64,000 bases of DNA, taken from contig CAWDOY010000009.1 in assembly GCA_963803975.1 (NCBI GenBank), positions 88,040 through 152,039 on the forward strand. The letters run 5' to 3'. Shown here in pieces: positions 1 to 64,000 of the stretch; within the stretch, counting starts at the first letter, position 1; each line of letters opens with the position of its first letter. Under the pieces are notes generated by a model that did no database searches, had not been told where the DNA came from, and saw nothing but the letters and a program-made list of their open reading frames with translations. The translations under genes were made by a program, and so were the position numbers. Source of the stretch: an uncultured delta proteobacterium (GTDB lineage: Bacteria > Desulfobacterota > WTBG01 > CAIYCZ01).

Positions 1-1068
1 ATGGGCATGTTCCAGATATCCCAGAACAACTTCCGGGGCAAGGGCCAGCAGCTTTCCCTCATGGCAAATATCGGCGGCCGCTCTTCCCGCTATGATATTT
101 CTTTTACCGAACCCTGGTGGCGCGGCACCAGGACCTCGGTCGGTTTTGACCTGTACAATACGTCCCGCTGGTACGAGGATTTCGAGCAGAGCTCAATCGG
201 GCTTAATCTTCGCATGGGTAAACCTCTTGAGCGCTTTGATTATACCCGCGTGAACTACTCCTACCGTTTTGAGCAGGTGGATATTAGTAACGTGGATAAT
301 GATGCATCCCTTGCCATCCAGGAGCAGGAGGGCACCAGCACCACCGGGGCGGTTACCGGCACCATAGTGCGCGATTCCCGGGATGACCGCTTTATAACCC
401 GCAAGGGCTCCTTTCACAGCTTTACCGCAGAGATGGCAGGCATTGCCGGATCGAACAAGTTCGTGGGACTGATAGCCAGCTCCGCCAAGTACATTCCCTG
501 GCGCTGGGATACGGTGTTTATGGTGAGGGGAACCGTGGGGTACCTGTTCGGCTATGGCGGCAAGGATGTCCCCCTCTCAGATAAGTTTTTCCTCGGAGGC
601 CTTGACTCCATGCGCGGTTTCGAGGCCCGGACCCTGGGCCCGAAGAAAAAGCGACCCGAAAAAAAAGGTCTTATCTATGTAGAGAACGGTAAACCCTATA
701 TAAACGAAGACTATGACAGGAATGATAACTATAATGATAACTATTATAATAATGACTATTATTACTATGACGACAATAAGGACTATGACACGGTGGGCGG
801 CTGCAAGGAGATATTTTTCAACTTCGAATACCAGTTCCCCATCATGAAGGAAGCGGGTATCCGCGGCGTCGTATTTACCGATATTGGCAATGCGTACCGG
901 CAGAGCGAGGGGTATCTTTCAGACCTGCGCTATGATTTCGGCGTCGGCGTCAGGTGGTTTTCGCCCTTTGGCCCGCTGCGCGTCGAGTGGGGCATAAACC
1001 CGTCCCCGATATCCAAGTATGATGAGAAGTCGAGCAACTTTGAGTTTTCCATGGGAAATACCTTTTAA
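1..1068 (+). CDS. bamA: Outer membrane protein assembly factor BamA, C-terminal beta-barrel (5' truncated by window)
   Basis: QNNFRGKGQ barrel start, FTEPW, MRGF (VRGF-type loop 6 motif), SPFGPLRVEWG, C-terminal Phe; upstream of skp-lpxD. Confidence 0.96.
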   Translation: MGMFQISQNNFRGKGQQLSLMANIGGRSSRYDISFTEPWWRGTRTSVGFDLYNTSRWYEDFEQSSIGLNLRMGKPLERFDYTRVNYSYRFEQVDISNVDNDASLAIQEQEGTSTTGAVTGTIVRDSRDDRFITRKGSFHSFTAEMAGIAGSNKFVGLIASSAKYIPWRWDTVFMVRGTVGYLFGYGGKDVPLSDKFFLGGLDSMRGFEARTLGPKKKRPEKKGLIYVENGKPYINEDYDRNDNYNDNYYNNDYYYYDDNKDYDTVGGCKEIFFNFEYQFPIMKEAGIRGVVFTDIGNAYRQSEGYLSDLRYDFGVGVRWFSPFGPLRVEWGINPSPISKYDEKSSNFEFSMGNTF

Positions 1069-1094
1069 CCCAGCAACAGGAGGATCAACGCATC

Positions 1095-1628
1095 ATGAAA
1101 AAAGCTACGGTAGTATTGGCAGCTCTGGTCATAACAGCATTCACCCTTGCCAGTGCAGGTGCATCCGACCTGAAGATCGGGTACGTGGACCTGCAGAAGG
1201 CCCTGAATGAAAGCACGGTAGGCAAAAAAGCCAAGGAAAAGTTTACGGCGGAAGTGAAGAAAGCAGAGTCTGAAATTACCCGCAAAAAAGAAGAGCTGGA
1301 ACGGCTCGGCGGCTCACTGGAAAAACAGGGCTCCATGCTCAAGGATGACGTAAAAGCGGAAAAGGAAAAAGAATTTATCCAGATGCAGAAGGAATACGAG
1401 CGTAAGGTCAAGGACTACAAGGATGAGCTGCAGATCAAGGACGCACAGCTCACCCGGGGCATACTTTCCGATCTGGTTGACATTATTAAAAAGTACGGTA
1501 AAGAAAATAGCTATACCATCGTCTTTGAGCGGAGTGAAACCGTGCTCCTCTATGCAACAGATGGTCTGGATATCACCGACAAAATTATTTCGATATACGA
1601 CTCCCAGGGCTCGTCCAAGAAAAAATAG
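1095..1628 (+). CDS. skp: Periplasmic chaperone Skp/OmpH
   Basis: Signal peptide, [11 protein letters not shown], coiled coil, DITD near C-terminus; synteny. Confidence 0.93.
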
Positions 1629-1648
1629 CGCGTACGCAGGGGGCATCA

Positions 1649-2692
1649 ATGGAAAAATCCCTGAAGGAACTTGCCGAGCTGGTCGGCGCAGAGGTGGCCG
1701 GCGACGGCTCGGTGCTCATCAGCGGGGTGGCAGGTATAGAGGCTGCCGGGGCCGGCCATATAAGCTTTATTGCCAACCCTAAGTATCTCAGTAAAGGGGC
1801 AGCCACCGGGGCCTCGGCAATTATCTGCAGTCCTGAAGTCGCCATTGCTGGTAAGCCGCTTCTGAAAATTGCCAACCCCTACCTCGCCTATGCGAAAATT
1901 GTACGCCTTTTTCATCCGCGGCCGCAGCAGAGCGGCGTTATAGATGAGCGGGCGATCGTCGGCACGGGCGTCCGGCTTGGCCGGAAGGTAACCCTGTATC
2001 CGTTTGTGGTGATTGGCGATGGCTGCGTTCTTGAGGACGGGGTCACCATTTACCCCCACTGCTTTCTGGGAAATAATGTTACGGTTGGGGAACAAACGCT
2101 CATCTACCCCAACGTGACGGTTCGCGAGCGCTGTATCATCGGCAAGCGGGTTATTATCCATCCGGGGACCGTGATCGGCAGCGACGGGTTCGGCTTTGCC
2201 AAAGATGGCGCAGAATATTACAAAATACCCCAGGTGGGCATAGTCCAGATTGATGATGATGTGGAAATCGGCGCCGGCAATACCATTGACCGGGCAGCCA
2301 TGGGCAGGACCTGGCTCCAGCGGGGAGTTAAAACCGACAATCTGGTGCACATCGCCCATAATGTCACGGTCGGGGAAGACTCGATTCTGGTGGCACAGGT
2401 GGGAGTTTCCGGGAGCACCAGCATTGGCAAGCGCGTAACGCTTGCCGGCCAGGTGGGTGTGGTGGGGCATATCACCATCGGCGATGATGCCATTGCGGGA
2501 GCAAAAACCGGGATATCCGGCAATGTCCCGGCCCGGCAGGTGGTGTCAGGCTACCCGCACATGCCGCACCGCGACTGGCTGAAATCCTCGCGCACCATTC
2601 CCAAACTGCCGGAAATGAGGATGACCTTGAAAAAGCTGGAAGATAAAGTAGAGCGCCTTGAATCCATGCTGCAAGAGCTCAAAGGGAGATGA
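1649..2692 (+). CDS. lpxD: UDP-3-O-acylglucosamine N-acyltransferase
   Basis: Hexapeptide repeats, [15 protein letters not shown]. Confidence 0.96.
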
Positions 2693-2696
2693 TTAC

Positions 2697-3170
2697 GTGT
2701 TAGACATTAAGGAAATAATGGAATACCTCCCGCACCGCTATCCGTTTCTCTTAATTGACCGGGTTCTGGAACTGGAGCCAAACAAGCGCATCGTTGCCAT
2801 TAAAAATGTAACGATTAATGAACCGTTCTTTCAGGGCCATTTCCCCGGCCAGCCCATTATGCCGGGCGTGCTGCTCATCGAAGCAATGGCCCAGGCCTGG
2901 GGGGTGCTGGCTATACGCTCAACCGGGCAAAAGGTAAAGAGTGCGGATGTACTGTTTATTGGCATCGACAAGGCCCGGTTTCGGCGGCCGGTCCTCCCGG
3001 GAGACCAGGTGCGCTTTGAGCTGGAAAGCATAGGCCTCAAACGCCAGATCTGGAAATTTCGCGGCAGGGCCCTGGTGGACGGGAACCTCGTGGCCGAAGC
3101 AGAACTTATGGCTACCATGGCTGCTACGCATATAGTGAAGGAAGAAAGCGCTCCAGGGGAGCCGGAGTAG
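2697..3170 (+). CDS. fabZ: 3-hydroxyacyl-ACP dehydratase (GTG start)
   Basis: [32 protein letters not shown]. Confidence 0.96.
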
Positions 3171-3225
3171 CAACAGCACGGTGGTTACGTGTTTGCAGAG
3201 CACCGTTAATGAGACCTGAAGACCG

Positions 3226-4020
3226 ATGACACAGAAAAAACAGAGCACCATACATCAAACTGCCATCGTCAGCAAAAGCGCTGAAATCGGCGCTGGTGTT
3301 GAGATCGGGGCCTATACCCTGATCGGCGATGAGGTCCGGATTGGCAACGACACCACTGTGGGGTCCCATGTGGTGATTGAAAAGTTTACCACCATTGGCG
3401 AGCGGTGCAGAATTTTTCAGTTCTGCTCCATCGGTGAAATTCCCCAGGACCTGAAGTTCAAGGCGGATGCCCGGACCGAGCTCGTAATCGGCAATGACAA
3501 TACCTTCCGCGAGTTTGTGACTATTAACCGGGGAACTCCCGGCGGCGGCGGCAAAACAGTTCTCGGAAATAATATTTTCCTCATGGCCTACGCCCATGTG
3601 GCCCATGACTGTAGGATTGGAAATCAGGTTATCATAGCAAACTCAGCAAGCCTTGCCGGCCACATCCATATCGAGGACTGTGCCATCCTCGGCGGGCTGG
3701 TCGGCGTGCACCAGTTTGTCCATATCGGCTCCTATGCAATGATCGGCGGACTGACCGGGGTATCAAAAGATGTGCCCCCGTACATGATGGCGGTCGGCGA
3801 GCGCGCCAAGCTCTATGGTATCAACCTCACCGGACTGAAGCGGCGCGGGTTTTCTGAGGATTCTATCAGGGAGCTGAAAACAGCCTATAGGATTATTTTT
3901 CGCTCAGGGCTTACCCTCAGCAAAGCATTTGAAAAGATTGCGGAAGAAAACCTCACCACCCCCGAAGTCCAGCACCTTGTTTCCTTTATCAAAAATTCAG
4001 AGCGGGGTATCATCCGGTAG
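3226..4020 (+). CDS. lpxA: UDP-N-acetylglucosamine acyltransferase
   Basis: Hexapeptide repeats, PQDLKF, MAYAHVAHDC, VHQF. Confidence 0.96.
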   Translation: MTQKKQSTIHQTAIVSKSAEIGAGVEIGAYTLIGDEVRIGNDTTVGSHVVIEKFTTIGERCRIFQFCSIGEIPQDLKFKADARTELVIGNDNTFREFVTINRGTPGGGGKTVLGNNIFLMAYAHVAHDCRIGNQVIIANSASLAGHIHIEDCAILGGLVGVHQFVHIGSYAMIGGLTGVSKDVPPYMMAVGERAKLYGINLTGLKRRGFSEDSIRELKTAYRIIFRSGLTLSKAFEKIAEENLTTPEVQHLVSFIKNSERGIIR

Positions 4021-4974
4021 ATGGCGGCAATAAAAGCCGGCGTCATCGGCGTCGGCTATCTGGGTAAATTTCATGCTGAAAAGTACGCCAACTCACCCGA
4101 CGCAGAGCTGGTCGGCGTGGTGGATACGGATCAGGACCGCAGCCGTGAGATAGCAGCGCGCTACGGCGTGCAGGCCTGCACTGACTACCGGGACCTGTTC
4201 GGCAGGGTTCAGGCGGTGAGCATCGTCGTTCCGACCCCGCTGCACCATGCTATAGCGCGGGAGTGTCTGCAGCAGGGGATTGACGTGCTCCTGGAAAAGC
4301 CCATGACCACAACCCTTGCCGAGGCGGATGAGCTGATCGAGATTGCCCGGTCAAAACAGCTCGTACTGCAGGTTGGTCACCTTGAGCGCTTTAACGCAGC
4401 CCTGCTCGCCATCAAGGATGTTCTGAAAAAGCCGCTGTTTATCGAGTCGCACCGCATTGCGCCGTTTAAGGAGCGCGGCATAGAGGTTGATGTTATCCTT
4501 GATCTCATGATTCACGATATCGACATTATTTTAAACCTGGTTAATGCGCCGGTCACGCACATCAATGCCGTCGGGGTTCCCATCCTGACCTCAAAAAACG
4601 ACATCGCTAATGTCCGGCTGCAGTTTGCCACCGGCTGTATTGCCAATGTGACGGCAAGCAGGATATCTGTCAAGGAGATGCGAAAAATCCGCCTCTTTCA
4701 GAATGATGCCTACCTGTCAATAGACTTTGCCGCCCAGGCAGTGGAGGTGTTCAGAAAACTGCCCAGCGCAGAAAGCGACGGCATGCCGAACATTACCTAT
4801 GACCGGATTGAGATTGAGCAGGGAGACTCGCTGGAGCAGGAAATAAAAGCGTTTCTCAAGGCGGTGCGCAACCGCGAGCAGCCGGAAGTTCCCGGCGAGG
4901 CCGGGCGCAACGCCCTCAAAGTCGCGCTCGAGATTGTTGAGCAGATACAGGCCAGCCAGGCTGCCATTAACTAA
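4021..4974 (+). CDS. gnnA: Gfo/Idh/MocA oxidoreductase, probable UDP-GlcNAc 3-dehydrogenase (GnnA-like)
   Basis: GVGYLG Rossmann motif, LEKP, VGHLERFN, DLMIHDID; located between lpxA and lpxB. Confidence 0.75.
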   Translation: MAAIKAGVIGVGYLGKFHAEKYANSPDAELVGVVDTDQDRSREIAARYGVQACTDYRDLFGRVQAVSIVVPTPLHHAIARECLQQGIDVLLEKPMTTTLAEADELIEIARSKQLVLQVGHLERFNAALLAIKDVLKKPLFIESHRIAPFKERGIEVDVILDLMIHDIDIILNLVNAPVTHINAVGVPILTSKNDIANVRLQFATGCIANVTASRISVKEMRKIRLFQNDAYLSIDFAAQAVEVFRKLPSAESDGMPNITYDRIEIEQGDSLEQEIKAFLKAVRNREQPEVPGEAGRNALKVALEIVEQIQASQAAIN

Positions 4975-5095
4975 ATCATTGCTGCGAGTGCTATAATCAG
5001 CTATTGTAAAACCTTAGCTTACGGGCTATGGTTTTTTTGTTTTTCAGGATACTATCATTACCCCTGAAACAGATTTTCATTGCAGTTAATCGGAA

Positions 5096-6290
5096 ATGTC
5101 TCAAACCACTTCCCCCGGCACCATAGCGGCTGGTTCCAAAAAGATTCTCCTGGTTGCGGGAGAGGCTTCCGCTGACCTCCATGGTTCGCATGTGGTGCGT
5201 GAGCTGAAAAGGATTGATCCCTCAGTTCATCTGTACGGCATCGGTGGCGACGAGCTGCGCCGGGCAGGCATGGAGATTCTTTTTGATGCCCGGGACCTTT
5301 CTGTGGTAGGGATTGTTGAGGTCGTCTCCCGCCTGCCGCACATCAGAAAGGTCTTCAATACGCTCAAGCAGCAGATTGAAGAGGCGCCGCCGGGGCTTCT
5401 TAATCCTGCTTGATTACCCGGACTTTAACCTGCGCCTGGCTGCAGTTGCGAAAAAGCATAAGGTGCCGGTTCTCTACTATATCAGCCCGCAGATCTGGGC
5501 GTGGCGGCAGGGGCGGGTAAAAAAGATCGCGCGTATTGTGGACCAGATGGCAGTGGTCTTCCCGTTTGAGGTGCCGCTGTATGAAAAAGAAGGGGTGCCG
5601 GTGCAGTTTGTCGGCCACCCCCTGCTGGATCGGGAAATCCCGGCGTTTGACAGTGCCGGCAGCCTGGAGGCGTTTGGCATGAAACCGGGCTGGCCGGTGA
5701 TCGGCCTGCTGCCGGGAAGCAGGAAATCTGAAATCGAGCGGCTGCTGCCGGTTATGCTTGCTGCAGCACAACGCATCCAAAAAGAGTACCCGATGGCGCA
5801 GTTTATCATCCCGGTTGCTCCCGGCATCCGCAGAGAAGAAATAGCAACATGGGTTGCGCAGAAAAATGTTCCGGTCACAGTGGTGGAAAACCAGCTCCAC
5901 CGGGCCCTGCAGGTCTGCAGCCTGGTGCTGGTGGCATCGGGCACCGCAACCCTTGAAACAGCGCTGATGAAAAAACCGATGATCATCCTGTATAAGATTT
6001 CTTTTCTTACCTATCTTATCGGGCGCCTCATGATCCGCGTGCCCTGCATCGGGCTGGCAAATATAGTTGCCGGCACGCAGGTGGTGCCGGAGCTGATCCA
6101 GGCAGATGCATCAGCGCAGCGCATTGCCGGGGAAGCCCTGGCCCTGCTTAAGAGCCCTGAGCGCCTGGCTGCCATGGAAAGGGACCTGGGGCGGATCCGG
6201 GAACGGCTCGGCGCACCGGGAGCATCGGCACGGGTGGCCCGCATTGCCTATGACATGCTCAGTAAAGGCCATAATGCAGTTAGGCGTTAA
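5096..6290 (+). CDS. lpxB: Lipid-A-disaccharide synthase; +1 frameshift near 5402, probably sequencing error
   Basis: VAGEASAD, DYPDFN, YISPQIWAWR, LLPGSRKSE split over two ORFs. Confidence 0.93.
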
Positions 6291-6351
6291 GCTTTCAGCA
6301 AAAACAACTTGAGCTGAACGCTGACTGGCTGAACGCTGAACATCATATAGT

Positions 6352-8115
6352 ATGCTCAAAGAAAGCGTTAACCTCTATATTCGTCTGTTTCAGTTTGTAA
6401 AACCTCACTGGCGCATGCTGCTGCTGGCAGGGATCTGCATGCTGCCCCTGGCCCTGTCATCAGCAGGCCTTGCCTACCTGGTAAAGCCGGCACTCGATGA
6501 TATCTTTTTTAAAAAAAACCTCACCATGCTGCGCATGGTACCGCTGGCGATCATAATCCTTTACGCCATCAGGGGCGTTTTTGATTACAGCCATGCCTAT
6601 TTTATGGGCTTTGTCGGCAACCGCATTATCGCAGATATCCGGGAGAAGGTGTACGTTCACCTGCAGAGCCTGTCGCTTTCGTTCTTTGCCAAAAATCCCA
6701 CCGGCGTGCTGATGGCGCGCATTACCAACGATGTCAACATCCTCCAGGCATCTATTTCCAATGTCATTATCAGCTTCTTTAAAGATCTGTTCACCATCGC
6801 CGGCCTGGTGGGCGTGCTCTTTTACCAGGACTGGAAGCTTGCCTGCATTGCATTCCTCATTATGCCCTGGGTCCTCATCCCGATTCAGCGCTTTGGCAAA
6901 AAGAGCAGACGGTTCAGTACCCGCGGCCAGGAAAAGGTCGGCAAAATTGCCACGCTGCTGCATGAAGCCATCACCGGGTGCCGCATCGTGAAAGCATTCG
7001 GCATGGAAGACTACGAGGCGCAGCGCTTTTCTGAGGAAAATTTCCGGCTCTTCAGAATCCGCCTCAAACGGCTGCGCATCAGGGCCCTCTCCTCCCCGCT
7101 CATGGAGCTCATCGGCGGCATTGCCGGTGCTGCGGTCGTATTTTACGGCGGCTACAGCGTGATCAAGGGAACGTCAACGCCGGGCACATTTTTCTCCTTT
7201 GTGACCGCGCTGCTGCTGCTCTATGACCCGGTGAGAAATTTAAGCACGTCCTACCAGGACATCCAGGAGGGGCTGGCAGGTGCGGTGAGGGTTTTTCAGG
7301 TGCTTGACAGCGTGCCGGAGATACAAGACAAGGAAGGCGCGCTGGCACTGCCCCCGGTACAAGGCGCAGTCAGCTTTCGCAGCGTCAGCTTTGGGTATGA
7401 CCAGCATCTGGTGCTGCATGACATCGGGCTTGAGGTACGGCCGGGAGAAATTATCGCCATCGTCGGCACGACCGGCGCGGGAAAAACCACCCTGGTAAAC
7501 CTCATCCCGCGCTTCTATGATGTTACCCGTGGCGCCATTGTCATAGACGGCTTTGATATACGAGATATTACCATGCGCTCGCTCCGGTCGCAGATTGCCC
7601 TGGTCAGCCAGCAGACCATCCTGTTTAACGACACCGTGCGCAGCAACATCGCCTACGGTAACACTGCTCCGCCGGAGGATAAAATTATTGAAGCTGCCCG
7701 CGCTGCCCATGCCAGCGACTTTATTGGCGAGCTTCCCGAAGGATATGACACCATTATCGGGGAGGCGGGGGTGAAGCTCTCCGGCGGCCAGCGCCAGCGC
7801 ATGGCTATTGCCCGGGCGCTGTTTAAGAATGCCCCCATCCTGATACTTGATGAGGCGACCTCCGCGCTTGACAGCAAGTCCGAGGAGGAGGTGCAGCTGG
7901 CGCTGGAAAACCTCATGAAAAACCGCACCACCTTCATTGTTGCCCATCGCCTGTCCACCATTCGCAAGGCGCACCGGATTGTGGTGCTGTCCCACGGCAG
8001 AATCGTTGAGCAGGGAACCCACGATGAGCTCTTCAGCCGGGGCGGAGAATACCAGAAGCTCTATGCCTACTATTTCCAGGAACAGGTGAAAAAGCCTCTT
8101 ATTGGGAACGCTTGA
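6352..8115 (+). CDS. msbA: Lipid A export ABC transporter MsbA
   Basis: TM domain + Walker A GTTGAGKT, LSGGQRQR, ILDEATSALD; synteny. Confidence 0.92.
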   Translation: MLKESVNLYIRLFQFVKPHWRMLLLAGICMLPLALSSAGLAYLVKPALDDIFFKKNLTMLRMVPLAIIILYAIRGVFDYSHAYFMGFVGNRIIADIREKVYVHLQSLSLSFFAKNPTGVLMARITNDVNILQASISNVIISFFKDLFTIAGLVGVLFYQDWKLACIAFLIMPWVLIPIQRFGKKSRRFSTRGQEKVGKIATLLHEAITGCRIVKAFGMEDYEAQRFSEENFRLFRIRLKRLRIRALSSPLMELIGGIAGAAVVFYGGYSVIKGTSTPGTFFSFVTALLLLYDPVRNLSTSYQDIQEGLAGAVRVFQVLDSVPEIQDKEGALALPPVQGAVSFRSVSFGYDQHLVLHDIGLEVRPGEIIAIVGTTGAGKTTLVNLIPRFYDVTRGAIVIDGFDIRDITMRSLRSQIALVSQQTILFNDTVRSNIAYGNTAPPEDKIIEAARAAHASDFIGELPEGYDTIIGEAGVKLSGGQRQRMAIARALFKNAPILILDEATSALDSKSEEEVQLALENLMKNRTTFIVAHRLSTIRKAHRIVVLSHGRIVEQGTHDELFSRGGEYQKLYAYYFQEQVKKPLIGNA

Positions 8116-9455
8116 GGGAGCTGCCGCGCATGTATATACTATATAACAGCATGCTCTATCTGGTGACGATTCTCTTTCTGCCCCTGTTTATCCTGCTGCT
8201 CATTATCAACAAGCGCTATCGTGACGGACTGCTGCAGAAACTCGGGGTTATCCGCTGGAACGATGTGAGCGCATTCAGCGGCAGCCGCCCGGTCTGGGTG
8301 CACGCGGTATCAGTCGGTGAAGTGATGGCGGCGCTGCCCCTGGTGAGGGAGCTGAAGCGCGCTTTTCCCCGGCAGCCCATCCTGCTGTCCACTGCCACCG
8401 CAACCGGGAAAGCTACTGCAGAGCGCAGCTCACAGTTTATAGACCGCGTTATTTTTTTTCCTTTTGACTATCCCTGGTGCAGCCGGCTCTTTATTTCCCG
8501 GTTTCAGCCGCTTGCCTTTATCGCCCTTGAAACCGAGCTGTGGCCCAATTTCCTGCGGGAGCTTAACCGGCGAAACATTCCCGCAGTGATGGTGAGCGGC
8601 CGAATCTCCAGCCGCTCATTCCCCCGCTACCGGATGTTTAAGTTTTTCTTCCAGCGGGTGCTGGCGAACCTGACCTGCTGCTGCATGCAGTCTTCCGCTG
8701 ACGCGCAGCGCCTCATTGAGCTGGGAGCTGAGCCGGCCGCGGTGCGGGTCACGGGAAATCTCAAGTTCGATCAGGCGCTGCCTGAGGTGAGCCGCGAGCT
8801 TACGGAAAAGCTCTGCCGCGACCTTAACCTGAAACCGGAGCAGCCGGTCTTTATCGCCGGCAGCACGCACAAGGGTGAGGAAGAGATCATCCTTGCCGCT
8901 TTCCGCGAGCTGAAAAAAAATTTCTCCGGGCTGGTTCTTATCCTTGCCCCGCGCCATCCCGGCCGGTTTGACGAGGTGGCGGCCCTGATACAGGAGACAG
9001 GGATGCCCTTCAGCAGAAAAACCGCTCTCAGCGCTGCTGCTGCGGGGCCCGGTGATGTGATCCTGCTTGATACCATCGGCGAGCTGGCAACCCTGTACAG
9101 CATCGCAACCATAGTCTTTATCGGCGGCAGCCTCGTGCCGGTGGGCGGGCACAATCTGCTTGAGGCTGCGGTATTTAAAAAGCCGGTGCTGTTCGGGCCG
9201 CACATGGACAGCTGCGCTGAGATCGCCGACGCTTTGCAGCACAATGGCGGCGGGATAGAGGTGGCGGATCAGGCAGGGCTCATTAAACAGGCCCGGCTGC
9301 TTCTTTCTGACCGGGGTTTGCGGGAATCAGCAGGGGCTCACGCATACCAGGTTATCGCGGACAACAGCGGCGCCCTGCAGAAAAGCATGGACGTTCTGAA
9401 GCCGATTATCGAGCAGCAGGCAGCGCGCGCCAGCTCTGCGCCGCATACACCATAA
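8112..9455 (+). CDS. waaA: Kdo transferase
   Basis: WVHAVSVGE, ETELWPN, GNLKFD, LAPRHP, GGHNLLE. Confidence 0.95.
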   Translation: MRELPRMYILYNSMLYLVTILFLPLFILLLIINKRYRDGLLQKLGVIRWNDVSAFSGSRPVWVHAVSVGEVMAALPLVRELKRAFPRQPILLSTATATGKATAERSSQFIDRVIFFPFDYPWCSRLFISRFQPLAFIALETELWPNFLRELNRRNIPAVMVSGRISSRSFPRYRMFKFFFQRVLANLTCCCMQSSADAQRLIELGAEPAAVRVTGNLKFDQALPEVSRELTEKLCRDLNLKPEQPVFIAGSTHKGEEEIILAAFRELKKNFSGLVLILAPRHPGRFDEVAALIQETGMPFSRKTALSAAAAGPGDVILLDTIGELATLYSIATIVFIGGSLVPVGGHNLLEAAVFKKPVLFGPHMDSCAEIADALQHNGGGIEVADQAGLIKQARLLLSDRGLRESAGAHAYQVIADNSGALQKSMDVLKPIIEQQAARASSAPHTP

Positions 9456-9483
9456 AACCGGGACAGCTCTTTCAGCATTGCAC

Positions 9484-10599
9484 ATGAACATACGATCATC
9501 TATTGAGCAGCTCATCACCATGCAAAAGCCGGGAGCACTACTCAGCCTCGCGCTCGTTCCGCTCGCCTGCGCTTCCTATATCTTTCAAGGCGTGGTCTGG
9601 CTGCGCCGGTTGCTCTACGAAAAAGAAATTTTTAAGAGCTATCGCCTGCCCTGCCCGGTCTTGAGCATTGGCAATATCACGGTTGGCGGCACCGGGAAGA
9701 CGCCGGCGGTATATCATATCGCCCGGCACTTGAAAGATGCGGGTTACCGGGTGGCAATACTCTGCAGGGGCTACCGTGCACAGGACCCGGGCCAGGGCCT
9801 GGTGGTCGCGGACGGCAGCCGCGTGCTGGCAGGGCCGGAACAGGCAGGCGATGAGCCATTCATGCTGGCGCAAAAGCTTCGCGATGTGCCGGTGCTCGCG
9901 GGCAGAGACCGGGTTTCCCTGGGCCAGCGGGCAGTGCGTGATTTTGCCGCTCAGGTTATTATTATTGATGACGGATTTCATTATTTCCGGCTACAGCGCG
10001 ACCTTGACATCGTGCTCATCAATTCCCGCAACCCTTTTGGCAACGGCTATCTCCTGCCGCGCGGAACCCTGCGGGAGCCGATCTCATCAATAGGGCGTGC
10101 CCGGCTCATCATGCTCAGCAAGGTTGACCAGACAACCAATGCAGCCGGGCTGGAAAAAACCATACAGAAGTATAATCCGCGAGCCCCCATCTTTAACGCC
10201 TCGCTTCAGGCGCAGGCTTTCAGGAGCACGGCAAACGATGAGACACTGTCTCTTGCGGCGCTTCAAGGGCAAGCGGGCAACAGCAGTCTGCAGCATAGGT
10301 GACCCGGACATCCTTTTTCTCCCTGCTCGAATCACTCGGCGTAACCATAACCGCGCGGCTCGCCTTCCCCGACCACCACTGGTACGATGAGGCTGATTAC
10401 CGGGTGATTAACCAATCCGGGGGCAATGCGGATTTTATTATTACTACTGAAAAAGATATTGCCAAACTGGATGAAACTATGTTAGGTAAGCGTAAAATTC
10501 TTTGCTCTGCAAACCAGGATGCAGGTTGCCGGGGAAGAGCAGTTTTTTAAAACAATCCGCGCCTGTGTGGCTGAGCTGATTACTGCAGAACAACACTAA
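9484..10599 (+). CDS. lpxK: Tetraacyldisaccharide 4'-kinase; frameshifts near 10270-10300 and 10505
   Basis: GNITVGGTGKTP, GDEP, DDGFH, LLPRGTLRE, then FPDHH and TTEKD in a shifted frame. Confidence 0.92.
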
Positions 10600-10620
10600 T
10601 CATCAGGAAAGGGGTACGCG

Positions 10621-11217
10621 ATGAGACAAAGGACTGGAACCGCAATCTTATTACTGGCACTGCTGGGCCTTCTATGGGCCTGCCCCTCACTGCAGGCAGC
10701 AGATGAAGGGCCGCTTTCCGCAAAGGGAACAAAACAGCTCGGTGTTAATATCGGCTACGGCTATTCGTTCAGCTCCAACGAGTGATATCCGCTTTGCACC
10801 GGTGTCTCCTTATTTCGGCTATGTATTCACTGACCCGGTCGGCACGGGCTGGTACCGGGGCACCGGCGAGTGCATCGTAGAGGGTGATTTCAATTATGTA
10901 TTTAAACACCAGAAGCGCTATGCCGCCGGCATTACCCTGATGGGGCGCTATAATCTGCTGTCAAAGCATGAAAGCTGGCGGCCCTATGTGCAGGCCGGGT
11001 TCGGCATGGTCGGCACCAACCTTTCGATGCGCGACTTCGGCGTCGGATTTCAACTTTTCCTCCAATGTCGGTGCCGGCATCCAGTATTTCTGGAACCCCT
11101 GCAATGCAGTAAATTTTGAATGGCGCTTCAAGCATATCTCCAATGCCGGCACTTGATGATGATAATGACGGGCTCAACATGAGCATACTGATGGTGGGAT
11201 ATTCCCATACCTTTTGA
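10621..11217 (+). CDS. pagL: PagL-family lipid A deacylase (acyloxyacyl hydrolase) beta-barrel; several frameshifts
   Basis: Signal peptide; reconstructed PYVQAGFG...FNFSSNVGAG...FKHISNAG...NDGLN, C-terminal Phe. Confidence 0.8.
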
Positions 11218-11253
11218 TAAGAAATTATTCATAGCTGAATTTAGTGAAGCACA

Positions 11254-11286
11254 GGGGATTCACAATACGGGTGAATCCCTTTTTTT
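11254..11286 (+). terminator. Intrinsic terminator of the lipid A operon
   Basis: GGGATTCAC-loop-GTGAATCCC followed by a T run. Confidence 0.8.
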
Positions 11287-11299
11287 GCAGACGATACTA

Positions 11300-11448
11300 A
11301 GGTTGTTGAAAAAATAATCTTTTCCAGGCTGGTCAAAAACATCCAGATGCAAGGCGCGCGAAATCCTGAGGAATGAGGCGTACTGTACCGTACGTCGCAA
11401 TGACGAAGGATGAGCGCAACGCAGCAGATGGGTTTTTTCAACAGCCTG
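11300..11448 (+). repeat. Palindromic MITE-like repeat family A, copy 1
   Basis: GGTTGTTGAAAAA/GGCTGGTCAAAAA ... TTTTTCAACAGCC; close match to 27478-27626 and 39332-39480. Confidence 0.9.
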
Positions 11449-11466
11449 CTGTAACCCGGACGGTTC

Positions 11467-13429
11467 ATGCACATGCGAAGAAATATAGCCTTTGACCAGG
11501 AGCTTAACCCGCAGCAGCTTGCCGTGGTGCAATCGGGCGACGGCCCGGTGCTGGTAATTGCCGGCGCCGGCAGCGGCAAGACCAGAACCCTTACCTACCG
11601 GGTGTCCTATCTGATTGAGCGGGGAGTTGATCCCTACCGGATACTGCTGGTCACCTTCACCAATAAGGCTGCACGCGAAATGCTGTCGCGCGTTGCAGCG
11701 CTGGTGCCCTCTGATATCGGCAAGCTCTGGGGCGGCACCTTTCACCACATCGCCAACCGCATCCTGCGCGTTAATGCGGCGCGCATCGGGCTGCAGCCGA
11801 ACTTTACCATCCTTGACCAGCAGGACGCTGGCGATCTTCTCAACTCGTGTTATACCGACCTGGGGTATAAGAAGAAAAACAGCCTCCTGCCCCAGGGCGC
11901 GGTGCTCGCGCGCATCTTCAGCCTTGCCCGCAATACCCGGACTGCGGTTGAGCAGCTCCTGGAGCGGCGCTATCCTTATTTTATTGAGCACCTGGGCGAC
12001 ATTCAGGCTATCTATAAACACTACGCGGAGAAAAAGAAAAAGCTCAACCTGGTTGATTTTGATGACCTGCTCACCTGCTGGCTGCAGCTCATGGAGGAAG
12101 ACCCGTCGCTGCGCGAGTTTTACGCCCAGCGCTTTCAGCACATCCTGGTGGATGAATACCAGGACACCAATAAGCTCCAGGCGGATATCATCGACGCCGT
12201 GGCCGGCACGCAGCAGAACCTCATGGTGGTGGGCGATGACTCGCAGAGCATTTACGCGTTCCGGGGAGCAAACTTCGCCAATATCATGGATTTCCCGCGC
12301 CGCTACCCGACAGCAAAAATTTTCAAGCTTGAGTACAACTACCGCTCCTCCCCCGAGATCCTGCAGCTTGCAAACCAGAGCATCACCCGCAATGAAAAGC
12401 AGTTTCACAAGGAGCTGAAGGCCCAGCGCAAGAGCGGCGTGCAGCCTTCAGGCCTGCTGTTTGACACCGTGATCCAGCAGGCCTGCGGCGTTACCGACAA
12501 AATCAGGGAATTTATAGCGCAGGGCATTCATCCGGGGGAGATAGCGGTCCTGTACCGGGCACACTACCACTCCATGGAGCTGCAGATGCAGCTCACCCGC
12601 ACCGGCATCCCGTTTGAAATCCGCTCGGGCATCCGCTTTTTTGAGCAGGCCCATATAAAGGACATTGCCTCCTATCTGCGGCTCCTGATCAATCCCTTTG
12701 ATGAGGTGGCGTGGAAGCGCATCCTGCAGCTGCTGCCTAAAATCGGGGACGGTGCGCGCGCAAAAGATCTGGGATGCGCTATCCGCTGCCGAAAGCCCGC
12801 TCGAAGCCTGCCTCAGCGGGAACCTGGAGGCAGTGGTTCCTGCTGCTGCCCGGCCCTACTGGGAACAGCTGTGCAGCGTGATGCGGCCGCTGGTGCAGCT
12901 GGGGCCGGAGACGTCGCCGGGAATACTCATCAAGACCGTCTTTGAGGGCGGCTATGAAGAATACCTGCGCATTAAATATCATGACCCCGCAGGCCGTGCC
13001 GAAGATATCGAGCGCTTCATGGATTTTGCGTACCACTATGACCGCCTGGAGGACTTTCTGGCAGAGCTTGCCCTGCTGACCAGTGTCACTGCGGAAAATG
13101 TACCGGCAGAAGAAGACCGGGAGACGGTGAAGCTCAGCACCATCCACCAGGCAAAGGGGCTTGAGTGGCCAATAGTGTTCATCATCTCCCTTGCCGAGGG
13201 CAGCTTTCCCAATCCGAAGAACATTGACTCCCAGGATGACGAGGAAGAGGAGCGCCGGCTGTTTTATGTTGCGGTTACCCGGGCCAAGGATTATCTGTTC
13301 CTGTGCAGCCCCCTCCACAGCGATCACCACGGGGCCGTGACCATGATGAAACCCTCGCGCTTTGTCCGGGAAATACCGGAGCAGTGTTTTGAACGGCAGT
13401 ATTTCCCCGGCGACAGCAGCTACTTTTAG
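11467..13429 (+). CDS. uvrD: UvrD/PcrA/Rep family ATP-dependent helicase; frameshift near 12750
   Basis: AGAGSGKT, VTFTNKAA, VDEYQDTN, VGDDSQSIYAFRGA, STIHQAKGLE, EERRLFYVAVTRA. Confidence 0.92.
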
Positions 13430-13473
13430 TCTCTTAAGACTGAAATTTCTTGCAAAAATGGAAAGACAAAGTT

Positions 13474-13627
13474 AAAATCTGGAACTCAGGAAATCAGGAA
13501 AATTTTGTTTTTACCTTTGTGAGTTCCTGTCAGCTGTGAGCTCAGTCGAATCGAGTTCCAAATTCAATCTTCTTTGTTTCTTTTTAGTCTTTGCGGTTAA
13601 CTTTGGTTCCGGCTTGTCCGGGTTAGG
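13474..13627 (+). repeat. Repeat family B, copy 1
   Basis: AATCTGGAACTCAGGAA...GAGTTCCAAATT hairpin ending CTTTGGTTCCGGCTTGTCCGGGTTAGG; reverse-complement match at 34036-34181. Confidence 0.88.
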
Positions 13628-15641
13628 TTGTTAAAAAATAGTTTTCCCCCAGGAGAAAAACCAGTGTACCAGGCAAAGGCAGTCCTGTTTTTCGAAGGTC
13701 AAAAACTGATTTCCGGCGTGTGCCTTGATGACAGCGGAAGCCGCCTCCATGTCTATACCGCTGCCGGCAGGGAGATGAACGTTACGATAAACAGGGTCCT
13801 CCACTTTTCCTCCTACCTCCTTGACCTTTCTTCATCAAAAGACGCGCTCCTGAAAAAAATAAAAGCTCTCGAGCAGAAGCAGGAAGAGCTCAAGCGCCAG
13901 GTGGATGTTAAGTCACTGTGGGAGATGCTCACGGATGAGGGCGAGGTCTTTGATACCGGCTATCTGGCAACCATGGTCTTCGGGGAAACGACAGACTCAG
14001 ACTGCGGCGCGGCAGTGCTGCGCGCACTGTTAGAGGAGCGCACCCGGTTCAAACTGGCGGGCAAGCAGTTTCAGATCAACACCCCGGAGCAGATTGAAGC
14101 GCTGCTCACCAAGCGCCGCCGCGAAGCCCAGCGCCAATGCGATATCGAGGAGGGAAGCATCTGGCTTGAGTCAGTCCTGCAGGGGAAAAAAACGTCCGGT
14201 GCTCGGGAGAGCTCATTTCTGAAGCTTCTTCGGGACTACGTCGTGTTTGGCAGCGACGCAGCTGATTATCAGCTGATACGGGAAATGCTTGATCAGGCAA
14301 AGATTATCGACCCGAAGGCGTGCTTTGACCTGCTGGTAGAGCACGGCGTCTTTGACGCAGATGAAAACCTGAGCCTTGAGCGCTATCAGATCCCCGTGCA
14401 CTGGCCGCGGCAGGTGCTGGAAGAAGTCGACGGGCTCGCACGGCAGGTGCCGGACGGCGCAGCGCGGCGGGACCTTACCCATCTCAGGATTGTTTCCATT
14501 GATGACGCGTTCACCAGAGACATAGACGATGCCATCAGCTTTGAACGCAAAGACGGCTGCCTGCAGCTGGGCATTCACATAACCGATGCTGCATCCATCA
14601 TCAAACCTGAATGCAGACTTGACCGCGAGGCTGCTAAACGGGCTACTTCTATTTACCTGCCTGAGGGAAAAATCCCCATGCTGCCCCCTGATCTCTCAGA
14701 GGGACTGCTGAGCCTTAAAGAAGGAGAAAACCGCCCTGCGCTGAGCTTTCTGGTCAAACTCAGTGATGCCGGAGATATAATCGATTCTGAAATCTGTTTA
14801 AGCATTATCCGGGTCGCGAAAAAAATGACCTATGACGAGGTGGACGCGGAAATCGCACAGAACTCCCCGTTCGCAGAACTCTATCGCCTGACCTCAGCCC
14901 TCATGGAGAAGAGAAAAAGCGCCGGTGCCCTCATCCTTTCAATCCCTGAACTGCAGATAGTTGTTGACCAGGAGAAGCACATCGCGCTTTCAATCCGCGA
15001 GCGCAATGCCCCGAGCCAGGTTGTTGTCGCCGAGTGCATGATACTTGCAAACCATCTGGCAGCCCGGCTGTTCAGGGAGCGGGGTGTCCCTGCGTTGTAC
15101 CGGAAGCAGGCCCAGCCGCGGGAACGCATAGACATGCCTGACGGCGGGTCACTGCTACCACCTGTACCGCCAGAGGAAGCTCCTGGGCAGGGTGGATCTG
15201 GGCATTGAGCCGGGTCCCCATTACATGCTCGGCCTTGACCTCTATACCACCATAACCTCGCCGATGAGAAAATATTATGACCTGGTGATGCAGCGCCAGA
15301 TGAAGAGCCTGCTGGGAGGAGGGCCTCCCGTGTACGGGAAGCATGACTTGAAAAACATGGTGAGCGAGGTTGATCCGCGCCTTGCCAAAGCTGGTCTTGT
15401 CTCGCAGGAACGGGAGCGCTACTGGGTGCTGAAATATCTACAGGATCAGGTCGGGCAGCCATTAACCGCACTGGTGCTGGAGAAGCGAATGCGCGGCTAC
15501 AGCATCCTTCTCTATGATTATCAGCTGGAAGTGAACCTCTCCGCAGCCGACGGCACAGCGCTTGCGCCCGGTGAAACCATTACCGTGGTCCTTGAAAAAG
15601 CTGATCCCTTCAACGGAACCTTAAAAGTAGCTCTCCGCTGA
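13628..15641 (+). CDS. RNB-domain exoribonuclease (RNase II/R family); frameshift near 15160
   Basis: SIDDAFTRDIDDAIS catalytic motif, ECMILAN, YTTITSPMRKYYDLVMQRQ. Confidence 0.88.
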
Positions 15642-15767
15642 CACACCCTTTTTTCACTCCATTATATTAATACGGATTACGGCGGGAGAATTAAAAATAG
15701 AAGAAGACGGATCACCAGCTCAAAGAGTCGAAGCGCAAAACAAAGACTGACAGCCGGGAAAAGCAAT

Positions 15768-16084
15768 TTGACAACGTCGTAAAAACTCCCCCTGCTGTCT
15801 TTGCGAGCATCTGACCCCGGCGCTGCGCTTCGGGGTTGTTCATGAAAGAAACAAGTCTCGGGAGACCCCTCTTACATCCCCCCTTGGCAAGGGGGGAAAC
15901 AGGGGGGTGTCATTGCATACATGAACCACCTGCACAATGTTTTTGAATTGTGCATGAACGGAAGTTTCTTAGGAGGAGTGAAACGACGAAGCAATCCCAG
16001 GGAATTTCAGAAAGTTGTGAGATTGCCGCGCTTCGCTCGCAATGACAAATTGTTCGTTTTTTCGACTTTTTACGACGTCATCAA
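15768..16084. mobile_element. Composite non-autonomous element with nested palindromes
   Basis: TIRs TTGACAACGTCGTAAAAA / TTTTTACGACGTCATCAA enclosing GCAATC...GATTGC...CTCGCAATGAC and CCCCCCTTGGCAAGGGGGG palindromes. Confidence 0.75.
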
Positions 16085-16093
16085 TTTTACGTT

Positions 16094-16132
16094 AAAAAAA
16101 AGGCAGAGCCAGGTATGACTCTGCCTTTTTTT
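16094..16132. terminator. Bidirectional terminator after clpA
   Basis: A8-GGCAGAG-loop-CTCTGCC-T7. Confidence 0.85.
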
Positions 16133-16142
16133 AGTCAACACT

Positions 16143-18416
16143 TTAACTATAGCTGAAAGTAAGCTGCGCTGGTTCGGAAGCCGTGTCAAGGTCAACAAGG
16201 GCGCTGCCGCCGTTTACCAGATGCCCGAAGAGCAGCTCGTCAGCGAGCCGGTCCTTGATCTCTGTCTGAATCAGGCGGGCCAGGGGGCGTGCGCCGTAGA
16301 TGGGGTCATAGCCGTGGTTGGCAAGCCAGGTGCGGGCAGCAGGCGAAAGAGAGAGCTGCACCTTCTTCACGCCCAGCTGCTCATTGAGCTCGGCAATAAA
16401 CTTGTCCACAATCTTCTGCATGATCTCGATATTCAGCGCGTGGAAAGTAATTATCCCGTCAAGGCGGTTGCGGAATTCAGGGTTAAATAATTTTTCTATG
16501 GCCTTTAATCCCTTGTCGCCTTTATCTTCCGCGACCGTGGCGCCAAAGCCGAGCGTTGCCGCGCTCATCTCCCGTGCTCCGGCGTTTGAGGTCATGAGCA
16601 GTATCACGTGCCGGAAGTCCGCGGTCTTGCCGTTGTTGTCGGTGAGGGTCGCGTGATCCATCACCTGCAGCAATATATTAAATATGTCCGGGTGCGCTTT
16701 TTCAATTTCATCAAGAAGCAGCACGGTGTAGGGATTCTTGCGGATGGCATCAGTCAGGAGGCCTCCCTGGTCAAAGCCGACATAGCCGGGCGGCGCGCCG
16801 ATGAGCCGCGACACCGTGTGCTTTTCCATGTACTCGCTCATGTCAAAGCGCTGGAAGTGCACGCCCAGCACGGCTGCCAGCTGCTTTGCCACTTCGGTCT
16901 TGCCCACGCCGGTGGGGCCGATAAAGAGAAATGAGCCGATGGGCTTCTCCGGAATGCTCAGGCCGGCCCGGGAGCGCTTGATGGCCGTGACCATGTTCTT
17001 GATCGCGTCATCCTGGCCGAAGACCCGTTTCTTCAGCTCCTCGTCAAGGTTCTGCAGCTGCAGCTTGTCAGAGGTGGAGACGCTGCGCGCCGGAACCTTT
17101 GCTATCCGGGCAACGACTTTTTCAATGTCCTGGGTGGTGATTTTTTTGCGGTGCTTGTAGGCCGGGCTCACTTTGAATATCGAGCCGGTCTCGTCAATCA
17201 CGTCAATGGCCTTGTCCGGCAAATAGCGGTTGGTGATGTGCTTGGCTGAGAGCTCTGCTGCCGCCTTGATGGCCTGCGGCGTGTAGATAACATCGTGGTG
17301 CTCTTCGTAGCAGGATTTGAGGCCTTTCAGTATCTCAATGGTCTCGTCAACGCTCGGCTCGGAGATTTCAATCTTCTGGAAGCGGCGCGACAGGGCCCGG
17401 TCTTTCTCAAAATAGTTTTTATATTCTTCGTAGGTGGTGGTGCCGATGCAGCGCAGGTTGCCGGAGACCAGGGCCGGCTTCAGAATATTTGAAGCGTCCA
17501 TGGACCCGCCGCTCGTGGCACCCGCGCCGACAATGGTATGAATTTCATCAATGGCAAGTATGACGCCCGGCTTGTTGTTCAGCTCGGTAATCACGCCTTT
17601 GAGCCGTGCCTCAAAATCCCCCCGGAACTTGGTGCCTGCCAGCAGCGCGCCCATGTCAAGAGAGTATATTTCAGTGTTGTGAAAAGCCGTCGGCACTTCC
17701 TCATGAACAATCTTTAATGCCAGGCCTTCAACAATCGCGGTTTTTCCCACCCCCGGATCACCCACAAAGATGGGGTTGTTTTTCAGCCGGCGGCCCAGCA
17801 CCTGAATGGTGCGCTCAAGCTCCGCCTGCCGGCCGATGAGGGGATCGATCTTTCCTGCCCGGGCCTTCTCAATAAGATTTACCGTAAACTTTTCCAGCAT
17901 CCCGCCGCGCTTCTGCTGCGCTTTTCGGTCATGGCGTGTTTCCGCCTCGCGCTCATCAATGTCGTCCTGCCACTCATCCTCGCCGGTCTGCGAGACACCG
18001 TGGGAGATATAATTTAAAATATCGAGCCGCGTGATGCCCTGCTGCGCGAGAAAATAGACCGCGTAGCTCTGCTCTTCCGCGAACAGCGCCGCGAGAATGT
18101 CTCCGGCATCAACTTCCTTTTTCTCGGCAGCCTGGACATGCAGGATGGCCCGCTGCAGGACCCGCTGGACGCCCATGGTCTGGACAATCTCCCGGCCGTC
18201 CTGCTCCGGCAGCGCTTTCACATGCCGGGAGAAGAAATCTTGAAGCTGCTGCTTCAGCTCCTTTATGTCAGCACCGCAGTTGCGAAGTATTCGGCTTCCC
18301 ACCGGGTCATGGAGCAGAGCGTACAAGATATGCTCAACCGTGAGCATCTCGTGATGCCTGGTTTTTGCTTCCCTGATTGCGGTGGCAAATGCTATTTCCA
18401 GTTCCTTACTAATCAT
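16143..18416 (-). CDS. clpA: ATP-dependent Clp protease ATP-binding subunit ClpA
   Basis: Two AAA+ modules ([16 protein letters not shown]), [21 protein letters not shown]; directly after clpS. Confidence 0.97.
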
Positions 18417-18731
18417 TTATGCCTCTTCCATGCTGCACTTGAGAGGAAACCCGCGCTCTTTTGAAATATGCGCTACCATCGCGACCTTGGTTTCTGCAAT
18501 CTCTGCAGTGTAGATGCCGCACATGCCGATTCCCTTCTCATGGACATTGAGCATTATCTGCGCTGCTTCTGCGGGTGGTTTATGAAACACTGACTCCAGC
18601 ACCTGCACCACAAAGTCCATGGTCGTGTAATCATCATTGTGCAGCAGAACTTTATATTGCCGCGGCTCATCGATCCGCTCTTCGCCGCGGGTTGCTATAT
18701 GCTCTTTTAACTGGGTAAGCTCCTTGCTCAT
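18417..18731 (-). CDS. clpS: Clp protease adaptor ClpS
   Basis: YKVLLHNDDYTTMDFVV, FPLKCSME. Confidence 0.97.
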   Translation of the reverse strand: MSKELTQLKEHIATRGEERIDEPRQYKVLLHNDDYTTMDFVVQVLESVFHKPPAEAAQIMLNVHEKGIGMCGIYTAEIAETKVAMVAHISKERGFPLKCSMEEA

Positions 18732-18799
18732 ATCCTTCGCGCGACCGGCTCTTTTGCAAAATCAACGATAAAGTATAATAATCTCTCTTGTACTATTAA

Positions 18800-18829
18800 A
18801 TTATACACTAAAGGTTTGATGGAAGTCAA
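18800..18829 (-). promoter_or_regulatory. Sigma70-type promoter of clpSA (copy 1 of 3)
   Basis: Minus strand TTGACT-18 nt-TATAAT about 70 nt upstream of clpS; repeated at 19745-19774 and 20374-20403. Confidence 0.7.
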
Positions 18830-18837
18830 CGGCTTGA

Positions 18838-18951
18838 CCGGGGAGTATAAAATTTGTTGGACAATTGGAAGAAAAACTGGGTAGAGTATTGAAACCGCAA
18901 AAAGGCGGGAGACCAAAGAAGCAGAAAAACTAGTATGATGTCCCCGGATTT
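18838..18951 (+). mobile_element. 3' remnant of a REP-associated tyrosine (Y1) transposase gene
   Basis: Translates PGSIKFVGQLEEKLGRVLKPQKGGRPKKQKN* followed by TGTCCCCGGATTT, resembling RAYT C-termini and ends. Confidence 0.6.
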
Positions 18952-19069
18952 ATTATTTTCATACCTTCACTTGCGTTTTCCTAGTTTACTATTTTTTAAG
19001 TGAGGAGATATCTTCATGACTATCATTGTATCACACGGTAGTTTTAGTGCGCAGCAGGTGGATATCATC

Positions 19070-19342
19070 TGATTTTGAAATGGAAAATTATTTACAGAAC
19101 ACATTCGGAAATATCTGCAATCGCTGTCTATGCAGCGGCTAGAACTCGTTGGTGCAGCCACCGAGATGATTTTCAACCAGACTCAGAGCGATATAGATGT
19201 GGCAGTTGATTTCAAGGGAAATGAACGACTGTTCGAAAGTTACTTCGATTTGAGACAGCAGTTAGAACACAGTTTCGGGAGAAGGCTGTATGTTATGCAC
19301 AGTAAAGCGCTGCAGATCCTATGTGAACAATCGATTGATTGA
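19070..19342 (+). pseudogene. Degraded minimal nucleotidyltransferase (MNT antitoxin type)
   Basis: RLELVGAAT...SDIDVAVDF...FESYFDLRQQLEHSFGRR; no HEPN partner visible. Confidence 0.65.
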
Positions 19343-19570
19343 GACATGGTGAACTCGATGAGTGTACTAAATATTCTGAATGATCGAGTACAGACTGAAT
19401 TCGGGCTTTCATTTGAGCAGTAAGCAACGATTTTTATTGGACTAGCGATGAGGAATATCAAGCTCTACTGGAGACAATGCGGATAAAACTTCGCGAAGGG
19501 TACAATAAATCTGTAATCCTTGCGCGGGTTCAATCAGATGAGAGATTGACAGACTTAATACTTTCTGCGA

Positions 19571-19786
19571 GCTCATATCCTTCGCGCGACCCACTCGTTT
19601 TCAAAATAACGATAACGTATAAAAATCTCTCTTGTACAGTTCAAGGGGACTCTAAAAATAGAATTTTCACCGGGCTCAATGAATGCAACCTATTTTTTTA
19701 TTCCCTCTGTTCAGCGCAAATCAAATTATTAGAGGTACCCTTAAATTATACACTAAAGGTTTGATGGAAGTCAACGGATTGACCGG
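19571..19786 (-). repeat. Duplicate of the clpS start codon, leader and promoter, interrupted by a 100-bp MITE
   Basis: 19571-19637 matches 18726-18793; 19741-19786 matches 18796-18841. Confidence 0.9.
19643..19742. mobile_element. Small MITE
   Basis: Imperfect TIRs AAGGGGACTCTAAAAA / TTATTAGAGGTACCCTT; absent from the matching position of copy 1. Confidence 0.7.
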
Positions 19787-19870
19787 TGATGCTGTAGCCG
19801 ACCATGTCGGTAAAGATGACCAAGCCGCAGATGAAGCTGATGTAGAGGCAATGCATGACAAGTGGTTTTC

Positions 19871-20083
19871 TTATAAATATTTTTTAAAGTCCTCAATACT
19901 GAGGCCTGCATCTCTAACTATACCTGCCATGGTAAAGGAATTGATTGGATTTGTCCGCGGGATGGTAATAATTCGCTCTCCATTAGTCATCGTTATATGT
20001 TTACCCTGTCTCGCAACCCAAAAACCCGCTTTCTTGAAAGCGTTAACTGCTCGCTGGTGGCTGATACCGGAGAGTTTCGGCAT
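19871..20083 (-). CDS. hicA: HicA-family toxin
   Basis: 70 aa basic; KKAGFWVARQGKHITM, TMAGIVRDAGLSIEDF. Confidence 0.85.
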   Translation of the reverse strand: MPKLSGISHQRAVNAFKKAGFWVARQGKHITMTNGERIITIPRTNPINSFTMAGIVRDAGLSIEDFKKYL

Positions 20084-20086
20084 GAA

Positions 20087-20281
20087 TTATCCTACTTCCA
20101 CATAACGGGCCTTCTTGCCTTTGCTTAATCCCTCGACAGTTGCGAGATATGCCTCTATGGCATCTTTAATGTTTTCCAAAGCATCTTCTTCGGTTTGTCC
20201 CTGTGACCAGCACCCCGGCAAACCGGGGGCCCACACAGCATACCCCTCGTCTGTTTTTTTAAGAGTTACTTTGTATCTCAT
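20087..20281 (-). CDS. hicB: HicB-family antitoxin (short form)
   Basis: YAVWAPGLPGCWSQGQTEEDALENIKDAIEAYL. Confidence 0.88.
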   Translation of the reverse strand: MRYKVTLKKTDEGYAVWAPGLPGCWSQGQTEEDALENIKDAIEAYLATVEGLSKGKKARYVEVG

Positions 20282-20639
20282 AGTGATGCTCCTGAGGGCA
20301 GGTTAGTAGTAGCAAAATCGTGCCCGGTTAAACCAGGTTGCTTTCTTTATTTTATTATACGTCATAAAATGAAATTATACACCAAAGGTTTGCGGCAAGT
20401 CAACGGATTGAGACCCCACCATTAAGGAGGGGGTATTGACAGGAAAACTTATTACTGGGAATATTTGCTTTGATTTTAATTGGTTTATAAAAATGATTTT
20501 TTGCTGGCTGGCTGAAAATGTACTCTGAAGTGCTGTGCAAAAGAGCCAGTTCAAATTCAAGTTTTTACAGAGGAGCTTATCCATCTGAAGTACTCTGAGG
20601 ATAAACAAAAAAACAGAGGCCAATTTCCACAGGAAAACA

Positions 20640-20711
20640 TTGACACTCTTTACTTCTCACTTATATAATTCTGCCAAACGCAGAATAAGCATAAAAAAAC
20701 AATGTTAGGTC
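20640..20711 (+). promoter_or_regulatory. Consensus promoter followed by an attI-like recombination point
   Basis: TTGACA(20640)-18 nt-TATAAT(20664); AAAAAAACAATGTTAGGTC ends in a GTTRRRY core. Confidence 0.6.
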
Positions 20712-20742
20712 GATGCTCCGCACAGAGATAATAAGGTAATTG

Positions 20743-21459
20743 ATGAAAATTGTAACATGGAATTGCAATGGTGCATTTAGAAATAAATTTCAGCACATAT
20801 CACAGCTTGAAGCTGATATTTTAATAATTCAAGAATGTGAGAATCCTGAATCAATATCAAAGAAGAATGAAAGTTATCATCAATTTGCAAGAAATACATT
20901 GTGGTGTGGATCAAATAATAACAAAGGACTTGGAGTATTTGCCAGTGATGGAATAGCCCTGAATAAATTAGAATGGAACCATTTGTGGCGAGGACGCTCA
21001 CTTCAATGGTTTTTACCGTTCAGGATTAATGATAAACAAACTATTCTTGCTGTATGGAATCATCATGCAGATGCTAAAGCATTTCCATACATCGGTCAGT
21101 TTTGGTTGTTTATACAAAACAACAGGCAAGAATTCAAAAATCTTATCATCGCAGGAGATTTTAATAGCAATTCAAACTGGGATAAATGGGATCGTTGGTA
21201 GAACCATTCTGACTGTATAATCGAGTTGAAAGAAAACAATATTGAAAGTGTATATCACACAGTATTTAATGTAGAGCAGGGATCAGAGAAAATTAATACA
21301 TTCTTCTCACATAGAGATCAAAATAAAGGTTATCATATCGATTACGTCTTTGGAGATAGAGGCGTTATAAATAAAACTAAAACATTTAATATTTTTGACT
21401 TTAACGATTGGAAAGAATACAGCGATCATGTTCCTGTTGTATGGGAATTCGAAGAGTGA
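20743..21459 (+). pseudogene. Endonuclease/exonuclease/phosphatase (EEP) family protein in an integron-type cassette; in-frame TAG at 21199-21201
   Basis: MKIVTWNCN, IIQEC, IAGDFNSN, YHIDYVF, YSDHVP; AT-rich; both ORF halves in the same frame. Confidence 0.85.
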
Positions 21460-21540
21460 CCTAAAAACTGTTTCAACTCGAATCGACTATTGTCAAACTA
21501 CTGCTACACTGTTGTCATATTCAATCACAGGGTAAGATAG
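21458..21540 (+). other. Degenerate attC-like site
   Basis: GACCTAAA overlaps the stop codon and complements GTTAGGTC at 20704; then ACTGTTTCAACTCG ... GGGTAAG; R' box missing. Confidence 0.55.
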
Positions 21541-21580
21541 GGGTCACATTGACCCCTGTGGCCCTCCCCTCTGGCCCTGC

Positions 21581-21630
21581 TTAGGAACACATTTATGCGC
21601 GACGGTTTCGCGGCTGAAGCCGCTCCTACA
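21581..21630 (-). repeat. GTAG-type REP doublet (REPIN)
   Basis: Reverse complement of 45298-45346 (TGTAGGAGCGGCTT...GCCGCGA...GCATAAATG). Confidence 0.8.
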
Positions 21631-21693
21631 GAAGGACAACGTATCTTTGGAACAACCTGAGAGAAAAATCCGCAGATTTATACAGGTAGAAAT

Positions 21694-23030
21694 CTAATAG
21701 AGTGTGGTGAGCTGTGCGCCCTTGAAATAATGAGAAAGGATTTCCTCGCAGGTCTTCCCCTGCTCTGCCATGCCGGCGGCTCCGATCTGGCACAGGCCCA
21801 CGCCGTGCCCCCAGCCTGCGCCATGCAGGGTAAAACCGGCAGGAACATCTCCGGCGCTGCCATAGGGCTCAACGATAAACGCCGAGCTGAGCAGATGGGT
21901 GGAGGAGAGAATGCGCCTGATCTCAAGCTCTTTGCCGATAATTTTTTCCTGTTGGGTGCCGCACACTCTCATTTTAAAAAGCCTTCCCGAAGGACCGCGC
22001 TCAAGGGGCACGAGTGCCCGTATCTCGCCAAAGTCAACGCCGGTTTTTGACAGGAGCAGCGCGCGCAGCTCTTCCTGCGGCAGATCAATCCGCCAGCGGA
22101 AAAAATCTTTGGTCTCGCAGTCAAAATCAGGAAGTATTTTTTTTATAACTGTTTTGTCTTCGATATTACAGTATGCCGCAGGCCGTGACATGATAAACTG
22201 GCGCGCATCCTCTTCGCTCATGACCGGAGAGGACGGCTCTTGCGCGTCAGTAGTACTTTCCAGGTACGGGACCGGCGTATCATCCCAGGCAACAGAAAAT
22301 TTTTCTGTTATTCCTCCGCAGCACTTTGAGTAGCGCGCGTCACAGATTTCATTATTATATACCAGGACCTGTCCCCGCGTCTCTTTCATCGCCTGTTCTG
22401 CCGCGGTGTTTATCCGCCCCAGGCCCTGGTAGCGCTGGCAGTGGTCATCCGCGCACACGTCAAAATCCCGGTGCGCTTCACGGCCGGTCCAGGAAATAAC
22501 TTCAGCTGCAGCTGTAATCCGCCTTGTGGCCTGCGGGCTGCTCTGTATCTTTCCGGCCGAGCTGATTTAAGAGCCAGCTTCTGGAGCAGATGCAGTGGGC
22601 TTTTAAAAACTCTATTCTGTTCTCCGGGCTCATCTCGGATGCTATGACGCTTGCAAGGTAGGTCTCAAGATAAATGCTGTTGATGGCAATGATGCGCCCC
22701 GGAGAGGGCATCATCAAATGCAGCGCTCCCTTGAACTTCTGGACCAGCGACCGCTCCCAGTGAAAAAGTTTACCGATCTTCACCTCATGCAGGGTAAATA
22801 ATGCGCTCTCAGGAACTGCTGGCGTGAGCTGCAGACTGCGGCGCGATGAATCCGGGCGCCGTCCGAATGGTAAGGCACAGAAGCTCTCCCTCGCAGAAGA
22901 CCCGGTATGCTCCCGGCTTGAGGACTATATTCTCAAGATGAAATTCTCCCAGCAGCTCAAAGCTGATCTCAGGAACATCTTCAATAAGACCAACAGCGAT
23001 AATTGGTTCTTTCTGTGGCAGAGCCGTCAT
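21694..23030 (-). CDS. SpoIID/LytB domain protein; several frameshifts
   Basis: LETYLASVIASEM, CADDHCQRYQG, GAGWGHGVGLCQIGA. Confidence 0.88.
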
Positions 23031-23103
23031 TTCAATTTCCCATTCCCTGTTGCCTATTGCCTGACTGCCTGTTGCCTTTTTCCATCATTCACTGCAATCC
23101 GCA

Positions 23104-24129
23104 CTAACCCCCAATCCCCAACCCCGAGAAAACTTCCGGTCCCTGACACACTTCCCGGAATATCTCAAGAATCATTTCCCGGTCAAGCCTGTCAAAGTCC
23201 TCCCGCCGAGGAAGTATCAGAAGCCCGCCGACATCAACCGCTCCGGGGCTGATCACCATCTTTTCCGGGTCATCTTTAAAATAGCAGGCCGGCCGGTGCG
23301 CCTTGCGGGGAAAGAGTATGCCGTAATAGGTTCCGCTGCTGCCCGCAATGATGACATTCACCATGGCTTCCTCTTCACCTGCACATGCTGCGGGCAGCGA
23401 GCAGAGCACGCGGCTAAACCGTTCCTGTAAAAAATCCGGGCTTTTCGTCTTGCAGATAAATACTGAGCGAAAATCAGGGTATCCGATGAAGCACGTCCCC
23501 TGCGGGCTTTCTTCAATTTTTTGCAGCACCGGGCTGCCGCTCTCTTCTTCTATGAGTCTTTTAATCTGCTCGACCAGCGGGATGGCGCCGGCAGGTGCCA
23601 TCTGAAAATGCAGGTGGTCCGGGGCGGATGCTCCGCAGGCAGGGCCGTTATAGAAGGCAATGAAGCTGAAATCAAGCTCTCTCGTCAGCGCGATCATGGC
23701 CGGCAGCGCCGGCTCGATTCTCTGCAGGCAGTGCTCAGTATGGGAGATGACCAGGTGATCAGGGAAAGAGCGGCGCGGGATTATTTAAAATAAGCCACTC
23801 GTCCCGATACAGCAGGCGCGCGCTGCTCGGCGGGGAGATTCTGCAGGCAGAGAAAGCAGGGCCGCTTGCTGATTGACTCTTTATCAACCGGAGACCGGGC
23901 GCTTATAATTCTTCCGGGATTGCACTGAAGCGTTATTGCAAGGTCATTTAACTGCAGCGTTCCTGAAAAGAGCCTGCTTCAGGAGCGCGTGCGCTTTTTT
24001 AAGCTCTGGCCAGTTTTCAAGCTGCTGCGCTATGAGCGCGCGCACTGCATCAGTTAAAGACCGGGACGGTGTATCAGTGAGATACGGGGCGAGCGCTGCT
24101 TCATCAAGCAGCAGGTTTTCTAAGCTCAC
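23104..24129 (-). CDS. DUF4922 protein (HIT-like nucleotide phosphorylase fold); frameshifts
   Basis: LQCNPGR, CFLC, YNGPACGASAPDHLHFQ, HRPACYF, SPGAVDVGG. Confidence 0.8.
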
Positions 24130-25599
24130 GTCACACCCTTTCCTGCCTTGATTCTCTCTGCTATTTCCGTGGTTCTCAGTCCGTCCTTGTAAAAAGCGTA
24201 GCAATTCTCCTGCTCATGGGAGAGGTTTGCGTCAGAGTTTCCTTCCCAGCGCCGGCACAAATACAGGGGCTTAAAAATTCTGCCGACCCGGTACTCGCGG
24301 GAAATCCGCAGCGCCATTGCGTAATCCTCGCCGTAGCTGACATTGGGAAACGGGTGCTTGCGCAGAAGGCTTGCGGGAAACGCGCGCGGCGCGCCGATGC
24401 CGTGGACCCTGAGCAGGTTGTTGCGGCCGTTCTCCTCGGTCCACTCCCGGTGCTCCACGAGCCCCGGCGGAATCTCCTGCAGGGAAAAATTCACCACCCG
24501 GTAGGTGCCGACCACCATGCCGTACTGCCCTTCCTGCAGCATGGCTATGACCGCGGCAAGAGTCCCGTCATCCGCGTACAGGTCATCTGAATCAAGCTGG
24601 CAGACATAGCGGCCGCACTGCGGCGACATAATGGCCTCATTCCAGCACCCGCCAATGCCAAGGTCAGTGCGCTGCAGGAATTATATGCACCACCCGCGCA
24701 TCTTTTGCTGCGAGTTCCTCAACCCGCTCGCCGGTTTTGTCCGTTGAATGGTTCTGCACCACGATGACGTTAAAGGGAAATGCGGTCTTCTGCCCGAGAG
24801 CGCTTGCAATGGCATCGGCTATGGTCTTCTCCCGGTTGCGCACCGGTATGACCACGCTTGCCTCAACCGGATACGCGGATGCGTCATGAGGAACCGTTCT
24901 GCATGAGGGCCTGACGTACGCCCCGATCTCTTTTAAATGCTCGGTCGCCAGCGCCTCCATCTCCTGCTGGTATGCCACGCGCGCCGGGTCAACATAATCA
25001 AAGAGCGACCTGGTTACATCTTTGCGATAATCCTTTGCCGCTATGGAGAGCGGCTCAGGTATGCGCGCCACTCCCGCACTGCGGGAAATTCTCAGGCGCA
25101 GCTCATAGAGGCCGCCCCAGCGGGTGTCCTGCAGGGGGCCGTACTGCTCCCGTGCCGCCTCGCAAGACTCTTTTCTGAAGAGCATCAGGGGCCCGAAAAA
25201 AAAGTCATCCCGTATGCTCCCCTGCTGGTAGTCAATAGTTTCCCGCACCAGAGACCGGTTTTCTTCATAATAATCCGCGTAACAGAGTCCCGCATCTGCT
25301 TCCTGCGCCCGCTGCAGCAGCCGCTCAATACCTTCCTTGAAAATTCTTACGCCGCGGGGTTTGGGAATCATCAGCACGAACGGGCACGGCTGCGCTTTTT
25401 CCAGAGCCTGTTCCAGCGCGTTTCCGCCCAGGGGAAATGATGCAGTAACGATATCGAAGCTGCCTGATACGACAGAGGCCGCATCAGGTCTTGAGAGGAT
25501 AATTATTTTTTCAATGAGGGGATGATTATTGAGATCATTAAGGAGTGCGGGGTCGGGAGGAGCGTCATCTGCACAAATAATAGCGGCGATAGGGTTCAT
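24126..25599 (-). CDS. Glycosyltransferase family 2; frameshift near 24670
   Basis: SVVIPVRNREKTI, NHSTD, QLDSDDLY, SYGEDYA, LYLCRRWEGNSD. Confidence 0.88.
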
Positions 25600-25607
25600 G
25601 GCATTAT

Positions 25608-25680
25608 AGCTTTCAGCATTCAGCTGTCAGCATAAAAATATTACCATCAACTGAAAGCTGATTGCTGATAGCTGACAGCT
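25608..25680. repeat. Inverted heptamer (GCTNTCA/TGANAGC) repeat hairpin
   Basis: AGCTTTCAGCATTCAGCTGTCAGC ... GCTGATTGCTGATAGCTGACAGCT; related tracts at 6290, 37546, 45204/45377 and 57925. Confidence 0.8.
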
Positions 25681-27453
25681 ATTTTAATTTCCACAAGAGT
25701 GCAGGTTCCGTCATCAGAGCCGGCAATGAGATACTGGTTGTTCGGGCTGAACTGGACAGATTCAACACTGTTGGTGTGGCCGTAAAGCTTTTTTATGACC
25801 TCGCCTTTCTCCATGTCCCAGATATAGATACCATTATCTCCGGACCCTGTTGCGAGGTACTGGCCGTCAGAGCTTATTGCCAGGCACCAGTGGGGATCTT
25901 CATTCTCTTTCAGCACTTTGACCGCTGTCCCCTTTTCCGCATCCCACACCCTGATGGTATTATCATCGGAAGCTGATATCAGGTGCCTGCCGTCAGGCGT
26001 GTAGATTACAGACCACACATAACCGCTGTGGCCCTTCAGGCTGCGCAGGGTTTTCCCATCTTTGACGTTCCAGATTTTTATCTGGTTGTCCCAGGAGCCT
26101 GAGGCAAGAAACTGGCCGTCCGGGCTGTACGCCAGAGTCCAGACATAGCTTGCGTGGCCGCGCAATGTTTTAACCGTGGTGCCTGACTCTACATCCCATA
26201 TTTTTATGGTATTATCATCTGCTCCCGAGGCAAGATATTTTCCGTCAGGGCTGAACTGGACAGTCACCACATAGTCCTCATGCTCCTTAAGGGTTTTAAT
26301 CTCCTGCCAGGACGTCGCATCCCATATCTTTATGGTTTCATCGTCAGAGGCTGATGCCAGGAGCTTTCCATCAGGGCTGAAGCAGATGCAGTTGACATCA
26401 TCCGTATGGCTTTCGAGCTCCTTAATGAGGGCGCCGCTTTTAATGTCCCACACCCGGATGCCGCCGTCCTTTGAAGCGGAAACAAACTGGTCCCCCCGGG
26501 GATGAAACTGGGCTGACCAGACAAACCGGGTAAAACCGTCAATCGTTTTTACCGGCGTTTTCTTCTCTATGTCCCAGATTTTTATGGTGCAGTCCCGCGA
26601 ACCCGACGCAAAGTGTTTGCCGTCAGGGTTGATGCTCAGCGACCAGATAAATCCCGTATGCCCCTTGTAGGTCCGCACTTCCCGGCCGGTGGCAAGGTTC
26701 CACATTTTAATGGTGCCGTCATCAGAGCTTGAGAACAGGAACTTTCCGTCAGACGTATAGCTGACGGCAATCACGTAATCCCGGTGACCGGAAAGCGTCT
26801 GCACATCTTTGCCGGTCTGCCACATCCCATAGTTTCACCGTCATATCATCTGAGGCGGATGCGATATATTTTCCGTCCGGGCTGAACGCGATTGCCTCAA
26901 TGATGTTGGTGTGCCCTTCAAAGGACTTGATAAGCTTGCCGGTCTTTAAGTCCCAGAGCTTGATGGTGTCGTCATCCGAGCCTGATGCCAGGAACTGCCG
27001 GTCAGGGCTGAAGCGCACCGAGGTCACGCCATTAGCGTGGCCGCGCAGGGTCATGACCGCCTTGCCGGTCTTTACATCCCAGAGTTTTATAGTGGCATCA
27101 TCTGAGCCTGAGGCCAGCAGTTTTCCGTCAGAGCTGAAGCGCACCGTTGTCACATCATTGGTGTGGCCCCGCAGGGTTGTCACTGCCTTGTTGGTCTTTA
27201 AATCCCAGAGTTTGATGGTGTCATCATCCGAGCCGGATGCAAGCAGTTTTCCGTCAGGGCTGAAGCTGATCGAGACTACGAAATCCGTGTGGCCGGCCAG
27301 CAAGGCCTTTTCCTTATATGTTTCTGTATCCAGCAGGTATATGCCGATAGACGTGGCAACCGCCAGGGTCTTGCCGTCAGGGGAATACTTTACGTTGAAA
27401 ATCCAGCCCTTGCCGAAGGTGCGCACGGGTGTGCTCTTAATTTTTAGTGCCAT
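25647..27453 (-). CDS. WD40-repeat protein with 14 repeats; frameshift near 26820
   Basis: Repeated GH...V..V.FSPDG..LASGSDD.TIKLWD units across two ORFs. Confidence 0.92.
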
Positions 27454-27477
27454 AGGGTTTCTCTTACAGAAGATAAC

Positions 27478-27626
27478 CAGGCTGTTGAAAAACACCCATC
27501 TGCTGCGTTGCGCTCATCCTTCGTCATTGCGACGTACGGTAATGTACGACTCATTCCTCAGGATTTCGCGCGCCTTGCATCTGAATGTTTTTGACCAGCC
27601 TGGGGAAAACTACCTTTTCAACAACC
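27478..27626 (-). repeat. Repeat family A, copy 2
   Basis: Reverse complement of 11300-11448. Confidence 0.9.
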
Positions 27627-27628
27627 GT

Positions 27629-28904
27629 TTAAGGAGTCAGAGAGTTAAGGAGTTGCAGGAGTTTAAGCATTATTAACTCCGTCACTCCGGAACTCCCGAA
27701 CTCTGCAACTGCAATTATATGTGTCTTTTCTGCTTTAAACTTTGCTATTTCATCACTGCCGAAGCCAAGCTCCTTCAATACTTCTTCATTGTGCTGGCCG
27801 AGCGTGGGTGGAGCAGCCGTTACCTCAGCCGGTGTTTTGGAAAACTTGATCGGGGCGCCGGTTACCTTGATTTTGCCGCACTTGGGGTGATCAATCTCGA
27901 CCAGCATATCCCGGGCAATAACCTGCGGATCGGCAAAAATCCGGTCAATGGTGTAAATAGGCCCGCAGGGAACGCCGGCCTTGTCCAGGATGTCAAGCCA
28001 CTGATCCATGGTTTTGGTGGCGATCACCGGGTTGATAATTTCAACTACCTCTTTGCGGTTTTTCACCCGCTGGGCGTTGGTGGCAAACTTCGGGTCACTG
28101 ACAATGTTCTGCAGGCCGGTTGCCTCGCAGAATTTTTGCCAGAGGTTATCATTGCCCACGGCAATATTGATATAGGCGTCTTGTGGCCTTGAAGGCCTGA
28201 TAGGGAACAATGAGCGGATGGCCGGAGCCGATTTTTTCCGGCACATCGCCTGCTGTCAGGTACCGGCCAGCCTGATAGGTAAGCCAGGAAACCTGTCCGT
28301 CAAGCATTGAGGCATCAACCATCTGGCCTTCGCCGGTGCGCTGCCGGTGATACAGTGCGGTGAGAATACCGATGGCGGCAAACATGCCGGTTGCAATGTC
28401 GGTAACCGCCACGCCGACTTTTATTGGCGGCCCGCCCGGCTCGCCGGTGATCCCCATGATGCCGCCCATTCCCTGCAGCACCTGGTCAAAACCGGGGCGC
28501 TCGCGGTAGGGGCCGGTCTGGCCGAACCCGGAGATGGAGCAGTAGATGATTTTCGGGTTTATCTTCTTGACGCTCTCATAGTCAAGGCCGAGCCGGTCCA
28601 TGGCACCGGGGCGGTTGGTTTCAAGAAGCACGTCCGCCTTTTCAAGCATCTTGTTAATAATGGATTTGGCATCCTTGCTCTTCAGATTAAGGGAGATGCT
28701 CTTTTTGTTGCGGTTGACGCTTAAAAAATAAGCGCTCTCTCCTTCAACAAAGGGCGGGCCCCATGCCCGCGAGTCATCACCTGAGCCCGGTGGCTCTACC
28801 TTGATAACCTCAGCTCCCATATCAGCCAGGAGCATGGTGCAGTAAGGGCCTGCCAGTGCCCGTGAAAAATCAATTATTTTAATACCTTCCAGTGCGCGTG
28901 CCAT
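27629..28904 (-). CDS. Class III CoA-transferase (CaiB/BaiF family); frameshift near 28180, true stop possibly near 27715
   Basis: LAGPYCTMLLADMGAEVIKVE, NRNKKS, ISGFGQTGP, PPTLGQHN. Confidence 0.92.
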
Positions 28905-29076
28905 ATACCTGTTCCGCCTTCCATCTGAATTGAGTCATATACCCCTATGACATAACTACCCGTAATAAGTTTTTAACTATATGAATATGGATGAAAATTG
29001 TCAACCCATTTTAGACCGAAAGTAAAAACGCGAACGGGCGCATGCCCCTGCTATCGCGCTTCAACAGCCGGCGGCC

Positions 29077-30354
29077 TCACCTGAAAGTGCTTTGCAATAT
29101 ATCAAGCAGCAGCCTGATGTTTAAAAATGTTACGATAGCGGCAAGCAGCAAGAGGATGCAATTATCTATACGGGAATTTTTATAGGGACCCATTACCTTT
29201 TCTGCTGCGGTTAAATAAATCTGCAGGAAAACGGTGATCGGCAGCTGCATGCTCAAAAACACCTGGGATAGAATCAGTCCCTGGAATGGTTTTTCAATAA
29301 AAAAAATCATTACGGTTGCGGCACAAAGAGTAATGACGACACCGGTTCTTGAAGAGGGGGAGCCAATATCATAGGGCTTGCCAAAAATTCCAGAAAATAT
29401 TGAGCCGCCTGCAAGACCGGCGGTTACGGTCGAGGAAATTCCTGAAAAAAGAAGGGCCAGAGCAAACACCAGTGCGGCTGAGCTGCCCAGCAGCGGCTTC
29501 AGCATCTCCTGTGCCTGCTGAAGCTCGCTCACCTTAATGGACCGGGTGAAAAAAATTGCAGCAGCCACCAGTATCATGGCGCTGTTTATAGCCCACCCCA
29601 CCCCCATGGAAAAAAGTGTGTCGAGAAATTCGTACTTGAGCTGCCTCCTGATCGTTTCAATGTCCTTAAGGTTCCACTGCCTGCTCTGAATGACTTCGGA
29701 ATGCAGAAACAGGTTGTGCGGCATAACCACAGCTCCCAGGACGCTCATGAGCAGCATGATGGAGCCATCCGGTATGACGGGCACGACCCATCCGACAGCA
29801 GCCTTTTTCCAGTCTATGGCAATAAGGCTCAGCTCGAATAAAAAGGCGAGGCCGATCAGGGAGACAAAGCCGATAATCAGCTTTTCAAGGCTGTTGTAGG
29901 AGTTCGCAAACAGCATCCACAGAACCAGCAGCGCAGTTAAGACCGCGCCTGCTGCTATGGGAAGGCTAAAGATCATGTTAAGGGCTATCGCCCCGCCGAG
30001 TATTTCCGCGAGCGCCGTTGAAATTGCGGCAAGCACTGCGGTGCCAAGCACGGTCCGGGACACAGCAGGCTTGAGATGGATGGTTGCTGCCTCGGAAATG
30101 CACAATCCAGTGGCGATGCCCAAGTGCGCGGCATTGTGCTGCAGGAAAATAAGCATCACCGTTGACAGGGTCACTACCCAGAGAAGCTCATAGCCGTAGA
30201 ATGACCCGGTCGCCATGTTGGCTGCCCAGTTCCCCGGGTCAATAAATCCGACCGTAACCAGGAGCCCCGGGCCGATATATTTTAGAAATTCAAGGATGCC
30301 GAACCGGGGCGTCGGTGTTTCGTTAACGCTTTCCCTGTTTTGAAAACGAGACAT
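29077..30354 (-). CDS. mntH: Nramp-family divalent metal transporter
   Basis: GPGLLVTVGFIDPGNW, GAVVMPHNLFLHS, multiple TM helices. Confidence 0.9.
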   Translation of the reverse strand: MSRFQNRESVNETPTPRFGILEFLKYIGPGLLVTVGFIDPGNWAANMATGSFYGYELLWVVTLSTVMLIFLQHNAAHLGIATGLCISEAATIHLKPAVSRTVLGTAVLAAISTALAEILGGAIALNMIFSLPIAAGAVLTALLVLWMLFANSYNSLEKLIIGFVSLIGLAFLFELSLIAIDWKKAAVGWVVPVIPDGSIMLLMSVLGAVVMPHNLFLHSEVIQSRQWNLKDIETIRRQLKYEFLDTLFSMGVGWAINSAMILVAAAIFFTRSIKVSELQQAQEMLKPLLGSSAALVFALALLFSGISSTVTAGLAGGSIFSGIFGKPYDIGSPSSRTGVVITLCAATVMIFFIEKPFQGLILSQVFLSMQLPITVFLQIYLTAAEKVMGPYKNSRIDNCILLLLAAIVTFLNIRLLLDILQSTFR

Positions 30355-30477
30355 GGCGCTCTTCAATCCCTTTTCACATATAAAAACCATCCCCGCGGTA
30401 CGCTGCAGGAAATTAGCCGGGCGAATAATTACAGATATACTTTTTCTCGCGCTTTCTTTCAATATAAAACAGAAAAT

Positions 30478-30530
30478 TGCAAGACGAAGGATGAGCGCAA
30501 CAAAGCAGACAGGTGTTTTTCAACAGCCTG
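30478..30530 (+). repeat. Repeat family A, partial copy 4 (right end only)
   Basis: GACGAAGGATGAGCGCAAC...GGTGTTTTTCAACAGCCTG. Confidence 0.8.
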
Positions 30531-30578
30531 TTAATGGCTAGGAGCCATCATCCTTTACTTTTTACTGCACGCATCCTA

Positions 30579-30606
30579 TTGACACAAAATTAATTTATTC
30601 TATAGT
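30579..30606 (+). promoter_or_regulatory. Sigma70-type promoter, probably giving a leaderless mRNA
   Basis: TTGACA-16 nt-TATAGT, then 7 nt to ATG 30614; no Shine-Dalgarno. Confidence 0.55.
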
Positions 30607-30613
30607 GTAGTCC

Positions 30614-32439
30614 ATGCGCATCGTACTCCTCTATCCGCCGCCATGGAAAATTCCTGCCCCCGGTGAAAACCCGGAGCGTTCAGGAGAAGGCCCTCCATCG
30701 AACTGGCATGCGAGTTATTCCTTTGACGGTGACACCCTGCACATCCCCTGCGGGCTGCTGAGCCTCGCAGCGCAGGCTCGCCATGCCGGCCATGAGGTGA
30801 CGGTCCTCAACCTCTACACGTTTGCGTGGCGCGATGTCTGCCGGATCATTGAGTGTTTTCCTGCTGACCTGTACGGACTCTCCTGCTTCACATCCAACCG
30901 CAGGGGCGTACTCTCAACAGCGCGGCTGGTCCGCAGCACCTATCCCCATGCTCATATTACGGTCGGCGGCCCCCATGCTTCAGCCCTTCCCCGGGAGATG
31001 CTTGAGCACTGCGCGGCCATAGACACGGTGGTGATCGACGAGGGAGAAGAGACGTTTAAAGACCTCTTGGCGCGGCTTGAAGCCGGGCAGCCTGCGCAAA
31101 ATATTCCCGGCATTGCATGGAGAGAGGCAGAAGAAATAAAGGTCGCTGCACCGCGTGCCCTGATTAATGATCTTGATGCGCTGGTGTCATCGTTTCGCTA
31201 TTATGATGATTATATTGCACTCACCTCCCGGGGATGCGACTATGCCTGCACCTTCTGCGCAGCGCCCTTCCTGTGGCAGGGAAAAACCCGCTTTCATTCC
31301 GCAGGCTACGTCCTTGACCTGCTGGAACAGCTGGTCAAGCGAGCCACGGGCATAAAGCCATTGCCTTTAAAGATGACACCTTTACCGCTGACCGGGAGCG
31401 CGTTCTTCAAATCTGCCGCGGCATTGAGAAGCGCGGGCTGAATCTGCTCTGGAGCTGTGACACCCGCGCGGACGCTCTTGATGAAGAGCTGCTCGCTGCA
31501 ATGCGCAGGGCCGGCTGCCAGCGCGTAAGCCTTGGTGTTGAATCAGCAGCCCCGGAGATTTTACGGGCGCTTAACAAGCGCATTGCTCCCGCGGAAGTCC
31601 TTGCTGCAACAGCGATGGCAAAAAAATTCGGTTTTGAGATACGCTACTATTTGATAGCCGGCAGCCGCGAAGAAACCGCAGAAACGCTTGCGGAAACGTT
31701 TCAATTTATACAGGAGGCTCTGCCCACGCAATACATTTTCAATCCGTTCACCATCCTGCCGGGAACAAAAGAGTATATGATTGCCGAGCGGGACGGACGC
31801 ATACAGCCCGAACAGTTCTTCTCTGATGATTTTATCGAATGCACCCCCGCGCCTGCCGACCCGGCGCTGCAGCGCATGATGGAAAATCTGCAGGCTAATC
31901 CCGGCGTGCGCAGCGCGTGGCATTACAGCGCGGCTGAGCGGCGCGCAATCCTTGAACGTTTTCCGGATGTTCATGCTGTGTACATGGACCTTGGCGCTGC
32001 GCTCTATGGCGAGGGAAACCTTACCGAAGCAGAGAACCTGGTGCGAAAATCACTGGCTATGGGCTACCCTCTTCCGGGGCTCTGCTACAATTACCTTGCC
32101 TGCATTGCCTATGCGCAGGGCAATCTCAAGGCAGCGATGGAATATCTTATCCAGGCGCGCGAACAGGGTTTTCACCAGGTGGTCGAAACAAATCTGCAGT
32201 CAGTACAGGAGTGGCTGAAAGCTGACGGGCTTCGCAGCAGCCGAACGCTTAACCTTGTTGCCGGACACTCTTTTGAGATAACCTGCCGCAGGCAGCAGCC
32301 GGTCACGCCGGCACCGATAACCATTCATGATCCGCGTTTGCCGGCAGATGCAGCGCCCCTGGTGGTGGTGCCGGTTGACAGCGTTCTCTGGCAGCGGCAG
32401 GGAGGTGCCAGATGTTTAAGGCGCTCAACATACCCCTGA
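30614..32439 (+). CDS. Cobalamin-binding radical SAM protein with C-terminal TPR-like region; frameshift near 31340
   Basis: B12 domain (GLLSLAA, GGPHAS, EGEET), TSRGCDYACTFC, SLGVES. Confidence 0.88.
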
Positions 32440-34029
32440 CCATCGGTTTCTTTCTGCTCTGTTTCTGGACCATAGCGCTGCTCTTCTCCTACAGCCGCCC
32501 TGCTTCCCCGGCAAAACCCGCCGCCGGAACCGGGGTGCGCTGGCTGCTGCGCTGCGTGTGCCTGCTGTTCCTTGCCACCTATCTCTATCAGGCCACCTGG
32601 CAGCTGGCCGGATTCGGCCGGCCCGCGTTCATGGACTTCATGCGCAAGTACAGCCGCCGGCCCGTTAATCCCGCAAAAGAGATGGCCCGGGGCAGCATCC
32701 TTGACCGCAACGGCGTAGAGCTTGCGGTCAATGCCCGCTCTGACAACCTGCTCCGCAGGTATCCCTATGGCCGGGGCTTCTGCCATCTCATCGGCTACGC
32801 AGACCCGATGTTTGGTCTGTCGGGACTGGAAGCTGCTGACAATGCGTTCCTGAACGGCTCAAGCCTCTCCTCTCCTGATGAGCTGGGCAGGTTCAGCATG
32901 AACATCCTTAACCACCGCACCGCAGAGGGCAATGATCTTATCCTTACCATAGATGCCCGGCTGCAGAAAACAGCGGCAGCCCTGCTGCGCAACAGGCCCG
33001 GCGCCATTGTGGCCATACAGCCGCAGGACGGCTCAGTGCTGGCGCTGGTCAGCGCCCCTGCTTTCAGTCCGGAAGACCTTGAGGCATCACTGTTCAGTGA
33101 TGAAAGAAAAAACAGTTCGCCGCTTCTGAACCGTGCTGTCCAGGGGCTGTATCCTCCTGGTTCAATAATTAAAATTATGGTTGCAGCAGGTGCTGTGGAG
33201 GGCGGTTTTTCTGATCTTCTGGACTGCCCGGCCCAGGGCTACACGCCGCCGGGGCCGCATCACCGGCCAATCCGGGACCATGAATATTATGAATACCAGC
33301 GCCGTGATGAAACCTGGCAGGGATGGGGCCGCATCGGGCTGGAGGAAGGGTTTGCCCGTTCTTCCAATGTGTTTTTCGCCCAGCTGGGAGTAAAACTCGG
33401 CAGCCGGCAGCTGAACAAAGCTGCCGAGCGCTTCCTGTTCAATAAGCCGCTGGTGCTCTTTGAAGGGTCATCAGGAACTATTTCAGTAAAGCAAAGCTTC
33501 TGGCCCGTGGTGAGCCCGGAAGATCCGGGAAGCCTTGCCCAGCAATCAATCGGCCAGGGAGCTTTGCTGGTGACGCCCCTGCACATGGCGCTGCTTGCGG
33601 CCGCGATTGCCCGTGACGGCGTAGCTCTATGCCCCGCGCCTGGCAATGCGGACACCGCCCCGCCTGCTCGATAGAATAATGGATTACGGAGTCGCGGAAA
33701 AGCTGAAGCAGCTCATGCGCTACACCGTGGAGCACGGCACTGCTCAGGGCGCAAATATAAAGGGCTTGAACATCGCGGGGAAAACCGGCACTGCCCAGGC
33801 TTCAGAAGGCGCTGACCATTCGTGGTTTGTGTGCTTTGCTCCCCTGGAGCGGCCCGCTATCGCGCTGGCAGTGCTTATTGAACACGGCGGATACGGCGCG
33901 GCCTCTGCATTGCCGGTGGCAGCCGAACTCGTCAGGAAGGCAAAAAAACTGGGGCTGCTGGAGCCCGAAGCTGCTCCTCCGGCGGAAACTAAAAATAAAA
34001 CCTCAAGGAAAAATTCTAAATCCAAATAA
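32412..34029 (+). CDS. Class B penicillin-binding protein (PbpA-like transpeptidase); frameshift near 33635
   Basis: RGSILDRNG, LTID, SxxK (PGSIIK), SxN (SSN), KTGT. Confidence 0.9.
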
Positions 34030-34035
34030 CTAAAT

Positions 34036-34181
34036 CCTAAACCGGACAAACCGGAACCAAAGTTAACCACATAGACTAAAAAAGAAGATTGAATCTGGAA
34101 CTCGATTCGACTGAGCCATCGCTGGCAGGAACTCACAAAGAAAAAAACAATACTTTCCTGATTTCTTGAGTTCCAGATTTT
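34036..34181 (-). repeat. Repeat family B, copy 2
   Basis: CCTAAACCGGACAAACCGGAACCAAAG ... GAGTTCCAGATTTT. Confidence 0.88.
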
Positions 34182-34237
34182 TAATTTTAAATTCAGTTTA
34201 GTGCTTCGGATTTCGAATTTCGGATTTATCAAAGCTT

Positions 34238-35588
34238 ATGGTTCGCGCACAAGTTACCAAATTTACCATCATTGATGCCTGGAGATTCCGCCGCCAGGAA
34301 CGCTCGCTTTTTTTCTGGTCATTCCTGGCGATACTGGTGGGGTACGTGCTGGTGGTGGTCCGCAAAACCGGGCGCATTCCGGCTCGATTGGCAGGACTAT
34401 CTGCCGCTGCTGGTCTATCTTGGCGCCATGCTCTTCATCCACCTGATACTGGTGCTGTTAAAGTTTCGCGGCGACCCGCTGCTGCTTGCCGCGGTCTTTT
34501 TCCTTGCCGGGTTCGGCATGCTTACCCAGTTTCGCATGGGGACCTTTGAGATTATCATCTCGGACCGGCTTTCAAACTATGCCTTCCCCGCAGGCCTTGC
34601 CCTCATGCTCATCGTCACCGTTCTCTTCAGGAGAGGGCGGTTTCGCGTCCTGCGGCCGCTGGCCATACCCTGCGCGCTGCTGGCGGCAATTCTCCTGGGA
34701 GCGATTCTTTTCCTCGGCCAGCGCTACCGGGGCGCACTGTTTATGCCGGGGTATATCAACCCGGCAGATCTCATAAAAATCCTGCTGATGATTTTTCTTG
34801 CCGGCTATTTTGCGCGCTGGCAGAAGGAAGGCGAGCATGCGCCTGTTGGTGTCACCTCCCTGGTTCCGATGCTGCTGCTCTGGGCAGTGCCCATGGGGCT
34901 GCTCGTGCTGCAGCGCGATCTCGGCATGCTGGTGCTGCTCAACGCCGTGCTGCTCGTTCTTGCGGTTGTGGCAACCGGCCGCATCAGCTATCTGTTTGTT
35001 GGGGTTCTTGGCGCGGGAATACTCGGCGGAGTCATGTTTCTTTTTTCTGCGCACGGCCAGGCGCGGTTTACGGCGTGGCTTACTCCCTTTGCCGATCCGA
35101 CCGGCAAAAGCTGGCAGATACTGCAGGCCCTGTCAGCCATGTATTCCGGCGGATTGTGGGGTGTGGGTCTGGGCGGCGGTTCCCCCCAGTTCATCCCCAT
35201 CGCATCATCTGACTTCATCTATGCCGTCATTGGCGAGGAACTGGGTTATGCCGGGTGCGGCATCGTGCTCGTGTTCTACCTGGTGCTCTTCTTCCGCGGC
35301 TACCAGATCGCGGCCCGCATTGCTGCACCCTTCGGCAGGCTGCTTGCCACAGGGATTGTGACGACCCTGGCATTTCAGACGCTCTTAAATATCGGCGGCG
35401 TGATCAAGGCGCTGCCGCTCACGGGCATAACGCTTCCGTTCATCAGCCACGGCGGAAGCAGCCTTTTAACCACATTTCTCGGGGTGGGACTGCTGCTGGC
35501 AATTTCCGAGCGGGAAACTGAAACAAGGAAAATAATCGAGAGGCCAAAAGCTGCTAAAGCTAAAAGGAAGCGGGCGACGGAGGGCTAA
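34238..35588 (+). CDS. rodA: FtsW/RodA/SpoVE (SEDS) glycosyltransferase; frameshift near 34370
   Basis: QRDLG, SDFIYAVIGEELG, LPLTGITLPFISHGGSS. Confidence 0.88.
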
Positions 35589-35591
35589 GCT

Positions 35592-35828
35592 TCAACGGTT
35601 TCTGTCCTCCCGGAGCAGCTCGCTGCTGTCGCTATGATATATCTGTTCTTTCTTCAGCTTTTTCCGGATGGCCCGCGCAATGCCGACAACATCAATAGCG
35701 GCACGCTGAGCACCGTGTTCAATAAGCTCCTTTAATTCCTGCTGCAGCGACCTGTTGCGCTTTTTAGCTGCAGCCTTGAGCTTAGCGAGCGCTGCAGATG
35801 AAATATTCCGTATAAGAACATTAGGCAT
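35592..35828 (-). CDS. FitA-like ribbon-helix-helix antitoxin with no adjacent toxin
   Basis: MPNVLIRNI...LKAAAKKRNRSLQQELKELI...DSSELLREDR. Confidence 0.8.
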   Translation of the reverse strand: MPNVLIRNISSAALAKLKAAAKKRNRSLQQELKELIEHGAQRAAIDVVGIARAIRKKLKKEQIYHSDSSELLREDRNR

Positions 35829-35854
35829 AACGATTCACCCTGCACTGTATAATG

Positions 35855-35873
35855 TGCTATCACGATGATAGCA
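35855..35873. promoter_or_regulatory. FitA-type operator inverted repeat
   Basis: TGCTATCA-cga-TGATAGCA just upstream of the antitoxin gene. Confidence 0.7.
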
Positions 35874-35894
35874 TGTTGACCGGTATCCTGCTGG

Positions 35895-35925
35895 GAAGCC
35901 CCTCACTGTGGGCGGGGAGTTTCAC
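35895..35925 (+). mobile_element. IS200/IS605-type right-end remnant
   Basis: GAAGCCCC...GGGGAGTTTCAC subterminal hairpin ending TCAC. Confidence 0.5.
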
Positions 35926-36006
35926 TAAAATATAGCTTGACACTTACTCGGATTAAAAGGAAAATTTAAAAAAATATATTAACAGGTTATGTCAGCGAGG
36001 TAGAGG

Positions 36007-36201
36007 ATGAATTGTTTTACGTTAGTTGAGAAGGCAGAACAGTATTCAGGTAAATATGTTGCTATAAAATCATTTAAATCAAAAAAAGTAATTTGCTCCG
36101 GTGACAACCCTGCTCAAGTGGTAAGAAATGCCAGAAAAAAAGGGGCAAAGGACCCGGTAGTCTTTTTTGTACCTGAAAAAGATGTAGTGTACATATACTA
36201 A
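36007..36201 (+). CDS. DUF5678-like small protein
   Basis: EQYSGKYVAI...KVICSGD...ARKKG...PVVFFVP; SD GAGG. Confidence 0.7.
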   Translation: MNCFTLVEKAEQYSGKYVAIKSFKSKKVICSGDNPAQVVRNARKKGAKDPVVFFVPEKDVVYIY

Positions 36202-36620
36202 TGCCAATAAGAAACTGTCCACTCACCTGCCGGCCCGGCGGATATTATAGTGCTTACCTTCCCATTAGAATAATCAATCCACATACTAAAAAAAGCCAAA
36301 GAACACTTGCGCTGATTGATACAGGCGCAGACGAGTGTGTTATTCCTTCACGCCTGGCTGAAATCTTGGGGCACAAGCTGGAGGCGGGTGATGCAAAACC
36401 GGTAAGCACCGGCAATGACCGCGCAATAGCCTATTCTCATACAACAACCATTAAAATTTACCACCCGGCAACGGGTGTGCTAATAGATACTATTGCAAAT
36501 ACACCGATAGATTTTATGCCTGTTGAAACGGTATTATTAGGGGTAAAAAGCTTCCTGAGCAACTACAGACTCATCATAGATTATCCTGCCCAGAATTTTT
36601 CATTAATAAAGGCAAAGTAG
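36201..36620 (+). CDS. Retropepsin-like (clan AA) aspartyl protease
   Basis: ALIDTGAD catalytic motif, VLLG..FL...RLIIDY; TAATG overlap with the upstream gene. Confidence 0.85.
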   Translation: MPIRNCPLTCRPGGYYSAYLPIRIINPHTKKSQRTLALIDTGADECVIPSRLAEILGHKLEAGDAKPVSTGNDRAIAYSHTTTIKIYHPATGVLIDTIANTPIDFMPVETVLLGVKSFLSNYRLIIDYPAQNFSLIKAK

Positions 36621-36778
36621 GTCAAGCCATCAAAATCGTGCTCATGCACACACCCACAAAATAATTCAAAGCTGGAGCCTTTGCTTTCCTGCTTATCTGC
36701 ATTATATAATTTTAATAAGCTTAATTAGCATTTCTTATGGTGGGACTACTTACTGGTCTATCTTAAAAAACAAGTATC

Positions 36779-37516
36779 CTATTTTTTCTGCCCCCGCTCC
36801 CAGATTTGAATCTGGCGCATGCCTTTCTCCTTCTGGGTATAGTCCCGCATCACAATGCGTGAAGGCGTTACTTTGGTTACTATCTTGGTCTCTTTAATCG
36901 CCTGCAGAAGCTCCGGGGTCATCTTCAGGGGAAGGGTCGGCATGTAGATGTCAAGTGCCTCCTCAAAACCAGGGTCTTTATTTTTAAGAACCTGCGCGGT
37001 GCCCACCACCTGAATGCTGAGCGGCTCTTTAAAGTAGTTATGGTGCTCAAGCTGCTTCACATAGGCAAGCGACACGTTCTTGTTGGCTGCCATCTGAAAC
37101 AGCTTCTCGGTCTGCTTCTCGGACATGGCATAGAAGGTGAGCGTTTTGGGGTCTATCACAAACTCAATGACCGTTGAAAGCGGTTTATTATCATAGGCTG
37201 TGCTGAGCACGTAAATCTCCCGGTAGTCACCCTTGCCTTTAACAATTTCTGCAATGCGCTTCTCGATCTCTTCACGCGGCAGAGCGCCGGTTTTACTCTT
37301 TTTCAAAGTCATGGTGGCGGCGGTGTAGGCATCCACCCCGTTGTACACATGGCATTCCTGGCACTTTATATCTTTATCATAGGCCGGGTGCGCGGGCGGC
37401 ACCTTGGTTGCCTTGGTATAGAGATATTTGGGGCCGCCTTTTTCCGCGGCAGGGCAGTAACCGGCAGTAAGCACCAGCACAGCGACGAACATTAGCAACA
37501 AACAGAACTTTTTCAT
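36779..37516 (-). CDS. Exported protein with one CXXCH motif fused to a pyridoxamine-5'-phosphate-oxidase-like split-barrel domain
   Basis: Signal peptide, HPAYDKDIKCQECH, YVLSTAYDNKP, K...MAANKNVSLA, IQVVGTAQVL. Confidence 0.7.
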   Translation of the reverse strand: MKKFCLLLMFVAVLVLTAGYCPAAEKGGPKYLYTKATKVPPAHPAYDKDIKCQECHVYNGVDAYTAATMTLKKSKTGALPREEIEKRIAEIVKGKGDYREIYVLSTAYDNKPLSTVIEFVIDPKTLTFYAMSEKQTEKLFQMAANKNVSLAYVKQLEHHNYFKEPLSIQVVGTAQVLKNKDPGFEEALDIYMPTLPLKMTPELLQAIKETKIVTKVTPSRIVMRDYTQKEKGMRQIQIWERGQKK

Positions 37517-37659
37517 GGAACCTCCTTTTTGAAAAGATGATTTAAAGCTGTCAGCTATCAGCAGCCTTCAGCGTTTATTAATTTCTTTTCACCTTTCACC
37601 TTCCACGTTTCACTTTTCACTTTTCTCAATTAATTTCACTGGCCGCAAATTTTATTTTC

Positions 37660-39311
37660 CTAAACCCCTGCCGCCTTAAATGTTGCGCTGACGATTGCCT
37701 GGGCTTCTTCGATGATGCGGGCAAGGTGCTCTTTACCCTTAAAACTTTCAGCATACAGCTTATAAATATCCTCGGTGCCGGAAGGCCGGGCAGCAAACCA
37801 GCCGTTTTCAGTGACCACTTTGAGCCCGCCGATGGACGCGTTATTGCCGGGCGCCCTGGTCAGCGTGGCGGCTATTTTTTCTCCGGCAAGCGTCGCGGCA
37901 GTGATGTTCTCCGGAGAAAGTTTTTCCAGCACTTCCTTTTGCGCCGCTGTTGCCGGTGCATCTATCCGCTCGTACACCGGATCGCCAAACCGTTGCGTCA
38001 GCTCCTGGTAGTGTTCGCCGGGATCTTTCCCGGTCCGGGCGGTTATTTCCGCGGCCAGCAGGCTCATAATGAACCCGTCCTTATCTGTTGTCCAGACCGT
38101 GCCATCCCTGCGCAGAAAGGATGCTCCGGCACTCTCCTCCCCGCCAAACCCGTAGGAGCCGTCCAGCAATCCATCCACAAACCACTTAAACCCGACCGGC
38201 ACCTCGGACAGTTTTCTCCCCAGATGCTGTGCGACCCGGTCGATCATGCTGCTGCTCACCAGGGTCTTCCCCACTGCCGCATCCTTCTTCCAGCCGCTGC
38301 GGTTCTGAAACAAATACCAGATCGCAACCGCTAAATAGTGGTTCGGGTTCATGAGGCCGGCGCTGCGGGTGACGATTCCGTGCCGGTCAAAGTCCGGGTC
38401 ATTGCCAAAGGCAATGTCATAGGTATCTTTAAGCCGAATAAGGCCCGCCATGGCAAAAGGCGATGAGCAGTCCATTCTGATTTTTCCGTCCTTGTCAACG
38501 GTCATGAATCTGAAGGTGGGTCAGCGGCACTATTCATCTCGTCAATCTGGAGCCGGTAGTGCTCTGCAATCGGCTTCCAGAAGGCAAGCCCGGCACCGCC
38601 GAGCGCGTCGGCGCCGATTTTCAGGCCCGAGGAGCGGATTGCTTCCATGTCAACGATGTTTGCCAGGTCTCTGACATAGGGCATTATATAATCATACGTG
38701 CGGGTGGTTGCGGAATGCAGCGCGCGCTCGTACGGGATTCGCTTTATCTCCCGGTTGCCTGCCTTAAGGAATTCATTTGCCCTGTTCTCAATCCAGCGCG
38801 TGATGATGGTATCGGCCGGGCCTCCCTGGGGAGGGTTGTATTTAAAACCGCCGTTATCAGGGGGGTTATGAGACGGGGTGATGACAATGCCGTCAGCAAA
38901 GCCGGATGTTCTGTTGCGGTTAAAGGTGAGGATGGCGTGGGATATGACCGGCGTCGGAGTGAAGCCCGAGCCCTGGTGAATCATGACTTCCACCCCGTTT
39001 GCCGCAAGCACTTCCAGCGCGGTCGCGTGGGCCGGCTCTGAAAGGGCGTGCGTGTCCATGCCCAGAAACAGGGGGCCGGTAATGCCCTGCTCTTTGCGAT
39101 AGCAGCAGATTGCCTGGGTGATGGCAAGGATGTGGTCTTCATTAAAGCTGTGTTTAAGAGAAACGCCGCGATGCCCTGATGTGCCGAAGGCCACGCGCTG
39201 CTCAGGCTGCGAGACATCCGGATGCATGGTGTAGTATGCACTCACCAGCCGGGGAACATCTATAAGCATCGAGATCGGAGCAGGCTTTCCTGCTAACGGA
39301 TGAACTGACAT
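37660..39311 (-). CDS. pgm: Phosphoglucomutase; frameshift near 38520
   Basis: [37 protein letters not shown]. Confidence 0.95.
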
Positions 39312-39331
39312 GGATGCACCTTTCACACTAA

Positions 39332-39480
39332 CAGGCTGTTGAAAAACACCCATCTGCTGCGTTGCGCTCACCCCTCGTCATTGCGGCGTACCGAGAAGTA
39401 CGCCTCATTCCTCATGATGTCGCGTGCCTTGCATCTGAATGTTTTTGACCAGCCTGAAGAAAACAACGTTTTAACAGCCT
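39332..39480 (-). repeat. Repeat family A, copy 3
   Basis: CAGGCTGTTGAAAAACACCCATCTGCTGCG ... TTTTTGACCAGCCTG ... TTTTAACAGCCT. Confidence 0.9.
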
Positions 39481-39498
39481 TCTAAATAATCCTGCCGG

Positions 39499-39960
39499 TT
39501 AGTCTATCTCCGGCATGAGCGTCCACTTGATAAACCAGACTCCTGTCTCGGGCGCTCTGTCCAGGCGTACGATTCCGCCGTTTTGAAATTTTACCACGAT
39601 CCGGTCCGTAGAGCCGGTTATTAAATAACTCACCAGTCGTTCCATAAACGGCAAATGGCCGACGAGCATGACGTTCTCAACGCCGGGCAGGCCTTTAGCT
39701 GCCAGGGCTACGTCATCCAGCGGGTCCAAACCGCTTGCTTCATGAACACCCCCCGGCGGTTTCAGAAAATAGGCCATGATGTCAGCAGTCTGGCGTGCCC
39801 GGGTTTTGCCGCTGTGCTGTATAAGATCAACTTCTATCTTATGACCCGCTGCATCCCTGGCAATGCGCTCCACCGTATCCCGCCCTTCATCAGTGAGCGG
39901 GCACTCAGGGTCAATCTCCTTTGGCACGCTGGTGCCGTGCTGGACAAGAAAAAGCGCCAT
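39499..39960 (-). CDS. sixA: Phosphohistidine phosphatase SixA
   Basis: LFLVQHG, PLTDEG, HSGKTRARQTA, MLVGHLP. Confidence 0.85.
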   Translation of the reverse strand: MALFLVQHGTSVPKEIDPECPLTDEGRDTVERIARDAAGHKIEVDLIQHSGKTRARQTADIMAYFLKPPGGVHEASGLDPLDDVALAAKGLPGVENVMLVGHLPFMERLVSYLITGSTDRIVVKFQNGGIVRLDRAPETGVWFIKWTLMPEID

Positions 39961-40041
39961 AAAGCTTCCCACCCCTATTCATGAGTTTCACCATATAACC
40001 AATGCAAACTCGAGCAAACATTTTTTACTTTACTGATGTTT

Positions 40042-40108
40042 AATCTGGAACTCAAGAACTCATGATGCAAAAAATAAAATATTTTCCTGATTTCCTGAGT
40101 TCCAGATT
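40042..40108. repeat. Repeat family B, core hairpin only
   Basis: AATCTGGAACTCAAGAA...TTCCTGAGTTCCAGATT. Confidence 0.8.
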
Positions 40109-40112
40109 GTCA

Positions 40113-40829
40113 TTAGTTCAGTTTCCCCAGAGACACCAGAATTGCCCGCAGCAGCGAAGCGCTGTGTCCCAGCTGCCGGTAGGCCTCATCTTTTGTCATG
40201 ACGCGGTTTTCCCGCTTCAGCCTGAGCCCCAGATAGCGCGCGGTGTTGGCCAGGCGTGCAATCTCCCGCGCCAGGTCCTGCTCGAATGTATCCGGCCGCA
40301 GCACCATGTTCTGCATATTCGCCTTGATCCGGTCGCTGTTCTCAAAGACTTCTTCATCCACTATGCCGTCATTTTTATGGTGGTAGAGCTGATTGTATTT
40401 ATCATTGGGCAGGTTGTGAAACGGCTGGGAGAGGTCCCCGACATAGTGGGCGCAGTAGGCAAGATGATATTCAGCATATTTCCGGGCCAGGGTGCTTTTT
40501 TTATATTCACGAAGCGCTGCTATGATAGCGCCGTAGAGATGCCCTTCTGTATCGCGCGGGTCATTGTAGCGCGCCGCCTGGGAGAGCACCTGTTCCGGCG
40601 TTATCTCCCGGTTTTCATTATTATTAAAAATATGATTGCAGGCTTCAACGTTTCCTGCCTTGATCTTGGCGATGTCAGCTCCCACGGCATTAAACCAGCG
40701 TTCATATCCGGCAACCTTTGCTATGGTAACGTGCGTCTTGTCATACCAGCCGTAGGCAACGGAATGCAGGAACAGAAGCAGGCAGCTGAGCGCCGCAGTT
40801 CTTACGGTCTGACGCTTACGAGCATTCAT
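40113..40829 (-). CDS. Secreted Zn-dependent phospholipase C / S1-P1 nuclease superfamily protein
   Basis: Signal peptide, then W...H (WYDKTH), AD..K, HYVGDLSQPFH, HHKND. Confidence 0.75.
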   Translation of the reverse strand: MNARKRQTVRTAALSCLLLFLHSVAYGWYDKTHVTIAKVAGYERWFNAVGADIAKIKAGNVEACNHIFNNNENREITPEQVLSQAARYNDPRDTEGHLYGAIIAALREYKKSTLARKYAEYHLAYCAHYVGDLSQPFHNLPNDKYNQLYHHKNDGIVDEEVFENSDRIKANMQNMVLRPDTFEQDLAREIARLANTARYLGLRLKRENRVMTKDEAYRQLGHSASLLRAILVSLGKLN

Positions 40830-40860
40830 GCGTTTAGGCTCCCCTGAAAAAATACTCTGT

Positions 40861-41676
40861 TTAACGCTGGCACTGCGGGCAGTAAAACGTTGAGCGCTGC
40901 CCGCTTCTCTGACAGCGAACCCTGCGGCCGCAGACATAACACGGCTCACTGGCGCGGCCGTAAACTTTGAGCTTGAGCTGAAAATATCCCGGGTCACCTG
41001 AAGCGCCCTGAAAGTCCCTGAGCGTCGTTCCGCCGGCAGCAATAGCTTTTCTCAGGGTCTTCTTTATTGCTGCAGCAAGGCGCTGGTAGCGCGTACGCGA
41101 AATCTTTCCTGCTGCTGCCAGCGGGTTTATCCCGGCCGGAAAGAGTGATTCGCTGGCATAGATATTACCAACGCCGCTCACTACCGTATGGTCCATGATA
41201 AACTGTTTTACTGATATTTTGCGTCCCCGGGACCGCTCATACAGGTAGTCGCCAGTGAACGCTGCACTCAGCGGCTCCGGCCCGCTTTCAATCAGGAGCG
41301 GGTGCTGCAGGGGATCGGCTGCCGACCAGAGCAGGGCGCCAAAGCGCCGCGGGTCGCAGAACCTGAGGCAGGTGCCATTCTCAAAGATAAAATCAGCATG
41401 GTCATGCTTGCCGGGATGTGTCGCAGCAGGGAGGATACGCAAACGGCCGGTCATGCCCAGATGCAGGATGATGCTGCCTGCCTGGCAGCGCAGCATCAGG
41501 TATTTAGCGCGCCGCTCAACAGACCGTACCACCTGTCCGCGCACTATGCCCGGCAGTTCCGCGGGCACCGGCCAGCGCAGGCTGCGATTGCGCAGAATAA
41601 CCTCCACAATTTTCCGCCCGACCACCAGCGGCTCCAAGCCGCAGCGTATGGTTTCAACTTCGGGGAGTTCCGGCAT
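40861..41676 (-). CDS. mutM: Formamidopyrimidine-DNA glycosylase
   Basis: MPELPEVE, HLGMTG, GVGNIYASE, C-terminal Zn finger. Confidence 0.96.
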   Translation of the reverse strand: MPELPEVETIRCGLEPLVVGRKIVEVILRNRSLRWPVPAELPGIVRGQVVRSVERRAKYLMLRCQAGSIILHLGMTGRLRILPAATHPGKHDHADFIFENGTCLRFCDPRRFGALLWSAADPLQHPLLIESGPEPLSAAFTGDYLYERSRGRKISVKQFIMDHTVVSGVGNIYASESLFPAGINPLAAAGKISRTRYQRLAAAIKKTLRKAIAAGGTTLRDFQGASGDPGYFQLKLKVYGRASEPCYVCGRRVRCQRSGQRSTFYCPQCQR

Positions 41677-41819
41677 ACCTGCTCTCTTTGCCTCAGTTTA
41701 CCCGTACGGTCTCTTCTGCGGCGGTTAGAGTATCTATGTTTCTTCTCATTGATTCTGTTGCTGGTTTAAAGACGGTGCAGAAAAATCGCCCGCATGCCTT
41801 TTAATCCCCGTCCTCGTAT

Positions 41820-44009
41820 TCAGGTTCGGGTGATCTGCCAGCACTGGTGAATGCGCGGGCTGCGGCTAAAATCCTCCGGCATGGTTGCCTGAGTGATATC
41901 CTGTATGTGCAGCGGCTTGAGCGCCTCGGCATCAAGCCTGAACCTGCGGAAGTTATTGGAGAACAGTAAAACGCCATCGTGCTCAAGATGCTCTGCGCAC
42001 AGGCGCACCAGTTCCACATGATCCCGCTGCAGGTCAAAGTCATGGGCTCTGTCCCGTGAGTTGGAAAAAGTCGGCGGGTCAAGGAATATCAGCCCAAAGC
42101 GCTGCTGCTCCTGCCTGAGCCATTCAATGCAGTCGGCGCGGATACCGGTATGCCGGCGCCCGCCGCAGCGGTTGAGCACCAGGTTATCGCGCGCCCAGGA
42201 GATGTAGGTACTGGAGCTGTCAACCGTGGTGGTGGCCGTGGCACCTCCATCTGCTGCATAGACGGTGGCCGTGCCGGTATAGGCAAAAAGATTCAGGAAG
42301 CGCTTGCCCTGAGCCAGTTTCCGGATAAGCCCGCGGGTGAGACGGTGATCAAGGAACAGGCCGGTATCAAGGTAGTCGGTGAAATTCACCAGAAATTTGA
42401 ATGTATCCTCCCGCACCTCCTGAAAGGTCTGCCGAGAATCATGTTTCTGATACTGGCTCAATCCTTTCTGGCGTTTGCGGATTCTGAAAAATATGTTTTC
42501 CGGAGCAATGCCCAGCACCTCAGGGACCGCCAGCCGCACTCCCTCGAGGCGCTCCCGGGCCTTTGCCGGATCAACGGTCCTGGGCGGCTCATATTCCTGC
42601 ACATACACCCATTGTTCATAGCGGTCAATGGCAACAGCATATTCCGGCAGGTCTGCATCATAGATCCGGTAGCAATAGATTCCCTCGCGCCGCGCCCATT
42701 TTTCCAGATGGCGGAGGTTTTTTCGCAGCCGGTTGGCAAACATTTCTGTTCCCGGGATGCCATCCTGCGCTGGCTGCGCAATGCTTGCAGGAGCTGTACC
42801 AGCAGGGCCGGTGCCGCGGCGGGGAACATTTTTAAAAATCCGCTCCGGCCGTACTTCAAACTGCAGGAGCTTGCACTCAAGGCTGCCATTATATAACGTA
42901 TTAACACGCACTGCCCGCAGCCCTATGGACTTTGCCAGCTCTATATTTTCCGTGAGCACCGCTGCCTTCCAGCCGCTGAACTGCGCGATAAGAACCTCGC
43001 CGAGACATTTATAGAGCGGATGCAGGGCCGCTGTTTCGCCAAGCCGCTCGCCATACGGCGGGTTGACTGCCACCAGGCCGGGCACGACAGCATCCCCGGC
43101 AGGTGCTGAAGCTTTCGCCAGGTCTCTCTGCTCTATCCGTATCCTGCTACCAAGTCCTGCGCGCTTCACCGCGGCCAGCGCTATGCGCACTGCCCGGCGG
43201 TCCGCATCATATCCAACGATGGCTGGCAGGCGCTCCAACCCGCTCTCGCGGCGATGCTGCGCTTCCTTAAGCAGGTTTCCCCACAGCTTCTGATTATGGC
43301 CTTTCCAGCGCAAAAATCCAAAGGACGTTCTTTCCAGCCCGGGCGCGCTGTCTCCTGCCATAAGGGCAGCCTCGATCGGCAGGGTGCCGGAACCGCACAT
43401 GGGATCAACCAGCGGCCCTCCATCGCGTGCAATATCAGGCCACCGGACGCGCAGCAGCAGCGCTGCCGCAAGATTTTCTTTCAGCGGCGCAATGACGCTT
43501 TCCCCGCGGTAGCCGCGCTGGTGCAGGCTTGCCCCTGACAGATCAATATTCACGGCAACGGTATCCTGATCCAGGTGGACATGCACCCGCAGGTCCGGCC
43601 GCAGGACATCAATTGATGGCCGCCTTCCCGTTCTGTCCCGGAACTGGTCAACGATTGCGTCCTTAACCTTAAGGGCACCGAAATGGGTATGGGTGAGCCA
43701 TGAGTGCGTGGCAGTCAGACTAACGGCTAAGGTGCTCTCTACAGAGAGGTGTTCACCCCAGGCAATGGACTGGATCCCTTCGTAAAGCTCATCAACAGCG
43801 GCGGCTTGAAAGGTTTTAACGGGCAGCAGGATTCTGCTGGCAATACGTGACCACAGGCAGGCCCGGTACGCGGTCTCCAGGGTCCCCTCAAACATAACCC
43901 CGGCACGGGTCTCCTTCACGGCTGCTGCGCCAAAACTGTTCAGCTCGGCAGCCAGGAGGTCCTCCATGGCTTTCGGTGAGGTCGCAAAAAACGGGAAACG
44001 CGAAGACAT
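41820..44009 (-). CDS. rlmKL: Bifunctional 23S rRNA methyltransferase RlmKL
   Basis: THUMP domain, DPMCGSGT, NPPYGERLG, DYLDTGLFLDHR, LNLFAYTG, DPPTFSNS. Confidence 0.95.
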   Translation of the reverse strand: MSSRFPFFATSPKAMEDLLAAELNSFGAAAVKETRAGVMFEGTLETAYRACLWSRIASRILLPVKTFQAAAVDELYEGIQSIAWGEHLSVESTLAVSLTATHSWLTHTHFGALKVKDAIVDQFRDRTGRRPSIDVLRPDLRVHVHLDQDTVAVNIDLSGASLHQRGYRGESVIAPLKENLAAALLLRVRWPDIARDGGPLVDPMCGSGTLPIEAALMAGDSAPGLERTSFGFLRWKGHNQKLWGNLLKEAQHRRESGLERLPAIVGYDADRRAVRIALAAVKRAGLGSRIRIEQRDLAKASAPAGDAVVPGLVAVNPPYGERLGETAALHPLYKCLGEVLIAQFSGWKAAVLTENIELAKSIGLRAVRVNTLYNGSLECKLLQFEVRPERIFKNVPRRGTGPAGTAPASIAQPAQDGIPGTEMFANRLRKNLRHLEKWARREGIYCYRIYDADLPEYAVAIDRYEQWVYVQEYEPPRTVDPAKARERLEGVRLAVPEVLGIAPENIFFRIRKRQKGLSQYQKHDSRQTFQEVREDTFKFLVNFTDYLDTGLFLDHRLTRGLIRKLAQGKRFLNLFAYTGTATVYAADGGATATTTVDSSSTYISWARDNLVLNRCGGRRHTGIRADCIEWLRQEQQRFGLIFLDPPTFSNSRDRAHDFDLQRDHVELVRLCAEHLEHDGVLLFSNNFRRFRLDAEALKPLHIQDITQATMPEDFSRSPRIHQCWQITRT

Positions 44010-44185
44010 TCGTGTAAACTCACAATCCTGCAGCCATCAGCATGGTACCGGGAACCGGCTGCTGCTGGCCGCCAGGCGGATTAATGCTTCGATTCGCAAA
44101 TTCCATGAAAACGCATGCCAGTAAGCTCACTCAGCACTAAGTCCTGAGCAAGCAAGTACGCCATCGAATATATGAATCAAAGGAC

Positions 44186-45187
44186 TTAGTCGGCAGTTAG
44201 CGCCCGGTCAAGGGCGGTGATTAATGCTCCCAGGCCTTTCCGGGTAACCGTAGAGATGGGATATACCCGTTGTGCATCTTCCTTGCTCAGCCGGGAAATA
44301 AACCGGGACAGCAGCGTCTGCTCAGGGTCAAGATCAATTTTATTAACGGCAATGAGCGTCTTTTTTTCGCTCAGGCTCCGGCCGAATTTTTTTATTTCCT
44401 GCTGCACTATTTTAAATGCTTTATCAGCAGGGGGGTCAGCAAACTCGGAAATATCAATCACCGCCAGCAGCACCCGGGTCCGTTCAACATGTTTTAAAAA
44501 CTGGATGCCGAGGCCCTTGCCTTCTGCAGCGCCTTCGATGATTCCCGGAATGTCGGCCATGACAATGCTTCTATAGTCAGGGCGCTCTATCACCCCCAGG
44601 TGCGGCCGCAGGGTGGTAAACGGGTAGTCGGCTATTTTCGGCCGGGCATGGGATACAACCGATATGAGAGAGGATTTCCCGGCATTGGGCAGCCCCACCA
44701 GGCCCACATCAGCAATCACTTTAAGCTCCAGTGCCGCGGTATAGGCAACACCCGGCTTTCCTTCTTCAACATGGCGCGGAGCCTGATTAACGGACGTGGC
44801 AAAGTGCTGATTGCCGCGGCCTCCTTTCCCGCCGTGCGCCAGCATGACCTTGATTCCGGGCTCAAGTATTTCACACAGCAGCTCTTCAGTCTCGGCATTG
44901 CGCACCATGGTGCCGCACGGGACTTTCACCAGCAGGTCTTTTCCTTTTTTGCCGGAGCAGTTCTTGCTGCTGCCCGGCTGCCCGTTCTGGGCAACCAGTT
45001 TTGGTGTATGGCGGAAGCGTGACAGGGTATTCAGGTTTATCTCTCCGATAAAGAATACTGAGCCGCCGTCACCGCCGTCACCGCCGTCAGGGCCGCCGTT
45101 GGGGAGATACTTCTCCCGGCGAAAGGACACGCAGCCCCGTCCTCCGTGCCCTGATATGATGAAAACAGTAGCCGTGTCAACAAACAT
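44186..45187 (-). CDS. obgE: Obg-family GTPase
   Basis: SFRREKY..GGPDGGDGG, GLPNAGKS, DYPFTTL, DIPG, NKID. Confidence 0.93.
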   Translation of the reverse strand: MFVDTATVFIISGHGGRGCVSFRREKYLPNGGPDGGDGGDGGSVFFIGEINLNTLSRFRHTPKLVAQNGQPGSSKNCSGKKGKDLLVKVPCGTMVRNAETEELLCEILEPGIKVMLAHGGKGGRGNQHFATSVNQAPRHVEEGKPGVAYTAALELKVIADVGLVGLPNAGKSSLISVVSHARPKIADYPFTTLRPHLGVIERPDYRSIVMADIPGIIEGAAEGKGLGIQFLKHVERTRVLLAVIDISEFADPPADKAFKIVQQEIKKFGRSLSEKKTLIAVNKIDLDPEQTLLSRFISRLSKEDAQRVYPISTVTRKGLGALITALDRALTAD

Positions 45188-45297
45188 GAAAAGCCTCAAG
45201 AACAGCTTTCAGGCAATGAGCAGTCAGCAGTCAGATTTTTACCTGTATAAATCTGAGAATTTTGCTCTCAGACTATTATCAGGACATAGCCGTATGC

Positions 45298-45346
45298 TGT
45301 AGGAGCGGCTTGAGCCGCGACGGGCACGCATAAATGCGCTCCTACA
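45298..45346 (+). repeat. GTAG-type REP doublet (REPIN)
   Basis: TGTAGGAGCGGCTTGAGCCGCG...GCGCTCCTACA. Confidence 0.82.
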
Positions 45347-45414
45347 GAAATTTCAAATTTCTTTGGATAGTCTTTTGCTGATAGCTGATCGCTAAAGGCT
45401 GTAAGCTATTTAAT

Positions 45415-45456
45415 AAAAACGCCATTGCTGAAACAGCGCGCCGTTTCAGCAATGGC
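45415..45456 (-). terminator. Intrinsic terminator after the RRM gene
   Basis: 14-bp stem GCCATTGCTGAAAC/GTTTCAGCAATGGC with a T run on the minus strand. Confidence 0.75.
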
Positions 45457-45550
45457 ATTAATATAATGCTCCTCCGATCTCCCTGAAAAAGTGCGCACAG
45501 GTAGCCGGGGAACTTACGGTTAATGGTATTTTGAATGCTTGCGGGAGAGG

Positions 45551-45917
45551 TTACCAGCTGCGGCGTCCGCCGCCGCCTGCCTCTGCCGCCGCCTCCTCCG
45601 CCGCCGTCTCCTCTGTCTCCGCCGCCGCCAAAGCTGCGCCTGCCGCCACCACCGCCGCCGCCGCGAGGCCGGTCAGCCTGAGGACGGGCTTCATTGACGG
45701 TCAGGTTGCGCCCTTTCAAGTCCTTGCCATTCATGCCTTCAAGGGCCGCCTTAGCTTCGGCGAGTTCAGGCATTTCCACAAAACCAAAGCCGCGCGTTTG
45801 GCCGCTGAACTTGTCCTTAATAATTCGTGCTGAAGCAACTTTGCCAAATCCTTCAAATGCCAGCCGCAAATCGTCTTCAGTAACCCCTGTCGCTAAATTA
45901 CCTACGAAAATGTTCAT
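45551..45917 (-). CDS. RRM RNA-binding protein with Gly/Arg-rich tail; frameshift near 45578
   Basis: RNP2 IFVGNL, RNP1 RGFGFVEM, VNEARP, poly-Gly tail. Confidence 0.93.
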
Positions 45918-45964
45918 GGTACCCTTTCCTTTTTGTGTGTTGTTTGATGGGCCTGTTATTCTTT

Positions 45965-47409
45965 CTACTTCTTCTTCAGTTTTAAAAACTGTGCAATCCC
46001 TTCTGCACAGGCATCAAGCACTACGGGCTTGTTTATATACTGCTGTCGCGGTGTTATTTCATACGCCGGCGGGTAGGCGTTGTCAAAATAGAGCTGCTGG
46101 AAATTGGAAAATTTGAGCTGATGGGACGTGGAATCCACAACCACGGTCTGGCTTTTTTTCACCAGCCCCAGCGATACCGCTTTCTTCAGCCCTGCCAGTG
46201 CTTCCCCGCCCTGGGTGCACACAACATGGCCATAGCGATTGGCCTCCAGCATGCTCTCGATAATCTGCTGTTCCTCCACCGCAACAGCCATAAACCGTTC
46301 CTGAAAATGGTCCCGCACCAGGTTCTGCACCTTGGGGAATGAGACCGGGTCGCCGATCATGGCTGCCTGGGCAACACTGGGCTGCACCTTCATCGGCTGG
46401 TAGCTGTCCGCTCTCCTGCCACTGCACGACCGGATTGGCATGGGTGCTCTGGACCCCGAGGATGCAGGGCAGCTCAGGGATAATGTTTAAATCATACAGG
46501 TCAAGAAAACCCTCCATGATGGCAGTGACATTGCCGGCGTTGCCTATGGGGACCACCACCACCAGGTCACTGGTATTATAGCACAACTGCTGGGCAATTT
46601 CATAGGCATAGGATTTCTGTCCCATGATGCGGATCGGGTTCTTGGAATTGAGCAGGCAGACCTGGTAGTTTTCCGCAAGCTCCTCCACTATCTTCATGCA
46701 GTCGTCAAACACCCCGGGAATCTCGATCACCAGCGCGCCGCTGCCCAGCGGCTGGGAGAGCTGCTGGGGCGTAACCCTGCCCTGGGGCAGAAGCACCACC
46801 GATTTCACCACCTGTTTATCAAGATAGCTCAAATAGAGCGCTGCAGCAGCCGAGGTGTCGCCGGTTGACGCGCAGATGCCAAGCACCTCTTTCAGGCCCC
46901 GGGTCCTGATGGAGTAGTTTATAAAGCTTACGGCGCTTGCCATGCCGCGGTCTTTGAAGCTTGCAGACGGATTAAACCCGTCGTTTTTTACAAAAAAATC
47001 AAGGCCCGCACGCGCGCTCAACTCCGGATTTGCCCGCACCAGGGCCGTATGCCCTTCCCCCAGATAGATGATATCCTGCAGCGGGATGGTCGGAAACAGG
47101 ATCTCCTTGAATAAAAAAATTCCCTGCAGGCTTTCGGTGCGCAGCAGCTTCCGGTAATCAAAGATCTTCTGCCACAGCGCTCCCGGTATCTTTTTCAGGC
47201 TGGCAAAATCCCGGTTGCGCAGTCTGAGCAGGCTTCTGCACTGCGGGCAGGTATAAAGGAACTGATCAATGCGGTAGCAGCTGCCGCAGTCAATGCACTC
47301 ATAAACCACATCACCGGTATAGTCAGGAATCAGCCAGGGTCTGATATCAGCGGGAAAATCTTCCAGGCAGGGGCGCTGGTGCCTTGAGATTGTGAGATAG
47401 CTCGGGCAT
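45965..47409 (-). CDS. thrC: Threonine synthase; frameshifts near 47360 and 46410
   Basis: LGEGHT, NPSASFKDRG, CASTGDTSAA, PIGNAGN, IGDPVS. Confidence 0.9.
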
Positions 47410-47557
47410 AGGGAATAATTATTTATACGTTTAATAGTACGCTATACTAAATCAATCGGCAAGTCAATAACTGTCAATAACGGGAATAAAGAAGCTCCTG
47501 CATTGACAATAGCTCCCCGGCCACAGTACAATGCACCTCAAAGGATGGCCCAGTTGC

Positions 47558-49427
47558 ATGGAACAGACATCACCTGAAGTTATCGCACAGCTGGCGCAGC
47601 TGCCGAAACTGCCCGGCGTGTACCTGATGAAGGACCGCGGCGGCGCGGTCCTGTACGTGGGCAAGGCTAAGAACCTGAAAAACCGCGTCAGGTCCTATTT
47701 CCAGCGCCTCCAGGATCAGCGCCAGAAAGTCCAGGTCCTGGTTGGAAAGATTGCCGGCATTGACACCATTGTCACGCAGAGCGAAAAAGAAGCCCTCATT
47801 CTGGAAAACACCCTCATTAAAAAGTACCGGCCCCGCTTTAACGTGACCTACCGGGATGATAAAAATTATCCCTATCTGCGGCTCTCGCTCGATGAAGCAT
47901 ACCCGGCCCTCACCATCGCCCGCCAGGCAAAGCCTGACGGAGCCCGTTATTTCGGCCCGTTTGCCTCTGCCCAGGCAGTACGGGAGACGCTCAAGCTCAT
48001 CAACCTGATATTTCCCCTGCGCAAATGCCATGGCCGGCGCCTGGAGAAGAAGCGGCCCTGCATCTACTACCAGCTGGGTCAGTGCCCTGCTCCCTGCTGC
48101 TGCCATGGTTGACCCCGAAGAATATAAAAAAACCGTCCACGACGTGCAGCTTTTTCTTCAGGGCCGCAGCCGGGAGGTCATAGCCTCATTAAAGAAAAAA
48201 ATGGAGCTTGAGTCCCAGTCCCTGCACTTTGAACAGGCCGCCCGCACCCGTGACCGCATCCAGGCTCTGGTAAAAACCCTGGAGAAGCAGGCCATGGTGA
48301 GCCTTGATTTTATTGACCGGGACGTTTTTTCTTTCTACCGGGAAGGGGAACGAATGGAGGTGGTGGTGCTGTTTGTTCGCAGCGGCAGGTTGAGCGGCAC
48401 CCGCAGCTTCAGCTTGCGCAACCTCACCCTGAGCGATGCCGAGGCCCTCTCCTCATTCCTTACCCAGTACTATGATCAGGGAAAGTTTATCCCCCCTGAG
48501 GTGATCATTCCCCTGCAGCTCCCGGACCGGGAGCTGCTTATTGAATGGCTTAAGGAAACCAGGGGGGAGCCGGTAAAAATAACAGTGCCGCTGCAGGGCC
48601 CCCGCTATGAGCTTTTGAAAATGGCTGCGCAAAATGCCGAAATTCTCTTTCGCCGGGAGTACCTTGCGCAGCCGGACGATGTTCTGGCTGCGCTGCAGGA
48701 GAAGTTGGGACTGAAGCGCTACCCGCGCCGTATTGCCTGCTTTGATATATCAAATATTATGGGCACCTCTGCCGTGGGCTCTGCGGTGCTGTTTCTGGAC
48801 GGCCGGCCGGCCAGGCACGAATACCGGCGGTTCCGCATCAAGACCGTGCAGCAGGCAGATGACTATGCCATGATGTATGAAGTGCTCTCCCGGTATCTCA
48901 GCCGGGCTCAAAGAGAGGAAACGCTTCCTGACCTGATCATGGTTGACGGCGGCAAAGGGCAGCTCGGCGTTCTCATCAGGGCGCTTGAGGAGAACCGTAT
49001 CGTCAGCGTTGATGCCATCTCGCTGGCAAAGGCCAAAAACCGGGGTAAACGGCCTGCCGCTACTCGTGCGGAAGAAGAGAAGATCTGCCTGCCGCACCGT
49101 AAAAACCCCCTGATTCTTTCCCGCCAGTCCCCGCTGCTGCTGCTCCTGCAGCGGATTCGTAATGAAGCACACCGCTTTGCCATCACCTACCACCACCAGC
49201 TGAAAGCAAAAAAGGACCTTACGTCCTCCCTCCAGTCTATCGCGGGCATCGGCACCAAAACAGCGCAGAAGCTGCTGCGCCATTTCGGCAGCATCGAGCG
49301 CCTGCAGGAGGCCGGTCTTGAGGAGCTTTCGCAGCTTTCTTTCCTGAATAAAAAAACCGCGCTGCTGGTGTATGATTTTTTCCATGGGGAGAAAAACGGG
49401 GGTCTACCTTCGCGCCCGCCCGGCTGA
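47558..49427 (+). CDS. uvrC: Excinuclease ABC subunit C; frameshift near 48105
   Basis: GIY-YIG ([14 protein letters not shown]), [20 protein letters not shown], HhH. Confidence 0.95.
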
Positions 49428-51094
49428 CAACTCAGCGCGGGGCACTTCCCATCCGGTGCTGATCAGCAGTTTATAGAAGGCTTGCGACTGAGAGATGATA
49501 ATTTTGGTGTGCGCCTGCAGCTCTTCAACTATTTCCTCTTTGACCGCCGGGGCGGTAACCTTTTGTATCTGCTCTAAGCCGGACCGTCACAAAGGAGAGA
49601 TAGTCAAGCATCTTAGTGGTAATGACTTCCCTGAGCGGGTCGATTTCTGCAATCTGGATGTTGGAGGAAATTTCATCAAGCGCGGCTATTTTCTGCTGGG
49701 CATCCGAACCGCTGCCGGCATCAAGATCAAGGCTCTCGTGCTTTTCATCGATAATAACCCGCTTCAGGCTGTGCAGCTTCTTGAGGAATACCGATATTGC
49801 CTGCAGCCGCGTCTGAATTCGATGCAATAGCTTATCATCAGTGAGCTGCCGCTCCCGGAGCAGTTTCAGATCCTTGCCGATCTTCTTGAGCGGGTTGTGA
49901 ATATTATTGATGGTGCTGGTGGAGAGCGCCTGTATGGCACGAACTCTGCGCTCCTGCAGCACCCGCTCGGGGATGCGCGGCGACCGTTCCGCCCGGGCCG
50001 CATCGGGAATTTCCTCTTCCATGCGGAAGCGCAGGGGATAATAGGAGGCCAGCTCTCCCAGGGTCTGGGGCTCGTCCGGCGGCAGTTCAGGTCTTTCTTC
50101 ATGCAGTCACGCTGAAGATGTTGAGGCGCGGAAAAATGAGCACCAGCCGCACATCGGGGTCAAGCATAGTGCTCTGCAGGAGAAAATGGGCCAGCAACAC
50201 ATATTCATTGAATAACAGCTTTACATAAAACAGCTCAGCCGGGGAAAAGTCCTTTTTCCCCAGCCCGGTGGCGGCAAATTTGTCCATAAGCGCCTGCTCG
50301 TCGAACGCAAAATGATAGCCCTTGTGCTGAATAAACTGCAGGGGACGGGTGGGGGCATCAATTTTGAACATGCGCGGCTGGTACTGCCCGTTGCCGGTGG
50401 TGGTGCCGATGAAATTGCAGCGCAGGGTATGTTCGCTGATAAGGGACACGAAACTTGTCTCCTGCATCACCAGGGGGAGACATACGCAGCTTGCTTCGTT
50501 TTCGTTTTCCATCACAATATGAAACGTGACCCCCGGCTCTTTAAGGCCGAGCTTTTCCGTCTCCCGCACCGCTTCCATTAACTTCCCGACGGTTTCCTCG
50601 GGTGTGGAGCTGTTGGAACTGATGAGCACTTCATCCAGGAAGCGCCGCGCATCCCTGATTCCGTAATAGGCATCGCCGAGGCCGAAGCAGACCCTGAACC
50701 CGAGGTCAAGGGTCATAAGGCGGTGCATCAGAAATTTCCGCTCCCCGATTTCCCTGAGCCGGAAAATGAACACATCGAGGATGTTGCCGATGATGTAGTC
50801 GTAATTTTCCAGAAGCTCGCCGGTACCGGGATCAGTGGCCATGGTGAGTATCAGGCTCTTCATCAGCTCATTCACCGTTGCCTCAGAGGAGCCCTGCTTG
50901 AGTCCCCTGGTCAGCTTAAACGTGACCTTGATCTGCTGCCCCTGGAAGGCAATGTCGGCGTTTTCCGCAAAGTTTCCCTCAAAATAGCAGCCCTGCTTGA
51001 ACCACAGGTCGGTCATCTCCCGTACGACCGCACGCTCAACCTGAAACAGCTTGCGCTTGGGCATATCCGAGGTTTTAATTTGTGCTAAGTTCAT
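49404..51094 (-). CDS. Hypothetical protein (about 560 aa after joining frameshifts near 50105 and 49580) with a degenerate HisKA-like segment
   Basis: Frames join by single-base shifts; ERRVRAIQALSTSTINNIHNPL resembles an H-box helix. Confidence 0.55.
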
Positions 51095-51226
51095 ATCCTC
51101 AACATCAAAGCGGAAGCAGCTGGTTCACCACGCTCATAAGCACGGCCAGCCGTTTAAATATATATCAATATATAACAGGTATAATGCGTCTGTCGATAGA
51201 AAAAAGCAGCTGTTTTCAGACGGTAA

Positions 51227-51499
51227 TCATCCCGGGGAAGCACGCTGCTTCATGTTTATAAGATATTTAATGTCAGCGCGGATCTGCTTGAGCGTCATGC
51301 CGCTGCGGCCTATGGCAAAGAACCCGATCGCCCAGAGCGGTACGGTGATCGTGTGCCACAGCTCTGCAACCGGTACGTCATAAAAAACCCACACCAGGCA
51401 GGCACCGGCGAGAACATATCCCGCCAGCTGCTTGAAAAACTGCTGCGCCGGGCGCCGCTGTGTTTCGTTGCCGGAATCCAGCAATGCTTCCTGTTCCAT
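51227..51499 (-). pseudogene. Probable internally deleted lysylphosphatidylglycerol-synthase-TM (YbhN/flippase-like) gene
   Basis: N-terminal GYVLAGACLVWVFYDV joined directly to C-terminal-type TVPLWAIGFFAIGRSGMTL. Confidence 0.45.
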
Positions 51500-51585
51500 A
51501 CCTGTTCCGGAACGCGTTCAGTACACTAACCTCAAGCACGACTTTTATTATATCATGTAACCTGTGCCCGCGACACAATAACCCA

Positions 51586-52158
51586 TTATTTCATATCCTT
51601 TCTCTGTATTCTCGTCCAGAAAAAATGGCCCGTCCAGAGCAGTGTGCCCAGAAGCGCTATCATGAGAATAAGCTGCAGTTCATGCTGCCTGATGTCTCTC
51701 AGCACTATTTCCAGTGCAGCACCAAAACAATACCCCCCGGCAGCAAACACGGTTGTCCAGATTAACCCGCTCGCTATGTTCAGCGTCAAAAATCGCGTCC
51801 GTGCTATGCCGCTCATGCCAATGACAAACGGCGCGACAATGCGCATGCCGTACATAAAGCGAAAGCCGACAATAACCAGGTTCTGGTTGCGCTGCAGCAG
51901 TTCCCGGAACCGCACGCTGCGGGCATACAGCGCCGGCCGTTTTTCAAGAAAATCCTGGCCGTAGATTCTGCCCATGAAGTAGAGAACCTGGTCACAAACA
52001 ATCGTTGCCGACGAGGCAATAAGGATTACCAGGGGAAGCGACAGATAGCCCCGATGTGCAGCAAACCCGGCAATTACCAGAATCGTTTCCCCTTCTATAA
52101 GCGCTCCCAGCAGCAGGGCGACATAACCATAGGTCTGGATAAGGTACTCTGCGGACAT
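51586..52158 (-). CDS. DedA family membrane protein
   Basis: YGYVALLLGALIEGETILVIAG, DQVLYFMGR, RFMYGMR. Confidence 0.9.
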   Translation of the reverse strand: MSAEYLIQTYGYVALLLGALIEGETILVIAGFAAHRGYLSLPLVILIASSATIVCDQVLYFMGRIYGQDFLEKRPALYARSVRFRELLQRNQNLVIVGFRFMYGMRIVAPFVIGMSGIARTRFLTLNIASGLIWTTVFAAGGYCFGAALEIVLRDIRQHELQLILMIALLGTLLWTGHFFWTRIQRKDMK

Positions 52159-52340
52159 GGCTTTTACTTTGCAATTCAAATTATCATGTGCTAACAATTT
52201 TACGTAATTATTATAATTATATCATTCAATTGTTTTTAAGCAACCGGGCGCAAATAAATAATAATGGCATTATTATGTAAAATATATTCGTCCCGCACAT
52301 CCATTGACAGCAGGGCTCTGCAGCCGGTTGAGCGTGATGC

Positions 52341-52958
52341 ATGAAAATAGTCCTTCTCTCAATCGCTTCATATCTGTACGGCGCCATACCCTTTGCCTAC
52401 CTGGCAACCTGGCTTCTCACCGGTAAAAAGCTGACTGAGGAGGGGACCGGCAATATCGGCGTGACCAATGCCTACAAGGTTGGCGGTACCGGGGCAATCA
52501 TCATCACCCTCCTGGGTGAAATCTCAAAGGCAGCACTGCCGATTTATGCAGCACGGTTTCTCTTTGGAGATGATCTTTTCAGCATGCTGCTGGCTGCGTT
52601 CAGCGCGCTGGTCGGCACCAGCTTTTCACTGTTTCTCAAAGGCAGGGGCGGCAAAGGCAGCACCGTTGCCATCTGGACCATCCTTATTCTTTCTCCCCTT
52701 GCCGGCGTCATGATGCTCACCACCTGGGGAGCCCTCGCTGTCTGGGCACGCACCAACATTATCGTTAAAAAGCTGCAGCTCATCTGCATTCCGGGTATTA
52801 TCTATCTGGTTGAGCGGGACCTTGTTTTCACCGCATTCGGCATTCTCACCAGCATCCTGTTTCTGCTCACCGGTTATATCCGTAAAGATGATTTCGCGTA
52901 TTACAATGTCTTCCAACAAAGGGCAGGGGCAAAAGATGCGGACTCGCTACATCCGTAA
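52341..52958 (+). CDS. PlsY-like (glycerol-3-phosphate acyltransferase family) membrane protein, divergent
   Basis: YLYGAIPF, GTGNIGVTN, RGGKG; motif-3 HxxNxxR not visible. Confidence 0.8.
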   Translation: MKIVLLSIASYLYGAIPFAYLATWLLTGKKLTEEGTGNIGVTNAYKVGGTGAIIITLLGEISKAALPIYAARFLFGDDLFSMLLAAFSALVGTSFSLFLKGRGGKGSTVAIWTILILSPLAGVMMLTTWGALAVWARTNIIVKKLQLICIPGIIYLVERDLVFTAFGILTSILFLLTGYIRKDDFAYYNVFQQRAGAKDADSLHP

Positions 52959-55278
52959 TCTCAAAGAGGAACAGCATCCGCACCATATCGGCACCAAGGC
53001 TCATGCCCTGGGGTTCCTGCTGAAGCGGGGCTATCGGGTGCCCCCGACCTGGGTCTGCACCTGGGACGCCTTTTCGCAATTCCGCAAAGGGGATGCGAAC
53101 ATAACAGCGGCCGTTACCGCAGAGCTTGCTTCCCTGATGCAGCCGCATACCGCATATGCGGTGCGCTCTTCAGCAAATGTTGAGGACGGCCAGCAGTATT
53201 CCTTTGCCGGCCAGTTTAAAAGCATCCTCAATGTCATTGGCATCGATGCCATGGTAGCTGCCATCCGCACCATCTGGGAGTCAACCGCTGCCCCGGTCGT
53301 GCAGTCATATGCAAAAAAAATCGGCATTGATCAGGACAGCCTGAAAATGGCGGTGATTATCCAGGAGATGGTGGCCCCGAAGTTTTCCGGTGTGTCATTC
53401 AGCAGAAACCCCATAACCGGCATGGATGAGACCGTGGTTGAAGCGGTCACGGGCAGCAGCGGTGCGCTGCTTCAGGAAGGCGTCACCCCGCAGCGCTGGA
53501 TCCATAAATGGGGAGAGTGGATAGCGCTCCCCGAGCATGAAGACCTGCCCCGTGACATTATCCAGGAGGTCGTTACCCGGACCAGGGAAATTGCCCGGTC
53601 CTACGGAAAGCCGGTGGATCTCGAGTGGGCCTATGACGGTACCACACTCTACTGGGTGCAGCTGCGGGAGATCACCTCGCTTAAAAACCTCAATGTCTAT
53701 TCAAATTACATAGCCAAGGAAGTTCTCCCGGGCATCATCAAGCCCCTGGTCTGGTCGGTTAACGTCCCCATGGTCAACAGCGCCTGGAAACAATTTCTCT
53801 CCGAGCTGATCGGTGATCTTGACATTGACGCCCAGGCACTTGCCAAACCCTTTTATTATCGGGCCTATTTTAACATGGGCGTGATCGGCAGCATCTTTGC
53901 CGCCCTGGGGCTGCCTCCTGAAACCATTGAGCTGCTTATGGGCATTTATCGGGAAGGCGCGGAAAAGCCTTCTTTCAGGCTCACGCCGAAAATGCTGCTG
54001 CGCCTGCCGCGCATCCTGCGCTTTACCCTGGGGAAGATTCGCTATGCCCGGAAGTTCCCGGCGCTCTTCCCGGAGATGAAAGCACACTACCAGGCGTTCT
54101 GCAGCGCTCCCGTAGACCGGCTCAGCGAGGCAGAGCTTATGCAGCAGATAGATAAGCTTTTCCTGTTATCACAGCAGACCGCCTACTATAATATTATCGT
54201 CCAGCTGCTGATGGGCCTCTATAACGTGCTGCTCAAGTGGCAGCTGAAGAAGCTGGGCGTTGATTTTACCTGCTTTGACCTGACCGAAGACATGGAAGAG
54301 CTGAAAGAGTTTGACCCTGCCATCCATATGCTGGTCATGAACCAGCAGTTCCGGCAGCTCTCTGACGGGTTAAAGGAGCAGATTGCCGGCAGCACCTATA
54401 AAGAGTTCTGCGCGCTTCCCGGCATCGCGCTTCTGCAGAAGGAATTAACCCGGTTCCTGGAGCGCTTCGGCCATTTAAGCGACAGCGGCAATGATTTCTC
54501 GGCAGCACCGTGGCGGGAAAAACCGGACGTTATTCTCAGGATAATCACCACCTCGCAGCAGGCTGAAAACCAGTCAGCGAGAAATATCTGCTATGAGGAG
54601 CTGCGCATGTCAGCACTTCGCCGCATGCTGCTCAGCCCGCTCTATCATAAAGCCCGCTTCTTCAGGCTCTGCCGGGAAGAGGTTAGCTTCTTGTACACCT
54701 TCGGCTACGGCCTGTTCCGCACCTGTTTTCTGGCCCTGGCGGATATATGGACGGCAAAGGGCTTTCTTGCGGAACGGGATGACATCTTTTACCTTTGCCT
54801 TGATGAGATAAAAGCCGTTATCGAGAAAGGTCATATGGATCCGGTTCACGCAGAGGCTATTGCCGTGCGCAAGCGCGAGATTCAGGAATGCCGGGAGATG
54901 ACCCTGCCCAATATCATTTACGGCGACCACCCGCCGCCGCTTATGAATCATACCGGCAGCCGTCTGAAGGGCACTCCCACGTCACGGGGATATTTTCGCG
55001 GGGCCGTGAAAGTGGTGCGCGGCATTGAGGATTTTGCCAAGGTTGAGACCGGCAGTGTTCTGGTCATCCCCTATTCTGATGTGGGCTGGACACCGCTGTT
55101 TACCAAAGCCGGGGCCATCATTGCAGAATCAGGCGGCATACTGTCCCACAGCTCCATCATTGCCCGGGAATATAACATCCCGGCGGTGGTCTCAGTGTCC
55201 GGGGCCTGCCAGCTTAAAGACAATACCGTAGTGAGCGTTGACGGGTATCTGGGCGAGATATTAATTCATCAGCCGTGA
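52936..55278 (+). CDS. PEP-synthase/rifampin-phosphotransferase-type dikinase (ATP-grasp, substrate domain, C-terminal phospho-His domain)
   Basis: GTKA, AVRSSANVED...SFAGQF, DLEWA, QLREIT, GGILSHSSIIAREYNIP. Confidence 0.88.
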   Translation: MRTRYIRNLKEEQHPHHIGTKAHALGFLLKRGYRVPPTWVCTWDAFSQFRKGDANITAAVTAELASLMQPHTAYAVRSSANVEDGQQYSFAGQFKSILNVIGIDAMVAAIRTIWESTAAPVVQSYAKKIGIDQDSLKMAVIIQEMVAPKFSGVSFSRNPITGMDETVVEAVTGSSGALLQEGVTPQRWIHKWGEWIALPEHEDLPRDIIQEVVTRTREIARSYGKPVDLEWAYDGTTLYWVQLREITSLKNLNVYSNYIAKEVLPGIIKPLVWSVNVPMVNSAWKQFLSELIGDLDIDAQALAKPFYYRAYFNMGVIGSIFAALGLPPETIELLMGIYREGAEKPSFRLTPKMLLRLPRILRFTLGKIRYARKFPALFPEMKAHYQAFCSAPVDRLSEAELMQQIDKLFLLSQQTAYYNIIVQLLMGLYNVLLKWQLKKLGVDFTCFDLTEDMEELKEFDPAIHMLVMNQQFRQLSDGLKEQIAGSTYKEFCALPGIALLQKELTRFLERFGHLSDSGNDFSAAPWREKPDVILRIITTSQQAENQSARNICYEELRMSALRRMLLSPLYHKARFFRLCREEVSFLYTFGYGLFRTCFLALADIWTAKGFLAERDDIFYLCLDEIKAVIEKGHMDPVHAEAIAVRKREIQECREMTLPNIIYGDHPPPLMNHTGSRLKGTPTSRGYFRGAVKVVRGIEDFAKVETGSVLVIPYSDVGWTPLFTKAGAIIAESGGILSHSSIIAREYNIPAVVSVSGACQLKDNTVVSVDGYLGEILIHQP

Positions 55279-55535
55279 TGCAGCCGTCTCGGGGAGGTTT
55301 CACGTTATGCACTGCACCACACGCAACCACATCCTGCAGAACGGTATATTGGCGTGTCACAAAGCATTATAAAAGCAGGCAGGCGGGGCACGGCCCTGTT
55401 CACCGGCACAGTATCGCTGGAGAACTTCGGCGGCTTTGCATCTGCAAGCTCAAGGTCAAAATTTTATTTATCATTTTTCATTTGAAATTCGTTTGGCATT
55501 TGAGCTTTGGTTTTTGACATTCACTTTTTTATTAT

Positions 55536-56492
55536 ATGTCAGCACCTGACAAGATTAAACTGGGAATAAGCTCCTGCCTGCTCGGCAACAACGTGCGCTA
55601 TGACGGCGGGCATGCCTGGGACCGGTTTCTGACCGACACCCTGGGGCAGTATGTTGCCTACGTGCCCGTCTGCCCGGAGGTTGAATGCGGCTTCAGCATT
55701 CCCCGCGAGGCGCTGCGCCTGGTCGGAAGCCCTGATGCGCCGCGACTGGTAACAGTCAAAAGCGGACAGGACCATACCGGGAGGATGCTTACCTGGGCGC
55801 GCGGCAAGGTTGAAGAGCTGGAGAAGGAACAGCTGTGCGGTTTTATCTTCAAAAGCAAATCGCCAAGCAGCGGCATGGAGCGGGTTAAAATATATGATGA
55901 GCATGGCGTTCCCGCAAAAAAAGGGGTGGGCCTGTTTGCCCGCGCCTTCATGGAGCACTTTCCCCTGCTGCCGGCGGAAGATGAGGGGCGGCTCCACGAC
56001 CCGGCTTTGCGTGAAAATTTCATCGAGCGCATCTTTACCTGCCAGCGCTGGCGGGAGGTAGTGCAGCAGAAAAAGAGTATCGGCGCGCTGGTCGCTTTTC
56101 ATACCCGGCACAAGCTTCTCATCCTCTCCCACAGCCCGAAACACTATCAGGCAATGGGCAAGCTGGTTGCCGCGGCACAGAAGAATGCGCTCTCCAGCCT
56201 CTATGACCAGTACCAGACCATGCTCATGGAAGCCCTGCGCATTAAGGCAACTGCCAGCAAACACAGCAATGTCCTGCAGCACATGATGGGATACTTTAAA
56301 GCTGAGCTCTCAGCTGATGAAAAACAGGAACTGCTGGAAACGATTGACCGCTATCGGCGGGGGCTGCTGCCGCTCATTGTGCCCGTAACGCTCATCAGCC
56401 ATTACGTGCGCAAATACGACCAGCCCTATCTGAAAGATCAATATTATCTCAACCCGCACCCGATAGAGCTTCAGTTGCGAAATCATGTGTAG
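55536..56492 (+). CDS. DUF523 + DUF1722 (YbbK/YbgA) protein
   Basis: GISSCLLGNNVRYDG, VCPEVE, KSPSSG, NVLQHMMGYF, YLKDQYYL. Confidence 0.9.
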   Translation: MSAPDKIKLGISSCLLGNNVRYDGGHAWDRFLTDTLGQYVAYVPVCPEVECGFSIPREALRLVGSPDAPRLVTVKSGQDHTGRMLTWARGKVEELEKEQLCGFIFKSKSPSSGMERVKIYDEHGVPAKKGVGLFARAFMEHFPLLPAEDEGRLHDPALRENFIERIFTCQRWREVVQQKKSIGALVAFHTRHKLLILSHSPKHYQAMGKLVAAAQKNALSSLYDQYQTMLMEALRIKATASKHSNVLQHMMGYFKAELSADEKQELLETIDRYRRGLLPLIVPVTLISHYVRKYDQPYLKDQYYLNPHPIELQLRNHV

Positions 56493-56521
56493 CGCTGCCC
56501 GGTAAAACAGAAGGAGAAGCT

Positions 56522-56959
56522 ATGCGCGAAGATATACAGGCTTTGATCTGCAGGAACAATCACTGCGTGCTTGCCACCGCGGTCGGCAACAGACCACATT
56601 GCTCTCTGATGTCCTACACTGCTGACCAGCAGGGCCGGGAACTCTACATGATCACGCTGAGAAACACGCAGAAGTTTGAGAACCTGCTCGCCAACCCTCA
56701 GGTGAGTGTTCTTATCGATACCCGGGAGCAAGATACCGGCAGCCGGAGAGGCCGGGCAAAAGCAGTGACTGTGAGCGGCGTATTTCAGTCAATAACTGAC
56801 CAGGGAAAAAAAGACTCAGTCCGCGCGCAGCTGGCAGCAGCGCACCCCCATCTGCAGGAGCTTGCCGCCCGCGCTGAGGCAGAACCATTTTCCATTATTG
56901 TGGAGTCTGTTTTACTGCTGGAGGGAGTTACGGAAGCCTATTTTGAAGAAGTGCGGTAA
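56522..56959 (+). CDS. Pyridoxamine 5'-phosphate oxidase family protein
   Basis: CVLAT...PHCSLM, TQKFENLLANPQVSVLID. Confidence 0.85.
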   Translation: MREDIQALICRNNHCVLATAVGNRPHCSLMSYTADQQGRELYMITLRNTQKFENLLANPQVSVLIDTREQDTGSRRGRAKAVTVSGVFQSITDQGKKDSVRAQLAAAHPHLQELAARAEAEPFSIIVESVLLLEGVTEAYFEEVR

Positions 56960-56987
56960 ACCATGTTGCGGAAAGCGGTGAGACCCT

Positions 56988-57908
56988 TCAGCCCAGAATA
57001 TTGTTCAGGGCTCCCCGTGCTGACGGGTAGTGAAATGCATAACCTGCCTGGAGAAGCCGTGCGGGCAGCGCCCGCTGCCCTGATAAAATAAGCTCGTCAG
57101 CCATTTCTCCCAGGGCCAGGTGCATGACAAAGCCCGGTACCGGCAGCCATGACGGCCGCCCCAGGGCAGTTCCCACCTCAACAAAGAAGTCTTTTGCGTT
57201 GAGCGGCTGCGGAGATGAAAGGTTGAAAGCGCCCTGCGCGGCATCCTGTTCCAGCAGGAAACAGATGGCGCTCACTTCATCCTCCATGTGGACCCATGAA
57301 AGCCATTGCCTGCCGCTTCCCATGCAGCCTCCCATGAAGAGTTTGAAAGGCAGCAGCACCCGTGAGAGAAATCCGCCGCCGCGGCCGAGCACGATCCCGG
57401 TGCGGATGATCGCGCGCCTCACCCCCAGCGCCTCAACCGGCTCCGTTGACTTTTCCCACTGTATTGCCACGTCACTTAAAAACCCGGTCCCGGCAGAAGA
57501 TGTCTCATCCAGCACCGTATCCCCGCGATTGCCGTAATAGCCGATCCCTGATGCCTGGATGACCACCCGGGGCTTGCGCGCTGACAGAGTTACCGCCTCT
57601 ACGATTGCCCTGCCTGCCGCAAGCCTGCTCTGTAGAATTGCCGTTTTCCGCGCCGGCGTCCACCTGCCGGCGGCGATATTTTCCCCGGCCAGATTGATGA
57701 TGCCGTATGCGCCGTCCACATAATGGCCCCATCCATTGGCGCTCCTTCCATCCCAGGCGACAACCTTAACCTGGCTGCTGTTGAAAGCTGCCGCTTTCCC
57801 CGGATTCCGGGAAAGCACGACAACGTGGTAATTTCTGGCAACCAGTTTTTTTACCAGTACTGTTCCGATGAAACCAGTGGCGCCGCTGATGATGACTGTT
57901 TGAGACAT
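56988..57908 (-). CDS. TIGR01777/YfcH-family NAD-dependent epimerase
   Basis: SGATGFIG, INLAGENI, ASGIGYYG, GSGRQWLSWVH. Confidence 0.9.
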   Translation of the reverse strand: MSQTVIISGATGFIGTVLVKKLVARNYHVVVLSRNPGKAAAFNSSQVKVVAWDGRSANGWGHYVDGAYGIINLAGENIAAGRWTPARKTAILQSRLAAGRAIVEAVTLSARKPRVVIQASGIGYYGNRGDTVLDETSSAGTGFLSDVAIQWEKSTEPVEALGVRRAIIRTGIVLGRGGGFLSRVLLPFKLFMGGCMGSGRQWLSWVHMEDEVSAICFLLEQDAAQGAFNLSSPQPLNAKDFFVEVGTALGRPSWLPVPGFVMHLALGEMADELILSGQRALPARLLQAGYAFHYPSARGALNNILG

Positions 57909-57994
57909 GGTCCTCGCTAAAAAGAGCTGTTCAGCATTCAGCTGTCAGCTTTCAGCATAAAAACATGGATGACTATAGCTGGACTGCTCCGAAG

Positions 57995-58591
57995 CTATTG
58001 CAGTGCTGAAGTGCCCGCTATAAGCAGCATGATGCCCTTGCGCACCATCATCACCCCGATTGCGGCAAGGATGAGGCTGGCAAGCTTTGATATGGTCCGG
58101 GTGCCTGCCCTGCCGAGCACCCGTATGATTGTATCGGCCAGCAGGAACACGATCCCGACGATGGCAATGTTGAAAACAATAGCAGCTACCGTCGGCACGG
58201 TGCCGTACTGGCTGCTGAGGAGAATGGTAGCGGTGAGCACTCCCGGCCCCACGATCAGCGGAACGCCCAGGGGAACCGCTCCCACCGAGTCCTGATCGAT
58301 CTGCAGCCGGCGCTTTTCCGACCCGATCAAATCGCTGAGGGAAATCACAAACAAAAGCGCCCCGCCGGCTATCATGAAATCAGCTACCGTGATGCCCAGA
58401 AGCGATAGAATGATGCGGCCGATAAAAAGAAACAAGAGCGCTACCACCATGGCGGTGATGACTGACTCAAATATGACGCGCCGGATCCGCGCCCTGTCCA
58501 GCCCCTGCGTCAGGCTGACAAAGAGCGGCAGAAGCCCCAGCGCATCCATTGCCACAAACAGGGGAACGAAACAGAGCCAGAAATTATTCAT
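57995..58591 (-). CDS. MarC family membrane protein
   Basis: PLFVAMD, FMIAGGALL, VPLGVPLIVGPG, ILAAIGV. Confidence 0.9.
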   Translation of the reverse strand: MNNFWLCFVPLFVAMDALGLLPLFVSLTQGLDRARIRRVIFESVITAMVVALLFLFIGRIILSLLGITVADFMIAGGALLFVISLSDLIGSEKRRLQIDQDSVGAVPLGVPLIVGPGVLTATILLSSQYGTVPTVAAIVFNIAIVGIVFLLADTIIRVLGRAGTRTISKLASLILAAIGVMMVRKGIMLLIAGTSALQ

Positions 58592-59823
58592 GGTGAGCTG
58601 CTTGATTGATTACACAAGAAGCGCTGCCGCAACTGTAGAAAAGGGCCTGCACCCGGCACGCAACCGCTATGCCTTTTCAAAGCCGAAGCGGTCAAAGATA
58701 TCTTCATAACGCGCCACGATCTGCTCGCGGGAAAGATTGAACTTTTCGAGCGAGTATTCATGCTTGCTTTTATATGAGCGGGCCTTTTCTTCCTCGCGCT
58801 GAATAATCTTATTAAAAGCAGGCGATAGCTCAAAGCCGAAGCTTTGTATAGATGTCGATCACCGCTTGCGCGGGACGCGTTACCAGTGCCTGGTAGGTGA
58901 TCACCTGCTGCCGCTCAGCGGGCATCCGGTCAAGACGGGTGAGCGGGTAGCGATAATAACAGTCCAGCATCTTCATCTGCAGGTCAAGAAACGGGCAGGG
59001 CTCTATCGGGCTGAGAAAGGTATTGAAATAAAAGGTCAGCAGGCTGACTGCCGAAGGCACTGTTTCAAACGGGGTGCGTGCCATGCAGATGAATTTCGCA
59101 TCGGGAAATGTTTCATTCAGCGACCCCACCATGGCGCTGAACAGGGGGTTCTTTGACAGAAAGCGCTTTTCTCTCCCGAACACGTACAGATGGTTCTGCA
59201 CGCAGCGCTGGTAAAAGGCCATGATTTTCCCCCGCTGCGCAGCATCCTTCATCTCCGGGTCCAGAAGAATGTACGGCCACAGATCATCCAGAAACGGCAG
59301 CACAAAGCCGAGGAACGCCGATGAAAAAATATGCAGCAGGATAATGCCGTCTTCCTCTGCCTCGAACAGGCTGATCGGATGTATCTTTGCCAGGTTTTTA
59401 AGAGACCGTTTTTCCAATGCCCGTATCAGCCGGTAGAGCGGGCTGCCGCAGAGCGCATCAAGGGCGCCGATGGTGTTATAAAATTTTTTCTGGATAATTG
59501 ACGGGGCAAACAGGATTTCCCAGAACTTCATGGACGTGAACTGTTCTTCATCCCGGGCCAGGAGGCGATGGAGGAAGGTGGTCCCGCTGCGCGGCACCCC
59601 GACGATAAAAACCGGCTCACGGATTAGCAGGTTCCGGCAGTCCCCGGAACAGAATGCTGTCCAGCAGAAAACCGAGCCAGTTGGTTATCTCCACCGCGCC
59701 GTAGAGAACTGCCATCAGCAGCAAAATAAAGATGCGCTTGGGGGTAAGCCGCGCATTGGTGCCGCGGGTGTGAAACAGTGTCCGGTATGCCAGACGGAAG
59801 AACAGTTTAAAATTGAACGCCAT
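58588..59823 (-). CDS. PAPS-dependent sulfotransferase; frameshifts near 59630 and 58835
   Basis: PVFIVGVPRSGTTFLHRLL (5'-PSB motif), LSKNP, R.P....S; C-terminal H.YSLEKF in a shifted frame. Confidence 0.85.
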
Positions 59824-59860
59824 GGAAACAAAACGCCTTTCACTAAAAACAGGAGCTGCG

Positions 59861-60832
59861 CTAAATCTGATCTCCCGGTTTCCAGTCGTAAATCAGGGCG
59901 GGGTTATGTATGTAGCGTATGAAGTTTTCATAAAACGGGAACCCCTCTCCCGCGTCAAACGCCCGGTGGTCCATGTTGCACATGATTGACATGACGCTGC
60001 GCACCACTATTTTCCCGTCAATGACCAGCGGCGCCTCGTGAAGGTCCCCGATCCCCAGAAAGAATACCTCCGGAGGTATGATCACGGTTACCGTCTGCAC
60101 GCCGGGCAGCATCATGCCGATATTTGCCAGGGTGCAGGTTGCGCCGAGGATGTCTTCCGGCTGGAGCTTGTCTTTTTCCGGCACCTTGTCGGTTTCCGGG
60201 TCCTTCGCGATGCCGGTCAGGAACCGGGCCCGCAAATACACCAGCAGCGTGTACAGCCCGCTCAGGTCAAACTCCCGCAGCGCAGTCCGGATAAGCACTT
60301 TCGCTGCCTTGTGATAGAGTTCGTCCTGGTTGGTCCGGCGCGCCTTTCTGGTTAAAACGCGCATCTCCTGCGCCACGGTCTCCAGGTCCTTCTGGTGCGG
60401 GTTGCGGAGAATGGGGCGCACAACGCCCGTGGGCGTGCTCACGGTGAAGCTGAGATTGATATCTTCGGCGTGATACAGCGTGCCGCCATGGGCAAGCGGA
60501 CGGTAGTCAAGAAACCCGTTCAGGCAGGGCACATGGTGCAGGCTGTGCGCATAGGCTTTAAGGAAAAAGGCGGAAAAATTTTTCCGGATGGCGCGCCGGA
60601 ACAGGCGCTTTTCCTGGCTTTCTCCGGGGACAGCGGCAAGGTCACTTTCAGAGTCCTTAGCGTATTCCACCAGCGGGGTGACATCGATCTGCATAATCAT
60701 CGCCGCGTGGGGAATTGTCCGTGCGGCTTCCGATAAAAGGTAGGCAACGCTCTCGCGCAGCAGACCGAAGCGCTTTGCTTCCCGGACCTTGACATGCTGC
60801 AGCTGATAGGCAATCTTGTAGGGCTTGAACAT
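59861..60832 (-). CDS. Stand-alone 2-oxoacid dehydrogenase E2-type acyltransferase catalytic domain (no lipoyl domain)
   Basis: IPH, IDVTPL, INLSFTVSTPTGVVRP, TLANIG, DHRAFD. Confidence 0.82.
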   Translation of the reverse strand: MFKPYKIAYQLQHVKVREAKRFGLLRESVAYLLSEAARTIPHAAMIMQIDVTPLVEYAKDSESDLAAVPGESQEKRLFRRAIRKNFSAFFLKAYAHSLHHVPCLNGFLDYRPLAHGGTLYHAEDINLSFTVSTPTGVVRPILRNPHQKDLETVAQEMRVLTRKARRTNQDELYHKAAKVLIRTALREFDLSGLYTLLVYLRARFLTGIAKDPETDKVPEKDKLQPEDILGATCTLANIGMMLPGVQTVTVIIPPEVFFLGIGDLHEAPLVIDGKIVVRSVMSIMCNMDHRAFDAGEGFPFYENFIRYIHNPALIYDWKPGDQI

Positions 60833-61170
60833 TTCCCGGAACTTTCTATGCTGGGTTTCTGTTTATATACGTTTGTAGAATAAAGGTCTTTAAGCTGTCA
60901 AGGGAAAACCATTGTCTTCCCCTGCCGACTTCATATAAATAACTGTTCAGCGCACTAAACTTTATTTTTTTTCGCTGAAATTGTGTTATACTTTGTGCAA
61001 AAGCGTTGAACTGAAATCCGCTCCATGGATTAAAATACCCGAACATTTTAAACGTTCTGTTTCAATCTGTCAGGCCCTTTGAAAATCCCGGCATTATAAT
61101 CAGAACAAACTTCCCGCAGGCACATCGGGAGCGATTTATATTCATCACCAAAGGAGGAACATAACGACCC

Positions 61171-62283
61171 ATGAACAGGCAAACCATCACCGTAGTCGGT
61201 GCCAACGGCTTTATCGGCAGCAGGCTTATCGCCGAGGCGCTGCTTAACAATACCCGCGTCATCGGGCTGGCCCGCAAAAAACGCAAGCAGGCACCGGAGA
61301 AGAGAGTGTTCGATGAGCTTGAAGATAACCTCAGCCAGGAGCAGATCGAGCAGTACCGGGGAAATCTCACCATCTATGACTATGACATCAATGAGCCGCA
61401 GATCGGCCTCTCTGATGCGGCCCTTAAAGACATACTTGATTCCAGCCGCAATATTTTTAATTGCGTGGGGGATACCACGTTCTTCCCGCGCGACAAGGAG
61501 AAGCTGTTCGATACCAACATAAACGGCCCCGCCTCCCTCGTTGAAGTGCTGTGCCGGAATAAAGCGGTGTTTCATCACGTGAGCACTGCCTATGTCTCCG
61601 GAAGCCGCTCAGGAGTGATTTTAGAGTCTGAGCTTGATGTGGGGCAGCGCTTTAAAAACCCCTACGAGGAGAGCAAATGCCTGGGTGAGAAGAAAGTTCA
61701 CGAGGTATGCGCCCGTCAATCGGTTCCCTACAATGTTTTCCGGCCGAGCATTGTCATCAGAAAACACGCCATTCCCGGCAAGACGCCGCATCTCAACCAC
61801 TTTTATCTGTTCTTCAGCGTACTGGATAACCTGCACCGGGATATTGAGAAGCAGTCAACGGTCATGAGTGACGGCTATTATCATGTTCCGGTCCGGTTTC
61901 TCGGCTCTACAAAATCAACCCTTAACTTTGTGGATCTTGATTTCTGCTGCCAGGCGCTGTTCCACATCGGCATAAAACAGCATGACGGAAATAAAACCTA
62001 TCATCTCACCAATCCCCGGCCCATGCTGAATGCTGATTTTATGAATGCCATCATGGAGATCTATAAAATCAGAGGCTTCACGGACGTGGAGAACCGCGCG
62101 GATTTCACCAATCTCAACGCCCACGAGAAGATGATCCAGACCTGGCTGTCAAATTATAATGATTACTTTTTTATAAACCCGGTCTTTGATACCGCGAATG
62201 TGCTGGCCGGACTGCAGGGCACCGCCATCAGCCACCCTGTTTTCAACCAGGACTACATTGCCCGTGCAATAGGGCGTTTGTAA
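61171..62283 (+). CDS. Extended SDR, fatty acyl-CoA/thioester reductase-like (NAD_binding_4)
   Basis: GANGFIG, HVSTAYVSG, YEESK, FRPSIV. Confidence 0.82.
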   Translation: MNRQTITVVGANGFIGSRLIAEALLNNTRVIGLARKKRKQAPEKRVFDELEDNLSQEQIEQYRGNLTIYDYDINEPQIGLSDAALKDILDSSRNIFNCVGDTTFFPRDKEKLFDTNINGPASLVEVLCRNKAVFHHVSTAYVSGSRSGVILESELDVGQRFKNPYEESKCLGEKKVHEVCARQSVPYNVFRPSIVIRKHAIPGKTPHLNHFYLFFSVLDNLHRDIEKQSTVMSDGYYHVPVRFLGSTKSTLNFVDLDFCCQALFHIGIKQHDGNKTYHLTNPRPMLNADFMNAIMEIYKIRGFTDVENRADFTNLNAHEKMIQTWLSNYNDYFFINPVFDTANVLAGLQGTAISHPVFNQDYIARAIGRL

Positions 62284-62309
62284 AAATAATCCTTTTATTT
62301 ACTGCTATT

Positions 62310-62350
62310 AAGAAGGGACGTGCAGATACTATGCTGCACGTCCCTTCTTT
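62310..62350 (+). terminator. Intrinsic terminator
   Basis: AAGAAGGGACGTGCAG-loop-CTGCACGTCCCTTCTT. Confidence 0.8.
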
Positions 62351-62474
62351 CTATGCGTTTCATCAAAACGATCACCTGTATTTTTTCTCTTTCTATGCAT
62401 AGTATCATCATCCCTTTATTTTAGTTTGGCTATGAAGCTATGAAATACTTAAAATAATCAGCATAAAAAACCAA

Positions 62475-62502
62475 TTGCATCATATAACATATATGTTATA
62501 AT
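62475..62502 (+). promoter_or_regulatory. TA promoter overlapped by a perfect 18-bp operator palindrome
   Basis: TTGCAT...TATAAT with TATAACATATATGTTATA at 62483-62500. Confidence 0.75.
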
Positions 62503-62511
62503 ACATCCTGT

Positions 62512-62868
62512 ATGGAATGGACTGTCGAATTTTACCGGGATATTTATCATAGAGAGCCTGCCGCAGAATTTATGGATTCTTTGCCCGTTGTTGCAAGGGC
62601 AAAAGTAGTGCGGCTGCTAAACCTGCTGGCTGAATATGGTGTGTTGCTCAAGGAACCATACACAAAACAGGTGCGGGGCAAACTGAGAGAACTGCGGATA
62701 ACAGACCAGATGGGGGCCATCCGGGTACTATATTTCGGCTTCACGGGCCGGCGCCTAATTTTATTACATGGATTCATAAAGAAGACAGACAAAATACCAC
62801 GGAGAGAAATAGAAGTTGCAGAAAAACGAATGACAGACTTTATAAAACGATATGGAGATAAACAATGA
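62512..62868 (+). CDS. higB: RelE/HigB-family (Gp49-like) toxin
   Basis: WTVEFY, EPYTK, LRELR, RVLYF, ILLHGFIKKT. Confidence 0.88.
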   Translation: MEWTVEFYRDIYHREPAAEFMDSLPVVARAKVVRLLNLLAEYGVLLKEPYTKQVRGKLRELRITDQMGAIRVLYFGFTGRRLILLHGFIKKTDKIPRREIEVAEKRMTDFIKRYGDKQ

Positions 62869-63158
62869 GAGGAAGGACTTTAAAAGAATATTCAGCGGAA
62901 CAAATGAAGAACCCGGAGTTTAAAAGAGCATGGAAAGACCTTGATCAGGAATTTATGCTTTTAGAGAGCATGATTCGCATGAGAGAAAAGGCAGGAATAA
63001 CGCAAAAAGAACTTGCAGTAAAAATAGGGACAAAGCAGCCAGCCCTTTCCAGGCTTGAACGAGGTGGATTCAGAAAAGCTTCTGTTGAGACTTTGAAAAA
63101 GATTGCTGACGCTCTTGATGCCCAGCTGGTGATAAAACTGCATCCAAAACGAAGCTGA
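62865..63158 (+). CDS. higA: XRE HTH antitoxin
   Basis: REKAGITQKELA..IGTKQPALSRLE; ATGA overlap with the toxin. Confidence 0.88.
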   Translation: MRGRTLKEYSAEQMKNPEFKRAWKDLDQEFMLLESMIRMREKAGITQKELAVKIGTKQPALSRLERGGFRKASVETLKKIADALDAQLVIKLHPKRS

Positions 63159-63360
63159 GTCGAGCCCTGGGGTTAATTAATTAAGTGAACATAAAAAAGA
63201 GGCATTGCCTCGGGACGGAACCCTTTGGTTTGCCTCTCATCGTGATTCTGCTTATATATGTCGTTATTTTATAAAAAAAGCCAAGCTTTTCTTTTCAGTT
63301 GTCTGGGCATGAACTTTTATCCCTACTGCGTCGTATAAACTCCCCTGAATTATGTAGCAG

Positions 63361-64000
63361 TTAATCCACCTTGATCCCCAGACCCTGCAGCAGATACCCT
63401 CGTTTGATCCCCATAACAATAATATCAATATCCATCTGCAGCGTTAGGCTGCCTTTCGCCTGTACCTCATGAAGATACGTAATTACTGCATCCAGCTCTT
63501 TTGCTGAGACAGTTGCTTCACCAGCATTTATCCATGCTTCTGCCACCGCAAGGTTTCCGCGCACCAGGTCCCTGAACTTCTCTTGCAGTGCCGGATTTTG
63601 TTCAAGGATAGCGCTGATCTCCTCTGCATTGCGATAATACATGGATGCCAGATATGTCCCATCACTATTGTCGAACAAGATGTTTCTGAGCAGCCGTATG
63701 GTATCAACAGCCTCACTATTATCTAAAGACTGAATAAAGATGCAGCGGGATTTTACTGTTATGTAGCTGTCTTTTGCTTTGCTGTCCTGTGTGTCATTTC
63801 TACCGAAAACCTTTAATATGACTGAATAGGTGCCTTTCTTTTTATATATATGTACCGGGTCTTTCTGACCGCTCTCCTGGCCGTCCCCAAAATACCACAG
63901 GTATGTAACGATATCTCCCTGGCTCAGGTTTGTAAAACTAACGGTCAGCTGCCGATAACCCTCTGTCGGGCTGGCAGTAAAATCTGCTACGACCTGTCCC
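63361..64000 (-). CDS. 3' end of a surface protein: PKD domain plus CFI-box-CTERM-like tail (5' truncated by window)
   Basis: Open frame from the window edge: VADFTASPTEG..LTVSFTNLS..YLWYFGDG..PVHIY..GTYSV, then CIF...IRLLRN...G..LASMYY. Confidence 0.8.
   Translation of the reverse strand, partial: GQVVADFTASPTEGYRQLTVSFTNLSQGDIVTYLWYFGDGQESGQKDPVHIYKKKGTYSVILKVFGRNDTQDSKAKDSYITVKSRCIFIQSLDNSEAVDTIRLLRNILFDNSDGTYLASMYYRNAEEISAILEQNPALQEKFRDLVRGNLAVAEAWINAGEATVSAKELDAVITYLHEVQAKGSLTLQMDIDIIVMGIKRGYLLQGLGIKVD

Follow-up and report, generated by a model that had tools for sequence, protein, structure and literature searches.

A PlsY-fold membrane protein and its RPH-type dikinase partner: a gene pair that most likely phosphorylates or modifies a membrane lipid

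Introduction

The stretch of DNA analyzed here, 64,000 nucleotides from an uncultured delta proteobacterium (the window), contains an unusual pair of overlapping genes. One encodes a membrane protein similar to PlsY, the acyltransferase for glycerol-3-phosphate (G3P), the other a dikinase of the type known from rifampin phosphotransferase (RPH). Are both proteins parts of one system, and if so, what is its substrate? A sequence-only reading had suggested that the dikinase delivers acyl-phosphate or a phosphorylated lipid directly to its membrane partner, bypassing PlsX and Fak. Following this up, we find that the pair most likely phosphorylates or modifies a membrane lipid, while the substrate is one that we infer.

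Results

The gene pair and its neighbors are as follows.

51227..51499, minus strand: remnant of an LPG-synthase-TM (UPF0104) gene, 90 aa, with an in-frame internal deletion (blastp against L006)
51586..52158, minus strand: dedA (VTT domain; PF09335, 44 bits), divergent, candidate flippase of the module
52341..52958, plus strand: PlsY-fold membrane protein of the type A clade, 205 aa (PF02660, TIGR00023, AF2 model, residue map)
52936..55278, plus strand: RPH-type small-molecule dikinase, 780 aa (Pfam, sequence and fold matches to RPH-Lm, conserved residues)
55536..57908: downstream DUF523/DUF1722, PNPOx-like and TIGR01777 genes (recurrent, non-core)

The dikinase gene runs from an ATG at 52936 to 55278, and thus overlaps the PlsY-like reading frame by 23 nt, as first read from the sequence; the dikinase proteins of relatives comprise 780 aa as well. 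Near the pair, single-base insertion errors were found at 48106, 49579 and 50106, which are absent from independent runs. Among the indels listed in the comparison with such runs, all but six of the total, none lies between 52341 and 55278, and the junction of both genes is spanned gap-free by contigs from two other runs. Based on few changes, dN/dS values of the PlsY-like gene and the dikinase gene were 0.26 and 0.17 against the same-genus genome, and 0.50 and 0.25 against L022. Contigs of RNA run X18 cover part of the PlsY-like gene, which is not proof of transcription or co-transcription.

Both genes are coupled far beyond the window. Among 41 related genomes, 11 contain both, one the dikinase alone and one the PlsY-like gene alone. 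The pair is adjacent in 9 of these 11 and unlinked in G030 and G036, the dikinase of the latter reading as broken. In metagenomes, 74 dikinase loci comprised 7 fused, 40 adjacent and 5 pairs within about 2 kb. Of the 41 loci flanked by 1 kb or more at either end, 36 have a PlsY-like gene in the same orientation and five do not, one of these carrying a copy on the opposite strand; all such linkage counts are inflated by kin and near-duplicate loci. True fusions of PF02660 with the dikinase were found too: PPDK_N occurs in 24 of 25 longer PlsY-like homologs, and dikinase sequence in 13 of the top 33 representatives of 50%-identity clusters. The fusions bear the source labels Nostoc and Dehalococcoidales and, for members of their clusters, Bathyarchaeia, and in Nostoc commune the fusion is a single chain (P0265, WP_109008606.1). 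Bathyarchaeia make isoprenoid lipids. The PlsY-derived sequences form two separate clades, one of type A, fused and cyanobacterial proteins (support 100/99) and one of type B (100/100), which are interleaved on the dikinase tree and were interchanged on one dikinase family. In bacteria and archaea the coupling recurs, frequently as a fusion.

Within the phylum, the pair was detected in at least 5 of 401 sampled genomes (two candidates scored per genome), all within the class of the window. A single-protein scan of the genome contigs returned two loci only. A plasmid search with the Nostoc fusion gave no match at 1e-60, and the clusters that the ESM Atlas yielded were all generic ones of PF02660 and chelatases. 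A literature search that covered few subscription papers and no supplements, and so may have overlooked a mention in some table, turned up no paper on the pair; the available text of PMC4196954, PMC5217662 and PMC3281104 held nothing relevant to it.

The membrane protein retains the fold of PlsY. It matches PF02660 with 96.4 bits (cut-off 24.1), and its AF2 model (pLDDT 89) superimposes on Aquifex aeolicus PlsY (5XJ5) with Z 21.3 and rmsd 2.8 over 185 aligned residues, the next match reaching Z 6.8. However, it falls below the equivalog cut-off of TIGR00023 (75.1 vs. 137.2). Motif 1 (GTGNIGVTN) and motif 2 (GGKG) are present, and the acyl-phosphate site keeps the glycine loop (G103/G106), T42 and N38, corresponding to Thr41 and Asn37 of PlsY. 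As the earlier reading had noted, the usual GH and the motif HxxNxxR are missing: GH is replaced by GT (G92-T93), with threonine at the His92 position in 98% of 121 aligned sequences, and HxxNxxR by YIRKDD.

In contrast, the G3P pocket is lost. The phosphate clamp S35/R45/K104/N180 reads T36/K46/K105/R181, the N180 position being assigned by aligning the protein with 15 sequences of canonical type in MAFFT and not from 5XJ5 itself. The contacts to the 2-OH, S142 and H177, are replaced by I140 and G178. Histidine occupies the H177 column in 15/15 canonical sequences, whereas no other group has it as one of its top residues there; its motif occurs in none of the top 33 cluster representatives. 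At the G3P site lies a conserved C-terminal acidic DD instead, and the R183 position, cationic in PlsY, is aspartate in 34/35 sequences of the type A clade. Asn37, which serves acyl-transfer catalysis without contacting either substrate (PMC5700162), is invariant in this clade (35/35). Thr41 is kept in 12/15 type A proteins, including that of the window, and His92 in none of the 15. The non-cyanobacterial fusions carry A or I for Thr41 (15/15), while type B proteins keep His92 (41/41) and have lost Asn37. Common to both clades is the phosphate-hole loop (G102/G105), and not the G3P pocket.

For the dikinase, Pfam recognized PPDK_N (63-190) and PEP-utilizers (704-773) and no pyruvate-barrel family. 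An ATP-grasp domain is followed by a helical acceptor domain and a C-terminal phospho-His swivel domain, the same order as in RPH-Lm (5FBS/5HV1; NF041857), PigC/HapC, HpeHI and PpsAB, whereas in PEP synthase and PPDK the His domain is central and a pyruvate-binding barrel lies C-terminally. The motif LSHSSIIARE was confirmed; its His738 is encoded at 55147-55149 and found in 76/76 sequences of the four tabulated groups. The closest PDB matches in sequence and fold are RPH-Lm, to which the dikinase is about 20% identical in the structure alignment. Conserved are K21, R77, E230, Q242, R244, R580, E581 and H738, and the equivalents of K22, R117, T136(S), E297, Q309, R311, R666, E667 and H825 of RPH-Lm are kept, R580-E581 corresponding to the second-step pair R666-E667. 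The RPH-type architecture with no pyruvate-binding barrel, claimed before, was borne out, and its catalytic residues are intact.

Nevertheless, judged by sequence, the enzyme appears to be neither RPH nor PigC nor PEP synthase, although it has all phosphotransfer residues of RPH. K670 of RPH is replaced by S584, the scores lie far below the cut-offs for RPH (NCBIfam, 207 vs. 999), PEP synthase (TIGR01418, 164 vs. 740) and the PigC/RedH families (179 vs. 1300 and 171 vs. 1350), and a membrane partner is present. Unlike in PigC/HapC, HpeHI and PpsAB, recurrent neighbors include no prodiginine or aromatic-catabolism genes, and no pig/red genes occur among the scanned neighbors. The phmmer alignment to RPH leaves out residues 252-489 of the dikinase; the rifamycin-pocket residues of RPH are Q336/Q337, Y351, M359 and V368. 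In cyanobacterial fusions K-G replaces R580-E581, so that substrates may differ across the dikinase family. In a hydropathy scan the dikinase showed no clear transmembrane helix, the best 18-mer (mean 1.6) being located in the ATP-grasp domain.

Two neighbors track the type A PlsY-like gene. A DedA/VTT gene adjoins it in 6 of 12 related genomes carrying type A, and a DUF3108-like gene for an exported protein is present in 13/13 relatives with either gene and in 4/28 of the others. The divergent dedA of the window was confirmed, and the lipid or membrane role of the pair, with which it was said to fit, gains support from this association. A promoter scan, given no weight here, found three sites, all facing dedA, with 1.1 expected. 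Type B genes travel with MacB/LolCDE-like transporters; MacB/FtsX lies beside 21/50 type B and 0/14 type A loci.

Discussion

The coupling itself, the RPH architecture and the lipid or membrane role were upheld by our analysis, while the proposed bypass of PlsX and Fak was not. We tentatively favor, as one reading among several, an accessory two-part membrane enzyme that would phosphorylate a hydrophobic acceptor embedded in the membrane, i.e. a lipid kinase module. The candidate acceptor would most likely be a lipid alcohol, such as a polyprenol, a phytol-type or long-chain alcohol, or a mono- or diradylglycerol. To judge from the conserved residues and from how RPH is known to work, the ATP-grasp domain would load the beta-phosphate of ATP onto His738 and release AMP and Pi. 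The swivel domain would then turn to the helical domain, where R580/E581 may position the phosphate. The PlsY-fold partner would anchor the dikinase and hold the lipid or its phosphate, probably in its retained groove and phosphate hole, with no acylation of G3P. Finally, gene neighbors suggest that the DedA/VTT flippase and the exported DUF3108-like protein might carry the substrate or the product through the envelope, a MacB/LolCDE-like transporter taking their place in type B lineages.

According to the available text of two studies, the acceptors that characterized members of the RPH family phosphorylate are hydroxyls or phenols (PMC4844700, PMC12167813). Another likeness is mycobacterial Rv2047c of the pks12 operon, a reductase with a swivel domain for which the accessible parts of the sources propose, and do no more than propose, phosphorylation of long alkyl chains (PMC2443190, PMC7058343). 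However, its match to the dikinase is restricted to residues 606-777, the pair comes without a PKS, and the same texts describe no PlsY-like partner. L049 is an SDR fused to the dikinase subfamily described here. Against a lipid kinase, the invariant Asn37 and the Thr41 of the window protein would fit retained acyl transfer; moreover, the acceptor of RPH binds inside its own helical domain, so that a presenting partner is not obviously needed, and the genome contains another candidate lipid kinase (PF00781). dgkA occurs in 2/41 relatives, neither dikinase-bearing, but 27 genomes that lack the dikinase lack dgkA too, so that it is uninformative on kinase substitution.

A somewhat less probable explanation is channeled acylation. 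The dikinase would form acyl-phosphate from a free fatty acid or another membrane carboxylic acid, the conversion of ATP to AMP and Pi driving the high-energy anhydride, and the PlsY-fold partner would acylate an acceptor other than G3P, for instance lysolipids, glycolipids or an amine bound at the acidic DD motif. Such a system would parallel Aas/LplT lipid repair, with acyl-phosphate in use. Besides Asn37 and Thr41, the kept glycine loop, the aspartate at the R183 position, the His92 of type B, and alpha/beta hydrolases and flippases among the neighbors speak for it. However, the loss of Thr41 in non-cyanobacterial fusions and of His92 in type A weakens acyl-phosphate as a common substrate, and type B lacks Asn37. 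Furthermore, archaeal-labeled fusions exist, plsX and Dak2/DegV genes are already encoded in the genome, and we found no precedent for acyl-phosphate in the RPH family. OxzB, considered as such a precedent, is listed under ThiF-like enzymes and was discarded. The accessible text of PMC13704108 did not bear out that CruD, a carotenoid acyltransferase, is linked to the PlsY family.

More doubtful is a modify-and-export defense against a hydrophobic pigment or xenobiotic, for instance a tetrapyrrole or chlorophyll degradation product, during stress from light or oxygen, in which the dikinase would phosphate-tag the compound, the PlsY fold bind it and the transporters expel it. Genes with a chelatase/ferrochelatase fold occur at 32/99 loci, TspO at 3, photolyase at 2, heliorhodopsin at 2, DUF2867 at 5 and CIA30 at 4; SOUL, PUCC and chlorophyllase-like hydrolase matches among the neighbors and the cyanobacterial fusions fit as well. 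However, none of 14 type A loci has a chelatase-like neighbor, one chelatase-like family of the genome, present in 32/41 relatives, does not track the dikinase, and the pigment and stress genes may merely mark a shared stress island.

A route to lysophosphatidic acid independent of PlsX and Fak is very improbable. It would resemble the PlsX/PlsY and FakAB/PlsY routes in that an enzyme of phosphate activation stands upstream of the PlsY fold, yet in this pair a phospho-His dikinase acts as donor and the acceptor site is no G3P site. Since plsX, a Dak2/DegV locus resembling Fak and another plsY with canonical motifs are all encoded in the genome, a bypass is unlikely. Fold, glycine loop and K104 are kept, the canonical plsY of the assembly reads frameshifted, and the same-genus genome (G001, 91% complete) yielded none. 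However, frameshifts at three nearby sites were shown to be errors, and 10 of 11 other dikinase-bearing relatives have a plsY that scores as canonical. In addition, S142, H177, N180 and R183 are lost, and in aaPlsY the changes S35T and R45K, both present here, leave 17% and under 10% activity, while His177 is indispensable (PMC5700162).

Finally, it is hardly credible that the dikinase works by itself as a rifamycin phosphotransferase or PEP synthase and has its neighbor by chance: although RPH-Lm is the top match and databases label relatives as pyruvate,water dikinase, the family scores, the missing barrel and K670, a separate full-length PPDK-like ORF on C53 (named by inspection) and the pervasive linkage argue against it, and the fusions largely refute it.

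A lipid-activation chemistry common to bacteria and archaea is conceivable as well, though less likely than not. At the membrane, the dikinase would produce a lipid phosphate of high-energy or alkyl kind, the repurposed PlsY fold would use this phosphate as donor for an undescribed lipid, and one of two interchangeable kits, DedA and DUF3108-like or MacB/Lol-like, would deliver it to the envelope. If so, some archaeal 'plsY' genes invoked in support of chimeric or bacterial-type lipids in archaea would belong to such modules; lokiarchaeal PlsY homologs prompted a chimeric-lipid proposal, while the consulted part of a review calls their function unresolved (PMC9385802). A whole clade of 'PlsY' annotations is probably not G3P acyltransferases, and a large uncharacterized branch of RPH-like dikinases annotated as PEP synthase would gain a membrane-lipid role and a testable partner. 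The Nostoc commune fusion makes this chemistry testable in one protein.

Other neighbors appear peripheral. The UPF0104 remnant matches the intact L006 protein (379 aa, PF03706) in blastp with residues 1-64 to 31-95 and 51-82 to 346-377; this gene was not found in G003 and is thus probably not core. Downstream, the DUF523/1722 cluster recurs at 5/99 and the PNPOx-like gene at 7/99 loci.

The gene pair and its linkage

The two genes overlap by 23 nt, and the sequence-only reading described their reading frames, motifs and divergent dedA correctly:

52341-52958 (+), PlsY-like membrane protein, 205 aa
52936-55278 (+), dikinase of the rifampin phosphotransferase (RPH) type, 780 aa

Contigs of two other runs cross the junction between them ungapped, and none of the indels listed between assembly and runs lies within 52341-55278. 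Both genes show dN/dS below 1, with 0.26 (PlsY-like) and 0.17 (dikinase) against the same-genus genome G001, and 0.50 and 0.25 against L022. No description of such a pair was found in the open-access main texts searched.

The conserved adjacency or fusion that had been proposed as a check is borne out. The dikinase subfamily occurs in 12 of 41 related genomes (leaving out a 30% match in G009), as does the PlsY-like clade of the window protein, here type A; 11 relatives carry both, adjacent in nine. G019 has the dikinase, 716 bases from a contig start, without a type A gene, and G034 (87% complete) shows the reverse. The 74 metagenome dikinase loci comprise 7 fusions, 40 adjacent pairs, 5 pairs within about 2 kb and 22 loci without a same-strand PlsY-like partner, mostly at contig ends; since these loci include near-duplicates and kin are not independent, counts are given without P value. 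Where at least 1 kb is available on both sides, 36/41 have a same-strand partner. Within the class of an Anaerolineales genome, 15/251 genomes carry the dikinase, 11 of these 15 loci have a PlsY-like neighbor, and three of the four partnerless ones are short or end nearby. Furthermore, PPDK_N, the ATP-grasp domain of the dikinase, is present in 24 of the 25 longer homologs found for the PlsY-like protein, and dikinase sequence in 13 of this protein's best 33 50%-cluster representatives. Labels on fusions or members of their clusters, mostly from MAGs, include Nostoc commune and other cyanobacteria, Dehalococcoidales, Bathyarchaeia and Thermotogota.

The two proteins

The PlsY-like protein (AF2 model, pLDDT 89) has a PlsY fold, matching Aquifex aeolicus PlsY (aaPlsY, 5XJ5) with Z 21.3 and rmsd 2.8 over 185 aligned residues, and scores 75 against a TIGR00023 cut-off of 137. 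Residues named in PMC5700162 were transferred by alignment; because the HMMER alignment to 5XJ5 stopped at residue 139, C-terminal positions were mapped through 15 canonical-type proteins. The glycerol-3-phosphate (G3P) pocket positions are T36, K46, K105, R181, I140 and G178, with D184 at the position of aaPlsY R183. For aaPlsY the paper reports 17% activity left in S35T, less than 10% in R45K, and His177 as not replaceable (PMC5700162). On the acyl-phosphate side N38, T42 and the glycine loop are kept and His92 is lost. GT[SC]F and KDD are kept in 120 homologs (50-97% identity), and the pattern is thus family-wide.

The dikinase comprises an ATP-grasp, a helical and a C-terminal swivel domain, and its best six fold matches are RPH-Lm. 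K21 (by position), R77, S96, E230, Q242, R244, R580, E581 and H738 equal RPH residues named in PMC4844700 and PMC13534948, and are conserved across the subfamily. The enzyme falls far below the family cut-offs for RPH, PigC, RedH and PEP synthase. From the retained residues and the failed cut-offs together, we infer that it would work like an RPH-type dikinase without being an RPH.

Two side observations concern this subfamily. At L049:1496-4756 it is fused to an SDR oxidoreductase (1086 aa), resembling Rv2047c in reductase plus swivel layout. The short contig L010 (G018:C495) is 98% identical to the window's dikinase; it is assigned to a genome of another family that already has a copy of its own (44%), and was probably mis-binned or recently transferred.

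A second PlsY-derived clade, type B, partners the same dikinase family. In an unrooted tree of 71 proteins, with narrow canonical sampling and every second type B row (21/41), type A, fusions and cyanobacterial domains form one clade (support 100/99), and 20 of the 21 type B rows a second one (100/100), both separate from canonical PlsY. In type B, GH and GGxG remain and motifs 1 and 3 are gone; common to both types are a kept phosphate-hole loop and a lost G3P pocket. A- and B-linked kinases interleave on the FastTree dikinase tree (95 rows), whose starred branches force at least five changes for type A. The window genome and G427 show one type each, whereas L060 has both: its operon at L060:356-5457 includes a type B gene and a type A-dikinase fusion along with a chelatase-like gene. 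In L038, L093 and L129 the dikinase occurs with a chelatase-like gene and with a third PlsY-like form, which has a long branch; the first two loci adjoin glycyl-radical (PFL-like) genes.

Possible functions

Very probably, the pair is a membrane module that acts through phospho-His chemistry and whose substrate is hydrophobic and other than G3P, a statement covering three readings. We tentatively favor a lipid kinase. Channelled acylation is the main rival and somewhat less probable, with residue evidence split between these two readings. Acyl transfer is favored by an Asn37 that is invariant in the type A clade and by the Thr41 retained in the window protein; a kinase is favored by the absence of Thr41 from fusions, of His92 from type A and of Asn37 from type B, by archaeal labels on fusions and by the hydroxyl acceptors of known dikinase-family members. 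Pigment detoxification, mainly by type B, would fit tetrapyrrole- and light-stress neighbors and seems improbable.

The suggested bypass of PlsX/Fak is very unlikely. A search for separate canonical genes found plsX, side-by-side Dak2 and DegV genes, and a canonical-motif plsY in the window genome, the last 76-86% identical to that of G003 and read as three pieces, probably through assembly errors like those upstream in the window. Among the other 11 relatives with the dikinase, ten have a plsY that scores as canonical; none was found in G001. The module is most likely accessory.

Neighboring genes and reliability of the assembly

A DUF3108-like gene (N-terminal signal-like stretch; weak Pfam match, below cut-off) occurs in 17/41 relatives, including all 13 with dikinase or type A gene; in 9 of these 13 it adjoins the dikinase or is at most two genes away from type A, and in the window genome it lies away from the pair (C1:66866-67648). 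DedA proteins are known as lipid flippases. A DedA/VTT gene flanks type A in 6 of 12 genomes (G000 [the window genome], G003, G018, G030, G034, G036); of the others, two end at a contig edge, three are without it and one neighborhood was not read. The UptA matches backing a flippase role are weak. G030, G034 and G036 share the order PlsY-like, VTT, DUF3108-like, with no dikinase alongside. MacB/FtsX permeases occur at 21/50 type B vs. 0/14 type A loci; type B loci also carry ABC ATPases, LolA-like and chelatase-fold proteins. In two loci a CDP-alcohol phosphatidyltransferase adjoins the dikinase.

A membrane-anchored ferrochelatase-fold family occurs in 32/41 relatives, frequently in several copies; a search of family f3 did not find it (0/8). 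The window genome has five paralogs:

C3:168278-169717
C4:5652-7061
C9:3689-5161
C31:61458-62905
C32:3032-4478

Upstream of the pair (45965-51094), frameshifts split three genes: thrC, uvrC and one of 553 aa that has no annotation. In the latter two they lie at single bases missing from independent runs. As the extra bases at 48106, 49579 and 50106 are absent from those runs, the assembly carries indel errors, and further reports of 'broken' genes from it call for caution. The 553-aa gene (49437-51094, minus strand) encodes a conserved protein of 553-588 aa, syntenic with uvrC in G003 and L006, for which no Pfam match was found. Across the 900 bases at 51205-52106 (dedA and an LPG-synthase remnant) contigs of two runs join, the intervening letters not being known, and the stretch may vary between strains. 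Run labels and L006 synteny suggest a host of deltaproteobacterium type living in sediment or freshwater. Finally, 3 kb from the pair, 58588-62283 holds at least one sulfotransferase-family gene, together with a male-sterility-type reductase and a 2-oxoacid-dehydrogenase acyltransferase domain that stands alone, possibly a fatty alcohol or sulfated lipid cluster.
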